Shown: in pieces, positions 1-37,227 of the stretch | How positions within the stretch are numbered: position 1 is the stretch's first letter | How the letters are laid out: the number at the start of each line of letters is the position of its first letter | Virus genome (UHGV): UHGV-0368904 | DNA: 37,227 nt | From: a virus | Reading direction: 5' to 3' (one strand) | The notes under the pieces: model-generated | The model's database searches: none | What the model saw: the letters and a program-made list of their open reading frames with translations, nothing else | Told to the model about the DNA's origin: nothing | Position numbers and translations under genes: made by a program

Positions 1-65
1 AATACTCGTTTTTAACTGAAAAAATAGAGAGCTGGCTTACAGTTCCAAAAAATAAAGTAAAACTA

Positions 66-287
66 ATGAGCGCCATTGACAACGGCTACGAAGTCGAGAA
101 GGAACCATTATATCACGTTTTATTATCAGACAAAGGGGCGACCAACATAGGATATACTTTTTTAAATTTAGCGGGAACAATTGATTTTACGATATGTAAG
201 GAAAAGGTGGATACGTTAACAGAAAATCAAATCAAAGCAATTGATGAACGTTACTGGCCGTTTGCTGTGAAAGTTGATGGTGAATAG
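66..287 (+). CDS. hypothetical early-region protein (73 aa)
   Basis: Intact ORF on the same strand as the neighbouring phage early genes. I recognise no domain. Confidence 0.4.
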   Translation: MSAIDNGYEVEKEPLYHVLLSDKGATNIGYTFLNLAGTIDFTICKEKVDTLTENQIKAIDERYWPFAVKVDGE

Positions 288-473
288 ATGAAACGCAACT
301 GGAAAAGAGTAATAAATAAATTTAGTGGCATTGCAATAATGATTCTTGTAGCAAAAACAACCGTGAGCCATTTCGTGTATGGAAATGACATAACAAGCAG
401 TGACCTTGTTTATTTCCTTTCATGCTCGTTTATTTTGGGATTAGGGCTATATTTAGGAGGTTCCAGTGTATGA
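288..473 (+). CDS. putative small membrane protein (61 aa, two hydrophobic segments)
   Basis: The ORF starts 1 nt after the previous stop, with a GGTGA Shine-Dalgarno 5 nt upstream. It has two hydrophobic stretches, but it could be spurious. Confidence 0.25.
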   Translation: MKRNWKRVINKFSGIAIMILVAKTTVSHFVYGNDITSSDLVYFLSCSFILGLGLYLGGSSV

Positions 474-703
474 GTTATCCAGAAGTTTATATCATAGGAA
501 GGCAAGTCGATGGAGTGTATGTTGAATACTTACATGGAGCAGAGCAAGCCGATTTATTTTTCGATTATGCGATAGCTTGTGATGAAAAAAAACATATGAA
601 TCAAACCAATACAAAAGATGGCGAATGGAAAATTTTAAAGTATGGCAGACCGATAACGGTCGAATTAAACAATAAAAAAGCCAACCGACCACTGGTTGAC
701 TAA
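470..703 (+). CDS. hypothetical protein (77 aa from the ATG at 470; ORF opens at 422)
   Basis: AGGAGG at 455-460 lies 9 nt upstream of the ATG at 470. No domain recognised. Confidence 0.4.
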   Translation: MSYPEVYIIGRQVDGVYVEYLHGAEQADLFFDYAIACDEKKHMNQTNTKDGEWKILKYGRPITVELNNKKANRPLVD

Positions 704-833
704 GAAGAATATTTTACCAGAAAAGTGGTAGCTTGTGATATGTGAGGTTACTTTGCCCCAAACATTGGTCACAATAAAAATATTTTATCATGAGTAAAGA
801 AAGCTGCCAACAAAAAAGCCAGATTGCTCTGGC

Positions 834-865
834 TGTGGATAATGTGTGGATAACTTTGTGGAAAA
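834..865. promoter_or_regulatory. three direct repeats TGTGGATAA / TGTGGATAA / TGTGGAAAA (reverse complement of the DnaA-box consensus TTATCCACA), immediately upstream of the arpU -10 region
   Basis: Two perfect 9-mers and one 8/9 copy at 834, 845 and 857, 11-12 bp apart. A TATTAT -10-like hexamer follows at about 873-878. Confidence 0.35.
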
Positions 866-901
866 GTCGTTATTATTATACCACAAAAGGAGCGATTTCA
901 C

Positions 902-1318
902 TTGATTAAATTGCTAAAAGAAGTAGATTTTCGACAAACAAAAGCGAATGCCAGAAATGTGTTGAAGAATTTTAGACGTTTAGAGCGAATAGCTGGTCGC
1001 TCTTTGATAGATTTAAAATCACCAATTATTACAGATATGCCTAAAAGCCAAAGTCATGGGAACAAAGCAGAAGATGCGCTAGTACAATTAGCAGATGCAG
1101 AAGCAGAAAGAGACGCAATTTTATCTGCGCTTATGGCATTAAGCCTAACTAGCAGACAAATTTTGCATTATAGTTTCTGTGTGCAGGACCATTACTCTAA
1201 TTACAAGATAGCTAGGGAAGTTGGATATTCTGAAAGAAGTATTCAGCGAATGAAATCAGAGGCTCTAATTGAATTTGCCGAAGCGTATCGAAATGGAAAA
1301 ATAATTGCATATAAATAA
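902..1318 (+). CDS. arpU: ArpU-family phage late-gene transcriptional activator (sigma-70 region-4-like, TP901-1 Alt-type)
   Basis: TTG start with AAAGGAG Shine-Dalgarno at 886-892. The C-terminal HTH segment (RQILHYSF...YKIAREVGYSERSIQRMKSEALIEFAEAY) is characteristic of ArpU/Alt. Its position upstream of the packaging genes also fits. Confidence 0.8.
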   Translation: MIKLLKEVDFRQTKANARNVLKNFRRLERIAGRSLIDLKSPIITDMPKSQSHGNKAEDALVQLADAEAERDAILSALMALSLTSRQILHYSFCVQDHYSNYKIAREVGYSERSIQRMKSEALIEFAEAYRNGKIIAYK

Positions 1319-1323
1319 AATTT

Positions 1324-1378
1324 TTGGCGGTTTTTTGGCGGAAAGTTGGCGGTTTTTATTAATATTTAGATGTTATTA
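1324..1378 (+). promoter_or_regulatory. candidate ArpU-dependent late promoter: TTGGCGG x3 at 1324, 1335, 1346 (11-bp phasing) followed by an extended -10 TGtTATTAT (1370-1378), with no -35
   Basis: Read directly from the sequence. In TP901-1 the late promoter sits just downstream of the ArpU-family gene alt and depends on upstream direct repeats, and this layout matches. Confidence 0.45.
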
Positions 1379-1388
1379 TGGTAGTGTC

Positions 1389-1452
1389 GAAAGATAAGGA
1401 GACGAGGGTAAGGCATGCATTACCTTTCTTAGCTCCGTTTCCTTTATCTTTT
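1389..1452 (+). other. long imperfect RNA hairpin about 10 nt downstream of the predicted late transcription start, ending in TCTTTT (attenuator-like)
   Basis: The 5' arm AAAGATAAGGAGACGAGG pairs with the 3' arm CTCCGTTTCCTTTATCTTT (about 17 bp, with bulges and two G-U pairs). The apical loop carries a small 4-5 bp inner hairpin (GGTAA...TTACC). Confidence 0.35.
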
Positions 1453-1696
1453 GAGGCTACCTATAAAAAATAAAGAATAAGGATGTGGAAAGTCCAGTTC
1501 TTTCTGTCTCGTTTAGTCTAGGTAGCAAATATTGCAATACACTTGGCATTAAGCTTACACGTAGACGTACGCCGAAAGCACTTGTCAAGATAGCGCTATG
1601 TAGTTTGCAATGATCACTCACAAATCAGACGTTCTCAAACTAAAAGAAATGGGGTGTAATTCCTCTCTCTTTTTTCTACAGGTTTGTGAGTGTTAA

Positions 1697-1768
1697 TGGG
1701 ATATAGCTTAACTGGTAGAGCAGCGGTCTCCAAAACCGTCGGTATAGGTTCGAGTCCTATTGTTCCGG
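1697..1768 (+). tRNA. trnW: tRNA-Trp (anticodon CCA), phage-encoded
   Basis: Manual fold gives D-arm GCTT/GAGC, anticodon stem GCGGT/ACCGT, loop CTCCAAA (CCA), a 4-nt variable loop, T-arm ATAGG-TTCGAGT-CCTAT and discriminator G. The acceptor stem pairs only with three G-U wobbles. Overall it resembles Firmicute tRNA-Trp. Confidence 0.55.
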
Positions 1769-1952
1769 TAGGTAGCATAGCTACTTAAATAAAAGAATCG
1801 TCAATAAATGTTTCTTACTTTAACGATCGGTTCACCTCCTTTCAGAATTAGCCAGCCTGCGGAAACAGGATAAAGTGGCTAGCAACCTAGTATTGTTAAA
1901 TAAGTGTTAGATTGGCTAGGCAGTCTAATACAAATCTTTAGACTACTCAATA

Positions 1953-1996
1953 AAAATGAGTGGTCTTTTTTTGTACATAAAAAAGCCACTAGACTA
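1953..1996. terminator. hairpin flanked by a T-run and an A-run (bidirectional-terminator-like) inside the late leader
   Basis: AGTGGTCTTTTTTT gtacat AAAAAAGCCACT. Confidence 0.3.
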
Positions 1997-2133
1997 TGGG
2001 ATCTAGTAGCTAGGTAGCATTCGTGCACAATTTTTGTTGATTGCTATTTACAAAAAGGAGTTGCTACCCATAAATAGTATAGCAAGAAGTGATTTATTGA
2101 ATCAAGTACATAAAACAACTAGGAGAGAAAAAT

Positions 2134-2367
2134 ATGAAAAGCTATTGGTATGTATCGCTAACACATAAATATCCACAGTCGAACCGCTCAACTGTTTCGA
2201 TGCGTGTTGTAATGTCTGTGCAGATAAAAAAGAATGCATCTATTGTCGAAATGACGAGAGAAGCCACACCAAAGGAAATTGATGATTGTAAGCTTGTTTA
2301 TTGTGGGCATGGCTATTTTGATGAGAAGAACATTCAAGAAAATATTAAACGAAGCATGAGGGATTAG
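2134..2367 (+). CDS. hypothetical protein, first ORF of the late operon (77 aa)
   Basis: AGGAGAG Shine-Dalgarno. The ORF abuts the methyltransferase gene. Confidence 0.5.
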   Translation: MKSYWYVSLTHKYPQSNRSTVSMRVVMSVQIKKNASIVEMTREATPKEIDDCKLVYCGHGYFDEKNIQENIKRSMRD

Positions 2368-2369
2368 AA

Positions 2370-3692
2370 ATGAAATTTGAAAAGATGAAGTTATCAGAAC
2401 TACACCCTGCTGAATATAATCCAAGGGTTGAATTAAAGTCGGGCATGGAAGAATATGAGAAGCTTAAACAATCCATTTTGGAATTTGGCTTTGTTGATCC
2501 ACCAATTTTTAATAAAAGAACAGGAAATTTAGTTGGTGGCCATCAGCGTGTATCGGTAGCAAAAGATTTAGGAATTGGCGAAATTGAAGTATCCATTGTA
2601 GATTTACCTATCGAAAAAGAAAAAGCTTTAAATAAGATTTCTGGCCAGTGGGATGAAGATAAATTAGTTGAGTTATTGGAAGAGCTTAACACAGATGAAT
2701 TACCTCTAACAGGCTTCAATCAAGAAGAATTAGATGAGCTGTTAGCTGATATGAACAAATTTGAAACTACAGCCGATAGGGTAAAGGCAAATCCAGCAAA
2801 TACCAGTTTATTTGATTCTTTCTTGTTTCCGCCATTTTCTTATCTTGATACAAAAACTAAGCGTTGGTTAGATCGTAAACGCCAATGGAAAGAGCTAGGG
2901 ATCAAGAGTGAGCTTGGCCGTGAAGATAACTTGGTATTCAATCCTAGCATGCAAGCGCCAGGACTAGAAGGAACATCTATTTTTGACCCTGTTCTATGCG
3001 AATTAGGGTATCGTTGGTTTACACCTAAGACAGAAAGCAATATTTTTGATCCATTCGCTGGTGGTTCTGTGCGTGGAATAGTAGCTAAAGTTCTTGGGCA
3101 TAATTACACGGGTATTGATTTGAGAGCAGAACAAATAAGTGCAAATTATGCTAATGCTCGAGAAATTGGTTTAAGTGATATTAATTGGATTTGTGATGAC
3201 AGCTTGAATATAGACCATCATATTGAAGATGAAAGTCAAGATTTGTTATTTACATGTCCGCCGTATGCAGACCTTGAAGTTTATTCAGACGATGAACGAG
3301 ACATTAGTAATATGTCCTATGAAGAATTTGCAGAAGTATATAGTGAAATTTTAAAACGTTCTGCTAAAAAGCTAAAAGATAATCGCTTCGCAGTGGTCAC
3401 CATTTCTGATGTCAGAGATAAAAAAGGCTTTTATCAAGATTTAACTGGTTTGACTAAGAGAGCGTTTAGCACAGAAGGCTTATATTTCTACAATGACATG
3501 ATTTTGTTAAACGCAGTTGGTTCGGGTTCGCTAAGAGCTAGACGTTTGATGAACAATAGAAAAGTAACCAGAATGCACCAAAATGTATTAGTCTTTTATA
3601 AAGGAAATCCGAAAAATATTAATCAACATTTCGAAGTTTTAGAAACATTAGATGATGAACTAGAAAATCTCGTAAATGGACTGGACGAATAA
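2370..3692 (+). CDS. ParB-like nuclease domain fused to a DNA N6-adenine/N4-cytosine methyltransferase (phage orphan methyltransferase)
   Basis: The N-terminus carries a ParB/Srx-type motif (LHPAEYNPR...GGHQRV). The C-terminal part has motif I (DPFAGGSVRG) and a motif-IV-like TCPPY. Confidence 0.85.
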   Translation: MKFEKMKLSELHPAEYNPRVELKSGMEEYEKLKQSILEFGFVDPPIFNKRTGNLVGGHQRVSVAKDLGIGEIEVSIVDLPIEKEKALNKISGQWDEDKLVELLEELNTDELPLTGFNQEELDELLADMNKFETTADRVKANPANTSLFDSFLFPPFSYLDTKTKRWLDRKRQWKELGIKSELGREDNLVFNPSMQAPGLEGTSIFDPVLCELGYRWFTPKTESNIFDPFAGGSVRGIVAKVLGHNYTGIDLRAEQISANYANAREIGLSDINWICDDSLNIDHHIEDESQDLLFTCPPYADLEVYSDDERDISNMSYEEFAEVYSEILKRSAKKLKDNRFAVVTISDVRDKKGFYQDLTGLTKRAFSTEGLYFYNDMILLNAVGSGSLRARRLMNNRKVTRMHQNVLVFYKGNPKNINQHFEVLETLDDELENLVNGLDE

Positions 3693-3729
3693 AAAACAAT
3701 CGTTTATGCTCTGCATGAGGTGAAGGGTA

Positions 3730-3921
3730 ATGACAAATAAAGAATTAAAAAGCATAGCGGAAAACGCTAGAAGCCTATATAGAAGTAATCTAATTACTAG
3801 GGAAGAAGCAAAAGAACGTATCGAACCATTTATTGAAGCGTACAACAAAAAATCAATTGAGATCGCTAAGAAGTTTAACCAGAAACCGAAAACAATCTCT
3901 TTCGTTTCCTTTTTACGATAA
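3730..3921 (+). CDS. hypothetical protein (63 aa)
   Basis: GAGGTGAAGG Shine-Dalgarno. No domain recognised. Confidence 0.45.
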   Translation: MTNKELKSIAENARSLYRSNLITREEAKERIEPFIEAYNKKSIEIAKKFNQKPKTISFVSFLR

Positions 3922-4057
3922 AAAAAGAAGCCGAGTGCGCTAACACTCGACTACTTCAACGAGATACGAATACCCCGAAGACACAGAAGCTGGCATGCAT
4001 GCTCTAAAGGAAGTTCTGTGTCTTTTAGCATTATATAATAGTGCGAGGTATTCTACA

Positions 4058-4246
4058 ATGGAAACATTTGATTATGAAGTTCAACAAGCTTTAGAAAAGC
4101 AAAAGGTTGCGGAAGAAAATAACAAGATTATCAGGGCTGCAAAGGCTCAATGGATAAGTAATTTTAAAGAAGGTAAAGTTCGGTTGGACACTGTTAAAGA
4201 TTTAAAAGATTTAATTGAAATTGAGAGTCACTTAAAAGATGTATGA
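4058..4246 (+). CDS. small coiled-coil protein, moron gene 1 (62 aa from the ATG at 4058; ORF opens at 3995)
   Basis: A TATAAT hexamer at 4034-4039 and a GAGGT Shine-Dalgarno 9 nt upstream of the ATG at 4058. The sequence is charged and predicted helical. Confidence 0.4.
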   Translation: METFDYEVQQALEKQKVAEENNKIIRAAKAQWISNFKEGKVRLDTVKDLKDLIEIESHLKDV

Positions 4247-4331
4247 TTCATTAGGAAAATAATGTATGAATTTGACTGTATCCAATTATTCCTCGATAAT
4301 TGAAGAAGTAATTTATCAAGGAGGTCTTTTT

Positions 4332-5006
4332 ATGTCAATATTCTATAATAATCTAGGAGAATTTCAATGGGTATCTGTTACAGCTCTAATCAGTATACTT
4401 GGGATATTTGTAACTTTAGGATCGACAGTATATACAAACAAGAAAACTATTCGAGCTAATGTTCAATCGAAAACAAGTATTGAATGGATAAACAAGATAA
4501 GAGAATTGTCAGCAGAATTAATAAATAACTATGAATCTTTAGGTCATGCCTCACAAAAATTATATACTTGTATACTAAGTATATCAGCTTTGTCGGATTC
4601 ATATAACAATGAAAAAAAACAAATTCAAGAAGTAGGGTTTGGTGGTAACATGTCAGTTATCAATCGAATGAACTCTTTGCATAAAGAAAAAAAAGAATCA
4701 AGTTTAGAATACAATAAATTCAGTTCTATTACGCTTTCCTTATATAATCAACTCTCTCTTTACTTTGTAGATGACTTAACCAACAATGAAATATTAGAAC
4801 AGTTAGAAAAGCTAAAAGAATTTAATAGACGATTAGCGGATGTATTTAAAGAAGACATAGAAGTAAATCAGACTGAGTTTTCTTATCAAAAAGCTGTAGA
4901 CAATTATTTAAAAATAGTTGATGAGTTATCATATGAAATTGAAAATTTTAGGAAGCTTATAGCGAAGTACATCAAAGATGAATGGAATGCCATTCAGAAA
5001 AAATAG
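4332..5006 (+). CDS. N-terminally membrane-anchored coiled-coil protein, moron gene 2 (224 aa from the ATG at 4332; ORF opens at 4266)
   Basis: AAGGAGGT Shine-Dalgarno 7 nt upstream of the ATG at 4332. One TM helix (WVSVTALISILGIFVTLGSTVY). The gene is visibly AT-richer than its neighbours, and I recognise no domain. Confidence 0.5.
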   Translation: MSIFYNNLGEFQWVSVTALISILGIFVTLGSTVYTNKKTIRANVQSKTSIEWINKIRELSAELINNYESLGHASQKLYTCILSISALSDSYNNEKKQIQEVGFGGNMSVINRMNSLHKEKKESSLEYNKFSSITLSLYNQLSLYFVDDLTNNEILEQLEKLKEFNRRLADVFKEDIEVNQTEFSYQKAVDNYLKIVDELSYEIENFRKLIAKYIKDEWNAIQKK

Positions 5007-5052
5007 AAAACAAAACTCAACTATCAACATGAATGCGAGGTGGTGTTAATGG

Positions 5053-5910
5053 ATGGCTAGAAAAAGAGATCCACGTCGTGACCAGGCTAAAGAAATTTGG
5101 TTAAGGTCAAACGGTAAAAAGATTCTTAAAGATTTAGCAAATGAACTAAATGTTTCAGATTCTCAAATTAGAAAATGGAAATCGATTGATAAATGGAGTG
5201 CTGAATTGAAAGGTAATGTTACCAATGCCAAAGGTAACGTTACTAATCGAGGAGGCGCTCCATTTGGTAATCAGAACGCAGTAGGCAACAAAGGTAATAG
5301 CCGAGCCTCGCCACCACTTGGTAATAAGAACGCTATTAAAACTGGCGAATACGAAACAATATTTGCCGATATGTTATCTGATGAAGAAAAGGACATCTAT
5401 TCTAATCTGAATGATGATCCTTTTTTTATTTTGAATGATGAGATTCGCTTATTAAAGGTACGGCAGTTTAGAATGATGAAACGTATCAAAGAAGCTGAAA
5501 AAGGACTAAATGATGAAGAAGTTGAACGGTTACAACAGCTAAGGAAAATTAAAACACCAGTTGAAAAAGACGGTAGAAAGCTAGAAATAAAACGTGAAGT
5601 TATGCAAGATGTTCAAGTAACTCGTAAAACATTTAGAAAGTTAGATGACATCTTAGCTATTGAAGATGCGTTGACTCGTGTTAGTAATCAATTAACTAAG
5701 TCAATTAAGCAACTGAACGAATTATCATTGAGTCAAGACAAGAAAGTCATGCTTAATCGTCAAAACGAAAAACTTGCTGCTGAAATTCGGCGACTCAAAA
5801 TTCAGAATGGTGACGATATTCCAGAAGTTGAAGATGATGGGTTTATTGCAGCTATCAATAATATAGTTAATGATAATGAGGTGTGGAATGATGACAATAT
5901 CGAAACGTAA
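5053..5910 (+). CDS. terS: terminase small subunit
   Basis: An N-terminal HTH, a glycine/asparagine-rich repeat segment (KGNVTNAKGNVTNRGGAPFGNQNAVGNKGN) and a C-terminal coiled coil. It sits directly upstream of terL. Confidence 0.8.
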   Translation: MARKRDPRRDQAKEIWLRSNGKKILKDLANELNVSDSQIRKWKSIDKWSAELKGNVTNAKGNVTNRGGAPFGNQNAVGNKGNSRASPPLGNKNAIKTGEYETIFADMLSDEEKDIYSNLNDDPFFILNDEIRLLKVRQFRMMKRIKEAEKGLNDEEVERLQQLRKIKTPVEKDGRKLEIKREVMQDVQVTRKTFRKLDDILAIEDALTRVSNQLTKSIKQLNELSLSQDKKVMLNRQNEKLAAEIRRLKIQNGDDIPEVEDDGFIAAINNIVNDNEVWNDDNIET

Positions 5911-7180
5911 AACATCTGTTGTTTTCAAATTCACATCGTTTTCTAAAAAGCAGAAGCAAGTTTTATCTTGGTGGAAACATCCCAAGTATAAAGATAAAGA
6001 AGCTATTATTTGTGATGGGTCTGTTCGTGCTGGTAAAACAGTTATTATGTCGCTATCTTACATCTTTTGGGCAATGGAAAGCTATGATGAAGATCAATTC
6101 GGAATGGCTGGTAAAACAATTGGTTCATTAAGGCGTAACGTTATACGGCCATTAAAAAAGATGCTTAGGGGTCGTGGCTATACTGTTAAAGACAATCGAA
6201 CAGATAATATCCTTGAAATAACTAAAAATAATAAAACAAATTATTTCTTTTTATTTGGTGGTAAAGATGAAGCTTCGCAAGATTTGGTGCAAGGTCTAAC
6301 TGCAGCTGGATTTTTCTTTGATGAAGTGGCGCTTATGCCACAATCATTTGTAAACCAAGCAACAGCACGTTTATCTGTAGATGGTGCTAAATCATGGTTT
6401 AACTGTAATCCTGCTGGACCTCATCATTGGTTCAAACTTGAATGGTTAGACAAGCTAACAGAAAAGCATGCTATTCGCATTCACTTTACTATGGAAGATA
6501 ATCCTTCGCTTAGTGAAAGAGTAATTAATCGTTACAAACGAATGTATTCAGGAGTTTTTTATGACAGGTATATTCGTGGATTATGGGTATTATCTGAAGG
6601 AATTATTTTTGACAACTTTGATGCGGAAACGATGGTAAAAGAACCTCCCAAAAACGCTATAGCTAGTCAATATTACGTATCTATAGACTATGGAACTCAA
6701 AATGCTACAGTCTTTTTGTTATGGGCTAAATATGAAGAAAATTGGTATTGCATTGATGAGTATTATTACTCTGGTCGTGATGAATCAAAACAAAAAAGTG
6801 ATGATAAATATTTGAAAGACCTGAATTCTTTTGTAGAAGGAAAAAAAGTTAAAATTATTGTGGATCCGTCAGCAGCTTCGTTTATTGCATTACTTAGAGA
6901 GAATGGATACAAAGTTATAAAAGCCAAAAATAATGTTATTGACGGCATTCGTGCAACTCAAACAGCAATGAATGAAGGAAAGATTTATTTTTCTAGTAAC
7001 TGTAAAAATTTATTTGCAGAATTTGCATCATATATTTGGGATGAAAAAGCGGCAGATAGAGGCGAAGACAAGCCTATAAAACAACATGATCACGCGTGTG
7101 ATGCGCTAAGATACTTTGTTTACACCATTTTAAATAAATCACGAGGAATTAAGCTACAGAGCGTGAAGGGGGTTATTTAA
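5888..7180 (+). CDS. terL: terminase large subunit (PBSX/terminase_3-like)
   Basis: Walker A motif (DGSVRAGKT) and a C-terminal nuclease-like region. The ORF opens at 5870, with likely starts at ATG 5888/5891 after GAGGTG. It overlaps the end of terS. Confidence 0.9.
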   Translation: MMTISKRKTSVVFKFTSFSKKQKQVLSWWKHPKYKDKEAIICDGSVRAGKTVIMSLSYIFWAMESYDEDQFGMAGKTIGSLRRNVIRPLKKMLRGRGYTVKDNRTDNILEITKNNKTNYFFLFGGKDEASQDLVQGLTAAGFFFDEVALMPQSFVNQATARLSVDGAKSWFNCNPAGPHHWFKLEWLDKLTEKHAIRIHFTMEDNPSLSERVINRYKRMYSGVFYDRYIRGLWVLSEGIIFDNFDAETMVKEPPKNAIASQYYVSIDYGTQNATVFLLWAKYEENWYCIDEYYYSGRDESKQKSDDKYLKDLNSFVEGKKVKIIVDPSAASFIALLRENGYKVIKAKNNVIDGIRATQTAMNEGKIYFSSNCKNLFAEFASYIWDEKAADRGEDKPIKQHDHACDALRYFVYTILNKSRGIKLQSVKGVI

Positions 7181-8664
7181 TGACAGAAGAAGTAAGTAGA
7201 CCAAATACTGAAAGTAAAATACGTGAATTCGTTGACCTTTTAGGAAATCGTGTCTTTTATTGTGATAAAAACGCAAAGATTGACGAACGCTTGGTGGATA
7301 AATACATTAATAAGCATCGGAAATTAATAGGGTTTTACGAAGAATTAGAAAAGCTCTACAACGGTCAACATGATATTTATTATCAAAAAAATAAAGGAAT
7401 TGGAAAGCCTGACCATCGAATTGCAGTCAACTTTGCCCGTTATGTTGTAGATAGTTCTGCAGCTTTCTTTAACGGTAAACCAACAAAGATTACTCATCCA
7501 GATGGTGAGGTAAAAGAATTTGTTCAAAATTTCCGTAAACGAAATGAGGAAGAAGACAACGATGCAGAGCTTTCTAAGCTAACTGCTATTTATGGGCATG
7601 CTTATAAGCTTTTATATCAAAACGAAGAAGCAGAAACGTGCGTGACTTATTTAAAACCTACGCAAGGATTCATTGTTTACGCAGATGACTTATTAAAAGC
7701 GCCTATGTTTGCGGTTCTTTACAACAAAATGGCAAAGGACGAGCTAACAGCAACTGTTTATCCACAAAATAGCACAGAAACGTTTATTTTTACACAAGAC
7801 AAGACTTCTAAACGATTGGAAACTAAGAGAGGACCAACCGTTTTTCAGAAAGCCTTGTCTTATTTATTAGGTGGAAAAGAGGCAATCGCTAATCCGTACG
7901 GTGAAGTGCCTATGATTGAGTTTATGGAAAATGACGAACGACAAGGACGTATTGAGTCTGTGTGGTCGCTGATTAATAATTACAACGAAGCTCTATCAGA
8001 AAAAGCGAACGACGTGAGTTATTTTGCGGACGCTTACCTGAAAATGATAGGAGTAGATTTAGCTGACGAAAACGTCGCTGCTTATTTACGAGATAACCGA
8101 GTGATTAATAGTGCCACTCCTTTATCTGAAGGTGAAACAGTAGACATTGATTTTTTAGATAAACCTAGTTCGGATACAACACAAGAAAATCTGTTAGACC
8201 GATTAGAACGATTAATCTATCAAATGTCTATGACTTATAATGCAAACGATGAAAGTTTTAGTAATAACGCTTCAGGTATTTCGCTAGAATTTAAAATGCA
8301 AAATCCTAGAAACCTCGCACAAGCAAAAGCTAGGAAGTTTAAAAAAGCATATGCGCAAATGTACAAAATGATTTTTTCATTGCCTACGAATGTACCTGCT
8401 AATAAAGCGAAAGAATGGTTTAATTTAGAATACACTTTTGACTTTAATATTCCGCGCAATATTAAAGACGAAGCGGAAACTGCACAAAAACTTGAAGGGA
8501 TTGTTTCAAGAGAAACGCAATTAGGCGTATTATCGATTGTTTCTGACGTGACCCAAGAAATGGAACGTATAAAGGACGAAGAAACCGAAGAACGTTTAAA
8601 TCCACAAGTTGATTTTGGTAAATTTACTCAAGCTACGGAAGAAGTGACCGAAGAACATGAGTAA
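7180..8664 (+). CDS. portal protein (SPP1 gp6-like)
   Basis: 494 aa. The start overlaps the terL stop (TAATG). Its position and size fit a portal. Confidence 0.85.
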   Translation: MTEEVSRPNTESKIREFVDLLGNRVFYCDKNAKIDERLVDKYINKHRKLIGFYEELEKLYNGQHDIYYQKNKGIGKPDHRIAVNFARYVVDSSAAFFNGKPTKITHPDGEVKEFVQNFRKRNEEEDNDAELSKLTAIYGHAYKLLYQNEEAETCVTYLKPTQGFIVYADDLLKAPMFAVLYNKMAKDELTATVYPQNSTETFIFTQDKTSKRLETKRGPTVFQKALSYLLGGKEAIANPYGEVPMIEFMENDERQGRIESVWSLINNYNEALSEKANDVSYFADAYLKMIGVDLADENVAAYLRDNRVINSATPLSEGETVDIDFLDKPSSDTTQENLLDRLERLIYQMSMTYNANDESFSNNASGISLEFKMQNPRNLAQAKARKFKKAYAQMYKMIFSLPTNVPANKAKEWFNLEYTFDFNIPRNIKDEAETAQKLEGIVSRETQLGVLSIVSDVTQEMERIKDEETEERLNPQVDFGKFTQATEEVTEEHE

Positions 8665-9583
8665 TTATTGGGCGGAACGAGAAGCAAAACACATCGAAGA
8701 AATGCTGAAACGACATGTGAATTACGAACAAGAAATTCATAGACGGTATTTACAGTTATGGAAAACGATAGAAGCAGAAATTCAACAGTTTTACGTCGCT
8801 TATGCAGGGAAAGAGAAGATTAGCATTGATGGAGCGAAACGACGTGCAAGTAAACATGACGTACAAATTTTCGCGGAAAAAGCGAAACGTTATGTACAAA
8901 CAAGAGATTTTTCAAAAGAAGCTAACGAGCAATTAAGGTTATACAATTTAACAATGAAGGTTAATCGTTTAGAGCTTTTAAAATCGAAAATAGGTTTGTA
9001 TTTAACAGACAACACTAATCAGCTACAGACCTATTTTACAGCAATGTTAACAGAGGAAGCTGTAGCGGAGTTTGTGCGACAGGCTGGGATATTAGGCGGG
9101 TCCATTCTTTCCAAAGAAACCTACCGAATGTTTGCTAAAGCGATTATTGATGGTTCGTTTCATAACGCGACATTTTCGCAACGTTTGTGGGTGAATCAAG
9201 ATGTTTTGAAAGCAAGTATCGATCGCTTGTTAACAGTTGGTCTATCAGCAGGCAAACATCCAGATATTCTAGCTAGGGAATTACGCAAATTAGTTGTGAT
9301 TGACAGCTTGCGAGGAAAGGAAACGGCTGATTATGTCGCACGTCGGCTAATGATTAGTGAATCCGCAAGAATACAAAGTGAAGTACAAAAGCAAAGTTAC
9401 GAAAAATATGGGTATGAAGAATACAACCTAATCGTAGAATCAAACGCTTGTCCTATTTGTGTAGGAATAGCAAGTGCAAATCCACATAAGGTTTCTGAAA
9501 TGAGCCCAGGAATCAACGCAAGTCCTATTCACAACTGGTGTCGGTGTAGTACTGCACCTGCTTATAAAGACAAAAAGTTCTAG
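8657..9583 (+). CDS. head morphogenesis / minor capsid protein (SPP1 gp7 family)
   Basis: Position after the portal gene, a start overlapping it, and a C-terminal Cys-rich motif (NACPIC...WCRC). Confidence 0.75.
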   Translation: MSNYWAEREAKHIEEMLKRHVNYEQEIHRRYLQLWKTIEAEIQQFYVAYAGKEKISIDGAKRRASKHDVQIFAEKAKRYVQTRDFSKEANEQLRLYNLTMKVNRLELLKSKIGLYLTDNTNQLQTYFTAMLTEEAVAEFVRQAGILGGSILSKETYRMFAKAIIDGSFHNATFSQRLWVNQDVLKASIDRLLTVGLSAGKHPDILARELRKLVVIDSLRGKETADYVARRLMISESARIQSEVQKQSYEKYGYEEYNLIVESNACPICVGIASANPHKVSEMSPGINASPIHNWCRCSTAPAYKDKKF

Positions 9584-9705
9584 CGAAAGTTAGGCTTTTT
9601 TTATTTGCCTTCTTACTGCTTACAGGCGTTAAAGAGAAAGCTGTTTCGATTGATAGGCGTAACCTATTAATTTCGATTAGCCACGTAATGGCTGGAGGTT
9701 TTAAC

Positions 9706-10341
9706 ATGAACGAAGAAAAACACTTATTATTACCGATGGATTTACAATTTTTTGCAGATGAGCCAAATTCTGATGAGCCAAACTCTGACAATTCAAACGA
9801 ATCGGGGGATTCATCGACAAAGGATTCTCAAAATCCAAAAAATGAAAATCCAGACGGAAAAGAAACTGGAAAGACTTTTACCCGTGATGATGTTGCCAAG
9901 ATGGTCGCAGCAGAAACTAAAAAAGCTGTGGCGCAAGCAAAATCCGATTGGGAAAAGCAAAAATCTTACGAGCAAATGACTGCGGAAGAACGTGTTAAGG
10001 CGAAAGAACAAGAAGCCGCTGACAAAGAAGCACTAGCGGAAAAACGAGAAAAGGAAGCACAAGCCCGCCTCGACCGTTTAACGCGTGCCGAATCTGTTCG
10101 TAACGATTTATCCGAGAATGGTCTTTCCGACTACGTAAGTGCTGCACAAGCCGATTTATTGCTTGTGAAAGATACGGACGAGGATACAAAGAAAGCTGTA
10201 GATGAATTAAAACAAATTATTTCAAAAGCTAGAGATGGTATCCAAAAAGAATTGCTGAAAGGTCAAACTGTAAACGTTGCTACAGCAACAAAAGAGACCG
10301 ATTGGCGCAGCAATTTGACTAAAAATTTAGAAAAGAAATAG
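9706..10341 (+). CDS. capsid scaffolding protein
   Basis: The N-terminus (MNEEKHLLLPMDLQFFA) is the classic scaffold signature. It is acidic and coiled-coil. GGAGG lies 9 nt upstream of the ATG at 9706. Confidence 0.8.
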   Translation: MNEEKHLLLPMDLQFFADEPNSDEPNSDNSNESGDSSTKDSQNPKNENPDGKETGKTFTRDDVAKMVAAETKKAVAQAKSDWEKQKSYEQMTAEERVKAKEQEAADKEALAEKREKEAQARLDRLTRAESVRNDLSENGLSDYVSAAQADLLLVKDTDEDTKKAVDELKQIISKARDGIQKELLKGQTVNVATATKETDWRSNLTKNLEKK

Positions 10342-10353
10342 GAGATGAAAATT

Positions 10354-11250
10354 ATGCCAGTTATTTTAGATAGCAAAGATTTAAAAGCAATTGACAAAGA
10401 ATTTGCCGCAGGCTCGCAAGTTTGGGATTTATTGAAAGGTGGAGCTGCTGCAGTAACAGAAGCGGATTTTGTAGGCGCAAAAGAAGTCCGCATCAACAAA
10501 ATGAAAGGTTTTACTGCTAGTGATTATAAACGTAACGAAAACAACAAACGTTCTAAAATTGATGTGGCAAAAGAAACGGTCAAACTAGAGAAAGAACGTT
10601 GGTTTGGTTATGACTTAGACACATTAGATCAATCAGAGAATGCTTCCTACGAAGTTCAAGCGATTGTGGAAGAGCACACTCGTTTAGTTGCGATTCCTGA
10701 AAAAGATCGAACTGCTGTACAACGCTTATTAGAAGCGGCATTTGCTGAGGCTGCGGATGATGATAGCGAAGGAAAATACGTTGGAAAAACGGTAAAAGAA
10801 ACCATTACTACAGAAAACTCTTTAGCTTCTTATGACGCAGCAGAAGCGTATATGACAGATGCAGAAATTGTCGGTCCGTTTATTATGTTTGCATCCACTG
10901 ACTACTATTCAGCATTAAAAAATGCAAAAGGTGTTTCAAAAACATTTACTACGAACGAGCAACAAATTTCAGGTATTAACCGTAAAGTTGCGCAGTTAGA
11001 CGGTTCCGATACTATTATTCAAAAAGTTGCAAAATCTCGTTTACAGGTAGATTCTACGAAGAAAATTAATTATATTCTTGTGCCTTTGATGGTTTGTTCG
11101 CCAGTTGAAAAATACAACTCTATTGATCTAATTCCAGCTTCACAAGACCGTGACGGCTACAGAGATACCATCAAAGGATTAAACTATTATGATGCTATCG
11201 TAACTGAAAAAGCTCGTCCTGCCATTTACGTTTCTTACGATTCAAAGTAA
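10354..11250 (+). CDS. major capsid protein
   Basis: Directly follows the scaffold gene. The ATG at 10354 has better Shine-Dalgarno spacing than the ORF's first ATG at 10345. Confidence 0.8.
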   Translation: MPVILDSKDLKAIDKEFAAGSQVWDLLKGGAAAVTEADFVGAKEVRINKMKGFTASDYKRNENNKRSKIDVAKETVKLEKERWFGYDLDTLDQSENASYEVQAIVEEHTRLVAIPEKDRTAVQRLLEAAFAEAADDDSEGKYVGKTVKETITTENSLASYDAAEAYMTDAEIVGPFIMFASTDYYSALKNAKGVSKTFTTNEQQISGINRKVAQLDGSDTIIQKVAKSRLQVDSTKKINYILVPLMVCSPVEKYNSIDLIPASQDRDGYRDTIKGLNYYDAIVTEKARPAIYVSYDSK

Positions 11251-11320
11251 GCGCCCCGACCGTTAAAAAGGTAACACCAACGGCAGATGGGGCAGTTGTT
11301 GAAGCAGAGTAGGTGAAAAA

Positions 11321-11653
11321 ATGACTCTTTCAGATTATCGCGTACTACTGGATATTTCAGAGGATACCTACGAAAAAGATAAGGCAAAAATTATCAAAAT
11401 CTGGGACATTACTGAAAAACAGCTGCGAGTAAAATTGAAAGCTGATAAAATACCAGAAAAATTGGACTATATTGTTCCGTCAATTGTAGTGAAACGATAT
11501 AACCGTTTAGGTTTTGAAGGCATGGAACAACATTCTCAATCAGAAGAAACAATCTCTTATAATTTGGATGACTTCGGGGAATTTCAAGATGAGATTAACG
11601 ATTATCTTGAAGAACAAGGCTTGATTCGTAAAAGGAAGGTGTCCTTTTTATGA
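11321..11653 (+). CDS. head-tail connector protein (gp6-like)
   Basis: Position and size. The adjacent genes are translationally coupled. Confidence 0.5.
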   Translation: MTLSDYRVLLDISEDTYEKDKAKIIKIWDITEKQLRVKLKADKIPEKLDYIVPSIVVKRYNRLGFEGMEQHSQSEETISYNLDDFGEFQDEINDYLEEQGLIRKRKVSFL

Positions 11654-11925
11654 GAACATGTATTGATTACTACAACAAAAAACACGAGCTAATTTCGGAA
11701 AAACTGATAGGTAATGTAACCGAAGTCGGAACGGAAAAACAAATGACCATTTTCCCTAACATAAAGGAGCAGATGGTCATTTTTCGTTTTAGAGACCGCC
11801 TAGCTATTCGTTCAGGATTTCTTGAATACTACGACGAAGAAGAACAAAAAAATCGAAAATTTACCGTTGTTAAAAATTTGCGTGTTAGCAAAGGAACTTC
11901 GGTTTATGGAAGTGAATATCGATGA
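11650..11925 (+). CDS. head-tail adaptor / head-closure protein
   Basis: Position, and a start overlapping the previous stop. Confidence 0.45.
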   Translation: MRTCIDYYNKKHELISEKLIGNVTEVGTEKQMTIFPNIKEQMVIFRFRDRLAIRSGFLEYYDEEEQKNRKFTVVKNLRVSKGTSVYGSEYR

Positions 11926-12260
11926 CTTACCGAGTAGATATTTCAGGATTGGATGATTTAATCGAAGCGATTGAAGAAGCGAAAAAGCTAGACGATGTAA
12001 AAGAGGTTGTCAAAAATGATACTGCTTATATGGCAAATCAAATTGCAGAAGAAACACCAGTCAGAAGTGGATACTTAAAACGAAGTGAGACACCATCTAT
12101 TAAAGATGATGGAATGACTGGTGAAGTCGAAGCGATGGCTGACTATTCAGCATATGTAGAATATGGAACGCGTTATATGTACGGACGTTTCTATATGAAA
12201 AAAGGGCATACAGCAGCAGCTAAAAGATTTCTTGATAATATGGAGGCGTTAGTAAAATGA
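11922..12260 (+). CDS. HK97 gp10-family head-tail joining protein
   Basis: Size, position, and a conserved C-terminal tyrosine/glycine-rich motif. Confidence 0.55.
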   Translation: MTYRVDISGLDDLIEAIEEAKKLDDVKEVVKNDTAYMANQIAEETPVRSGYLKRSETPSIKDDGMTGEVEAMADYSAYVEYGTRYMYGRFYMKKGHTAAAKRFLDNMEALVK

Positions 12261-12649
12261 CCTTTAAAGACCCGTATTCAGAGCTTTACGAAGCATTATT
12301 TGTCACGCTGGAGCAAGCAGGGTATGAAACCTATGGGCATTTGCCAGATGATGAAGCATCGTATCCGTTTGTTTTCTTAGGTGAACAATGGTCTAAGGAT
12401 AGACAAACAAAAACAAGAACGTTAGGTTCAACAAATATTATGATTCATGTTTATGATCATGACGACAAACGTCGAGAATTAAATCAAGTATTAGCCGATG
12501 TGCGAAAAATCGTTCATGAATTGCACCAGACTAAGAACTTTAATTGGTTAGTGACAGAAAGTAGCACAGAAGTAATTTATGAAAATACAACCAATTTTGG
12601 TACGAGCCTTGCACACGGTGTACTTGACATCACGTTAGAATTTGAATAA
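12257..12649 (+). CDS. tail terminator / tail completion protein
   Basis: Its position immediately upstream of the major tail protein gene. Confidence 0.5.
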   Translation: MTFKDPYSELYEALFVTLEQAGYETYGHLPDDEASYPFVFLGEQWSKDRQTKTRTLGSTNIMIHVYDHDDKRRELNQVLADVRKIVHELHQTKNFNWLVTESSTEVIYENTTNFGTSLAHGVLDITLEFE

Positions 12650-12667
12650 GAAAGAAGGAAACTCGAA

Positions 12668-13273
12668 ATGGAAAAAGCAATTCAAGGTAAAAAAATTAAG
12701 TTAATGTTTCGACTAACACGTGAACGTGCGACAACAGCAGCGAAGTTGTTAGCTTTAGAAATTTCACACGAATATAAGTCAGAAACAAAAACAGATACAC
12801 AATCAACAAAAGACGGGAATGTTCCTACATCAGGAATGCCGTCAGCTTCCATCGAAATGGAATTTTTACGGACAGGCACAGAAACATACAACATGTTGAA
12901 ATATGCGTATCGTAACGGGCTAGAAATTGATGTATGGCGCATTAATTTTGATAAAAAAGACCCAAAAACAGGAAAATACGAAGCGGAATTTGGCACAGGC
13001 TTGTTGGATTCATTCGGAGATTCTGCCGAGTCCGATTCTAATTCAAGTATTAAACCAACTCTAGTTTTAAATGGTGACCTAGTAGAAGGTTGGGCAACGG
13101 TTGACGCCGAAAATGAAGAACTTGCGCGTGCTTTCTTCTACGACACAGTGGCTGGTGCGGAACCAGAGGAGCCTGTAGAAAAATACACACCAAAAACAAT
13201 TGAAGTGCCTAAAGTTGAAAGTGTAACGCCAACAGCAGATGGCGCCGTTGTAAAAGTGAAGGAGGAAGAATAA
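12668..13273 (+). CDS. major tail protein (TP901-1/phi13 type)
   Basis: An N-terminal FRL...TTAAKLLA motif, its position, and the strong terminator downstream. The C-terminus ends with VTPTADGAVVKVKEEE. Confidence 0.8.
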   Translation: MEKAIQGKKIKLMFRLTRERATTAAKLLALEISHEYKSETKTDTQSTKDGNVPTSGMPSASIEMEFLRTGTETYNMLKYAYRNGLEIDVWRINFDKKDPKTGKYEAEFGTGLLDSFGDSAESDSNSSIKPTLVLNGDLVEGWATVDAENEELARAFFYDTVAGAEPEEPVEKYTPKTIEVPKVESVTPTADGAVVKVKEEE

Positions 13274-13275
13274 TC

Positions 13276-13584
13276 ATGGCAATTACTTATCGTATTTACA
13301 AAGGTAGTGAAAAAGTAGTTGAAGGAGCAAGCCCATTAACAATTACTGGGCTTAGTGCGGGAACAAAAATAACAGCTGGTACGTATCATATTGTACGTGT
13401 GCAAGATGAAAAAGAATCTGAAAAAGTAGCTATTCCTGCTTTTACCGTATTGGCGGGACGCTCTTTGGAAAATAAACCAACAGAAGCAAATACTATTCCT
13501 GAAATCAAAGAATGGTTAACTGCTCACAGTATTGATTTTACAGGAAAAACAACGAAAACAGATTTATTAGCATTAGTACCATAA
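13276..13584 (+). CDS. Ig-like (Big_2-type) domain protein with a C-terminal HeH/SAP-like motif, possibly also fused to the major tail protein by a -1 frameshift
   Basis: SPLTITGLSAGTKITAGTYHIV is an Ig-like strand pattern. It has its own GGAGGA Shine-Dalgarno. Its reading frame is open from 13219 and overlaps the 3' end of the tail gene in the -1 frame. Confidence 0.55.
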   Translation: MAITYRIYKGSEKVVEGASPLTITGLSAGTKITAGTYHIVRVQDEKESEKVAIPAFTVLAGRSLENKPTEANTIPEIKEWLTAHSIDFTGKTTKTDLLALVP

Positions 13585-13602
13585 TTAAAAATCAGGAAGT
13601 AG

Positions 13603-13632
13603 GCGGCAATGTGAAGGCATTGTCGCTTTTTT
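13603..13632 (+). terminator. rho-independent terminator
   Basis: 9-bp stem GCGGCAATG / CATTGTCGC, 6-nt loop, followed by TTTTTT. Confidence 0.65.
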
Positions 13633-13646
13633 AGGAGGAATTTTAC

Positions 13647-14045
13647 ATGTCAACAAACGTAAAACCTGTCGCAACAATTAACGGAAAAAAATATCCTTTG
13701 GTTTTCGGTTTTAAATTTTTAAATGAAGTTAACGCATTAAAACCTGACGTTGAAGAAGTAGATAGCTTTGTTCAATTGATCGGTGGGTTACAGGATGGCG
13801 ATGCTTTTGCCTTTCAAAAATTAATGCACGCAGCGTTAATTACTTATGATGACTTAACAACGAAAGAAATTGACGACTATTTAGAAACGTCAGATGAGGC
13901 TTTAACGTTGTTTGAAAATTTTATCTCTTTCTTGAAGCAAGCACCGTTAACGGCTCTTCGGACGAAAAAAGCACTAGAAGCAATCAAAAAAATCATGGCT
14001 TACATGGAACAGATACAAGCCAATCAACAAGAAACGACAGCCTAG
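13647..14045 (+). CDS. tail assembly chaperone (gpG-like)
   Basis: GGAGG Shine-Dalgarno. Acidic, and sits upstream of the tape-measure gene. Confidence 0.7.
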   Translation: MSTNVKPVATINGKKYPLVFGFKFLNEVNALKPDVEEVDSFVQLIGGLQDGDAFAFQKLMHAALITYDDLTTKEIDDYLETSDEALTLFENFISFLKQAPLTALRTKKALEAIKKIMAYMEQIQANQQETTA

Positions 14046-14113
14046 ATTATGACGAAATAGTTGTCACTTGTTTTCAACATTTCCCCAATATCACTTTAAA
14101 AGAAATTGAGCGT

Positions 14114-14419
14114 ATGACCCCTTATGAATTTAATTTACGAATAAAAGCTGTAAATTTACGTGCAATTAACGAAGAAAGGAAACTATACGTTAACGCGTTA
14201 GCTACACGTATTTTTACAACGCCAGACGAAAAAGGACAACGCTATATTTTTAACGAAGTGAAAGATGTCTACGACTTTGAAAAGCTTGAACGCGATGTGC
14301 GAGGGGAAATTTCGCAACGAGAAGCGGAAAAGCTAAGTGAGCTAGAAGAAAACGCTCGTCGATTAGAACAAGCAAGAAAAATTGTTGAGGAAAGGAGGAA
14401 ACAACGTGGCACAAAGTAA
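14114..14419 (+). CDS. tail assembly chaperone, gpT-like -1-frame segment (probably expressed as a G-T fusion)
   Basis: No good Shine-Dalgarno. Its frame is open from 13916 and overlaps the last 130 nt of the gpG-like gene in the -1 frame. Confidence 0.55.
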   Translation: MTPYEFNLRIKAVNLRAINEERKLYVNALATRIFTTPDEKGQRYIFNEVKDVYDFEKLERDVRGEISQREAEKLSELEENARRLEQARKIVEERRKQRGTK

Positions 14420-17400
14420 AACGGTAAAAGCAACCCTTTCGGCAGTTGATAAGGGTTTTACGAGGACAATGAATAGCGCTGTCAGTTCATTGAAAAGATT
14501 TTCTGCTGGAACTTCTGGATTATCAGGTCAAGTCTCTAAAGTGAAAAGTAGTTTTGGCTCAATAGCTAGTGCAATAGGTATTTACAAAGCTGCTAGTTTA
14601 GCAGCAACTACTGTAACGAACAGTTTTACAGGAGCGATTAGCCGTTATGATACGATGAATAACTTTCCTAAAGTTATGAAACAGCTAGGCTTTAGTGCAG
14701 AAGAATCTACGCAAGCTGTAAATGATTTGTCAAAAGGTGTTCAGGGATTGCCTACTCCGTTGAATGAAGTAGTATCTACTGCACAACGGTTAACTGTATT
14801 AACTGGAAATTTAGGGAAATCTACAAAGTTAACAATTGCCTTGAATGACGCATTTTTAGCATCTGGTTCAAGTAGTGCGGATGCTTCTCGAGGGCTACAG
14901 CAATTTACTCAAATGTTAGCAGTAGGAAAAGTGGATATGATGGCTTGGCGTACACTTCAAGAAACAATGCCTATTGCGTTAACAAAAACAGCTAATGCTT
15001 TTGGATTTGCGGGGCAATCTGCTCAAACCGATTTTTATAATGCTTTAAAAGAAGGGACCATTACGTTCGATCAATTCGCTGATAAGTTAATTGAGCTTGA
15101 TGGCGGAGCTAGTGGTTTTGCAGCAATGGCACGTTCAGCTACAGATGGCGTAGCAATGGCAATGTCTAATGCTAAAACAGCAGTAGTGCGTGGAGTAACG
15201 CGCTCAATCGAAGCTTTTGACAAGTTTAATAAAGCTGTGGGTGGAATGACGGTGGCAGAATTAATTACGGCAGCAGGAGCTACCATAGAAGGTGTATTGA
15301 AGAAAGCCGCAACTAGTTTTGAAAACTTTGCTTCTATTGCTAAGCCCTATATAGATGTAGTCAAAAATGCGTTTACAAAAGTTGCACCTGTAGTAAAAAG
15401 TGCGCTGTCTAGCGTAGTAGGAGAACTGACTAATTCTAGTAAAAATTTCTTAGAGTCGTCTAGCACAGTTGATAAATTTAAATCCATTGTCAATCAGGTT
15501 TCAAGTGCTATTATTCGATTCTCAACTTATATCCAGGAAAACGCCAGTAAAATAGCGGATTATGCAAAAAAAGCGATAAAATTATGGGCTGCATTTAAAG
15601 GATATACAATTCTAAAAGGTGCAACAGGAGAAATTGTTAACTTTTCTAGAACTGTTTCAGGATCCTTAGCTACGGTGTTTGATGCATCAACTAAAATTGA
15701 CAGTCGATGGAGGAAGTTTGTATTAAATCCTTTATTACGGGCAATAACATCAGGTGGCACTACAGTTAAGGCTCGAATGCTTGTGTTTTCTGATTCGTTT
15801 AAAGGGAGTATGAAATCATTAAGCAGCCAAACTGAATTTGGTGCTGTTCGTAGAGGGTTTACGTCTATAAAAAGCGCTATATCTGAAACTTTTCCGACAT
15901 TTTCTAAGTTTGCTTCAAGTGTGAGACATCCTATTCGTTCTTTAGCAAGTTTTTCTTTGTCGGCAAAAGGTACGGGAACTGCTGTAAATGGTGCAACTCT
16001 TTTAATCGGTAATGGCTTTAAAACAATGTCTCTTACAGCTGTTAAAGCTATAGGAAAACTAACACTGACCCTATTAAGTAATCCTATAACAGCAATTTTA
16101 GTAGCTATTACCACAACAGTTGTTGGAGCAATTCAGGCATGGAAATCAAATTTCATGAATGTGCAAGGCTTTGCTAAAAGTGCATTCAGTGGTATAGGAC
16201 AATCAATAAAAAGTGTGATACCACATTTTAACAATGTCACGAAAACAGTAAAAAGCTTTGGTAATATCTTAAAGTGGTTAGGTACTGGCGCAATTGTTGG
16301 TGTCACTTTTGCTATAGCAGGTTTTGTAGATGGCTTACGTGCTATCGTTACTGTAGGAAAAACGGTAGTAAATGCAATAATGGCAATTTCAAACGGTGTA
16401 AAAGGACTTTGGAAACGATTAAAAGGCGATTCTAAAGGTGCTGATAAAGCATTTAAAGATATGAAGAAAAGCTTATCTGATATTGAAAAAGATTGGGATA
16501 CAATGTTTTCTGATTCTGCTTTAAAAAAAGCTGCTAAAAGCACCGAAGAATTAGGTAAAAAGTCCAAAGACACTACGAAAGCAATTTCGTTAAATATGAA
16601 AGAAGCCTCTTCAAGTGTTGAAAATTATTCTTCAAAACTTGATGAAGCTAAACAGGCAATGACTGAACTTTTCTCACAGCAAAATGGTAGTACGGCTGGC
16701 GTAGAAACTTATTTCAAGAATACACTTGATTTAGTTACGAATTTAAAGGAACAACAGAAAAAGGCTGTTGAAACCTATAACAAGCAAATTGAAGCGGCAG
16801 AAGGAAAATCAGAAGCAGAGAAGCAAAAGATTTTTGCCAATGCTTCAAGCCAGTATATGAAAGCTGTTCAAACGAATAATAGTGATTTATTGAAGGTATA
16901 TACTGATTATTCTAACCAATTGAAGAATAATAAAACAGTAGAGGGTCAAGAATTGACAGAACAGCAAAGAGCTACTTTGCAAAATCAAACGAATATTATT
17001 CGGGATCAATTATTACAACAGAACCAACAATTTGTTGAGGCTGGTATGAATAAGTTGGCTAATAAACAAGCATTAAGCGAGCAAGAAAAAGAACAAACTT
17101 TGACAAGCTTGCGAACGCTTGGAGAAATTCAAGCGCAACAAGTGCAAGAAAATAACGCCCAAATTCAGCAACTAGAAATACAAAAGAACCAAGCAAAAAC
17201 GGAATCTGAAAAAGCAGCTTTCCAAAATCAAATTACACAATTACAAACGCAAAATGCTCAAATACGACAAAGTGAATTAGAGCAAGGAGCTCAACTTCTA
17301 GCGATTATTTCACAAAATGGTGCAAATAAAATTGCAGTGACAGCTGATAATTTAGCACAACTTAAAGGCGTTACAGACCAACAGCTTTTAGGCATTTATC

Positions 17401-18452
17401 AATCTTATGTAAATAATGGTGCTAGCATTGACCAACAAATGGCTTTATTGGCAGGAATGCTACGTCAACGAGGGATTGATGGCTCTAACGGACTAGTTCA
17501 GGGATTGCAAAGTAATGATCCAACGAAGTGGGCGAATATGTCAAGAGCTGACATTGTTAATACTTTACAAGCGTTGCCTCCTGACTTATTTAGAAATGGT
17601 CAAGACGGAAAAAACCAGTTAATTGATGGATTAAACTCTGGGAAAACACAACTTAATAATGTTGGTAAAGAATTGATGTCTTCGATGAATAGTGGTCAAT
17701 CTTCGCAAAAATCTAATTCTAAGAAAGCTGCCGCTGATAATAGTAGTGCAGCTGCTTCTGGAACAAGAAGTAAAAGTAATGAACATAAAAATGCTGGTAA
17801 AAGCAATGCTCAACAGACAAATGCTGGAACGAATTCTGAAAAAGGAAATGCGAAGAATTCTGGAAGTCAGCTAGGTGCGGCAACAATTCAAGGATATTTA
17901 ACTCAGTTACCCCCTGCAAATAATGCTGGAAGGTCTTTAGGAAATGCGGTAAGTCAGGGTGCAGGTTCTGTAGATATGAGCCCTGTAGGTTCAAATATGG
18001 CTAGAGGTGTTGCTTCTGGTATTCGTGCAAGTCAGGGCGAAGCAGTGGCTGCTATGCAAAATTTAGTAGCCGCCGTTAATGCAGAAGCACAGAAAAAAGC
18101 AAAAATTAAATCACCATCACGCCTATTGAAATATGATGTTGGTGTTTTCCTTGCACAAGGTGTAGCTGCAGGTATTCGAGAAGATACGTCGGTTGCCGTA
18201 CAAAGTGCAAAAGATATGATTTCAAGTATTCATCAATCTATTACGGGTAGCCGTTTGATGAAACGTTCAAATGCAATTGAGGTAAAACACTCTATAGATA
18301 ATACGCCAATGGGAAAAATGGTAGAAATTTTAGAAGAAATACGACATTTAACTGTTGTGATGGATACTGGCCAAGTAGTGGGAGCGCTAGGTAGCCCAAT
18401 GAATCTTAATTTAGCAGAACAACAAAAGCAAGATGGGAGGTATCGTAGTTGA
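14406..18452 (+). CDS. tail tape-measure protein
   Basis: 1356-aa ORF with TM-like and coiled-coil Q-rich regions. AAGGAGG lies 8 nt upstream of the GTG at 14406, and the ORF opens at 14382. Confidence 0.9.
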   Translation: MAQSKTVKATLSAVDKGFTRTMNSAVSSLKRFSAGTSGLSGQVSKVKSSFGSIASAIGIYKAASLAATTVTNSFTGAISRYDTMNNFPKVMKQLGFSAEESTQAVNDLSKGVQGLPTPLNEVVSTAQRLTVLTGNLGKSTKLTIALNDAFLASGSSSADASRGLQQFTQMLAVGKVDMMAWRTLQETMPIALTKTANAFGFAGQSAQTDFYNALKEGTITFDQFADKLIELDGGASGFAAMARSATDGVAMAMSNAKTAVVRGVTRSIEAFDKFNKAVGGMTVAELITAAGATIEGVLKKAATSFENFASIAKPYIDVVKNAFTKVAPVVKSALSSVVGELTNSSKNFLESSSTVDKFKSIVNQVSSAIIRFSTYIQENASKIADYAKKAIKLWAAFKGYTILKGATGEIVNFSRTVSGSLATVFDASTKIDSRWRKFVLNPLLRAITSGGTTVKARMLVFSDSFKGSMKSLSSQTEFGAVRRGFTSIKSAISETFPTFSKFASSVRHPIRSLASFSLSAKGTGTAVNGATLLIGNGFKTMSLTAVKAIGKLTLTLLSNPITAILVAITTTVVGAIQAWKSNFMNVQGFAKSAFSGIGQSIKSVIPHFNNVTKTVKSFGNILKWLGTGAIVGVTFAIAGFVDGLRAIVTVGKTVVNAIMAISNGVKGLWKRLKGDSKGADKAFKDMKKSLSDIEKDWDTMFSDSALKKAAKSTEELGKKSKDTTKAISLNMKEASSSVENYSSKLDEAKQAMTELFSQQNGSTAGVETYFKNTLDLVTNLKEQQKKAVETYNKQIEAAEGKSEAEKQKIFANASSQYMKAVQTNNSDLLKVYTDYSNQLKNNKTVEGQELTEQQRATLQNQTNIIRDQLLQQNQQFVEAGMNKLANKQALSEQEKEQTLTSLRTLGEIQAQQVQENNAQIQQLEIQKNQAKTESEKAAFQNQITQLQTQNAQIRQSELEQGAQLLAIISQNGANKIAVTADNLAQLKGVTDQQLLGIYQSYVNNGASIDQQMALLAGMLRQRGIDGSNGLVQGLQSNDPTKWANMSRADIVNTLQALPPDLFRNGQDGKNQLIDGLNSGKTQLNNVGKELMSSMNSGQSSQKSNSKKAAADNSSAAASGTRSKSNEHKNAGKSNAQQTNAGTNSEKGNAKNSGSQLGAATIQGYLTQLPPANNAGRSLGNAVSQGAGSVDMSPVGSNMARGVASGIRASQGEAVAAMQNLVAAVNAEAQKKAKIKSPSRLLKYDVGVFLAQGVAAGIREDTSVAVQSAKDMISSIHQSITGSRLMKRSNAIEVKHSIDNTPMGKMVEILEEIRHLTVVMDTGQVVGALGSPMNLNLAEQQKQDGRYRS

Positions 18453-19171
18453 TTGAAATTGTAGAATATATGGCCAAAGGTCGTTTTAATAGCAAAGAAC
18501 ACGGTTTCTACATTATTGAACACGATGCTCCTTCAGCGGAAGAAGTGGAAATTATTGAACAGATCCCTTTCATGCAAGGTCAGTATGATTTTTCCATGCT
18601 TACAGGAGAACGAATTTTTAGTAATCGCATTGTCACTGTTACTTTTTGGCGACCTAATACGCCATACGAAGAACGAAAGGCATTAGAGGCGAAAGTAAAA
18701 GAAGAATTGATGATGGATGGAATTGATTACATTGATGATTCTTGGTTACGTTCAGGGCTTCGCTGGTATGGAAAATGCAAAAGTGTGAAAGCAGAAGATG
18801 ACTCGTCAAGTAATTCATTAACGTTAACCGTAGAATTTGACGTGTATCCTTTTGCTTTAAGGGAAAATATTTCTTATTCCGATGTCTTTGACGATGACTA
18901 TTTCACAGACGATAGCGCCGACAATTGGACAGGCTACTATATTCACGGAAAAAGAGAAATTTTTCTTATCAATATGGGAGCAAATGCTTCTAGTCCAACA
19001 ATAAAGGCAACGTCTACAATGCAATTAACTACTGATGACGGAATAACAATAAAAGTTCCGAAAGGCGAATCGCAAGATTATTTCTTTAAATTAAAAAGAG
19101 GGACTAACCACTTAACTATTTATGGCGAAGGTCATATCTCTTTCTTTATGTCTAGTGAGGTGATGGTCTAA
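18449..19171 (+). CDS. distal tail protein (Dit)
   Basis: TTG start with GGGAGG Shine-Dalgarno, overlapping the tape-measure stop. Size and position fit Dit. Confidence 0.7.
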   Translation: MIEIVEYMAKGRFNSKEHGFYIIEHDAPSAEEVEIIEQIPFMQGQYDFSMLTGERIFSNRIVTVTFWRPNTPYEERKALEAKVKEELMMDGIDYIDDSWLRSGLRWYGKCKSVKAEDDSSSNSLTLTVEFDVYPFALRENISYSDVFDDDYFTDDSADNWTGYYIHGKREIFLINMGANASSPTIKATSTMQLTTDDGITIKVPKGESQDYFFKLKRGTNHLTIYGEGHISFFMSSEVMV

Positions 19172-20616
19172 TGTATCGAGTATTATTGTTTGATAATCCG
19201 AACAGAAAGAATCCAAAGATTGTTCATGAGCCATATAGCTATGGTGAGAAAATCAAAGATAGTGAAGTATATTTATCGCTTAACGGATTAGGAATTTCTA
19301 CTTTTGAATTTACCTTTAATATTAACAATAAATACTATCAAAAGATTGAGCCGATTATTCACTTTATCCAGATTGTGGATGTTACAAGAAATAAAGAAAT
19401 TTTTTATGGTAGAGTTGCTAAAATCACGAATAAAATGGAAGCATCAGGAAGCTTTTCTCAAACTCTCTTAGCGGAGGATGAGAAAGCTTTTTTATATGAT
19501 TCTGTTCAAACCTATATGAAACCAACACGGATGACTGTATCTGCTTATTTACAAAAAATACTCGATGCACACAATAAACAAGTTGAAGCGCATAAGCAGT
19601 TTCGGCTTGGTGAAGTGAATGTTGTAGATAATGGGGACTTGCTAAGAGGATTAGGCTATCAAAGTACAGCTGATACCATTAAAGAAAAATTGTTGGATAG
19701 GCTGGGCGGTACGTTAACACTTCGACGTGTTGGGAATATAAATTATTTAGATTATCTATCTAATTATGGTGTGAACAGTGAAACTCCTTTACAGTTAACC
19801 AAAAATCTAAAAAGTGCTACTCGAGATATTGATATTTCTGAATTGTTTACAAGGATTGTGCCCGTCGGTCAAGATATTGAAGATACGTCAAATACTGATA
19901 TTGAAGTGGGAACAGATTTTTCACGACCTAAATACACCATCGAAAAAGTAAATGGCGGTAAGAATTACCTTGATGATGAAGCGTTAATCAAAAAATTTGG
20001 ATTAAACACGGGCATTGTAGAATTTTCAAATGTCAAAGACCCATCAATTTTAAAACGTCGAGGGTTGCAATGGCTAAAAGACCAAAGCTTGATGTTGGTA
20101 ACTTGGACAGTTGAAGCCATTGAGTTAGGGCTATTGGATAAACGGTATGAATTAATCACTTTAGGAAACAGTTATAAAGTAGATAATCAATTTATTTATG
20201 CTGTAGAACGATTACAAGTGATTGAGAAAAAATTTAGTATTTTAGAACCGCAAAAGGTTACTTTGACTATTGGTTCGAAAAAGAAAAAACTGACCGATTA
20301 TCAAAACGAAATAAAAGCTATTCAATCCAATTTAGTAAACGTAAAAAAATTTGCGACGGCAGGAGTTCAAAACATATCAGAGTTGATAAAAAGACAGGAA
20401 GAATTTGACAATGATTTATCTGTTCAAAGTAGTAAAGTTAGTTCTTTGGAAGACTTAACCAGTGAATTATCAACAACCGTGACAGAATCGACGGAAGCCT
20501 TTAAACAATTAGCAAGTGATTTAACAAATACAGTCGAATCTGTAGGTACTGCTCAAACTGAGATGAAAAAGGCGTTAGACGATTTAATTAAGCGCGTAGA
20601 GAAATTAGAAAAATAA
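19171..20616 (+). CDS. tail-associated protein, Tal-like (prophage-tail endopeptidase family)
   Basis: Follows Dit with an overlapping start. The N-terminal region is of the Prophage_tail type and the C-terminus is coiled-coil. Confidence 0.65.
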   Translation: MYRVLLFDNPNRKNPKIVHEPYSYGEKIKDSEVYLSLNGLGISTFEFTFNINNKYYQKIEPIIHFIQIVDVTRNKEIFYGRVAKITNKMEASGSFSQTLLAEDEKAFLYDSVQTYMKPTRMTVSAYLQKILDAHNKQVEAHKQFRLGEVNVVDNGDLLRGLGYQSTADTIKEKLLDRLGGTLTLRRVGNINYLDYLSNYGVNSETPLQLTKNLKSATRDIDISELFTRIVPVGQDIEDTSNTDIEVGTDFSRPKYTIEKVNGGKNYLDDEALIKKFGLNTGIVEFSNVKDPSILKRRGLQWLKDQSLMLVTWTVEAIELGLLDKRYELITLGNSYKVDNQFIYAVERLQVIEKKFSILEPQKVTLTIGSKKKKLTDYQNEIKAIQSNLVNVKKFATAGVQNISELIKRQEEFDNDLSVQSSKVSSLEDLTSELSTTVTESTEAFKQLASDLTNTVESVGTAQTEMKKALDDLIKRVEKLEK

Positions 20617-20630
20617 GAGAGGTGAGACGG

Positions 20631-21362
20631 TTGGCACAAGAATTTAAGGATACTCGACCAACAAATGAACCAAATACAACAGTTGATTATCAAGACCCGA
20701 CCGATGTCGATGAGGTGCAAGATGAAATAAAAAACGGTGTGATTGATCCTATTTCTCAAACGTTCGCTTTGTGGATTCGAACAAAGATGTATCGACGACA
20801 TGTTCGAGAATCTTTAGCTCGTATGATGGAGTATACCAGTGTTTTATTTAATAAAATAAAGGCTATTTCTGAAAATACAGAAAAACGCCAATCTAAAGTA
20901 GAACAACGTCAAACCAATTTAGAGGAACGTTTTAAAGATGTAATCGCAAATGCTACAACAGATAGCGAAGTTATCGATGCTCGAAGTAGTGAACGTTTGG
21001 GAAATTTTAAAACGTTAGATGAACGGCTAGAATATTTTGAAAATATCATTGCTTCTGTAATTCCAGTTGGTTTTGATGTAACTATTGTTCACAATTTAGG
21101 AGCTCAACCAGTCGTTAATGTTCGTACTTGGACACATGGTATAGGTGTACTGCCTTTAGGTACAGAACCAACAGGATTATTTGGCGGTAGTGCTTCTCAA
21201 TCAATTCAATGTACGGTAAAACATGTGAATTCTTCTGAATGTATTGTGACTATTCCGCTAGATTATAAAACAGATTCTCTACCAGTAAAAATTGATGAGC
21301 ATAAGTATTTACTTATTGATGGTCAGAATAGCCGATCTATTGTATTTGACTTAATTTTATAA
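20631..21362 (+). CDS. tail tip / baseplate protein
   Basis: Position. The ORF opens at GTG 20622, and a TTG at 20631 has better spacing to GAGAGGTGAG. Confidence 0.45.
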   Translation: MAQEFKDTRPTNEPNTTVDYQDPTDVDEVQDEIKNGVIDPISQTFALWIRTKMYRRHVRESLARMMEYTSVLFNKIKAISENTEKRQSKVEQRQTNLEERFKDVIANATTDSEVIDARSSERLGNFKTLDERLEYFENIIASVIPVGFDVTIVHNLGAQPVVNVRTWTHGIGVLPLGTEPTGLFGGSASQSIQCTVKHVNSSECIVTIPLDYKTDSLPVKIDEHKYLLIDGQNSRSIVFDLIL

Positions 21363-21379
21363 GAAAGGACGTTGTGAAT

Positions 21380-21859
21380 ATGGATTTAACTAGAATTTAT
21401 AGAGGGATGGAGAACGGGGCAGAATCGATTGAAGAAAATTTCAATAAAATTGGTGCAGCCGTTGATAGCACCTCAAGAACTTTCCAAAAAATCACCAAAA
21501 AAGAACCGTTGTGGACAGGTGCATGGTATGGCGGAGCTGCAGGAAACGGTAATGTTCCTTCTAAATCGCTATCGGAGTGTGAGAACGGGTGGATTTTCCA
21601 ATGGCAAGAATATAAAAAAGACGGCACCTTAAACGGTGCATGTTATCACTTTTTCTTAGTACCTAAACAGCATGCGCAGAATCCAGGTTCTGGAGGAGTT
21701 ATTTTTCTTTTACATGGATACAACGCTAATAGTTTAGTGCGGAAATATTTATATGTTAAGGATACTAAAATTACTGGTAATGATATAAATGCCTCTTCTA
21801 GTGATACAGCTGGTTCAGGCAGTAAAATGTTTGCGTTAAGTGCGATTTATGAATACTAG
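21380..21859 (+). CDS. putative receptor-binding / tail fibre protein (glycine-rich)
   Basis: Its position at the tail tip and its glycine-rich composition. Confidence 0.4.
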   Translation: MDLTRIYRGMENGAESIEENFNKIGAAVDSTSRTFQKITKKEPLWTGAWYGGAAGNGNVPSKSLSECENGWIFQWQEYKKDGTLNGACYHFFLVPKQHAQNPGSGGVIFLLHGYNANSLVRKYLYVKDTKITGNDINASSSDTAGSGSKMFALSAIYEY

Positions 21860-21872
21860 GAGGAAAGAGAAC

Positions 21873-22268
21873 ATGAAAATTTGGATTGATGATATTCAAG
21901 GTTATTTAGACGGATATTCCACAATGGAACAACCGAATAAAATTGAACTTGAAGTAGAAAAAGAACCAACAGATTTTTATAATTATCGCTGGAACGGGAC
22001 AAGCTTAATATACGATCCTAACAATGTGCCAGAACCAGAGCCCGCACCACCAACCGACATTGAGGTATTACAAGCCGAAAATGCGGAATTAAAACAATTG
22101 AATTCAAAACTTATGATTAATGACATGAATTTAAAAAAAGAGCTTTCAGAAGTAACGAAGAAAGCAGATAATTTTGCGCAAATTAGTGCAAAATCAATGC
22201 TTGCGATTAATCAATTAACCAATCAAGTAAAAGAAATTAACGAAAAATTAGCAGAAGGAGTGGAATAA
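21873..22268 (+). CDS. XkdW-like protein with a PEPEPAPP linker and a C-terminal coiled coil
   Basis: AGGAGG lies 9 nt upstream of the ATG at 21873. The xkdW-xkdX-holin-lysin gene order is PBSX-like. Confidence 0.45.
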   Translation: MKIWIDDIQGYLDGYSTMEQPNKIELEVEKEPTDFYNYRWNGTSLIYDPNNVPEPEPAPPTDIEVLQAENAELKQLNSKLMINDMNLKKELSEVTKKADNFAQISAKSMLAINQLTNQVKEINEKLAEGVE

Positions 22269-22269
22269 A

Positions 22270-22392
22270 ATGTTTACATTTGATGACATTAAAATGATGT
22301 ATGACTGGGGCTGTTTTACAGATGAACAAGTAATGGAGTTTGTCCCACTTTGCATTACAGAAAAAGAAGCGAAAGAAATTGTCGGAAAGTAG
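22270..22392 (+). CDS. xkdX: XkdX-family small protein (40 aa, not in the ORF track)
   Basis: The translation MFTFDDIKMMYDWGCFTDEQVMEFVPLCITEKEAKEIVGK matches the XkdX family signature. Confidence 0.6.
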   Translation: MFTFDDIKMMYDWGCFTDEQVMEFVPLCITEKEAKEIVGK

Positions 22393-22402
22393 GTAAGTAG
22401 CA

Positions 22403-22612
22403 ATGATTGAAGAGTTTGTGAGAGGTTTATTAACGAATCCAGAGCAAGTAACGTTTACTACTCTATTTGTTGGTTTATTTATTTGGGTGATGAAACAAAA
22501 TAGTGATCGCGAACGTAATTATCAAGAAACAATTGGAAAGCTTGCGGACTCGTTAAAAGATGTTGAGGACATCAAGACGACAGTAGAAAAAATTCATGAA
22601 AAATTAAATTGA
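22403..22612 (+). CDS. BhlA/UviB-family holin-like protein
   Basis: 69 aa with a single N-proximal TM (FTTLFVGLFIWVM) and a charged coiled-coil C-terminus. It sits immediately upstream of the endolysin. Confidence 0.65.
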   Translation: MIEEFVRGLLTNPEQVTFTTLFVGLFIWVMKQNSDRERNYQETIGKLADSLKDVEDIKTTVEKIHEKLN

Positions 22613-22664
22613 GGTATGGCTCTAAGCCATGCCTTTTTATTATTAATTTTAGGAAGGTGTTTTT

Positions 22665-23771
22665 ATGAAAAAAACTGTTAAATTATTAGTAGCTGTCGGA
22701 ATGGGATTAAGTTTTATGTTACCAATTGGCGCAAATGCTTACCAAATTGAACAAGACCCAATCAATTTCGGTGGCTATTTCCCTGGATATGCAACTAACG
22801 AATTGATTGTATTGCATGAGTCAGGAAATGGAAATAATGTCGGTCCAAATAGTTTAGACAATGAAACGGCATATATGAAACGAAACTGGCAAAATGCGTA
22901 CGTTTCATATTTTGTTGGTTCTGGTGGTCGAGTGAAACAGTTAGCGCCAGCAGGACAAATTCAATGGGGCGCAGGACAAACAGCGAATGCAAAAGCCTAT
23001 GCTCAAATCGAATTAGCACGAACGAATAACAAAGAAACGTTCAAGAAAGACTATGCAGCCTATGTTAATTTGATTCGTGATTTAGCAACTCAAATCGGCG
23101 CAACATTTGATTTAGATGATGGTACAGGATACGGAATTGTATCGCACGATTGGGTATCTAAAAATTGGTGGGGCGATCATACAGATCCTTACGGTTATTT
23201 AGCAAGTTGGGGAATTAGTAAAGCACAATTAGCACAAGACTTACAAACTGGACTTCCAGAAGACGGTCATGATGTTATTGTAAACCCCGGCAAACCAAAC
23301 AAGCCTAAATATAAAGTAGGGCAGAACGTTCGCTTTACAACGATCTATAAAAATCCAGATGCGCCAATCGAGCAACATATCAATGCAAATACTTTATGGA
23401 CACAAGTTGGTACAATCACACAGAAATTAGACGGTCGTAAAAATCTATATCGGATTGAAAATAGCGGTAAATTATTAGGATACGCGAACGATGGCGATAT
23501 TGCGGAGCTTTGGGAAAATAGCAAACCTAAGCCAGCTAAAGTTTTTACTATCGGTGTAAATGAAGGGATTGTGTTACGTACTGGCTCACCTAGTCTGTAT
23601 GCGCCAGTATATGGTATCTGGCCAAAAGGTGCGCAATTTAGATATGATTCAGTCCATGTAGCTGACGGCTATGTTTGGTTAGGTGGAACAGATTCAAATG
23701 GAACAAGAATTTACATTCCTGTTGGTCCAAATGATGGTGATCCAAATAATACTTGGGGAACTGGTTATTAA
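22665..23771 (+). CDS. endolysin: N-acetylmuramoyl-L-alanine amidase (amidase_2/PGRP) with an N-terminal Sec signal peptide and two C-terminal SH3b-like wall-binding repeats
   Basis: The signal peptide is MKKTVKLLVAVGMGLSFMLPIGANA-YQ. The catalytic region aligns by eye with T7 lysozyme-type amidase_2 (IVLHESGN ... YFVGSGGRV ... IVSHDWVS). The C-terminus has W/Y/G-rich SH3_5-like repeats. Confidence 0.85.
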   Translation: MKKTVKLLVAVGMGLSFMLPIGANAYQIEQDPINFGGYFPGYATNELIVLHESGNGNNVGPNSLDNETAYMKRNWQNAYVSYFVGSGGRVKQLAPAGQIQWGAGQTANAKAYAQIELARTNNKETFKKDYAAYVNLIRDLATQIGATFDLDDGTGYGIVSHDWVSKNWWGDHTDPYGYLASWGISKAQLAQDLQTGLPEDGHDVIVNPGKPNKPKYKVGQNVRFTTIYKNPDAPIEQHINANTLWTQVGTITQKLDGRKNLYRIENSGKLLGYANDGDIAELWENSKPKPAKVFTIGVNEGIVLRTGSPSLYAPVYGIWPKGAQFRYDSVHVADGYVWLGGTDSNGTRIYIPVGPNDGDPNNTWGTGY

Positions 23772-23781
23772 GAAATAAGAA

Positions 23782-23818
23782 AATCCCTACTTCTCATTAC
23801 TAGAGGTAGGGATTTTTT
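23782..23818 (+). terminator. rho-independent terminator of the late/lysis operon
   Basis: AATCCCTACTTC ... GAGGTAGGGATT stem of about 13 bp (one G-U), followed by TTTTTT. Confidence 0.65.
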
Positions 23819-23863
23819 CAACGGTAAATTATGTTGAGATTTTTTTATTCTTATAGGTAAAAA

Positions 23864-24099
23864 TGACCATACTTTGACCATACACTTTAAGAAAATATAG
23901 AAACTATCAGAACATAGGATTTAATACAAATCCCTATTTTATAAGTGTTGAAGAAAATTAGGGATTGTTAGAAAAATTAAATTTTAAAGTATCAGTTTAT
24001 CCAGTAGCCAACTAGTGTAATAGCTCAAGCCTTTGTTTATCAAAGGTTTGGGCTTTTTTTGTTGGTTTGAAAAATATTTGACCATACTTTTGACCATAC
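23864..24099. repeat. candidate attP: four TTGACCATAC direct repeats (arm-type sites) flanking AATCCCTA/TAGGGATT inverted repeats (core candidates)
   Basis: TGACCATAC at 23864, 23875, 24079 and 24091. Inverted repeat AATCCCTA (23929-23936) / TAGGGATT (23959-23966) with a 22-nt spacer. A related imperfect copy TAGGATTT at 23915. The integrase gene is adjacent. Confidence 0.4.
24027..24060 (+). terminator. second plus-strand terminator-like hairpin inside the att region
   Basis: AAGCCTTTG tttat CAAAGGTTT stem followed by GGGC TTTTTTT. Confidence 0.35.
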
Positions 24100-24102
24100 T
24101 AG

Positions 24103-25257
24103 TTAAAAGCCGATGTATTTTGATAGTTTTTCGGTAGTTTTTTCTTTTCCATCATTTGTTAGATGTGTATAAGTATCTAAAGTTGTTTTTATGTTTGCAT
24201 GTCCTAATCGTTCCTGAACTTCTTTATGATCTGCACCAGCATAGTATAATAAAGATGCATGCGTGTGTCTAAATCCGTGAAGCCCAATGTTTGGTAAGTT
24301 AGCCTTTTTACGATAAATATTGTATCTATCTGTAATAGCTTGATTTATTGTAAATTCATTTTCTTCATTGGTGAAAATACGTGAGGGTTGTGTATAACCA
24401 AGTTTAAGAAGATATTTTTTTTGCTCTAATTTCCATTTTTTTAAGATAGTTATTGTTTTTGCATCTAATATTAGTGTTCTGTTTGATTTTTTTGTTTTTG
24501 GAGTATTTGATACATAATAATGGTCAGATTTAGCAATTGTTTTGTTGATTTGTAGTTCACCAGTTTTAATGTTTAAATCGTCCCAAGTAAGAGCTAACAA
24601 CTCCCCTATCCTACATCCACTAAAAGCTAATAATCTGAATAATGTATAATCTCTTATTGTAATGTAGGTACTTTCACTTTGTTCAATACTTTTTAAAAAT
24701 ATTTGAAGTTGATCTTTTGTATAGAATTTAATTTTCTTTTCTGATGTAATAATATCTTGATTTTTAGGAACTATTACATTAATCACTGGGTTTTGATTGG
24801 TAACCCCTATGTTAATAGCGAATTTGAAGACTTGATTCATATAATTTATAAAAAGGGGATATTGTTTTGAACTACCTTTTGAATGCCATGTATTCACGAT
24901 TTTCTGACAATAAGCAGTTGAAATTTTTGATATTTCAATTTTTCCAAATGAAGGTAGTATGTGTTTTCTGAAGATTATTTCTGTTCGAGAGTAGCTACTT
25001 TCTTTTACGGTATTTTTATAATTTTCTAGCCACATAAATGCTACTTCTTGGAATGTTATATTAGTGGAAGAGGGAATGCCATTTTTTTGAATTTCCATTT
25101 CTAACCTTGCTAATGCAATTTTAGCCTCTTTTTGAGTGCGAAATCCTCTCTTAGTTGTATACTTCTTTTTTCCAGTTAGCGGATCGGTACCAAGATATGT
25201 TTTGAAGTACCATGCTTTTTCACCATTCTTTTTTTTATATTGTTTTATCATTGCCAT
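24103..25257 (-). CDS. int: tyrosine site-specific integrase
   Basis: An N-terminal SAM-like/arm-binding domain. The C-terminal catalytic signature is HGFRHTHASLL ... LGHANIKTTLDTYTHL. AAGGAG Shine-Dalgarno. Confidence 0.9.
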   Translation of the reverse strand: MAMIKQYKKKNGEKAWYFKTYLGTDPLTGKKKYTTKRGFRTQKEAKIALARLEMEIQKNGIPSSTNITFQEVAFMWLENYKNTVKESSYSRTEIIFRKHILPSFGKIEISKISTAYCQKIVNTWHSKGSSKQYPLFINYMNQVFKFAINIGVTNQNPVINVIVPKNQDIITSEKKIKFYTKDQLQIFLKSIEQSESTYITIRDYTLFRLLAFSGCRIGELLALTWDDLNIKTGELQINKTIAKSDHYYVSNTPKTKKSNRTLILDAKTITILKKWKLEQKKYLLKLGYTQPSRIFTNEENEFTINQAITDRYNIYRKKANLPNIGLHGFRHTHASLLYYAGADHKEVQERLGHANIKTTLDTYTHLTNDGKEKTTEKLSKYIGF

Positions 25258-25322
25258 AAAATTCTCCTTTCGAACATACGTTCTTTTGTATTTTAAAAGA
25301 AAAGCCAGAAGGCTAATCTTGA

Positions 25323-25790
25323 TTAATTATTTAAATTATTTACTAATTCATTTCCTGAAACTAATAAATAAATAAGGGTTGCTCCAGAATTTTCCTCACC
25401 ATCCCATTCGTAAATAGCTTTTATTCTGCCGTAATTGACATCATTACAGGTTACTATCCATCTATTTTTATTATTAATATAATTTAAAGCGACATTCCAT
25501 GTATCTTTTCCTCGATATTTTAGAGTGTATCCTCTATCTTCACAATCAAGTTGGGTATAAGATATGAGAGTTTGTTCCTGTTTTTCAGTAATAGAAGATA
25601 CTTCTTTTTCTTGGTTATCATATATTGAGTTAGTCTGATATGTTTCTTCCAAAATAACTGATGACGAGGTTTCTTGATTATTCTCAATTGACGAGCTTTG
25701 TCTGTCAGTCTCATATTCGTTTGAGGAATCACATGCCGCTAATACTAAACAAGATAGTAGCATTGAGAAAATAATATTTCTTTTTTTCAT
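25323..25790 (-). CDS. lipoprotein (lipobox LAAC), candidate superinfection-exclusion protein
   Basis: Signal peptide plus lipobox, MKKRNIIFSMLLSCLVLAAC. A Ser/Glu-rich linker followed by a roughly 90-aa C-terminal domain. AT-rich. It sits between int and the ImmA-like gene. Confidence 0.6.
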   Translation of the reverse strand: MKKRNIIFSMLLSCLVLAACDSSNEYETDRQSSSIENNQETSSSVILEETYQTNSIYDNQEKEVSSITEKQEQTLISYTQLDCEDRGYTLKYRGKDTWNVALNYINNKNRWIVTCNDVNYGRIKAIYEWDGEENSGATLIYLLVSGNELVNNLNN

Positions 25791-25831
25791 AAAACTAAAA
25801 CTCCTTATTTAATAATAAAATTATTCATGTA

Positions 25832-26326
25832 CTAGTAATAACTATAGTAGCTATTATAGTCTGCTGTTTCTTTCAAATAATCCCAATCAACATAGCGTTC
25901 AGCCCATTCAGGAACACCACAACTTTTTAATAAACATTCTCGTGTAGGGTATTCTGCTAGATTAATTCCATGCAGCAACAACTCAACCATAAAAACGTTT
26001 GCCTCATATTCGACACCATAGATAGTGAAATTTCTTCCTTGTCTAGTTAAGGTTTGCGTATTAGTGTCATGCCCACAACAATGATGTCCTAGTTCATGGC
26101 AACAAGTTTCAAAATTTTCTTGGTCTGTGTTATTGCAATTTAAAATAATAATAGGAATTCGTAAAATATGTGAACGATACCCCATAAATTCCTTACCAAG
26201 ATCATCATAATCTATATGGATTCCTAAATAGTTTGCTAACTCATAAGGATTTTTTGTATTGAATTTTTTCACATATTTATTTACCATTTTTCTAATATCA
26301 TTTCTAAACACAATGTCACACCTCAC
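25832..26326 (-). CDS. ImmA/IrrE-family metallopeptidase (HEXXH)
   Basis: HELGHHCCGH motif. Translationally coupled downstream of the XRE-family repressor gene. Confidence 0.8.
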   Translation of the reverse strand: MRCDIVFRNDIRKMVNKYVKKFNTKNPYELANYLGIHIDYDDLGKEFMGYRSHILRIPIIILNCNNTDQENFETCCHELGHHCCGHDTNTQTLTRQGRNFTIYGVEYEANVFMVELLLHGINLAEYPTRECLLKSCGVPEWAERYVDWDYLKETADYNSYYSYY

Positions 26327-26748
26327 TCGGCTTTGTTGCTACGGTATTTTTTAGGAGTGAATTTCTCTTTGGCAAGAATTTTGGAGCGACGTACGGTTCT
26401 TTCTAAAGAATCACGTAATAATTCAGCATCTTCTTCATCGATTTCAACTCCACCGTTTTTCAGAAATGCTAAAGAATTTTCATTGCTAAGTCCATTTATT
26501 AAATCTTCTAATATCAGTTGTACATCTTTTTCATCTTTTTTATTGAATTCAAGTGTATCAGTGCGACCTAGTAAGTAATCAGTAGTTACACCGAAATAAT
26601 CGGCTAATTTTTTTAATGGCTCTATAGAAGGATTTTGTTTATCCCATTTTCCTATTGTTCCATTTGCAATATGAAGTTTACGTTCTAATTCAGCAATAGT
26701 GATTTTTCTTTGTGCTGCTAATTGCTTTATTCTATCTTTGGTATTCAT
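26323..26748 (-). CDS. XRE-family HTH repressor (cI-like), paired with the ImmA-like protease
   Basis: HTH (KQLAAQRKITIAELERKLHIANGTIGKWDKQN). The best start is the ATG at 26748 with GGAGG 9 nt upstream. The ORF is open to 26793. Confidence 0.8.
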   Translation of the reverse strand: MNTKDRIKQLAAQRKITIAELERKLHIANGTIGKWDKQNPSIEPLKKLADYFGVTTDYLLGRTDTLEFNKKDEKDVQLILEDLINGLSNENSLAFLKNGGVEIDEEDAELLRDSLERTVRRSKILAKEKFTPKKYRSNKAE

Positions 26749-26779
26749 TTTAGATTCCTCCAAAAAAATACAAAAATGG

Positions 26780-26808
26780 TTGACACCTACCAAATTAGAT
26801 AGTATACT
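26780..26808 (+). promoter_or_regulatory. consensus sigma-A promoter facing cro: TTGACA, 17-nt spacer, TATACT, overlapping the 8-bp palindrome AGTATACT
   Basis: Read directly from the sequence. It lies in the divergent cI/cro intergenic region. Confidence 0.5.
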
Positions 26809-26952
26809 GATTTCAGATATAAGAAATGAGCAAAAAAATACTAATAAAAATAGTATAAAATCTTGGCGGATTTATTATGCTTATTTCTTTGTATTTATAG
26901 TATCATGGTAGTTTTGTCAACTATTTTATCATAAAAGATTGGAGGTGTGATT

Positions 26953-27162
26953 ATGTCAGTTTCTATTGTGGCAAATATAAAGAAAATTGCATTAGAGAAA
27001 AATTTAACTATTAAACAAATTGGAAAAGAATCAGGTGTAGGAGAAAATGCGATTTATAGATGGGATAAACAAAACCCTAATTTATCAAGTTTAAAAAAGG
27101 TTTCTAATTATTTAAATATTTCTATCGATGAATTACTAGAAAGCGAAAAACAGGAGGTGTAA
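26953..27162 (+). CDS. Cro-like XRE-family HTH protein
   Basis: HTH (KQIGKESGVGENAIYRWDKQN). GGAGGTG Shine-Dalgarno. Divergent from the repressor gene. Confidence 0.7.
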   Translation: MSVSIVANIKKIALEKNLTIKQIGKESGVGENAIYRWDKQNPNLSSLKKVSNYLNISIDELLESEKQEV

Positions 27163-27165
27163 CTT

Positions 27166-27450
27166 ATGCAGCTAAACATTCCTGATGAAATTGTTCAAAA
27201 CGAATTAGCAAATAACATTACTTTCATAGTATTAAAAGAAATTGAAAATCGTTTGAATTTATTGACTAAAACCATTGAATTACCGCCATATCCTAACAAA
27301 TCGCAAGTAAGAAAGATTTTAGAGATTGGCGATGAAAAATTGAATAATTGGATTTCAAAAGGTTTAAAAATTCAACAATGGAGTAATCAGGATATTCGGA
27401 TTGAACGATCTGAATTACAAAGATTTCTAAAAGAAACTTTTGAAATTTAA
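27166..27450 (+). CDS. excisionase-family (HTH_17/MerR-like) DNA-binding protein
   Basis: The C-terminal half (NKSQVRKILEIGDEKLNNWISKGLKIQQWSNQDIRIERSELQRFLKE) fits the Xis/HTH_17 pattern. Confidence 0.45.
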   Translation: MQLNIPDEIVQNELANNITFIVLKEIENRLNLLTKTIELPPYPNKSQVRKILEIGDEKLNNWISKGLKIQQWSNQDIRIERSELQRFLKETFEI

Positions 27451-27463
27451 AGGAGGAAAGAAA

Positions 27464-28186
27464 ATGGAGAATCTAGTAATTATGAAAAACCAACAAGCAG
27501 TAACAACTAGTTTACAAGTCGCAGAAACGTTTAATAAAAATCATCGTGATGTTTTAGCAGCGATTGATGATTTAAAAGAGGGGGTTGCGGAAAATTACGC
27601 AGACCTATTTTACGAAGATAGCTATATTCATCCACAAAACAAACAAAAATATAGACAAATCATTATGAACCGTGATGGATTCACGTTACTAGCAATGGGA
27701 TTCACTGGTCAAAAAGCTCTTAAGTTTAAACTGAAATATATTGAAGCTTTTAACCAAATGGAGGAACTGCTCAAAACTCAATCAAACTTACCGATTAATA
27801 ACACAGAATTGTTATTAGAAGCTGCGTTAAAACATGAACGTGGATTGACTCTTGTAAATCAACGTTTAGATAAGCTAGAAACAGAAACAACAATTAATAG
27901 AAGCCAACAACGAAAGATACAAGGACTAGTTTCATCAACTGTTATCAAAGTATTAGGTGGCAAAAAAACATCGGCTTATAAGGATTCAAGTATTAAGCAA
28001 TCAGCATTTAGTAATTGCTATAAACAATTGAAAGCATTATTCGATGTAGCCTCTTATGTAGATATTCCAAAAGTTCGATATGAAGAAGCATTAACTCTAA
28101 TTCCTAAATGGAAGCCTGACTTGGAATTACAAGCAAGAATTGATATGGCTAATGGAAACGGAGATATGTTTAAAGAAGTGAGCTAG
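27464..28186 (+). CDS. Rha-family phage regulatory protein / antirepressor
   Basis: The N-terminus (MENLVIMKNQQAVTTSLQVAETFNKNHRDVLAAIDDL) is of the Phage_pRha type. The ORF opens at 27440. Confidence 0.7.
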   Translation: MENLVIMKNQQAVTTSLQVAETFNKNHRDVLAAIDDLKEGVAENYADLFYEDSYIHPQNKQKYRQIIMNRDGFTLLAMGFTGQKALKFKLKYIEAFNQMEELLKTQSNLPINNTELLLEAALKHERGLTLVNQRLDKLETETTINRSQQRKIQGLVSSTVIKVLGGKKTSAYKDSSIKQSAFSNCYKQLKALFDVASYVDIPKVRYEEALTLIPKWKPDLELQARIDMANGNGDMFKEVS

Positions 28187-28200
28187 ATCGGTAAATAAAA

Positions 28201-28226
28201 ATAAAAGGATAAGCCTAACTTATCCT
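28201..28226. terminator. bidirectional hairpin between convergent genes
   Basis: AGGATAAG cctaa CTTATCCT. Confidence 0.45.
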
Positions 28227-28408
28227 TAGTTAAAAGTAGTATCAACAATGATTGCTTTTGGATTCATATCATTCTTAATGGATTCAATGATTTCTAAAAC
28301 AGAAGATTTGTAGTAGTAAGTTTTGCTTGATGCGATTATTTCATTTTCTTCAGTTTTAATCAAAAAATAGTATTTTTTATCAGAAGCTCGTTTAATCACA
28401 AAAAACAT
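28226..28408 (-). CDS. DUF1508 (YegP-like) single-domain protein, 60 aa, antisense to the module
   Basis: The pattern KKYYFLIKTEENEIIASSKTYYYKSSVLEIIESIKN resembles YegP/UPF0339. Confidence 0.55.
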   Translation of the reverse strand: MFFVIKRASDKKYYFLIKTEENEIIASSKTYYYKSSVLEIIESIKNDMNPKAIIVDTTFN

Positions 28409-28427
28409 TTTTGCACCCCGCTTTCAA

Positions 28428-28655
28428 TTGAATTATATCAAAAAGTATAGGAGGTTAACCATGAAAGCAATCCAAGAAGCACGATTGATAGGTACATTTT
28501 TATTGATGATTGCGCTAGGTGTATTATTGAAAAATCACTTTTCAATGCCAATACTAGCAACACTAAGTGCACCTTTCTTTATCCATTGGTTTTTTAACTG
28601 GGATGAAGCGAAGTATCAATACTCTAAAAAAGGAGGCGATGAAAAATGTATGTAG
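28428..28655 (+). CDS. small membrane protein (75 aa, two TM segments)
   Basis: AGGAGG Shine-Dalgarno plus hydrophobic segments. Confidence 0.4.
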   Translation: MNYIKKYRRLTMKAIQEARLIGTFLLMIALGVLLKNHFSMPILATLSAPFFIHWFFNWDEAKYQYSKKGGDEKCM

Positions 28656-28819
28656 CTGTGGGTGAAGCTAGTAGAGAAACATATGTGATTGGAGAAACAC
28701 AAGCGGAAGTCTTTAGAAAATTGCTCGAAGAATATCCATATGTTTCATTTGATGAAGGTGTTTATCCAGAGAGATTAAGCATAGTACAAAAAGAGACTCA
28801 TTCGTCAGCAAACGATTAA
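28646..28819 (+). CDS. small hypothetical protein (57 aa, not in the ORF track)
   Basis: AAAAAGGAGG lies 9 nt upstream of the ATG at 28646. It overlaps the previous gene's end and reads MYVAVGEASRETYVIGETQAEVFRKLLEEYPYVSFDEGVYPERLSIVQKETHSSAND. Confidence 0.3.
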   Translation: MYVAVGEASRETYVIGETQAEVFRKLLEEYPYVSFDEGVYPERLSIVQKETHSSAND

Positions 28820-28874
28820 GTCCCATACAAAAATTATACACGAGAATTATAACATAAAAACTGGAGGAAATGAA

Positions 28875-29165
28875 ATGGATAATGAGTCAAATAAATTAAT
28901 CATGTCAAAACGTTTTGAAGAATGGTTTAAAAATGCGACTGAAAATTGCGCAGAACGAGAATTATACGCTACAGCGTTAATTGCACGTATGGATTGGTTA
29001 GTTGATCCAATAATTAGTAAAAGTTATAGATATGATTTAACAACAGAGCTGAATCAAAATCATAGTAGTGCTTGGTATGATGTTGCTACTGAAATTTGTA
29101 ACAAACGCAAAGAAACAGTTATACGAGCAATCTTAGAATACAATATTGAAATTGAAGGAGATTAA
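28875..29165 (+). CDS. hypothetical protein (96 aa)
   Basis: GGAGGAAATGAAATG start region. The ORF precedes the ATPase gene. Confidence 0.4.
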   Translation: MDNESNKLIMSKRFEEWFKNATENCAERELYATALIARMDWLVDPIISKSYRYDLTTELNQNHSSAWYDVATEICNKRKETVIRAILEYNIEIEGD

Positions 29166-29169
29166 TTTT

Positions 29170-31284
29170 ATGAAAAACATTAGCTTGGAGTCAATCCGTA
29201 TTCATAATTTTAAAGGTATATCAGACCTTATGATTGAACCAAATGGTAAAAGTATTGATATTTTTGGAGATAACGATGCAGGCAAAACAACTATCTATGA
29301 TGCTTTTCTCTGGTGCTTGTTCAACAAAGATTCAAAAGAACGAACTAAAATCCAGTGGAGACCACTTGATGAAAATAGCGAGCCGATTCGCGGTAAACAG
29401 ACATCAGTAACTGTAGTTTTAGCTATCAATGGTCAGGCAAAGGAGTTTGAAAAGGTCCGAGGAGACAAAGAAGTCATCAAACGAAATTCGGAACACAAGT
29501 CTTATGAGATGTTTACAAAATACCTCGTAGACGGATTAGAGACCACCACAAAGAAAGCATTTGACGATGAAGTAGAAAAAGTATTAGATCAAGACACATT
29601 TAAGAATCTGACTAGTGTGACTTATTTTTGTGAGCAGTTAGTGGCAGATGAACGACGTCAAAAGCTTTTTGAATACTTTGGCAGCAAGACAGATGAAGAG
29701 ATTATCAACGAAACGCCATCGATTCACCAATTAAAAGAAATTATTGGCAATGATGACATTAAAACAGCTCGTGATCGTGTGCTTCAAGACCAAAAGCGAA
29801 TCAACGAAACGCTGAAAAATATTCCTGTAAAAATCGAAGGTATTCAAGCAGCATTGCCAGATATTGAAAATATCAACAAAGAGCAACTATTAACCACTCG
29901 CAACGAGTTGACATCAAAGAAAAATGATATCGAAAACCAGCTCGTTACTATTAGAAATGGTGGTAATATTTCAGAATTAATTGCAAGTCTTAATACAAAA
30001 CAAGAAGAATTAACTGCTGCTAAATTGAAGCATGATAATGCACAGAATGCACGTATTAATGGCATTGAGCAAGGTAAGTCAAAACTCTTTGCTGATTTCA
30101 ATAAAGCCCAGAAGACGTATGCAGATGAAGAATCAAGTCTTAATGTAACAGAACGTTTGGTTTCTATAAAAGATAATGAACTGATTGCATTAAATAAAAA
30201 GCATGAAGAATTGTACGACAAATATGATGAAGTAGAAGCTGAAGAATTTACAGGCGGTCTAGTTTATACCAAATTATCTTTCAATGAAAATCTTTTAGTT
30301 TGTCAGCACTGTAATCGTCCATATGATGTCAAGGATCAAGATGAAATGAAACGACATCATGAGGAAGAAGAGCAAAAACGTGCAGAAGAAATTGAGTTAA
30401 CAAATAAAGAAATAAAAGCCCAGTTTGAAGCGGATAAGCAAATCAAGCTCTCTGAAATTCGAGAAAAAGGCATTCAAAATAACAAAGATCGCGAAGCCTT
30501 AAAAAAAGAGATCGGCGAGTTAAAAGAACAACTATTGATTAAAACAGAAGCATATAACATTGCTAAAAAACACTTGGAAGATGTGAAGGAAAACTTAGCT
30601 GATGTAGAGCAGCAGATTTCCTCATTAAAATTAGAAAAAATACCATTTGAAGCAACTGAAAAATATTCAACTATCACTAAAGAAATAAAAAAATTGCAAG
30701 AGTACATTACTCAAAGTAACGAAGCTATTCTAGAACAAACTTCCGCTAAAACAAGTGAGATTACAGAAATAGATAAAGAAATCGCAATGATTGATGAAAA
30801 ATTAGCCTTGCTAAAAGAGTATGAAAGACAGTTATCGATTATTGAAGATTTCAATGAACAAGAGCGCCAATTATCACATAAGAAAGGCGAAGTATTACAA
30901 AAATTAGTACTATTTGAAGAATTCTTTATAACAAAACAAAACATGCTGCAAGAAATTATAAATAGTCATTTCTCAGTTGTTAAATGGAAATTGTTCGATT
31001 TCTTTGAAGATGGAGGACTGAATGAAGCAGTATGTGAGCCGATGATTGACGGGGTACCGTTCAGTTCTCTAAATAACGGTAGCCGTATGCAAGCTGGATT
31101 AGATGTCTCAAATACGTTGATGAAACAGGAAGGCTATATCGTTCCAATTTTTATCGATAACGCTGAAGGTTTGACTAATCACAATAGAGACTCTGTTCAA
31201 GTAGACACTCAAGTTATTGCTATGTATGTAAATGAAGATGATAAAGCTTTACGAATCAAAAATCACAAAACGGAGGGCAAATAG
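29170..31284 (+). CDS. SMC/Rad50/SbcC-like ABC ATPase with a long coiled coil and a central CxxC (zinc-hook-like) motif
   Basis: N-terminal Walker A (FGDNDAGKTT). A central coiled coil containing CQHCNRPYD. C-terminal signature-like and Walker-B-like motifs (LNNGSRMQAGL, IVPIFIDNAEGL). GAAGGAG lies 9 nt upstream of the ATG at 29170. Confidence 0.75.
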   Translation: MKNISLESIRIHNFKGISDLMIEPNGKSIDIFGDNDAGKTTIYDAFLWCLFNKDSKERTKIQWRPLDENSEPIRGKQTSVTVVLAINGQAKEFEKVRGDKEVIKRNSEHKSYEMFTKYLVDGLETTTKKAFDDEVEKVLDQDTFKNLTSVTYFCEQLVADERRQKLFEYFGSKTDEEIINETPSIHQLKEIIGNDDIKTARDRVLQDQKRINETLKNIPVKIEGIQAALPDIENINKEQLLTTRNELTSKKNDIENQLVTIRNGGNISELIASLNTKQEELTAAKLKHDNAQNARINGIEQGKSKLFADFNKAQKTYADEESSLNVTERLVSIKDNELIALNKKHEELYDKYDEVEAEEFTGGLVYTKLSFNENLLVCQHCNRPYDVKDQDEMKRHHEEEEQKRAEEIELTNKEIKAQFEADKQIKLSEIREKGIQNNKDREALKKEIGELKEQLLIKTEAYNIAKKHLEDVKENLADVEQQISSLKLEKIPFEATEKYSTITKEIKKLQEYITQSNEAILEQTSAKTSEITEIDKEIAMIDEKLALLKEYERQLSIIEDFNEQERQLSHKKGEVLQKLVLFEEFFITKQNMLQEIINSHFSVVKWKLFDFFEDGGLNEAVCEPMIDGVPFSSLNNGSRMQAGLDVSNTLMKQEGYIVPIFIDNAEGLTNHNRDSVQVDTQVIAMYVNEDDKALRIKNHKTEGK

Positions 31285-32454
31285 ATGGCACATGAACTTG
31301 CAGAAAATAAGATTTACGGAAATAGATTAACTAAAATTAACGATACCTTTATGCCACAAGTAGAATCACAGCTATTGAGTAATGGAATAAATATGACTGA
31401 ATATCAAAAGCAATGCGTAATAAGCGCTATACAAGGAATTAATACAATGCTAACAAACTCAAACTTGTCAATTAATGATGTAGATTCAACAAATATGACA
31501 GAAACATTAATGACAATTGCAGCATTACAAGTCAATGCTTCAGCTATTCCTCGTGAAGTTTATTTTCAGACTAGAAATGTTAATAGGAAACAGTTCGGTC
31601 AATCAGATAATTGGGTGAAAGTAATTGAAATGGGTATTGAAGGAGATGGAAACGATGCTATCCTTTCAAAATTTGGACGGAACGTAAAACATGTTCATCG
31701 TCATTGGGAAGTGAGAGAAGAAGACCATTTTTCGTACCCAGGTTATAAAGGATTGTCAGTAACAGATCCAGAATGGGGGCCAACTGGTAAAGGAAAAGTA
31801 GTTAGAGTTGTTTATCCTATTGAAATGTCTGACGGTACAATCGAGTATCACATTGCAGAACGAGAGGATGTTGTTAAAAATTTAATTGCTCATATAAACC
31901 AGAACCTTATGAATGAAACTTTTGGTATAGCCAAAAAGAAAAAAGACGCAAGTTATCAGCAAAAGCAGGAAATCGATAATAAAAAGCAAGAAATTATGAA
32001 CAATTTGAAAACAATGTCTTTAGATGACATCTTAGACAGTCAAGAATATCAATCATACATTAGTCCCGCATGGAAATCTCCACAAAGTAGAGAATCCATG
32101 ATTGTTCGTAAAATGAGAAACAACATTGTTAAGAAAATTCCTAAAAACTTCGAGAATGCGTATGTCGCTATGCAATATCAGTCGCAAGACGACGAAGTAG
32201 TTAAATCAGTTAGAAAAGACGTCACAGAACAAACAGCACAAGAGGTATTCGATTTTGATGAAGAACCATCCGAAGCTACACAAGAAACTATGAAACACGA
32301 TAAAGAAACTACAGCAGATACAACTATCATCGTTCCAGAAGAAGTAAAAGAGCCTGTCACTAGTCATGAGAAAGATAACGAACCAACACAAACAGCATTT
32401 TTCGATGATCTAACTACAAATATTACATCTGACACAGATGGACGTGGCTTTTAA
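31285..32454 (+). CDS. RecT-like single-strand annealing protein
   Basis: Regions that align by eye with RecT. These include the C-terminal SMIVRKMRNNIVKKIPK (compare RecT MAKKTAIRRLFKYLP) and an acidic tail. Confidence 0.55.
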   Translation: MAHELAENKIYGNRLTKINDTFMPQVESQLLSNGINMTEYQKQCVISAIQGINTMLTNSNLSINDVDSTNMTETLMTIAALQVNASAIPREVYFQTRNVNRKQFGQSDNWVKVIEMGIEGDGNDAILSKFGRNVKHVHRHWEVREEDHFSYPGYKGLSVTDPEWGPTGKGKVVRVVYPIEMSDGTIEYHIAEREDVVKNLIAHINQNLMNETFGIAKKKKDASYQQKQEIDNKKQEIMNNLKTMSLDDILDSQEYQSYISPAWKSPQSRESMIVRKMRNNIVKKIPKNFENAYVAMQYQSQDDEVVKSVRKDVTEQTAQEVFDFDEEPSEATQETMKHDKETTADTTIIVPEEVKEPVTSHEKDNEPTQTAFFDDLTTNITSDTDGRGF

Positions 32455-33155
32455 TGATTGAAATTAATATACAAGGTTCTTCATCTGCAGGTAATAATTA
32501 TTTACTTGCAGATGGAAACTCTTCCTTAATGTTAGAAGCAGGATTAAAGCCTAAAGATATTATGAAACAAGGTATTAATTTTTCAAATATTCAAGGTTTA
32601 CTTGTAACACATGAACATGGTGACCACTCAAAGTATATCAATGATATTTTACTCGCTGGAAGATTTGATGTGTGGGCCTCACGAGGAACTTTAGAAGGAT
32701 TAGGTATAAATAGACGGTCACATATTTTAAAAGCTAACCAGCAACAGAAAATTGGTGATTGGTTAGTTAAACCTTTTGCCACTATTCACGATGACAAAAA
32801 GGCACGGGCGAGAGAACCACTGGGCTTTCTTATTCTTTCACCTAGTGGAAAGAAAATAGTATTTGCTACAGATACTAACTATTTACCTAAAACGTTTAAA
32901 GACGTCACTCATTGGCTCGTTGAGTGTAATCATGATATCAAGTTAGTAAGACAGAGCAAACTGCCAAAAAGTGTTCAAGATCGAATTTTAAGAACGCATA
33001 TGAGCATAGATGCCTGTAAAAAGTTTTTTCAGTCAACTGATTTAACAAAAACAGAAGAAATATACCTCATCCATTTAAGCGACAAGAATAGTGATCCAGA
33101 AAAATTTAAAGAAGAAATAGAAAAAATAACCAATAAAAAAATAATTATTGCATAG
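32454..33155 (+). CDS. metallo-beta-lactamase-fold hydrolase
   Basis: THEHGDH motif (HxHxDH). Its start overlaps the RecT-like stop. Confidence 0.75.
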   Translation: MIEINIQGSSSAGNNYLLADGNSSLMLEAGLKPKDIMKQGINFSNIQGLLVTHEHGDHSKYINDILLAGRFDVWASRGTLEGLGINRRSHILKANQQQKIGDWLVKPFATIHDDKKARAREPLGFLILSPSGKKIVFATDTNYLPKTFKDVTHWLVECNHDIKLVRQSKLPKSVQDRILRTHMSIDACKKFFQSTDLTKTEEIYLIHLSDKNSDPEKFKEEIEKITNKKIIIA

Positions 33156-33172
33156 AGAGTGGAGGTGTGACA

Positions 33173-33931
33173 TTGAATTATTTACAACAGATTCTTGCGT
33201 TTGACGATTATTTGCTTTATAAACAAAAGCTTTCATCAGGTCAGATTGCTTTATGGCGTGCATTAATGTCCATAAACAACAAAGCAGGATGGGCTACATG
33301 GTTTACAGCAGCTAATGCAACATTAGAATCTTTGTCAGGATTGTCACGCTCGGGAATTAATAAGAATAGAAACGCGCTAAAGCAACTAGGCTTGATTGAT
33401 TTTAAAAGTAATGGTCGAAAAGCTACTTCTTACAAGGTATGCGTACTTTATACGTTAAATAGTGCGCAAGAGAGTACACAACAGAGTAACGATAAAGTGA
33501 CACTAAAGAGTACAACGCAGTCAACGAACAGTGGCACATTAATTAAACATAAACAAAACATAAACACAAACAATTCTTTTTCACCAGAAACAGATAAAAA
33601 TAAATTAAATATATACGCTGCCGTCGAACAAAATTTTGGGAGACCACTTTCGCCTATCGAAATGGAAATGATTAAACAGTGGCAAACAGAAGATGGTTAT
33701 CCAGATGACCTTATTCAATTAGCCCTTAAAGAGGCAGTTCTTAATCAGGCATTCAGTCTAAAGTATATGGACCGCATATTGTTAAGCTGGGAACGTAAGG
33801 GAATAAAGACAAAAAATCAAGCTATAAAAAAAATTAGTGAATACAATATGCGAAATGATCAAGAGGAGATTTCTGTCGATTCAATACCAAAAGTTACAAT
33901 GCATAACTGGTTAAATCCAGAGGGAAATTAA
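33173..33931 (+). CDS. DnaD-domain replication protein (replisome organiser)
   Basis: The C-terminus has a DnaD-like repeat (QWQTEDGYPDDLIQLALKEAV...MDRILLSWERKGIKT). The ORF opens at 33167, and the TTG at 33173 has better spacing to GGAGG. Confidence 0.65.
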   Translation: MNYLQQILAFDDYLLYKQKLSSGQIALWRALMSINNKAGWATWFTAANATLESLSGLSRSGINKNRNALKQLGLIDFKSNGRKATSYKVCVLYTLNSAQESTQQSNDKVTLKSTTQSTNSGTLIKHKQNINTNNSFSPETDKNKLNIYAAVEQNFGRPLSPIEMEMIKQWQTEDGYPDDLIQLALKEAVLNQAFSLKYMDRILLSWERKGIKTKNQAIKKISEYNMRNDQEEISVDSIPKVTMHNWLNPEGN

Positions 33932-33946
33932 GAGAGAGGTGCTGTG

Positions 33947-34444
33947 ATGAAAGCGTGGAGTCAGTTTGAAAAAATGATTGAACAAACCAACGAGTGGTAT
34001 TGTCGTAACAGAAAAGGCACAGTAGCAAAAATACCTAATGGAACTAAAACTATAAGGGTTGGTGGAAAACCCGTAGTGATTCCAACTAACAAGACAGGAT
34101 GTGATTTTATCGGACATTTGAAGGGACGGCCAATCGCCTTCGATTGCAAATCTACTGAAAATAAAACTGCATTTCCATTTTATGTTGGAAATAAACCAAT
34201 GTTAAAAGATCACCAAAAAAATTTTTTAAAGGATTTTAAATTAAGCGGTGGAACAGCATTTTTATTAATTCAATTCAACAAAAGTCATCAAGTATTTTTA
34301 GTGGATGTTGATGATTATTTAAATATGCAAAAAAACTTAGGACGTAAGAGTATTCCATTAGATTACTTAAAAGAATTTGAGGTTCGACAGCATGGATACT
34401 ATTCACATTATTTAGAAAAGTTAGAGCAAAACTACTGGCAATAA
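33947..34444 (+). CDS. recU: RecU-family Holliday junction resolvase
   Basis: FDCKSTENKTAFPF ... HQKNFL ... GGTAFLLIQF aligns with B. subtilis RecU (FEAKETKNKTSFPL ... HQIEHM ... DGICFVIISF). Confidence 0.7.
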   Translation: MKAWSQFEKMIEQTNEWYCRNRKGTVAKIPNGTKTIRVGGKPVVIPTNKTGCDFIGHLKGRPIAFDCKSTENKTAFPFYVGNKPMLKDHQKNFLKDFKLSGGTAFLLIQFNKSHQVFLVDVDDYLNMQKNLGRKSIPLDYLKEFEVRQHGYYSHYLEKLEQNYWQ

Positions 34445-34464
34445 CAGATTTAGGAGGAGTGGAA

Positions 34465-34779
34465 ATGAGTATTGCATTACCAAAACAAAAACATTTAAGA
34501 GGTCCGTTACTTGATTACCTGAGAATTGCAGAGGATAATGGCGATTTGTTTGCATGGAGAAAGGCGTGCGAAATTGGGCGAGAAATATTCTCAGGTGATT
34601 TTTCAGACAATGCTAAACCATTAATTGTTATATACAAAGATGGATCTTCAGAAGTATTTAACACAAGAGCTGATGTAATTTCAGCGTGTCGAATCGGAAA
34701 TGAAACTTTGCGAAAATGTTTGGAGACTGGCAAACAAGATAGATTGGGTCGCTGTTATGACTATGCCATTTTAGAGTAG
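34465..34779 (+). CDS. hypothetical protein
   Basis: AGGAGG lies 7 nt upstream of the ATG at 34465. Confidence 0.45.
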   Translation: MSIALPKQKHLRGPLLDYLRIAEDNGDLFAWRKACEIGREIFSGDFSDNAKPLIVIYKDGSSEVFNTRADVISACRIGNETLRKCLETGKQDRLGRCYDYAILE

Positions 34780-34862
34780 CAAATTGTAATAGCTAATCGT
34801 ATCTTTTGGCTCAAGAGGTTAGTCATTATGAATTTTAAAATTATGAGTTTGGAGGGGGAGCA

Positions 34863-35618
34863 ATGGGAAAAAATTTACTCAGAGAGAAGAAGCGATTGAT
34901 ACGACAAAAAATTCTTTTTCTGACGGGTGAAAACGAATCTTGGATGAAGAATCCAGAAATCGTGAAAGAAGTCCAGAGGCTCTCTAAGCAACTAGAGTCA
35001 GATCTTATAGCAGATAAGCGACCATTGCCCAGTTTAGATCCTGATAAATTAACAAAAGAGAAGTATCAACATTTCTTAGATTTAGGTTATCAAGTAGGAG
35101 ATATTAAGAAAGCCTTAGGACTAGGCACAACAACCTTTCAAAATTGGCGAAAGGCGAATGAAATAGAAAATAAAATTAAGAGAAAACAAAATAACAAAGC
35201 AGAGGAGAACAAGCACATGAAATTTAACATCAATACAGCAAGTTTATTATTACCAGGAACATTTGGAGCAGAAGGAAAAGAGTGTATTACGATTTCAAAA
35301 AGCGGGTTGGCTTTGAGCGGTCCAGTTGTGAGACGATTAAACAAACCTGAATGGATTCAATTGTATTTAGATGAATCAAGATTAGCATTGTTTGTAATTC
35401 CCTGTAAAGCGACGGACGAAGGCGCTAGAAGTTGTGTAAATCCGAAGTCAAAAAAGAAAGCAGGGTATCGTAAAAGCTGGTCAGGTAGCATTTTAGAGAA
35501 GGTAGCAAAAGCCAGCAAGATGGATATTGAAAATCATCGTTATCATGTTGAACCAGAAAGCGTTGAAGGCTATCCAACTGCTCTTGGTTTTGATTTAACG
35601 AAAGCCGTAAAAAATTAA
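34863..35618 (+). CDS. hypothetical phage protein (251 aa)
   Basis: GGAGGGGGAG Shine-Dalgarno. No domain recognised. Confidence 0.45.
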   Translation: MGKNLLREKKRLIRQKILFLTGENESWMKNPEIVKEVQRLSKQLESDLIADKRPLPSLDPDKLTKEKYQHFLDLGYQVGDIKKALGLGTTTFQNWRKANEIENKIKRKQNNKAEENKHMKFNINTASLLLPGTFGAEGKECITISKSGLALSGPVVRRLNKPEWIQLYLDESRLALFVIPCKATDEGARSCVNPKSKKKAGYRKSWSGSILEKVAKASKMDIENHRYHVEPESVEGYPTALGFDLTKAVKN

Positions 35619-35642
35619 TTCTAAATTGTTGAGGGTGAAAAA

Positions 35643-35870
35643 ATGAAATTAACTAGTGTGATATTTGAGTCGTCGGTTGAACGCTTTCCGCCACTTGTGG
35701 CGATAGATTTAGACCAGTTAACACCAGATGAATACGTGACACTTAGAAATTTGGGCTATGATACGCAACTTTCCAAAATTACAAAAAGGACCTTTGAAGA
35801 GTTGGAAGGCCATTTGGGAATTCGAGGAGACGTTGCAAAGAAAAATGGATTTTATGTATTAATTAAATAA
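35643..35870 (+). CDS. hypothetical protein (75 aa)
   Basis: GAGGGTGAAAAAATG start region. Confidence 0.4.
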   Translation: MKLTSVIFESSVERFPPLVAIDLDQLTPDEYVTLRNLGYDTQLSKITKRTFEELEGHLGIRGDVAKKNGFYVLIK

Positions 35871-35890
35871 TCAGAAGGTAGTGAAAAATT

Positions 35891-36118
35891 GTGACTTATC
35901 CGAATTTTGAGAAAGATAGCTCTACCTGTGCCAATTGTGGTAACGCATTGTTTAATGATGGAGAATTTACTAATCAATCATATTTAACAATTAGAGACAA
36001 TTTTATGATAGTTAATTTTTTCCAGTTTGAAGATGGAACAGACAATATGTTTTGTGATGCAAATTGTCTTGCTAGTTTTCTTTCAGCGGAAGAAGTGGAA
36101 ATATTAGAAAGCGAGTGA
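35891..36118 (+). CDS. small Cys4 zinc-ribbon-like protein
   Basis: CANCGN ... FCDANC motifs. GTG start with GAAGGTAG Shine-Dalgarno. Confidence 0.4.
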   Translation: MTYPNFEKDSSTCANCGNALFNDGEFTNQSYLTIRDNFMIVNFFQFEDGTDNMFCDANCLASFLSAEEVEILESE

Positions 36119-36537
36119 AGAAGATGATTCCGAAGTTTAGAGCTTATTCAGTAGAAGAAAACATAATGTATTATCCTGATGAAGATAAAAATGTAGAATG
36201 GACTATTGATGATGATACAGGATTTATAGCGCCTCTTATCAATCTAGAAAATGGCATGTGGGGAATGATTGATAAATATGTTCTCATGCAATCAACAGGC
36301 TTGAAAGACAAGAACGGCGTTGAAATTTTTGAGGGTGATATTGTTCAGTATCGAGATGGAGAATATAGCTACCTAGGTATCGTTAAAAGAGACTGTTATC
36401 AATTTTTTATCGATGGAATAGAACCAGATGACAACTATGATTTTATTGATGTTTCTAATACTTTTGATGGAACTAGTTCTTTAGAAATACTCGGAAATAT
36501 TCACGAGAACCCAGAGCTATTGGAGGTCGCAGAATGA
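36115..36537 (+). CDS. YopX-family protein
   Basis: The pattern KFRAYS ... MQSTGLKDKNGVEIFEGDIV ... LEILGNIHENPELLE is YopX-like. Confidence 0.7.
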   Translation: MKKMIPKFRAYSVEENIMYYPDEDKNVEWTIDDDTGFIAPLINLENGMWGMIDKYVLMQSTGLKDKNGVEIFEGDIVQYRDGEYSYLGIVKRDCYQFFIDGIEPDDNYDFIDVSNTFDGTSSLEILGNIHENPELLEVAE

Positions 36538-36695
36538 GCTTTAAAGAAGCTTTCAAAGATGAATATATTGAAATTGACATAAGTAATAACGAAGAAGCAA
36601 AAGCTTTCTTTGAAGAAAATGTATATAAAAGGGAAAGAGAAATATTAAAGAAGTCAGAGGGCTTGTTTAAATGTATTGAGGAGGAAGCGGAATGA
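36534..36695 (+). CDS. small acidic hypothetical protein (53 aa, not in the ORF track)
   Basis: The ATG overlaps the upstream stop (ATGA) and its own stop overlaps the next start, which suggests translational coupling. Confidence 0.3.
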   Translation: MSFKEAFKDEYIEIDISNNEEAKAFFEENVYKREREILKKSEGLFKCIEEEAE

Positions 36696-36952
36696 GTTAT
36701 GAAAATTACAAAAATTGTGTTGAAGAGGTAAAAGACAAGAACGGTAAAGTAATTAAATATCATGACGTTGTTCGAACGTTACGAGGTGAAATTTTATTAG
36801 TCGGTTTTGGAGTAAATCACCATCATAAAACAAAAGGTTTGAATGCCTTTAATAATTTTATTGGTGCTCATGATTGGTTAGATGTTTACCCAGATGGAGA
36901 ATTAGAAATCCTAGGAAATGTTGACTTTTTTGGGAGGGGCAGCGATGAATAA
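36692..36952 (+). CDS. hypothetical protein with a YopX C-terminal-like motif (LEILGNVDF)
   Basis: ORF with GAGGAGGAAG Shine-Dalgarno. Confidence 0.45.
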   Translation: MSYENYKNCVEEVKDKNGKVIKYHDVVRTLRGEILLVGFGVNHHHKTKGLNAFNNFIGAHDWLDVYPDGELEILGNVDFFGRGSDE

Positions 36953-37227
36953 ACAAGAAAAAGAAGATTTAATTCAAGCGCTCTATGATATCGGAGGCTG
37001 CGATGCAGAAGATGAATGGTCAAGAGGTTATGACGATGGAGTAAATGCAGCAATTGAGGTCATAAAAGAACTCAAAGTACAGGGAAAAGTCATATTTTCA
37101 CATGAAGAGAAATTTGTGGCAGATTGGCTTGATGGTTTAAGAGGTCAAATCAGTAATGTTAAGTTAAATTCTGGTGCTGTTTTCATGACGTTCATCGGCA
37201 GACAGTTAGAGCGGTACTATGATGAAG
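36945..37227 (+). CDS. hypothetical protein, 3'-truncated by the window edge
   Basis: GGGAGGGG Shine-Dalgarno then ATG at 36945. The ORF stays open to the end of the window. Confidence 0.4.
   Translation, partial: MNKQEKEDLIQALYDIGGCDAEDEWSRGYDDGVNAAIEVIKELKVQGKVIFSHEEKFVADWLDGLRGQISNVKLNSGAVFMTFIGRQLERYYDE

What the first reader, a model, noticed from the sequence alone, without database searches (positions are those of the whole stretch)
1320..2133. ArpU-type late promoter candidate followed by a long structured leader that carries a tRNA-Trp
Immediately after the arpU stop there are three TTGGCGG copies exactly 11 bp apart (1324, 1335, 1346), followed by an extended -10 (TGtTATTAT, 1370-1378) and no -35. 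That is the layout expected for an activator-dependent late promoter, as seen downstream of alt in TP901-1. The first late ORF only begins at 2134. The roughly 750-nt leader in between contains several structured elements.
- A roughly 60-nt imperfect hairpin ending in TCTTTT about 10 nt after the predicted transcription start. It resembles the lambda PR'/tR' arrangement that needs antitermination.
- A tRNA-Trp(CCA) at 1697-1768.
- Further hairpins at 1922-1946 and 1953-1996.
- Three copies of TAGGTAGCA (near 1518, 1770, 2013).
Together this looks like an undescribed regulatory architecture: a late regulator gene, its target promoter, an attenuator-like structure, and a tRNA delivered in the late transcript.
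Basis: partly seen in the sequence, partly recalled or inferred. Interest (0 to 1): 0.6.

Follow-up and report, generated by a model that had tools for sequence, protein, structure and literature searches.

The report
Late-promoter leader carrying a tRNA cargo
In this Enterococcus faecalis prophage the known ArpU binding repeats sit directly beside a late promoter, and the ~750-nt leader it most likely transcribes is a slot for structured RNAs, here a tRNA-Trp; the late-gene 'start site' published for a sister phage looks like a tRNA-processing cut, which would resolve the puzzling ~640-bp gap between activator site and start site.

Summary

**Already known.** The three TTGGCGG repeats are the experimentally proven ArpU operator of phage phiFL2A (Quiles-Puchalt 2013). 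The operator here is identical, and ArpU is 136/138 identical.

**New.**
- An extended -10 lies a fixed 18 nt after the last repeat in enterococcal lineages with different box sequences.
- A covarying hairpin starts within about 3 nt of the predicted start site.
- A canonical, CCA-less tRNA-Trp lies 310 nt downstream.
- In 80 close relatives, tRNAs occur 67 times downstream of the operator and never upstream.
- The same slot holds tRNAs of at least 8 anticodons, tRNA-like elements, or ROOL RNA.
- 69 of 70 tRNA-bearing leaders end in an intrinsic terminator before the first late gene.
- The published phiFL2A start site (G, -118 of terS) falls 3 nt after the discriminator base of that phage's leader tRNA. 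No promoter-like sequence precedes it, so it is probably a processing end or a reverse-transcriptase stop.

**Not supported.** The first hairpin is not a lambda tR'-like terminator; it has no U-tail.

**Open.** How late transcription passes the leader terminator.

The operator is known; the architecture is a new variant. Interest 0.6.

The parts
902..1318 (+). arpU, the late-gene activator
   Evidence: TIGR01637 134 bits. 136/138 identical to phiFL2A ArpU. The C-terminal ~60 aa are predicted to fold like sigma region 4.
1324..1352 (+). ArpU operator: three TTGGCGG boxes at 1324, 1335 and 1346 with an 11-bp phase. Box 3 lies at about -40 to -34.
   Evidence: Identical to the phiFL2A repeats that are required for ArpU binding and activation (PMC3753634).
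1371..1379 (+). Extended -10 (TG-T-TATTAT) of the predicted ArpU-dependent late promoter
   Evidence: Lies 18 nt after the last box in enterococcal lineages with different box sequences. The homology shared with all relatives ends just after it, at 1393.
1382..1393 (+). Second -10-like hexamer TAGTGT plus conserved initial transcribed sequence TCGAAAG. Predicted start at about G1384-U1387.
   Evidence: The pattern TAnnAT-nn-TAnnnT-CGAAAG is conserved from Enterococcus to Companilactobacillus and Weissella. The start site is inferred, not mapped.
1387..1454 (+). 5'-terminal hairpin of the leader RNA
   Evidence: -40.1 kcal/mol, z = -6.4. Of 16 consensus pairs, 3 show compensatory changes between the two sequence types. 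No U-tail.
1519..1527 (+). TAGGTAGCA copy 1, in the conserved middle part of the window-type leader
   Evidence: Role unknown.
1611..1695 (+). Long-range helix (CACUCACAAAUC / GGUUUGUGAGUG) enclosing a small hairpin and a U-rich stretch. It ends 1 nt before the tRNA.
   Evidence: The same helix is formed by different sequence in phiFL1C and phiFL2A (GUCACUUGCAGAC / GUUUGCAAGUGAC).
1697..1768 (+). tRNA-Trp(CCA), with no encoded CCA end
   Evidence: ARAGORN. Rfam 60.9 bits. Among 14 sequence variants in relatives, 99.3% of cloverleaf pairs are kept.
1769..1787 (+). Trailer hairpin UAGGUAGC-AUA-GCUACUUA, starting at the first base after the discriminator. Contains TAGGTAGCA copy 2.
   Evidence: -7.9 kcal/mol, z = -4.8. 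Present after every tRNA type, with 96.6% of cells paired and one compensatory pair. The phiFL2A RACE 5' end maps to its third base.
1785..1815 (+). Conserved trailer block TTAAATAAA...ATCGTCAATAAATGTTTCT
   Evidence: Shared by cassettes carrying different tRNAs. Function unknown.
1904..1931 (+). 11-bp hairpin in the structured segment between the trailer and the terminator
1940..1973 (+). Intrinsic terminator: 10-bp stem at 1940-1966 followed by U7
   Evidence: -15.5 kcal/mol, z = -4.9. 69 of 70 tRNA-bearing leaders have such a terminator within 400 nt after the tRNA.
1984..2019 (.). Hairpin GCCACTAG...CTAGTAGC, terminator-like on the minus strand, followed by TAGGTAGCA copy 3
   Evidence: The same element recurs twice in the L007 leader and at the deletion junction in L026.
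2121..2367 (+). RBS AGGAGAG and the first protein-coding gene after the leader (77 aa, start at 2134)
   Evidence: Homologous first ORFs occur in E. thailandicus and E. durans prophages.

Best explanation
**The promoter (known operator, inferred core).** The region is the ArpU-dependent late promoter of an E. faecalis temperate phage. ArpU has a predicted sigma-region-4-like DNA-binding domain. It binds the three TTGGCGG boxes, and box 3 sits where a -35 element would be. This recruits host RNA polymerase to the extended -10 at 1371-1379.

**The start site (inferred).** Transcription starts at about 1384-1387.

**The leader RNA.** The primary transcript is a highly structured leader of about 750 nt. 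In order it contains:
- a 5'-terminal covarying hairpin;
- a second long helix;
- the tRNA-Trp;
- a conserved hairpin directly abutting the tRNA 3' end;
- a structured segment closed by an intrinsic terminator;
- the late genes.

**Processing (inferred).** The tRNA has no encoded CCA and is followed by U. By the established Bacillus subtilis pathway it should be excised by RNase P at the 5' side and RNase Z at the 3' side. This would release a usable tRNA-Trp late in infection. It would also leave the downstream late mRNA with a 5' end buried in the trailer hairpin, which should protect it from 5'-exonuclease.

**The slot.** The slot between the conserved left block and the trailer is exchangeable. 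Relatives carry other tRNAs, tRNA-like elements or ROOL RNA there.

**Read-through.** Late genes are expressed by read-through of the cassette terminator. How that happens is not established.

**Status of each step.**
- Shown in the literature: ArpU binds the boxes, and the boxes are required.
- Shown here: conservation, spacing, structures, and the distribution of tRNAs.
- Inferred: the start site, the processing enzymes, and the benefit of the tRNA.
For: **1. The operator transfers directly from phiFL2A.**
- The boxes are identical and ArpU is 99% identical to phiFL2A.
- In phiFL2A, EMSA and reporter assays show the boxes are required (PMC3753634).

**2. The promoter lies next to the boxes.**
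- The spacing from the last box to TGnTAnnAT is 18 nt in enterococcal lineages with boxes TTGGCGG, TGGCGG or TTGTAGGG.
- The same core follows a third ArpU class with TTATAC[AC] boxes.
- Homology among E. faecalis phages runs from arpU to 1393 and then breaks.
- ArpU's C-terminal domain is predicted to superpose on sigma region 4, the -35-binding domain: TM 0.65-0.80, rmsd 1.4-2.4 A. There is also a weak sigma70-ECF profile hit.

**3. The published phiFL2A 5' end looks like a processing site.**
- The G at -118 of terS is L002 position 3623.
- That is 3 nt after the discriminator A3620 of that phage's leader tRNA.
- No promoter-like site lies upstream of it.
- The RACE kit used does not distinguish 5'-PPP from 5'-P ends.

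**4. tRNA distribution.**
- Zero tRNAs in 242 kb upstream of the operator against 67 in 219 kb downstream. All are on the + strand.
- In the reverse query, 60 of 61 contigs carrying this tRNA-Trp have the core promoter 210-320 nt upstream.

**5. RNA structures.**
- The 5' hairpin has z = -6.4 and 3 compensatory pairs.
- The helix upstream of the tRNA is conserved with different sequence in relatives.
- The trailer hairpin follows every tRNA type.
- The whole leader folds with z = -4.7.

**6. No alternative promoter.** No sigma-70-like promoter is found on the + strand between 1400 and 1697.
Against: - No transcript data exist for this phage. The start site and processing are inferred.
- The related RinA system was mapped with 5'-monophosphate-depleted RNA. 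That gave a start site more than 155 bp from its boxes (PMC3152322). Action at a distance therefore has a precedent in this protein superfamily.
- A good intrinsic terminator lies between the tRNA and the late genes: 1940-1966 in the window and 3680-3707 in phiFL2A. The model needs read-through that is not explained.
- TGG codon use gives no reason to need extra tRNA-Trp: 1.06% of late codons and 1.17% of early codons. The benefit of the tRNA is therefore unproven.
- The one relative with almost no leader (L026) is a defective prophage whose first ORF is a portal fragment. It does not prove that the minimal promoter is sufficient.
- The loci are related to each other, so the counts are not independent events.
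Confidence: 0.7

Rival explanations
1. This is the published model carried over to this phage. ArpU bound at the boxes activates a separate promoter several hundred bp downstream, at the tRNA trailer (about 1771 here, -118 of terS in phiFL2A). The hairpins and the tRNA would then lie upstream of the late transcript, made only by read-through from arpU.
For: - 5' RACE in phiFL2A gave a single 5' end at -118 of terS.
- The authors inferred a terminator between arpU and the terS promoter.
- For RinA phages, a start site more than 155 bp from the boxes survived 5'-monophosphate depletion.
Against: - The mapped G lies 3 nt after a tRNA discriminator base and inside a hairpin. No -10-like sequence precedes it.
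- The sequence upstream of it is a different tRNA in each phage, so a promoter there could not be conserved.
- The boxes keep a fixed 18-nt distance to an extended -10.
- ArpU's DNA-binding domain is predicted to be sigma-4-like. That fits a -35-position activator, not an enhancer acting over 640 bp.
Confidence: 0.12
2. The tRNA cassette is an independent moron with its own promoter and terminator, expressed from the prophage. It was inserted by chance between arpU and the late genes and is not functionally tied to late transcription.
For: - The cassette ends in a terminator in 69 of 70 leaders.
- The arpU-terS interval is a mosaic hot spot. It also holds toxin-antitoxin RNAs, a group II intron and extra ORFs.
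- In phiFL1C a promoter-like site follows the cassette terminator.
Against: - No sigma-70-like promoter is found on the + strand between the late promoter and the tRNA.
- All 67 tRNAs are co-oriented with the late genes.
- Conserved structured RNA runs continuously from the start site to the tRNA.
- The phiFL2A terS transcript extends back exactly to the tRNA 3' end.
Confidence: 0.08
3. Late expression is controlled by termination and antitermination in the leader. Most transcripts stop at a leader terminator, giving a short RNA plus the tRNA. Only polymerase modified at the ArpU promoter, as in lambda Q at PR'/tR', or by a leader RNA element, reads through into the late genes.
For: - Terminators lie between the promoter and the late genes in nearly all relatives.
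- In phiFL2A, Pcad-driven read-through did not reach terS, but ArpU-dependent transcription did. There is no room for a terminator between the arpU stop codon and the boxes.
- The initial transcribed sequence and a second -10-like hexamer are conserved far beyond what a hairpin alone needs.
Against: - The first hairpin (1387-1454) has no U-tail and is not a terminator.
- Foldseek finds only sigma-4-like matches for ArpU, and no Q-like fold.
- The second hexamer sits at about -4 to +2, not where lambdoid pause elements lie.
- A strong promoter with a leaky terminator explains the reporter data without antitermination.
Confidence: 0.1

Closest known systems
ArpU-dependent late (terS) control region of Enterococcus phage phiFL2A (Ltr superfamily; Quiles-Puchalt et al. 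2013, PMC3753634)
   Same: - ArpU is 99% identical.
- The three 7-nt repeats directly after the stop codon are identical.
- The extended -10 is of the same kind, and late genes lie downstream.
   Different: - The paper places the start site 118 bp before terS, about 640 bp from the repeats. Here that position is read as the 3' processing site of a leader tRNA.
- The paper does not describe a tRNA, a 5' hairpin or a cargo slot.
- The window carries tRNA-Trp and a different hairpin type. phiFL2A carries a weaker tRNA-like 'Arg' element scoring 42.8 bits.
RinA-dependent late promoter of staphylococcal phages 80alpha and phi11 (PMC3152322)
   Same: An activator gene is followed immediately by direct repeats, then a long intergenic region containing a terminator, then terS. 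The same unexplained gap exists between the binding site and the mapped start.
   Different: - It is a different Ltr family and host.
- The 80alpha start site was mapped after removing 5'-monophosphate RNA.
- Whether those leaders hold a tRNA is not known from this work.
tRNAs co-transcribed with mRNA and released by RNase P and RNase Z: the E. coli thrU-tufB operon, the phage T4 tRNA cluster, mitochondrial tRNA punctuation, MALAT1-mascRNA (from my own knowledge)
   Same: A tRNA or tRNA-like fold embedded in a longer transcript serves as a processing signal. It defines the ends of the neighbouring RNAs.
   Different: - Here the tRNA sits in the 5' leader of a phage late operon, under an activator-dependent promoter.
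- A dedicated hairpin sits at the new mRNA 5' end.
- Processing has not been shown experimentally.
ROOL and GOLLD RNA loci in prophages 'often near tRNA islands' (PMC5737381, PMC12286853)
   Same: Close relatives carry ROOL in exactly this slot, followed by tRNA-like elements. Co-transcription with tRNAs was already suspected.
   Different: - The window itself has no ROOL or GOLLD.
- I found no link between ROOL and an ArpU-dependent late promoter in the papers I searched.
Lambda PR' / 6S RNA / tR' with Q antitermination (from my own knowledge)
   Same: The late regulator gene lies directly upstream of its target promoter. A non-coding leader and a terminator lie before the late genes.
   Different: - ArpU is predicted to be sigma-4-like, not Q-like.
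- Its sites lie at and upstream of -35, not between -35 and -10.
- The promoter is activator-dependent rather than constitutive.
- The hairpin nearest the promoter is not a terminator.

Membership tests
ArpU/Ltr-dependent late promoter region (as defined in phiFL2A) | ArpU-family regulator gene immediately upstream | tested here: met
   TIGR01637 134.1 bits against a cut-off of 43.1. 136/138 identical to phiFL2A ArpU.
ArpU/Ltr-dependent late promoter region (as defined in phiFL2A) | Three 7-nt direct repeats directly distal to the regulator's stop codon | tested here: met
   TTGGCGG at 1324, 1335 and 1346, identical to phiFL2A.
ArpU/Ltr-dependent late promoter region (as defined in phiFL2A) | The repeats bind ArpU and are required for activation | not testable with these tools
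   Shown for the identical sequence in phiFL2A by EMSA and a blaZ reporter (PMC3753634).
ArpU/Ltr-dependent late promoter region (as defined in phiFL2A) | Packaging and morphogenesis genes downstream on the same strand | tested here: met
   terS at 5053, terL at 5870, portal at 7180.
Bacterial tRNA (tRNA-Trp) | Cloverleaf that scores above the family threshold, with anticodon CCA | tested here: met
   ARAGORN. Rfam RF00005 60.9 bits against 29. Anticodon loop CUCCAAA. 99.3% of pairs kept in 14 variants.
Bacterial tRNA (tRNA-Trp) | The tRNA is expressed, processed and aminoacylated | not testable with these tools
   No transcript or charging data. The window copy has U1-G72 where most relatives have U1-A72.
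Intrinsic terminator or attenuator (claimed for hairpin 1387-1454) | GC-rich stem followed directly by a U-tract | tested here: not met
   The stem is followed by GGCUACCUAUAAAAAA in the window type and by GGUCACUUGC in the phiFL2A type. The terminator scan does not call it.
Intrinsic terminator (1940-1973) | GC-containing stem followed directly by a U-tract | tested here: met
   10-bp stem plus U7, -15.5 kcal/mol, z = -4.9.
Lambda Q-type promoter-proximal antitermination | Regulator with a Q-family fold | tested here: not met
   Foldseek against the PDB returns sigma region 4 domains only.
Lambda Q-type promoter-proximal antitermination | -10-like pause element in the initial transcribed region, with the binding site between -35 and -10 | tested here: inconclusive
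   A conserved second TAnnnT lies 2 nt after the -10, at about -4 to +2. The boxes lie at -62 to -34.
Lambda Q-type promoter-proximal antitermination | Terminator-resistant elongation that depends on the regulator | not testable with these tools
   Only an indirect hint from the phiFL2A Pcad read-through control.
ROOL / GOLLD large RNAs | Match to the Rfam covariance model | tested here: not met
   No hit at E <= 1 in window 1-5000. Relatives L007 and L082 do match ROOL at 263-264 bits.

The most novel reading that the evidence does not exclude
The most novel reading has three parts.

1. The 'distant' start sites reported for Ltr-type late activators are RNA-processing ends. This would hold for ArpU and perhaps for RinA. 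The real promoter abuts the operator.

2. The long leader is a dedicated expression bay for structured RNA cargo: tRNAs with fast-changing anticodons, tRNA-like elements, ROOL, rli28. The cargo is excised by the host tRNA-processing enzymes.

3. Nearly every cassette ends in an intrinsic terminator. ArpU-initiated polymerase would therefore be termination-resistant. That would make ArpU a sigma-4-like, promoter-loaded antiterminator, a functional analogue of lambda Q in Gram-positive phages.
Probability: 0.15. Interest if true: 0.85.

Novelty: new variant of a known kind. Interest (0 to 1): 0.6.

Why it matters
**The activator-to-start-site gap.** The field has an unexplained gap between where Ltr-type late activators bind and where late transcripts were mapped to start. 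It is more than 155 bp for RinA, by the authors' own remark, and about 640 bp for phiFL2A ArpU. A tRNA-processing explanation removes the gap for ArpU. One primary-end mapping experiment can test it.

**Unannotated phage tRNAs.** Temperate enterococcal phages carry a single tRNA, or a tRNA-like element, in a fixed place under late control. This tRNA is not annotated in the phiFL1C, phiFL2A and phiEf11 GenBank records. The finding bears on why phages carry tRNAs: codon supply, escape from tRNA-targeting defence, or simply RNA punctuation.

**ROOL RNA.** ROOL has a solved nanocage structure but no known function. In some relatives it sits in an ArpU-driven late leader. That gives a promoter, a timing and a genetic handle for studying it.

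Tried and rejected
- **Known RNA families.** An Rfam scan of 1-5000 at E <= 1 found only the tRNA and a chance miRNA-like hit on the hairpin. The leader contains no known riboswitch, T-box or leader family.
- **Codon supply.** TGG is 1.06% of late codons and 1.17% of early codons. There is no enrichment, so I do not favour this as the reason for the tRNA.
- **L026 as a minimal leader.** L026 looked like a natural minimal leader that would prove the promoter position. Its first ORF is a portal fragment, so it is a defective prophage. I downgraded it.
- **The small 'terminator' before the tRNA (about 1650-1675).** It has a weak 4-bp stem, z = 0.15, and lies inside a larger conserved helix. I do not treat it as a terminator.
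- **A three-hairpin attenuator at 1904-1966.** The middle hairpin (1923-1946, 7 AU-rich bp) is much weaker than its competitors. It was not pursued.
- **TAGGTAGCA as one protein-binding motif.** Rejected. In relatives, copy 2 varies to TAAGTGGC and similar while keeping its pairing.
- **Small ORFs in the leader.** The 31-42 aa ORFs lack convincing ribosome-binding sites.
- **Literature not available.** The supplement of PMC3753634 and the TP901-1 Alt paper are not held. The comparison with TP901-1 could not be checked.
Full report
**What the window is.** It is a temperate Enterococcus faecalis siphophage of the phiFL1/phiFL2/phiEf11 kind. The ORF at 902-1318 is an ArpU-family regulator (TIGR01637, 134 bits). 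It is 136/138 identical to the ArpU of phiFL2A. Downstream on the same strand lie a 77-aa ORF (2134), a ParB-N/DNA methylase (2370), terS (5053), terL (5870) and portal (7180).

**Check of the observation.** Every listed feature exists.
- TTGGCGG occurs at 1324, 1335 and 1346. There are 6 copies in the window against 1.74 expected, and three of them are phased at 11 bp.
- The extended -10 is TG(1371-1372)-T-TATTAT(1374-1379), one base right of the stated position. No -35 hexamer is present.
- The region 1380-1461 folds at -40.1 kcal/mol, z = -6.4.
- ARAGORN calls tRNA-Trp(CCA) at 1697-1768. Rfam gives 60.9 bits.
- TAGGTAGCA occurs three times against 0.13 expected.
- Between 1900 and 2020 the stable structures are an 11-bp hairpin (1904-1931), an intrinsic terminator (1940-1966 plus U7; -15.5 kcal/mol, z = -4.9), and a hairpin at 1984-2011 that is terminator-like on the minus strand.

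**What is already known.**
- Quiles-Puchalt et al. 2013 (PMC3753634) showed that deleting phiFL2A arpU abolishes late transcription and phage production.
- They showed that ArpU is the only phage protein needed to activate a terS reporter.
- They showed that the three 7-nt repeats directly after arpU are required for activation and for ArpU binding in EMSA.
- The repeats in the window are identical to those of phiFL2A, phiFL1C and phiEf11.
- The pairing of regulator and target repeats is therefore not new.

**Where the promoter is.** The same paper maps one 5' end by RACE, 'a G located 118 bp upstream of the ATG of terS'. In the phiFL2A sequence this is L002 position 3623, about 640 bp downstream of the repeats.
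1. Across Enterococcus species the boxes change with the ArpU sequence: TTGGCGG, TGGCGG, TTGTAGGG. The last box still stays 18 nt from a TGnTAnnAT element. A third, divergent ArpU class (TIGR01637, 47 bits) with TTATAC[AC] boxes is followed by the same core.
2. Homology among E. faecalis phages runs from arpU to 1393 and then breaks into mosaic leaders.
3. ArpU's C-terminal ~60 residues are predicted to fold like sigma region 4, the -35-binding domain. The model has pLDDT 79; matches have TM 0.65-0.80 and rmsd 1.4-2.4 A. There is also a weak sigma70-ECF profile hit. Box 3 sits at about -40 to -34.
4. The published 5' end lies 3 nt after the discriminator base (A3620) of a tRNA in the phiFL2A leader (ARAGORN 3547-3621, Rfam 3548-3620).
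   - It lies inside a hairpin, and no promoter-like sequence precedes it.
   - The Roche RACE kit used does not separate primary from processed ends.
   - I therefore read this end as an RNase Z product, possibly trimmed by 2 nt, or as a reverse-transcriptase stop at the tRNA.
   - The authors themselves noted for RinA that the boxes lie more than 155 bp from the mapped start and called the mechanism 'more complex'. That case used 5'-monophosphate depletion, so it remains the main support for the rival view.

**The leader is a cargo slot.**
- I collected 80 viral contigs with ArpU at least 96% identical.
- tRNAs occur 0 times in 242 kb upstream of the operator and 67 times in 219 kb downstream. 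All are on the late strand.
- They include Trp-CCA, Asn-GTT, Lys-TTT, Glu-TTC, Asp-GTC, and weaker 'Arg/Gln' calls.
- Other Enterococcus species and other Lactobacillales add Ile, Cys, Lys, Asn and Arg.
- None of these tRNAs is annotated in the phiFL1C, phiFL2A or phiEf11 GenBank records.
- Searching the other way, 66 viral contigs contain this tRNA-Trp. Of the 61 with enough upstream sequence, 60 have the core late promoter 210-320 nt upstream.
- Where ARAGORN finds no tRNA, the slot holds one of two things:
  - tRNA-like elements with an acceptor stem, D arm and T arm but no proper anticodon arm;
  - a ROOL RNA (263-264 bits in L007 and L082) followed by such elements.
- rli28, RatA and a group II intron also occur in these leaders.

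**Anatomy of the window's leader.**
- *5' hairpin (1387-1454).* It begins within about 3 nt of the predicted start. Of its 16 consensus pairs, 3 change on both sides between the two sequence types. A hairpin in the same place occurs even in Weissella, with a compensating change: GTCGAATGAT...ATCATTCGAC. It has no U-tail, so it is not a terminator. A 5'-terminal stabiliser is the simplest reading. The strong conservation of TAnnnT-CGAAAGAT is not explained by that alone.
- *Long helix (1611-1695).* It ends 1 nt before the tRNA. In phiFL1C and phiFL2A it is formed by different sequence.
- *tRNA-Trp.* It is canonical. Fourteen variants keep 99.3% of cloverleaf pairs, and all keep the loop CUCCAAA. 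It lacks an encoded CCA and is followed by U.
- *Trailer hairpin.* UAGGUAGC-AUA-GCUACUUA starts at the very next base. It follows every tRNA type, sometimes with altered but still pairing sequence such as GTGG/CCAC. This explains TAGGTAGCA copy 2.
- *TAGGTAGCA copy 3.* It belongs to a separate repeated hairpin element.
- *Whole leader.* It folds with z = -4.7.

**The terminator problem.**
- 69 of 70 tRNA-bearing leaders have a terminator-like hairpin plus T-run within 400 nt after the tRNA. In the window it is at 1940-1973, and in phiFL2A at 3680-3707.
- In phiFL2A the terS transcript reaches back across this hairpin to the tRNA 3' end. Read-through therefore happens.
- Pcad-driven transcription through a mutant arpU did not reach terS. 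There is no room for a terminator between the arpU stop and the boxes.
- Two explanations are possible. The late promoter may simply be much stronger than Pcad and the terminator leaky. Alternatively, ArpU-initiated complexes may resist termination.
- No Q-like fold was found for ArpU. I give the antitermination reading about 10-15%.

**What the tRNA is for.** This is inference.
- TGG use is ordinary, at 1.06% of late codons, so codon supply is not supported.
- Several facts fit a role as a processing signal that also delivers a usable tRNA:
  - the anticodons in the slot are diverse;
  - some elements in the same slot lack an anticodon arm;
  - the conserved flanks fit;
  - the RACE end fits.
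- Many of the anticodons seen (Lys-UUU, Glu-UUC, Gln, Asn, Asp, Arg, Trp) are classes known to be targeted by anticodon nucleases. That statement rests on my own knowledge. Counter-defence is therefore a reasonable second benefit, but it is untested.

**Verdict.** It is wrong that the operator is undescribed, and wrong about the first hairpin being an attenuator. The architecture as a whole is a new variant of known kinds. Its parts are the operator, an adjacent promoter, a covarying 5' hairpin, exchangeable RNA cargo, a hairpin-capped mRNA 5' end and a cassette terminator. It offers a concrete, testable reinterpretation of a published start site.

Noticed in passing
L007 3810-4388 and L082 3803-4381 (same position as window 1697-1768): ROOL RNA (RF03087, 263-264 bits) sits in the late-leader slot about 325 nt after the predicted ArpU-dependent start. 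It is followed by two tRNA-like elements, the trailer hairpin and a terminator. L007, L011, L013 and L014 have no + strand ORF of 60 aa or more for 2.2 kb after arpU.
   Followed up: partly
Leaders of L021, L035, L052, L002, L005, L043: One tRNA scaffold, with acceptor TGGCGTG...CACGCCA and the same T arm, appears in several forms. The Lys-UUU and Glu-UUC forms are only 2-3 nt apart. There is also an Asp-GUC form, and 'Arg/Gln' calls whose 'anticodon' loop has only 5 nt. This looks like rapid anticodon switching, or decay into tRNA-like processing signals.
   Followed up: partly
L009, L015, L060 leaders, positions ~380-530; L002 3375-3435; L016: A second tRNA-like element (ATCGCTG-TGGCGGAACAGGTAGACGC...GCAAGGTGCAAATCCTTGC-CAGCGAT) has an acceptor stem, D arm and T arm. 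In place of an anticodon arm it has a variable insert of up to about 220 nt. Neither ARAGORN nor Rfam calls it.
   Followed up: no
L128-L191 (33 contigs), e.g. L132, about 300-420 nt upstream of the tRNA-Trp: A divergent 155-aa ArpU-family protein (TIGR01637, 47 bits) is followed by four 11-bp-phased TTATAC[AC]-type boxes. After these come the same core promoter and tRNA-Trp leader. Regulator-plus-box modules are therefore swapped in front of a common core.
   Followed up: partly
Window 1382-1393 and the equivalent positions in L084-L123: The initial transcribed sequence TAnnnT-CGAAAGAT(TAG) is conserved from Enterococcus to Companilactobacillus and Weissella, where ArpU is only 25-38% identical. 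Hairpin formation alone does not require this much conservation, and it remains unexplained.
   Followed up: partly
L052 4320-4499 and 4543-4629; L060 4159-4338; L098 3976-4158 and 4203-4289: rli28-like sRNA (RF01492, 99-148 bits) lies in L052, L060 and L098, and a RatA antitoxin RNA (RF01776) lies on the opposite strand in L052 and L098, in the same arpU-to-terS interval. L084 has a group II intron there (5006-5298).
   Followed up: no
Window 1978-2025; L007 leader ~1615-1660 and ~1775-1815; L026 junction: There is a repeated element AAAAAA(G)CCACTAG-N8-CTAGT(A/G)GC-TAGGTAGCATTCGTG. It is terminator-like on the minus strand, although no minus-strand gene converges on it. It marks module boundaries and the deletion junction in L026.
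   Followed up: no
Window 2370-3692: The second gene after the leader fuses a weak ParB N-terminal domain match to an N6/N4 DNA methylase domain. If the promoter model holds, this gene would be under late control.
   Followed up: no

What the first reader, a model, noticed from the sequence alone, without database searches (positions are those of the whole stretch)
3995..5006. AT-rich two-gene moron with its own promoter between the ParB-methyltransferase and terS, a candidate abortive-infection/exclusion cassette
A TATAAT hexamer at 4034-4039 precedes a 62-aa coiled-coil protein (4058-4246). This is followed at 4332 by a 224-aa protein with a single N-terminal TM helix and a long cytoplasmic helical region. 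The composition is visibly AT-richer than the flanking methyltransferase and terS, and I recognise no known domain. The methyltransferase-to-terS junction is a classic insertion point for accessory and defence morons in Firmicute siphophages. The small-soluble-plus-membrane-anchored pair resembles known two-component abortive-infection and superinfection-exclusion modules. The upstream 63-aa ORF (3730-3921) may belong to the same insertion.
Basis: partly seen in the sequence, partly recalled or inferred. Interest (0 to 1): 0.55.

Follow-up and report, generated by a model that had tools for sequence, protein, structure and literature searches.

The report
Optional membrane-protein gene before phage terminase
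Only the 224-aa membrane-anchored protein gene, which carries its own promoter-like sequence, is an optional insert in a variable slot just upstream of this Enterococcus phage's small-terminase gene; related phages leave that slot empty or fill it with known abortive-infection genes, so it is a plausible but untested new anti-phage gene, while its 62-aa neighbour is ordinary conserved phage backbone.

Summary
The window is a whole temperate Enterococcus faecalis siphophage related to phiFL3A/B.

- **ORFs:** they exist as described, with true starts at 4058 and 4332.
- **Cassette:** it is one gene, not two. The 62-aa gene, the 63-aa ORF and the TATAAT at 4034 are backbone. They sit between a ParB/methyltransferase gene and terS in 60+ Enterococcus, Listeria and Lactobacillales phage contigs, whether or not a cargo gene follows.
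- **Mobile unit:** it spans about 4250-5007 and holds a near-consensus sigma-A promoter (TTGACT-17-GATAAT, 4272-4300), an RBS and the 224-aa ORF. Near-isogenic relatives (L040-L042) lack it, with 57 nt between orf62 and terS.
- **Slot contents:** among 63 complete loci the slot is empty in 29. Otherwise it holds alleles of this family, AbiH, a TIR-like effector or small membrane proteins, and every cargo examined except the gp80-type ORF has its own -10 box.
- **The protein:** an N-out single-pass anchor plus a cytoplasmic four-helix bundle (pLDDT 94.6). It matches no Pfam, PADLOC or PDB family. The anchor is conserved and the bundle hypervariable, and it is often split at poly-A runs.
- **Function:** a defence role (abortive infection or exclusion) is inferred from context only.
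- **By-product:** the TATAAT lies in a strongly covarying nested-palindrome element that has no Rfam match.

The parts
3730..3921 (+). 63-aa ORF (phrog_10302). It is backbone linked to the ParB-methyltransferase gene and is not part of the insertion.
   Evidence: PHROG hit E 2e-39. It is present with the 444-aa methyltransferase type both in loci with cargo and in loci with an empty slot (L040-42, L044, L055).
3916..4063 (+). Conserved structured intergenic element preceding orf62. It comprises hairpin 1 (3929-3952), an outer stem (3977-3988 paired with 4014-4025), a perfect palindrome GCATGCATGC (3993-4002) inside that stem, then a T-run and the CATTATATAAT box (TATAAT 4034-4039).
   Evidence: The covariance model finds it once per locus in 39 of the 48 sources searched, only where orf62 is present. 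93.7% of cells are paired, 12 of 19 pairs show compensatory changes, and 0 of 500 shuffles reach this. All 24 distinct inner loops contain a perfect 10-12-bp palindrome, against 1.5% expected. There is no Rfam match. RNA fold z-score is -2.2.
4058..4246 (+). orf62 (phrog_1476). A conserved helix-loop-helix protein that always lies between the ParB/methyltransferase gene and terS. It is backbone, not cargo.
   Evidence: PHROG hit E 1e-26. It is present in 66 of 69 fetched IMG/VR loci and in phiFL3A/B, phiEf11, Listeria B054 and Latilactobacillus P1. In 29 of 63 complete loci terS follows it directly. AF2 model.
4250..5007 (+). The actual insertion/deletion cassette: promoter-like element, RBS and the 224-aa gene. 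It lies between the orf62 stop codon and the conserved AAAACAAAACTCAAC box.
   Evidence: Megablast homology to phiFL3, phiFL1 and SEsuP-1 breaks at about 4243 and resumes at about 5004-5008. Junction alignments against empty sites L042 and L044.
4272..4300 (+). Sigma-A-type promoter-like element TTGACT-17-GATAAT, belonging to the cassette. An imperfect inverted repeat GATAATT/AATTTATC (4295-4317) overlaps the -10 box.
   Evidence: 10 of 12 consensus positions match. The same TTGAnn-17-GATAAT arrangement lies about 60 nt before the ATG of three other divergent alleles. One of these is L005, where homology to the window starts at the -35 box. Most other cargo types have their own TATAAT/TATACT box, and empty sites have none.
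4332..5006 (+). 224-aa cargo protein. It has an N-out single-pass membrane anchor (residues about 13-34, nt 4368-4433) that continues into a cytoplasmic four-helix bundle.
   Evidence: RBS GGAGG at 4320-4324 and homologue N-termini. AF2 pLDDT 94.6, with helices 13-101, 107-144, 149-173 and 182-223. 154 representative relatives exist, all unannotated. No consistent Pfam, PADLOC, PDB or BFVD match.
4612..4694 (+). Two A8 homopolymer runs (4612-4619 and 4687-4694) inside the cargo gene. The first coincides with the point where split variants of the gene break.
   Evidence: Two of the six 8-nt-or-longer A/T runs in the 37-kb window lie in this 675-nt gene. L029 is split at this point, and there are 122/124/132-aa cluster members. 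The phiFL3A/B allele is frameshifted in an A7 run.
5007..5021 (+). Conserved right-border box AAAACAAAACTCAAC, upstream of the terS Shine-Dalgarno sequence (GAGGTGGTG, 5037-5045).
   Evidence: It is present in the same place in empty sites and after nearly every cargo type examined.
5053..5910 (+). Small terminase subunit (terS), the right-hand backbone flank.
   Evidence: PF10668 E 3e-22 and phrog_1889 E 5e-109.
2370..3692 (+). ParB-N-domain / N6_N4 DNA methyltransferase fusion, the left-hand backbone module.
   Evidence: PF01555 E 1e-12, phrog_498 E 3e-151 and phrog_620.

Best explanation
The feature is a single-gene cargo cassette (window about 4250-5007). It sits in a hypervariable slot between a conserved small gene (orf62) and terS of a temperate Enterococcus faecalis phage.

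**Shown**
- The cassette is present or absent between otherwise near-identical flanks.
- It carries its own near-consensus sigma-A promoter-like element and an RBS.
- It encodes an N-out membrane anchor fused to a cytoplasmic four-helix bundle.
- It exists as many alleles. The anchor and juxtamembrane 67 residues are conserved (54-76% identity), while the bundle is highly divergent (16-33%).
- In relatives the same slot holds AbiH and TIR-like defence genes.

**Inferred**
- The gene is transcribed from its own promoter in the lysogen.
- It acts as a stand-alone anti-phage protein at the inner face of the membrane.
- The variable bundle recognises a component of an incoming or replicating phage.
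- The anchored protein then either blocks an early membrane-associated step (superinfection exclusion) or oligomerises through its transmembrane helix to damage the membrane (abortive infection).

The 62-aa gene, the 63-aa ORF and the TATAAT at 4034 are not part of this unit.
For: **Insertion/deletion polymorphism**
- L040-L042 share methyltransferase at 97%, orf63 at 100%, terS at 97% and terL at 98-100% amino-acid identity with the window. They have only 57 nt between orf62 and terS.

**Slot census over 63 complete loci**
- Empty: 29.
- This family: 9, plus 4 remote transmembrane-like relatives.
- AbiH: 5 (PF14253, E 1e-21).
- TIR-like: 4 (PADLOC, E 6e-8).
- Small membrane proteins and others make up the rest.
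- AbiN (E 7e-62) and a PD-T7-4-like DUF4145 gene lie in the same activator-to-terS interval of other relatives.

**Own promoter**
- TTGACT-17-GATAAT at 4272-4300.
- The same architecture is conserved in four alleles. In L005, which lacks orf62, homology begins at the -35 box.
- Every cargo type examined except the gp80-type ORF has a TATAAT, TATACT or GATAAT box before its RBS. Empty sites have none.

**Independence from phage backbone**
- The family is also found upstream of terS in four other backbone types.
- It is found between tail-fibre and lysis genes (L021).
- It is found in Streptococcus chromosomes between purK and purB with no phage genes nearby. That member is full-length by HMM (E 2e-16).

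**Structure and variation**
- High-confidence structure and topology.
- Conserved anchor against hypervariable bundle.
Against: - There is no sequence or fold similarity to any characterised defence, exclusion, holin or other protein. Function rests on guilt by association.
- The promoter is a sequence prediction only. Consensus-like hexamers are common in this AT-rich DNA: 22 were found against 16.8 expected.
- No plus-strand terminator separates the gene from terS. The gene has the same orientation as the late operon, so it may simply be co-transcribed late.
- The family's strong preference for the pre-terS position could reflect a packaging- or late-phase-related role.
- Split and frameshifted copies are frequent, so the gene is often dispensable.
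- The loci counted are not phylogenetically independent.
Confidence: 0.5

Rival explanations
1. The 62-aa soluble protein and the 224-aa membrane protein form a two-component abortive-infection or exclusion cassette. It is driven by the TATAAT at 4034 and may also include the 63-aa ORF.
For: - The two genes are adjacent and co-oriented in this window.
- They are also adjacent in phiFL3A/B, L010/L011, L026 and L097.
Against: - orf62 is followed directly by terS in 29 of 63 loci, and by unrelated cargo (AbiH, TIR-like and others) in 21 more.
- The 224-aa family occurs without orf62 in L005, L006, L021, L022, L024 and L098.
- orf62 is 87-90% conserved where the neighbouring cargo alleles are only about 30% identical.
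- The TATAAT sits in an element that is conserved irrespective of cargo.
Confidence: 0.04
2. The 224-aa protein serves the phage's own lytic cycle. It would be co-transcribed with the packaging genes. Possible roles are a membrane tether for replication or packaging, a modulator of lysis timing, or exclusion of competitors only during lytic growth.
For: - The orientation matches the late operon, and no terminator lies before terS.
- The family is very consistently placed just upstream of terS across different backbones.
- ArpU-type repeats at 1324-1352 place the late promoter upstream of the whole block (PMC3753634).
Against: - Near-isogenic phages lack the gene, and many copies are frameshifted, so it is non-essential.
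- It carries its own sigma-A-like promoter.
- Family members exist outside phages, between purK and purB in Streptococcus, and at a different moron site (L021).
- Its alternatives in the slot are abortive-infection genes.
Confidence: 0.2
3. The protein is a counter-defence factor or a lysogenic-conversion factor. It would act on a host membrane-associated system or on cell-envelope physiology, rather than being an anti-phage protein.
For: - Related phages carry anti-defence genes elsewhere in the late region: a Tad2-like gene in L026 and an Acb2/Tad1-like gene in L024.
- Hypervariability also fits an arms race with host targets.
Against: - No similarity to any known anti-defence family.
- The recognisable cargo in this particular slot is defence-type (AbiH, TIR-like), not anti-defence.
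- The chromosomal stand-alone copy in Streptococcus is hard to reconcile with a phage counter-defence role.
Confidence: 0.13
4. The cassette is functionally neutral or decaying selfish cargo. It would persist only because the orf62-terS junction tolerates insertions.
For: - Truncated forms caused by poly-A frameshifts are frequent in databases and in phiFL3A/B.
- About half of the loci have an empty slot.
Against: - The family has 154 representatives at 50% identity, with full-length conservation of the anchor and of W52, Y213, E217 and W218.
- The fold is predicted with confidence.
- The intact window-type protein occurs on hundreds of E. faecalis contigs.
- The promoter and RBS are conserved.
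Confidence: 0.1

Closest known systems
Morons of lambdoid phages (independent promoter-gene-terminator units inserted between adjacent genes of related phages; named from my own knowledge of the HK97/HK022 comparisons)
   Same: - Presence/absence polymorphism between two genes that are adjacent in relatives.
- Its own promoter-like element.
- Lower GC than its neighbours.
- Located inside the late region.
   Different: - No terminator of its own.
- The GC difference is mostly amino-acid composition.
- The slot behaves as a multi-allelic hotspot rather than a one-off insertion.
Defence hotspots of P2-like phages and P4-like satellites (PMC9122126)
   Same: A fixed slot between conserved phage genes that holds alternating cargo. 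Part of that cargo is known defence genes (here AbiH and TIR-like) and part is unknown.
   Different: - The hosts are Lactobacillales siphophages.
- The location differs: between orf62 and terS, at the start of the packaging module.
- The cargo set differs.
- None of the cargo here has been tested.
TERi locus of Listeria comK prophages (bioRxiv 10.1101/2025.02.27.640495)
   Same: The concept is shared: a prophage locus where unrelated small defence genes alternate and are transcribed in the lysogen.
   Different: - TERi lies on the minus strand of the early module and shares one conserved promoter. Here each cargo brings its own promoter-like box.
- There is no sequence relationship.
- TerI proteins are small, soluble inhibitors of packaging.
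Membrane-anchored prophage superinfection-exclusion proteins of lactic acid bacteria (lactococcal Sie2009 type; from my own knowledge)
   Same: A small prophage-encoded protein with a single N-terminal transmembrane segment, in Lactobacillales temperate phages, acting as a single gene.
   Different: - Those genes sit between the integrase and repressor genes. This gene is at terS.
- No PHROG annotated as superinfection exclusion was hit.
- The bulk of this protein is predicted to be cytoplasmic.
- The classic Sie position in this window (25323-25790) is occupied by another unknown ORF.
SLATT_5 (PF18160), predicted membrane effector domains of conflict systems
   Same: A transmembrane segment followed by a helical cytoplasmic region. 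There is a weak hit (E 0.005) over residues 13-100.
   Different: - The score of 16.6 bits is below the gathering threshold of 29.5.
- This protein has one transmembrane helix rather than two.
- Only 1 of 68 family members hits the model.
- No SMODS, SLOG or TIR partner gene is present.

Membership tests
Moron (autonomous accessory transcription unit in a phage genome) | Inserted between two genes that are adjacent in related phages | tested here: met
   L040-L042 and 26 other loci have orf62 directly followed by terS. The window has about 757 extra bp.
Moron (autonomous accessory transcription unit in a phage genome) | Own promoter | tested here: inconclusive
   A near-consensus TTGACT-17-GATAAT lies at 4272-4300 and is conserved with the gene in four alleles. 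This is sequence evidence only, with no transcript data.
Moron (autonomous accessory transcription unit in a phage genome) | Own terminator | tested here: not met
   No plus-strand terminator-like site lies between 5006 and 5053. The only hairpin (4979-4996) has its T-run on the minus strand.
Moron (autonomous accessory transcription unit in a phage genome) | Base composition distinct from its neighbours | tested here: met
   GC is 28.4% against 35.1% (z -2.2, lowest 3.1% of windows). GC3, however, is 0.231 against 0.245-0.279.
Two-component abortive-infection / exclusion module (small soluble protein plus membrane protein) | The two genes co-occur and are gained or lost together | tested here: not met
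   orf62 occurs without the family in at least 50 loci. The family occurs without orf62 in at least 6 contexts.
Phage defence hotspot cargo | A variable slot with conserved borders and multiple unrelated alternative cargos | tested here: met
   The left border is the orf62 stop codon and the right border is the AAAAC(A/G)AAACTCAA box. There are at least 8 cargo types plus the empty state.
Phage defence hotspot cargo | Some alternative cargos are recognised defence genes | tested here: met
   AbiH PF14253 scores 73.8-78.4 bits, above the 30.9 cut-off, in the two AbiH cargos scanned, which stand for five loci. A TIR effector model hits at E 6e-8 in the phiEf11 ORF that represents four loci.
Phage defence hotspot cargo | The cargo protects against phage when expressed | not testable with these tools
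   Needs cloning and phage challenge.
SLATT_5 (PF18160) | Score at or above the Pfam gathering threshold, consistently across the family | tested here: not met
   16.6 bits against a 29.5 cut-off, and only 1 of 68 members hit.
SLATT_5 (PF18160) | Two transmembrane helices | tested here: not met
   One hydrophobic segment in the hydropathy scan and in the AF2 model.
Known anti-phage defence proteins (PADLOC-DB 2.0) | Significant match to any PADLOC model | tested here: not met
   No hit at E up to 10 for the window protein. There are only scattered single hits among the 68 relatives.
Annotated superinfection-exclusion or holin families (PHROGs, Pfam) | Match to a family annotated with that function | tested here: not met
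   Only unknown-function PHROGs are hit (phrog_19998, 34812, 30332). One of 68 relatives weakly hits a holin model.
Small terminase subunit (the annotation given to the phiFL3A gp40 fragment of this family) | Similarity to terS domains or fold | tested here: not met
   No terS Pfam or PHROG hit for the 224-aa protein. The BFVD hit D2IZT2 is merely the C-terminal fragment of the frameshifted phiFL3A homologue.

The most novel reading that the evidence does not exclude
The 224-aa protein would found a new, widespread Lactobacillales family of single-gene, membrane-anchored anti-phage proteins.

- A conserved N-out anchor would carry a rapidly diversifying cytoplasmic helical-bundle sensor.
- Slippage-prone poly-A tracts would switch the gene on and off.
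- It would be delivered by a previously undescribed defence hotspot at the orf62-terS junction.
- The adjacent covarying nested-palindrome element would be a new DNA-level (dimer-binding, possibly ParB-linked) or RNA-level control site in front of the packaging genes.
Probability: 0.25. Interest if true: 0.65.

Novelty: new variant of a known kind. Interest (0 to 1): 0.45.

Why it matters
- **A new search site.** If the inference holds, the orf62-terS junction is a compact, easily recognised defence hotspot in temperate phages of enterococci, listeriae and lactobacilli. It has a fixed left gene and a fixed 15-nt right box. It could be mined systematically for new anti-phage genes in clinically relevant hosts where phage therapy is being developed.
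- **A testable candidate.** The 224-aa family is the commonest unknown cargo there. It occurs on hundreds of E. faecalis contigs, so it could influence the susceptibility of clinical strains to therapeutic phages.
- **A corrected annotation.** The 'terminase small subunit' label on phiFL3A gp40 is wrong, and phiFL3A/B carry a frameshifted copy of this gene.
- **An unexplained element.** The structured element in front of orf62 is strongly conserved and bears on how these phages control or initiate packaging.

Tried and rejected
- **SLATT_5 lead.** Rejected: the score is sub-threshold, there is one transmembrane helix rather than two, and only 1 of 68 relatives hits.
- **PADLOC, Pfam and PHROG scans** of the protein and of 68 relatives. 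No functional family was found.
- **Structure-based searches.**
  - BFVD returned only the protein's own family.
  - PDB Foldseek returned only generic or designed helical bundles (E at least 0.02).
  - The PDB profile search returned only coiled-coil noise.
- **The search for related loci** with the 68-sequence alignment failed because there was no conserved block. The 4-sequence alignment found few extra loci.
Only a single-sequence model was obtained.
- **Profile search of orf62 against PDB.** Nothing was found.
- **Literature searches.** Nothing was found on this family or on this slot. The TERi paper is analogous in concept but concerns a different locus.
- **TATAAT at 4034 as the cassette's promoter.** Rejected because it is backbone.
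- **The element as a terS-recognised pac site.** Considered unlikely, because near-identical elements precede two unrelated terS families (PF10668 and Terminase_2).
- **Coupling of palindrome type to neighbouring proteins.**
  - Association with the upstream ParB-domain protein gave p 0.0005, against 0.10 for orf62 and 0.28 for terS.
  - The effect is small and confounded by linkage, and it has counter-examples (L072 against L076). It is kept only as a lead.
Full report
**What the window is.** Megablast places the region in the Phifelvirus group of temperate Enterococcus faecalis siphophages. phiFL3A/B match at about 82% nucleotide identity.

The window holds a complete temperate phage:
- an ArpU-type late activator (902-1318), a tRNA-Trp (1697-1768), a ParB-N/N6_N4 methyltransferase fusion (2370-3692), terS, terL and portal (5053-8664);
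- an endolysin (22665-23771);
- an integrase, an ImmA-like peptidase and an HTH repressor on the minus strand (24103-26793), and a Rha anti-repressor.

**Checking the observation.**
- The TATAAT (4034-4039), the 62-aa ORF (4058-4246) and the 224-aa ORF (4332-5006) are all present.
- Gene callers extend the 224-aa ORF to 246 aa from 4266. The GGAGG at 4320 and four homologues that begin MSIFYN/MSILYD/MSMFYN fix the start at 4332.
- The stated start of the finding, 3995, is an in-frame ATG inside a conserved palindrome and is not a gene start.
- The 224-aa gene has GC 28.4% against a window mean of 35.1% (z -2.2; 3.1% of equal-sized windows are as low).
- Its third-position GC (0.231) is close to its neighbours (0.245-0.279). 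The 62-aa gene (31.2%) is unremarkable.
- The TATAAT has no -35 box or TG extension and was not picked up by the promoter scan.

**The 62-aa gene and the TATAAT are backbone.**
- tblastn finds the 62-aa protein (phrog_1476) in phiFL3A/B, phiEf11, Listeria B054 and LP041, and Latilactobacillus TMW 1.2272 P1.
- It always lies after a ParB or methyltransferase gene and before terS. In the Latilactobacillus phage terS follows directly.
- A scan of IMG/VR gave 69 loci. In the 63 loci that contain both orf62 and terS, the interval between them is 5-59 nt (empty) in 29 and is occupied in 34.
- L040, L041 and L042 are near-isogenic with the window and have a 57-nt gap. Their amino-acid identities to the window are methyltransferase 97%, orf63 100%, orf62 87%, terS 97% and terL 98-100%.
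- The 63-aa ORF follows the 444-aa methyltransferase type whatever the cargo.
- The two-gene cassette is therefore refuted. The unit that comes and goes is a single gene.

**Boundaries of the cassette.**
- Homology to phiFL3, phiFL1 and SEsuP-1 breaks at about 4243 and resumes at about 5004-5008.
- Junction alignments show the insert starts just after the orf62 stop codon.
- The insert ends at a box, AAAACAAAACTCAAC (5007-5021). This box precedes the terS Shine-Dalgarno sequence in empty sites and after nearly every cargo type examined.

**The cassette has its own promoter-like element.**
- TTGACT-17-GATAAT lies at 4272-4300, matching 10 of 12 consensus positions.
- The same arrangement, TTGAnn-17-GATAAT about 60 nt before the ATG, is found in three other alleles whose proteins are only 30-44% identical.
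- In L005, which has no orf62, similarity to the window begins at the -35 box.
- Most other cargo types in the slot also have a TATAAT, TATACT or TGnTATAAT box just before their RBS. Empty sites have none.
- No plus-strand terminator separates the gene from terS.

**The protein.**
- AlphaFold2 with 68 relatives gives pLDDT 94.6. One long helix (13-101) starts as the only hydrophobic segment (about 13-34), and three further helices complete a four-helix bundle.
- The flanking charges are acidic on the N side and KK..R..K on the C side. This predicts N-out/C-in, so the bundle is cytoplasmic (the positive-inside rule is from general knowledge).
- A profile search of 1.8 billion representatives finds 154 relatives.
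- Named members are all 'hypothetical' proteins of E. faecalis, E. faecium, E. hirae, E. mundtii, E. lactis and Carnobacterium. Streptococcus members came from the genome scan.
- Pfam, PADLOC and PHROGs give no functional family. The SLATT_5 hit is sub-threshold and is a singleton.
- Foldseek against PDB and BFVD and a PDB profile search return only generic helical bundles. The one exception is phiFL3A gp40, which is the C-terminal half of the frameshifted phiFL3 homologue and is wrongly annotated as terS.
- Between alleles the first 67 residues are 54-76% identical and the remainder 16-33%.
- Two A8 runs lie in the gene. Split copies break at the first one, and the phiFL3 allele is broken in an A7 run.

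**Context of the family.** It lies immediately upstream of terS in at least five backbone types:
- with orf62 in the window, L026, L010 and L097;
- without orf62 in L005, L006, L024 and L098.

It also lies between the tail-fibre and holin genes in a myovirus-like contig (L021). In Streptococcus chromosomes it lies between purK and purB, with no phage genes nearby.

**What else occupies the slot.**
- AbiH (PF14253, above gathering threshold) fills it in five loci.
- A TIR-like effector (phiEf11 ORF65 type) fills it in four.
- The remainder are multi-pass membrane proteins, an 81-aa ORF, a 125-aa ORF and DUF6275.
- Elsewhere in the activator-to-terS interval, phiFL1A gp35 is AbiN (E 7e-62). A DUF4145 gene resembles PD-T7-4.

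It is the basis for my functional inference, which remains guilt by association.

**Mechanism proposed.**
- Shown: the gene is an optional, promoter-bearing single-gene cargo that encodes a membrane-anchored cytoplasmic bundle with a hypervariable distal part.
- Inferred, at about 50%: it is expressed in the lysogen and acts as a stand-alone anti-phage factor at the inner membrane face. The variable bundle would be the recognition part.
- The output would be either a block of an early membrane-associated step or membrane damage through oligomerisation. I cannot separate these two.

**By-product: a conserved structured element.** The TATAAT sits at the 3' end of a roughly 150-nt element at 3916-4063.
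- A covariance model finds it once per locus, only where orf62 is present, in 39 sources spanning Enterococcus, Listeria and Latilactobacillus phages.
- For its two stems, 93.7% of cells pair and 12 of 19 pairs show compensatory changes. No shuffle out of 500 and no slid register comes close.
- Inside the outer stem, every one of 24 distinct loops has a perfect 10-12-bp GC-rich palindrome followed by a T-rich stretch. Eight different palindromes occur, and 1.5% would be expected by chance.
- Because the centre of the palindrome is also symmetric, selection at the double-stranded DNA level (a dimeric binding site) seems more likely than an RNA hairpin for this inner part. The stems could still act as a terminator-like RNA structure (z -2.2).
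- Rfam has nothing like it.
- Near-identical elements precede two unrelated terS families, which argues against a terS-specific pac site.
- Palindrome type tracks the upstream ParB-domain protein slightly better than orf62 or terS, but the signal is weak.
- Three TTGGCGG repeats directly after arpU (1324-1352) match the published layout of ArpU binding sites (PMC3753634). The late promoter is therefore probably about 2.7 kb upstream, and the element is probably transcribed through.

**Verdict.**
- The finding is best described as one cargo gene of an uncharacterised family in a real defence hotspot.
- It is a new variant of a known kind of arrangement, of moderate interest, with a clear experiment to settle it.

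Noticed in passing
window 3916-4063 (also L014 2532-2676, L015 3332-3488, and L028-L094): A conserved element of about 150 nt lies upstream of orf62, with strong covariation. It consists of a hairpin, an 11-bp outer stem enclosing a perfect 10-12-bp GC-rich palindrome (eight different palindromes across phages), a T-rich stretch and a CATTnTA box. It has no Rfam match. It is found only next to orf62, in Enterococcus, Listeria and Latilactobacillus phages. Its function is unknown; it could be a dimer-binding site, a regulated terminator or a packaging-related site.
   Followed up: partly
window 1324-1352: Three 7-nt direct repeats TTGGCGG, spaced 11 bp apart, lie immediately after the arpU stop codon. 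This matches the layout of ArpU/RinA/LtrC binding repeats upstream of late promoters (PMC3753634). It puts the late promoter at about 1320-1385.
   Followed up: partly
window 1380-1461 and 1940-1973: There is a long imperfect hairpin (18-nt arms) just downstream of the putative late promoter. A strong plus-strand intrinsic terminator follows the tRNA-Trp, inside what should be the late transcript. This raises the question of how transcription reaches the methyltransferase and packaging genes.
   Followed up: no
window 4612-4619 and 4687-4694; L001 about 4530 (phiFL3B); L029: A7-A8 homopolymer runs lie inside the cargo gene. Split variants of the window-type gene break at the first A8 run, and the phiFL3-type allele is broken in an A7 run. 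In the phiFL3-type allele, truncated forms are on about 78 contigs against about 140 for intact ones. This could be phase variation, recurrent inactivation or sequencing error.
   Followed up: partly
L002 6096-6539 (phiFL3A gp40) and L001 4420-5039 (phiFL3B gp42+gp43): phiFL3A gp40 is annotated 'terminase small subunit'. It is in fact the C-terminal fragment of a frameshifted homologue of the 224-aa membrane protein. gp39/gp42 is the N-terminal fragment.
   Followed up: yes
window 5007-5021: The box AAAACAAAACTCAAC lies about 15 nt upstream of the terS Shine-Dalgarno sequence. It is conserved from Enterococcus to Listeria phages whatever precedes it, and it marks the right border of the hotspot. 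It may be a recombination linker or a functional site for terS expression.
   Followed up: partly
window 25323-25790 (minus strand): A 155-aa ORF with no Pfam or PADLOC hit lies between the integrase and the ImmA-like peptidase, in the lowest-GC part of the window. This is the classic position of superinfection-exclusion genes in Firmicute phages.
   Followed up: no
L022 5884-6693 and L023 (Streptococcus sp. / S. mitis chromosomes): A full-length member of the 224-aa family lies between purK and purB with no phage genes nearby. Its likely true start is an internal MSIFYN.
   Followed up: partly
L003 1950-2564 (phiFL1A gp35); L012 3376-4296 (phiEf11 ORF65); L006 8809-9420: Three unannotated or 'hypothetical' genes of published phages match defence models. 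phiFL1A gp35 matches AbiN (E 7e-62). phiEf11 ORF65 matches a TIR effector model (E 6e-8). A DUF4145 protein matches PD-T7-4 (E 2e-6).
   Followed up: partly
window 2370-3692 with 3993-4002: Across loci, the type of palindrome in the element tracks the N-terminal ParB domain of the upstream protein (permutation p 0.0005) more than orf62 (0.10) or terS (0.28). This hints at a parS-like relationship. The effect is small and there are counter-examples.
   Followed up: partly

What the first reader, a model, noticed from the sequence alone, without database searches (positions are those of the whole stretch)
23772..24102. attP candidate with four TTGACCATAC arm-type repeats and nested AATCCCTA/TAGGGATT inverted repeats; int directly follows the lysin
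The 330-bp gap between the lysin terminator and the integrase stop contains two pairs of the direct repeat TTGACCATAC, at 23864/23875 and 24079/24091, with 11-12 bp phasing and about 200 bp apart. Between them are inverted repeats of AATCCCTA/TAGGGATT (23915-23936 and 23959-23966). The same 8-mer forms the arms of the lysin terminator (23782-23814). A second plus-strand terminator lies at 24027-24060. This is the architecture expected of an attP, with arm sites flanking a core. It also implies the sequence derives from a circular or virion genome rather than an integrated prophage, since attP is intact between the lysis genes and int.
Basis: partly seen in the sequence, partly recalled or inferred. 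Interest (0 to 1): 0.55.

Follow-up and report, generated by a model that had tools for sequence, protein, structure and literature searches.

The report
Phage attP targeting the rpmA gene end
This 238-bp stretch is the attachment site (attP) that a common Enterococcus faecalis temperate phage uses to insert into the last codons of the ribosomal protein L27 gene; it is a clear but ordinary example of a well-known kind of site.

Summary
TGACCATAC occurs four times exactly (23864, 23875, 24079, 24091) and nowhere else in the window (0.15 expected, 0/100 shuffles).

The interpretation as attP is correct, and the site can now be mapped:
- The convergent ORF 24103-25257(-) is a tyrosine integrase with an N-terminal arm-binding domain.
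- The exact same integrase sits in many E. faecalis chromosomes, 87 nt from the stop of rpmA (L27).
- Comparing attP with attL and attR from one genome, and with empty attB sites, gives a 22-bp common core: AAGTATCAGTTTATCCAGTAGC, window 23987-24008.
- The core lies in the last codons of rpmA.
- The phage re-supplies the L27 C-terminus (VSVYPVAN*). It also carries a structurally conserved terminator (24022-24061), best read as a replacement for the displaced rpmA terminator.
- Both arm pairs are (near-)invariant in 14 diverged attPs, and they track the integrase N-domain rather than the catalytic part.
- The AATCCCTA inverted repeat is not conserved and does not fold significantly.
- The window is one circularly permuted phage genome.

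The layout matches that of phage mv4. Verdict: a new member of a known kind, of low to moderate interest.

The parts
22665..23771 (+). Endolysin (Amidase_2 + SH3_5). It is the last late gene and borders the P arm. In lysogens it lies next to attR.
   Evidence: Pfam. The exact protein is followed by the P arm, the core and psiE in 8 of 9 sampled places.
23778..23818 (+). Intrinsic terminator of the lysis/late operon. Its arms contain AATCCCTA/TAGGGATT.
   Evidence: Fold dG -21.7, z -6.5. It is identical in attR of lysogens.
23863..23873 (+). P1 arm-type site, ATGACCATACT.
   Evidence: The 9-mer is invariant in 12 of the 13 attPs that cover it (L057 has one mismatch; L058 is cut).
23874..23884 (+). 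P2 arm-type site, TTGACCATACA, 11-nt phasing with P1.
   Evidence: The pair stays with the lysin side (attR) in lysogens.
23885..23986 (.). P-arm spacer, 22% G+C. It contains the non-conserved inverted repeat AATCCCTA (23929-23936) / TAGGGATT (23959-23966). It is the likely place for excisionase or host-factor sites, but none was identified.
   Evidence: Mean pairwise identity 0.56 among 14 attPs. The inverted repeat is degraded in the closest relatives (AATGCCTA; AACGCCTA/TAGAAGTT). Fold z -1.7.
23987..24008 (+). Common core AAGTATCAGTTTATCCAGTAGC, identical in attP, attB, attL and attR. Strand exchange must occur inside it. Similarity to attB continues to 24014 with one mismatch at 24009 (C in phage, T in host).
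   Evidence: Three-way alignment A2, 10 attL and 8 attR junctions, and empty attB in 8 metagenome contigs.
23986..24015 (+). Phage-borne copy of the last nine codons and stop of rpmA (K V S V Y P V A N *). After integration it completes the host L27 gene with no amino-acid change (GCT to GCC is synonymous; TAA becomes TAG).
   Evidence: Translation. Host L27 ends ...KKQVSVYPVAN. L27 equivalog TIGR00062 scores 130 bits. rpmA is called 87 nt from int in 9 of 10 lysogen places.
24022..24061 (+). Rho-independent terminator (14-bp stem, T-run) oriented with rpmA. It takes the place of the host rpmA terminator, which ends up in attR beyond the prophage.
   Evidence: dG -20.6, z -5.7; no T-run on the minus strand. 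It is conserved in structure: 5 of 12 pairs show compensatory changes across 9 relatives. The host's own terminator is seen after attR and in attB.
24078..24088 (+). P'1 arm-type site, TTGACCATACT.
   Evidence: Invariant in all 14 attPs. It stays with int (attL) in lysogens.
24090..24100 (+). P'2 arm-type site, TTGACCATACT, 12-nt phasing with P'1. It ends 2 nt before the int stop codon.
   Evidence: The same placement is seen in 28 viral contigs.
24103..25257 (-). Heterobivalent tyrosine integrase, 384 aa: Arm-DNA-bind_4 N-domain, SAM-like core-binding domain and catalytic domain.
   Evidence: Pfam PF14657 (E 1e-15), PF14659 and PF00589. Catalytic-type motifs GCR, HGFRH, LGH and DTY are present. 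The exact protein is named 'site-specific integrase [Enterococcus faecalis]' and was seen on 834 contigs.
27166..27450 (+). Candidate excisionase / directionality factor, 94 aa, just after the cro-like gene. Weak assignment.
   Evidence: HTH_17 (excisionase-type HTH) E 2.9e-4, 21.5 bits, below the 27-bit cutoff. phrog_668 'HTH DNA binding protein' E 6e-19.

Best explanation
Window 23863-24100 is the complete attP of a temperate Enterococcus faecalis siphophage. Its tyrosine integrase (24103-25257, minus strand) has two DNA-binding specificities.

Proposed mechanism:
- The N-terminal arm-binding domain is inferred to bind the four 11-bp direct repeats TTGACCATACT. P1-P2 sit at the left end and P'1-P'2 at the right end, 2 nt from the int stop.
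- The core-binding and catalytic domains are inferred to act on the 22-bp core AAGTATCAGTTTATCCAGTAGC (23987-24008).
- The core is identical to the last codons of the host rpmA gene (ribosomal protein L27).
- Recombination between attP and attB inserts the phage between rpmA and psiE. This gives attL (rpmA-core-terminator-P'1P'2-int) and attR (lysin-P1P2-spacer-core-host terminator-psiE).
- The phage half of attL restores the L27 C-terminus exactly and supplies a new intrinsic terminator (24022-24061) for the rplU-prp-rpmA operon.
- Strand exchange lies left of 24009, probably in the left third of the core.
- Excision presumably needs a directionality factor. The ORF at 27166-27450 is a weak candidate.

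Shown: site identity, junctions, core limits, gene restoration and conservation.
Inferred: which protein binds which site, the exact overlap region, and the function of the terminator.
For: 1. Integrase. Int carries Arm-DNA-bind_4, a SAM-like domain and the catalytic domain.

2. Lysogens.
- The exact Int protein was looked up in assemblies. In 9 of 10 sampled chromosomal places it lies 87 nt from convergent rpmA-prp-rplU.
- The exact lysin is followed by psiE in 8 of 9 places.
- The source names the Int as an E. faecalis integrase.

3. Core mapping.
- attL (L017) and attR (L025) from one genome (CP122480.1), aligned with the window, share exactly 23987-24008.
- Phage-type C at 24009 is in attL and host-type T is in attR.
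- All 8 attR junctions carry the host T and TAA.

4. Empty site. The predicted attB (host left flank + core + host right flank, 45 nt) is found exactly in 8 metagenome contigs. One of them (L066) shows rplU-prp-rpmA-terminator-psiE. rpmA matches the L27 equivalog.

5. Arm-site conservation.
- Across 14 distinct attPs with Ints 72-100% identical, P'1P'2 has pairwise identity 1.00 and P1P2 has 0.93.
- The flanks score 0.42-0.56.
- The 11/12-nt phasing is conserved.

6. Arm motif tracks the Int N-domain.
- Ints next to the same arm pair but only 42-44% identical beyond residue 65 keep 62-85% identity in residues 1-65. They have other cores, for example the rplL 3' end.
- Ints with 50-58% N-domain identity have different tandem 9-mers at the same place.

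7. Terminator. Significant fold on the rpmA strand, and 5 of 12 pairs show compensatory changes.

8. Known precedent. The same layout was established experimentally for phage mv4: two pairs of adjacent 11-bp direct repeats at the ends of a roughly 215-bp attP, and a 21-bp core with a 7-bp overlap (bioRxiv 10.1101/2023.11.06.565760).
Against: - There is no binding or recombination experiment. Assigning the repeats to the Int N-domain rests on position, conservation and co-variation with the domain.
- No convincing inverted core-type sites or 7-bp overlap could be read from the sequence. Two candidate registers exist.
- The excisionase candidate is below the Pfam threshold.
- Two places (L021, L054) carry the same int-P'-core joined to other DNA. 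The enzyme therefore also acts, or has acted, at other sites.
- The 8 attB hits were found with a pattern that already fixed the host-type T. They do not independently prove that base.
Confidence: 0.93

Rival explanations
1. The attP core, or crossover site, is the AATCCCTA/TAGGGATT inverted repeat region (about 23915-23966), as the first reader's layout and proposed BLAST segment imply.
For: The inverted repeat exists and lies between the arm pairs. The 8-mer count is somewhat above chance: 4 found against 0.88 expected.
Against: - In lysogens this region stays entirely on the phage side of attR. Homology to the host starts only at 23987.
- The empty attB contains no such sequence.
- The inverted repeat is lost without compensation in close relatives: AATGCCTA in L025, L032 and L056, and AACGCCTA/TAGAAGTT in L039.
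- The fold is not significant (z -1.7).
Confidence: 0.01
2. The TGACCATAC repeats are not integrase arm sites. They would instead bind another protein (excisionase, repressor, host factor) or act as promoter -35-like elements (TTGACC).
For: - TTGAC resembles a -35 hexamer.
- No binding data exist.
- Excisionases also bind tandem direct repeats.
Against: - The pairs sit at both extremes of attP, on either side of the core, as in mv4. Directionality factors usually bind one arm next to the core; this point is from my general knowledge of lambda and L5 and was not tested here.
- The promoter scan does not flag them.
- The motif follows the Int N-domain across Ints whose other domains and cores differ. 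It changes when the N-domain diverges.
- P'2 abuts the int stop in every relative.
Confidence: 0.05
3. The window is not a free phage genome. It is the internal junction of a tandem double lysogen, which would also carry an intact attP between lysin and int.
For: - Tandem or adjacent prophages do occur at this site, as the L054 remnant suggests.
- The origin of the window is not given.
Against: - The window contains no host DNA and no duplicated phage sequence.
- Its length (37.2 kb) is about one genome unit. The prophage in CP122480.1 is about 36.8 kb, from the coordinates.
- Its ends are contiguous in related prophages, as expected for one circularly permuted unit.
- Either way the site is still attP.
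Confidence: 0.05

Closest known systems
Lactobacillus phage mv4 Int/attP/attB (heterobivalent tyrosine recombinase; bioRxiv 10.1101/2023.11.06.565760)
   Same: - attP of a little over 200 bp, with two pairs of adjacent 11-bp arm sites in direct repeat, one pair at each end.
- A short core in the 3' end of a host gene.
- Firmicute host.
- int next to attP (one search compared).
   Different: - mv4 targets tRNA-Ser, whereas this phage targets the protein gene rpmA.
- Here the arm spacing is 11 and 12 nt, and a conserved terminator sits in the P' arm.
- Sequence relatedness of the two integrases and of their arm motifs was not tested.
- For mv4 the 7-bp overlap and the core-binding sites are mapped experimentally. 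Here they are not.
Phage lambda Int/attP (POP'), the founding heterobivalent system
   Same: - A roughly 240-bp attP with arm-type sites distinct from the core.
- Int with an N-terminal arm-binding domain plus core-binding and catalytic domains.
- attL and attR hybrids.
- Need for a directionality factor. These points come from general knowledge.
   Different: - Lambda has five arm sites (P1, P2, P'1-3) and mapped IHF, Xis and Fis sites.
- Its attB is intergenic (gal-bio).
- Its Int has a different arm-domain Pfam family from PF14657.
- No IHF-type sites were identified here.
Enterococcus phage phiEf11 attP/attB in ffs (Sci Rep 2025, PMC12540744)
   Same: - E. faecalis temperate siphophage.
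- attP lies in the lysin-int intergenic region.
- The core is about 74 nt from the int terminus.
- Direct repeats in the arms are proposed as Int sites.
   Different: - Different core (27 nt, inside the 4.5S RNA gene) and different repeats.
- The window shares only mosaic early/late gene segments with phiEf11.
- The lysin-int segment of the window has no megablast match in the phage collection.
Enterococcus phages VEsP-1, EH-TP1 and vB_ElaS_B1578 (GenBank MZ333456, PQ571301, PQ283533)
   Same: - Integrases 72-79% identical at the protein level.
- Identical arm pairs, homologous rpmA-type core and terminator.
   Different: - Different phages and hosts (E. hirae and other Enterococcus species).
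- Their cores follow the rpmA sequence of those hosts (AAGTGTCTG...).
- Their records annotate no att site.

Membership tests
attP of a heterobivalent (lambda/mv4-type) tyrosine integrase | An adjacent tyrosine recombinase gene with a catalytic domain | tested here: met
   PF00589 E 1e-24. The R...HxxR...H...Y-type motifs GCR(216), HGFRH(327-331), LGH and DTY are present.
attP of a heterobivalent (lambda/mv4-type) tyrosine integrase | The integrase has a separate N-terminal arm-binding domain | tested here: met
   PF14657 Arm-DNA-bind_4, residues 16-59, E 1.1e-15, 57 bits against a cutoff of 22.3.
attP of a heterobivalent (lambda/mv4-type) tyrosine integrase | Repeated arm-type sites on both sides of the core, with a sequence different from the core | tested here: met
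   Four direct TTGACCATACT sites lie 102 nt left and 69 nt right of the core. They are (near-)invariant in 14 attPs.
attP of a heterobivalent (lambda/mv4-type) tyrosine integrase | The integrase N-domain physically binds the arm sites | not testable with these tools
   Indirect support only: the motif co-varies with the N-domain and not with the rest of Int.
attP of a heterobivalent (lambda/mv4-type) tyrosine integrase | A core shared with a bacterial attB, with hybrid attL and attR at prophage ends | tested here: met
   The 22-bp core is identical in attP, attL, attR and empty attB.
attP of a heterobivalent (lambda/mv4-type) tyrosine integrase | Inverted core-type sites flanking a 6-8 bp overlap region | tested here: inconclusive
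   - Only weak candidates were found by eye on the sequences: attB AAAAAAC / AAGTATCA / GTTTATC, or attP TAAA / GTATCAG / TTTA.
- The exchange is bounded to 23987-24008.
- It is hinted to lie near the left end.
attP of a heterobivalent (lambda/mv4-type) tyrosine integrase | A phage-encoded excisionase / directionality factor | tested here: inconclusive
   ORF 27166-27450 matches HTH_17 at E 2.9e-4, below the cutoff, and phrog_668. There is no NCBIfam hit.
mv4-type attP architecture | Two pairs of adjacent 11-bp arm sites in direct repeat, at the two ends of an attP of a little over 200 bp | tested here: met
   Sites at 23863-23884 and 24078-24100, spanning 238 bp, compared with the description.
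mv4-type attP architecture | The integrase is homologous to mv4 Int | not tested
Rho-independent terminator (24022-24061) | A G+C-rich hairpin followed by a U-run, conserved in structure | tested here: met
   14-bp stem plus T7 run. dG -20.6, z -5.7. 5 of 12 pairs show compensatory changes, and the T-run is invariant.
Functional palindrome / hairpin (AATCCCTA...TAGGGATT, 23929-23966) | The inverted repeat is maintained in relatives, by conservation or compensatory change | tested here: not met
   The left arm mutates without compensation in L025, L032, L056 and L039. The repeat is absent in more distant attPs. Fold z -1.7.

The most novel reading that the evidence does not exclude
The TTGACCATACT arm module (arm sites plus the Int N-domain) is a portable cassette shared by a family of Enterococcus phage integrases. 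Their core-binding and catalytic parts have diverged to at least three specificities, all at the 3' ends of highly expressed ribosomal-protein genes:
- rpmA (L27), in the window and its relatives.
- rplL (L7/L12), in L042 and probably L044/L057.
- A gene ending ...KKARKASQFSKR*, probably rpsI (S9), in L006/L038.

Each member carries a structurally conserved replacement terminator between the core and P'1. A further speculative step is that read-through from the ribosomal operon into the convergent int gene couples prophage excision or int expression to growth rate.
Probability: 0.4. Interest if true: 0.45.

Novelty: new member of a known kind. Interest (0 to 1): 0.3.

Why it matters
- It gives base-level att coordinates (attP, attB, attL, attR) for one of the commonest E. 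faecalis prophage integrases. The exact protein is on 834 contigs in the collection searched. This helps prophage border calling and strain typing.
- It would help in building integration vectors that insert at a neutral, conserved site (the rpmA-psiE junction) without damaging L27.
- It is a natural second example, in a Firmicute, of the mv4-type 'two pairs of arm sites' layout.
- The relatives suggest that arm modules and core specificities are recombined in nature, which bears on efforts to reprogram integrases.
- None of this changes current understanding of site-specific recombination.

Tried and rejected
- Megablast of the lysin-attP-int segment against the phage collection found nothing. 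Only the distant mode found relatives.
- The genome-contig scan returned only integrases at 71% identity or less, in other Enterococcus species. The exact-protein look-up was what found the real lysogens.
- Five literature searches for rpmA or L27 as a prophage attB in Enterococcus found no report, and the phiEf11 att-site paper does not mention them either. The library lacks most subscription papers, so this is not proof of novelty.
- The AATCCCTA inverted repeat was tested as a functional element and rejected for lack of conservation and fold.
- Reading the repeats as promoters was rejected.
- L024, which has the same lysin but a different downstream sequence, is simply another phage sharing the lysin module.
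- The first attempt to test circularity, with ORF 36115-36537, failed because that product is not on record. ORF 36692-36952 worked.
- Core-type inverted repeats could not be assigned convincingly by eye.
- The intact version of the L021 flank was not present in any fetched locus.

Full report
**1. The observation**

The exact 9-mer TGACCATAC occurs four times on the + strand, at 23864, 23875, 24079 and 24091. It occurs nowhere else in the 37,227 bases. Dinucleotide shuffles expect 0.15 copies, and 0 of 100 reach four.

Read as 11-mers, the sites are:
- ATGACCATACT (23863-23873)
- TTGACCATACA (23874-23884)
- TTGACCATACT (24078-24088)
- TTGACCATACT (24090-24100)

The phasing is 11 and 12 nt, and the pairs are 204 nt apart.

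Both terminators are real hairpins with T-runs. The lysin terminator has dG -21.7 and z -6.5. The second one (24022-24054 plus T-run) has dG -20.6 and z -5.7 on the + strand, and has no T-run on the minus strand. The 23918-23978 inverted repeat does not fold better than shuffles (z -1.7).

**2. Context**

ORF 22665-23771(+) is an Amidase_2/SH3_5 endolysin, preceded by a BhlA holin. ORF 24103-25257(-) is a tyrosine integrase with Arm-DNA-bind_4 (PF14657, E 1e-15), SAM-like and catalytic domains. Upstream of it, on the same strand, are a lipoprotein-like ORF, an ImmA/IrrE protease and an HTH repressor. A cro-like gene and an anti-repressor follow on the other strand. The rest of the window holds replication, packaging, head, tail and lysis genes. 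This is a whole temperate siphophage genome.

**3. Lysogens, and where the core is**

The exact Int protein is named 'site-specific integrase [Enterococcus faecalis]' and is on 834 contigs of the collection.
- In 9 of 10 sampled chromosomal places, int is followed after 87 nt by convergent rpmA (L27), prp and rplU.
- The exact lysin is followed by psiE in 8 of 9 places.
- Genome CP122480.1 supplied both ends of one prophage, about 36.8 kb apart.

Aligning that attL and attR with the window shows that all three share exactly AAGTATCAGTTTATCCAGTAGC, window 23987-24008. To the left, attL is host sequence (…CGCGACAAAAAAC) and attR is phage. To the right, attL is phage and attR is host.

At 24009 the phage has C and the host has T. 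attL of that prophage carries C and attR carries T, so exchange occurred left of 24009. All eight rpmA-type attR junctions carry host T and TAA.

The predicted empty site (host left flank + core + host right flank, 45 nt) was found exactly in eight metagenome contigs. Locus L066 reads rplU-prp-rpmA-terminator-psiE with no phage. The gene matches the L27 equivalog at 130 bits against a cutoff of 90.

It is right of the AATCCCTA/TAGGGATT repeat, in the last codons of an rpmA reading frame carried by the phage.

**4. What the phage carries into the host gene**

Window 23986-24015 reads K V S V Y P V A N stop. This is identical to the C-terminus of host L27. The only differences from attB are a synonymous GCT to GCC change and TAA to TAG. 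L27 is therefore unchanged by integration.

The host's own rpmA terminator (AAAAAGCTGAATC…GATTCAGCTTTTTTT) is displaced to the far side of the prophage, after attR. In attL, the phage hairpin 24022-24054 plus T-run follows the restored stop by 6 nt and has the orientation of rpmA.

In nine diverged relatives this hairpin is kept. Five of 12 pairs show compensatory double changes, and the T-run is invariant. I infer that it is a replacement terminator for the rplU-prp-rpmA operon. It would also shield the convergent int gene from that strong transcription. The structure and its conservation are shown; the function is inferred.

**5. The arm sites**

Distant BLAST found Enterococcus phages VEsP-1, EH-TP1 and vB_ElaS_B1578. 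Their similarity runs from the P1 site through int. A scan of viral contigs for the P' pair gave 28 loci. Every one with enough upstream sequence and an intact site has the second pair 190-226 nt upstream.

Mean pairwise identity across 14 distinct attPs:

| Segment | Identity |
|---|---|
| P'1P'2 | 1.00 |
| P1P2 | 0.93 |
| Core | 0.79 |
| Terminator stem-loop | 0.72 |
| P-arm spacer | 0.56 |
| Outer flanks | 0.42-0.44 |

The 11-nt and 12-nt spacings are kept in all of them. In lysogens the pairs separate as expected: P' stays with int and P stays with the lysin.

The motif follows the integrase N-domain, not the rest of the protein.
- Ints beside the same P' pair but only 42-44% identical after residue 65 (L033, L036, L038/L006, L042, L044) retain 62-85% identity in residues 1-65.
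- Ints with 50-58% N-domain identity (L003, L004, L005) have different tandem 9-mers at the same position, with 12-nt phasing: GTATTCAA, TGGTAGTCA and TGGTRTTCAA.

This is the pattern expected if the N-domain reads the repeats. Binding itself is not shown.

**6. The inverted repeat**

The AATCCCTA/TAGGGATT pair at 23929/23959 is exact in the window and in lysogens with an identical P arm. The closest variant attPs have AATGCCTA (L025, L032, L056) or AACGCCTA/TAGAAGTT (L039). More distant ones have nothing comparable, and no compensatory change is seen. Together with the weak fold, I treat it as not supported as a functional element.

The AT-rich spacer (22% G+C) is where excisionase or host-factor sites would be expected, but I could not identify any. 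A weak excisionase candidate is ORF 27166-27450, which matches HTH_17 at E 2.9e-4 (below threshold) and phrog_668.

**7. Position of strand exchange**

The exchange is bounded by 23987 (start of identity) and 24008.

Two hints point to the left part.
- Phages of other Enterococcus hosts match their hosts' synonymous differences at core positions 5 and 8 (AAGTGTCTG…). The mismatch at position 23 is tolerated in the window phage.
- In L054, a Sak recombinase gene of a neighbouring prophage is truncated and fused exactly at the left edge of the core. The intact gene (L043) reads GTAGAAGTCTCTGTAC there, which is a pseudo-core. This looks like an Int-mediated event with exchange within or just after AAGT.

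This is an inference. Core-type inverted repeats could not be assigned with confidence.

**8. Free phage or prophage**

The window has no host DNA and no terminal repeat, and it is about one genome unit long. Its last 600 and first 900 bases, joined, align without a break to E. faecalis prophages at 99.4% over 891 nt (L069). The window is therefore one circularly permuted genome cut inside a DUF1642 gene. An internal junction of a tandem lysogen cannot be strictly excluded.

**9. Comparison with known systems, and novelty**

The layout is that of heterobivalent tyrosine integrases. It most closely matches phage mv4. There, experiments established a roughly 215-bp attP with two pairs of adjacent 11-bp direct-repeat arm sites at its ends, and a 21-bp core with a 7-bp overlap. 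phiEf11, another E. faecalis phage, has its attP in the same genomic position but targets ffs with unrelated sequences.

I found no paper describing rpmA as an Enterococcus prophage attB. The library is incomplete, and large prophage-border catalogues may list it. The GenBank records of the related phages annotate no att site.

I classify the finding as a new member of a known kind. It is a well-resolved, useful annotation, but mechanistically ordinary.

The mildly novel aspect is that the same arm module is combined with integrases of other core specificities. These also target the 3' ends of ribosomal-protein genes: rplL, confirmed by Pfam, and a gene ending KKARKASQFSKR. From memory, that ending resembles the S9 C-terminus; the fragment is too short for a family search here. 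Each carries the conserved terminator.

Noticed in passing
L054 5957-6240 (IMGVR_UViG_2565956765_000003): A Sak single-strand-annealing protein gene (PF06378) from a neighbouring prophage's early module is truncated and fused exactly at the left edge of the rpmA-type core. It is followed by the window-type P' arm and int. The intact homologue (L043 6353-6390) has the pseudo-core AAGTCTCTGT at that point. This suggests an Int-mediated deletion or secondary-site event.
   Followed up: partly
L021 4250-4645 (LR962053.1): The same int-P'-terminator-core is joined, at the same core edge (…CTAAAC|AAGTATCAG), to the interior of a pgpA/yutG-like gene instead of rpmA. This could be a secondary integration site or a rearrangement. 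The other junction and the intact gene were not available.
   Followed up: partly
L042 (attL, first 174 nt); L044 and L057 (attP); L006/L038: The identical arm pair TTGACCATACTTTTGACCATAC sits next to integrases only 45-52% identical overall. Their cores are the 3' end of rplL (L042, Pfam Ribosomal_L12 E 4e-14; L044/L057 end ...ITVK*) and of a gene ending KKARKASQFSKR*. From memory, the latter resembles the ribosomal protein S9 C-terminus. The arm module is shared and the core specificity is swapped.
   Followed up: partly
L003 11134-11170; L004 11164-11200; L005 11074-11330: More distant integrases (35-44% identity) have different tandem 9-mers with 12-nt phasing directly after the int stop: GTATTCAA x2, TGGTAGTCA x2 and TGGTRTTCAA x2. 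L005 appears, by eye, to lie next to a tRNA gene. The 'pair of arm sites abutting int' layout is therefore general in this integrase family.
   Followed up: partly
window 36945-37227 joined to 1-290: The window ends fall inside a DUF1642-family gene and are contiguous in E. faecalis prophages (L069, L071). The window is one circularly permuted genome with an arbitrary cut, not a natural cos or pac end.
   Followed up: yes
window 25323-25790 (-): A 155-aa ORF lies between int and the ImmA/repressor pair. It has a lipoprotein-type signal (MKKRNIIFSMLLSCLVLAAC) and no Pfam family. It may be a prophage-expressed surface or superinfection-exclusion protein.
   Followed up: no
phage collection hit H3, PQ554527.1: 'Acinetobacter phage D2SVT' (host A. 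baumannii) gives exactly the same hit statistics to this Enterococcus integrase/attP region as Enterococcus phage vB_ElaS_B1578. The host label of that record looks doubtful.
   Followed up: no
L043 1-170 (IMGVR_UViG_3300029167_000080): A VEsP-1-like Int (78% identity) and P' pair are preceded by a different hairpin, with no rpmA-type core. This may be another core variant or a recombinant.
   Followed up: no
window 23901-23910, 23986-23995 and 24118-24129(-): The decamer AAASTATCAG, which overlaps the left end of the core, recurs in the P arm (AAACTATCAG, 23901). It also occurs inverted inside the 3' end of int (24118-24129, 92% complementary to 23901-23912). These may be extra core-type-like sites or chance.
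   Followed up: no
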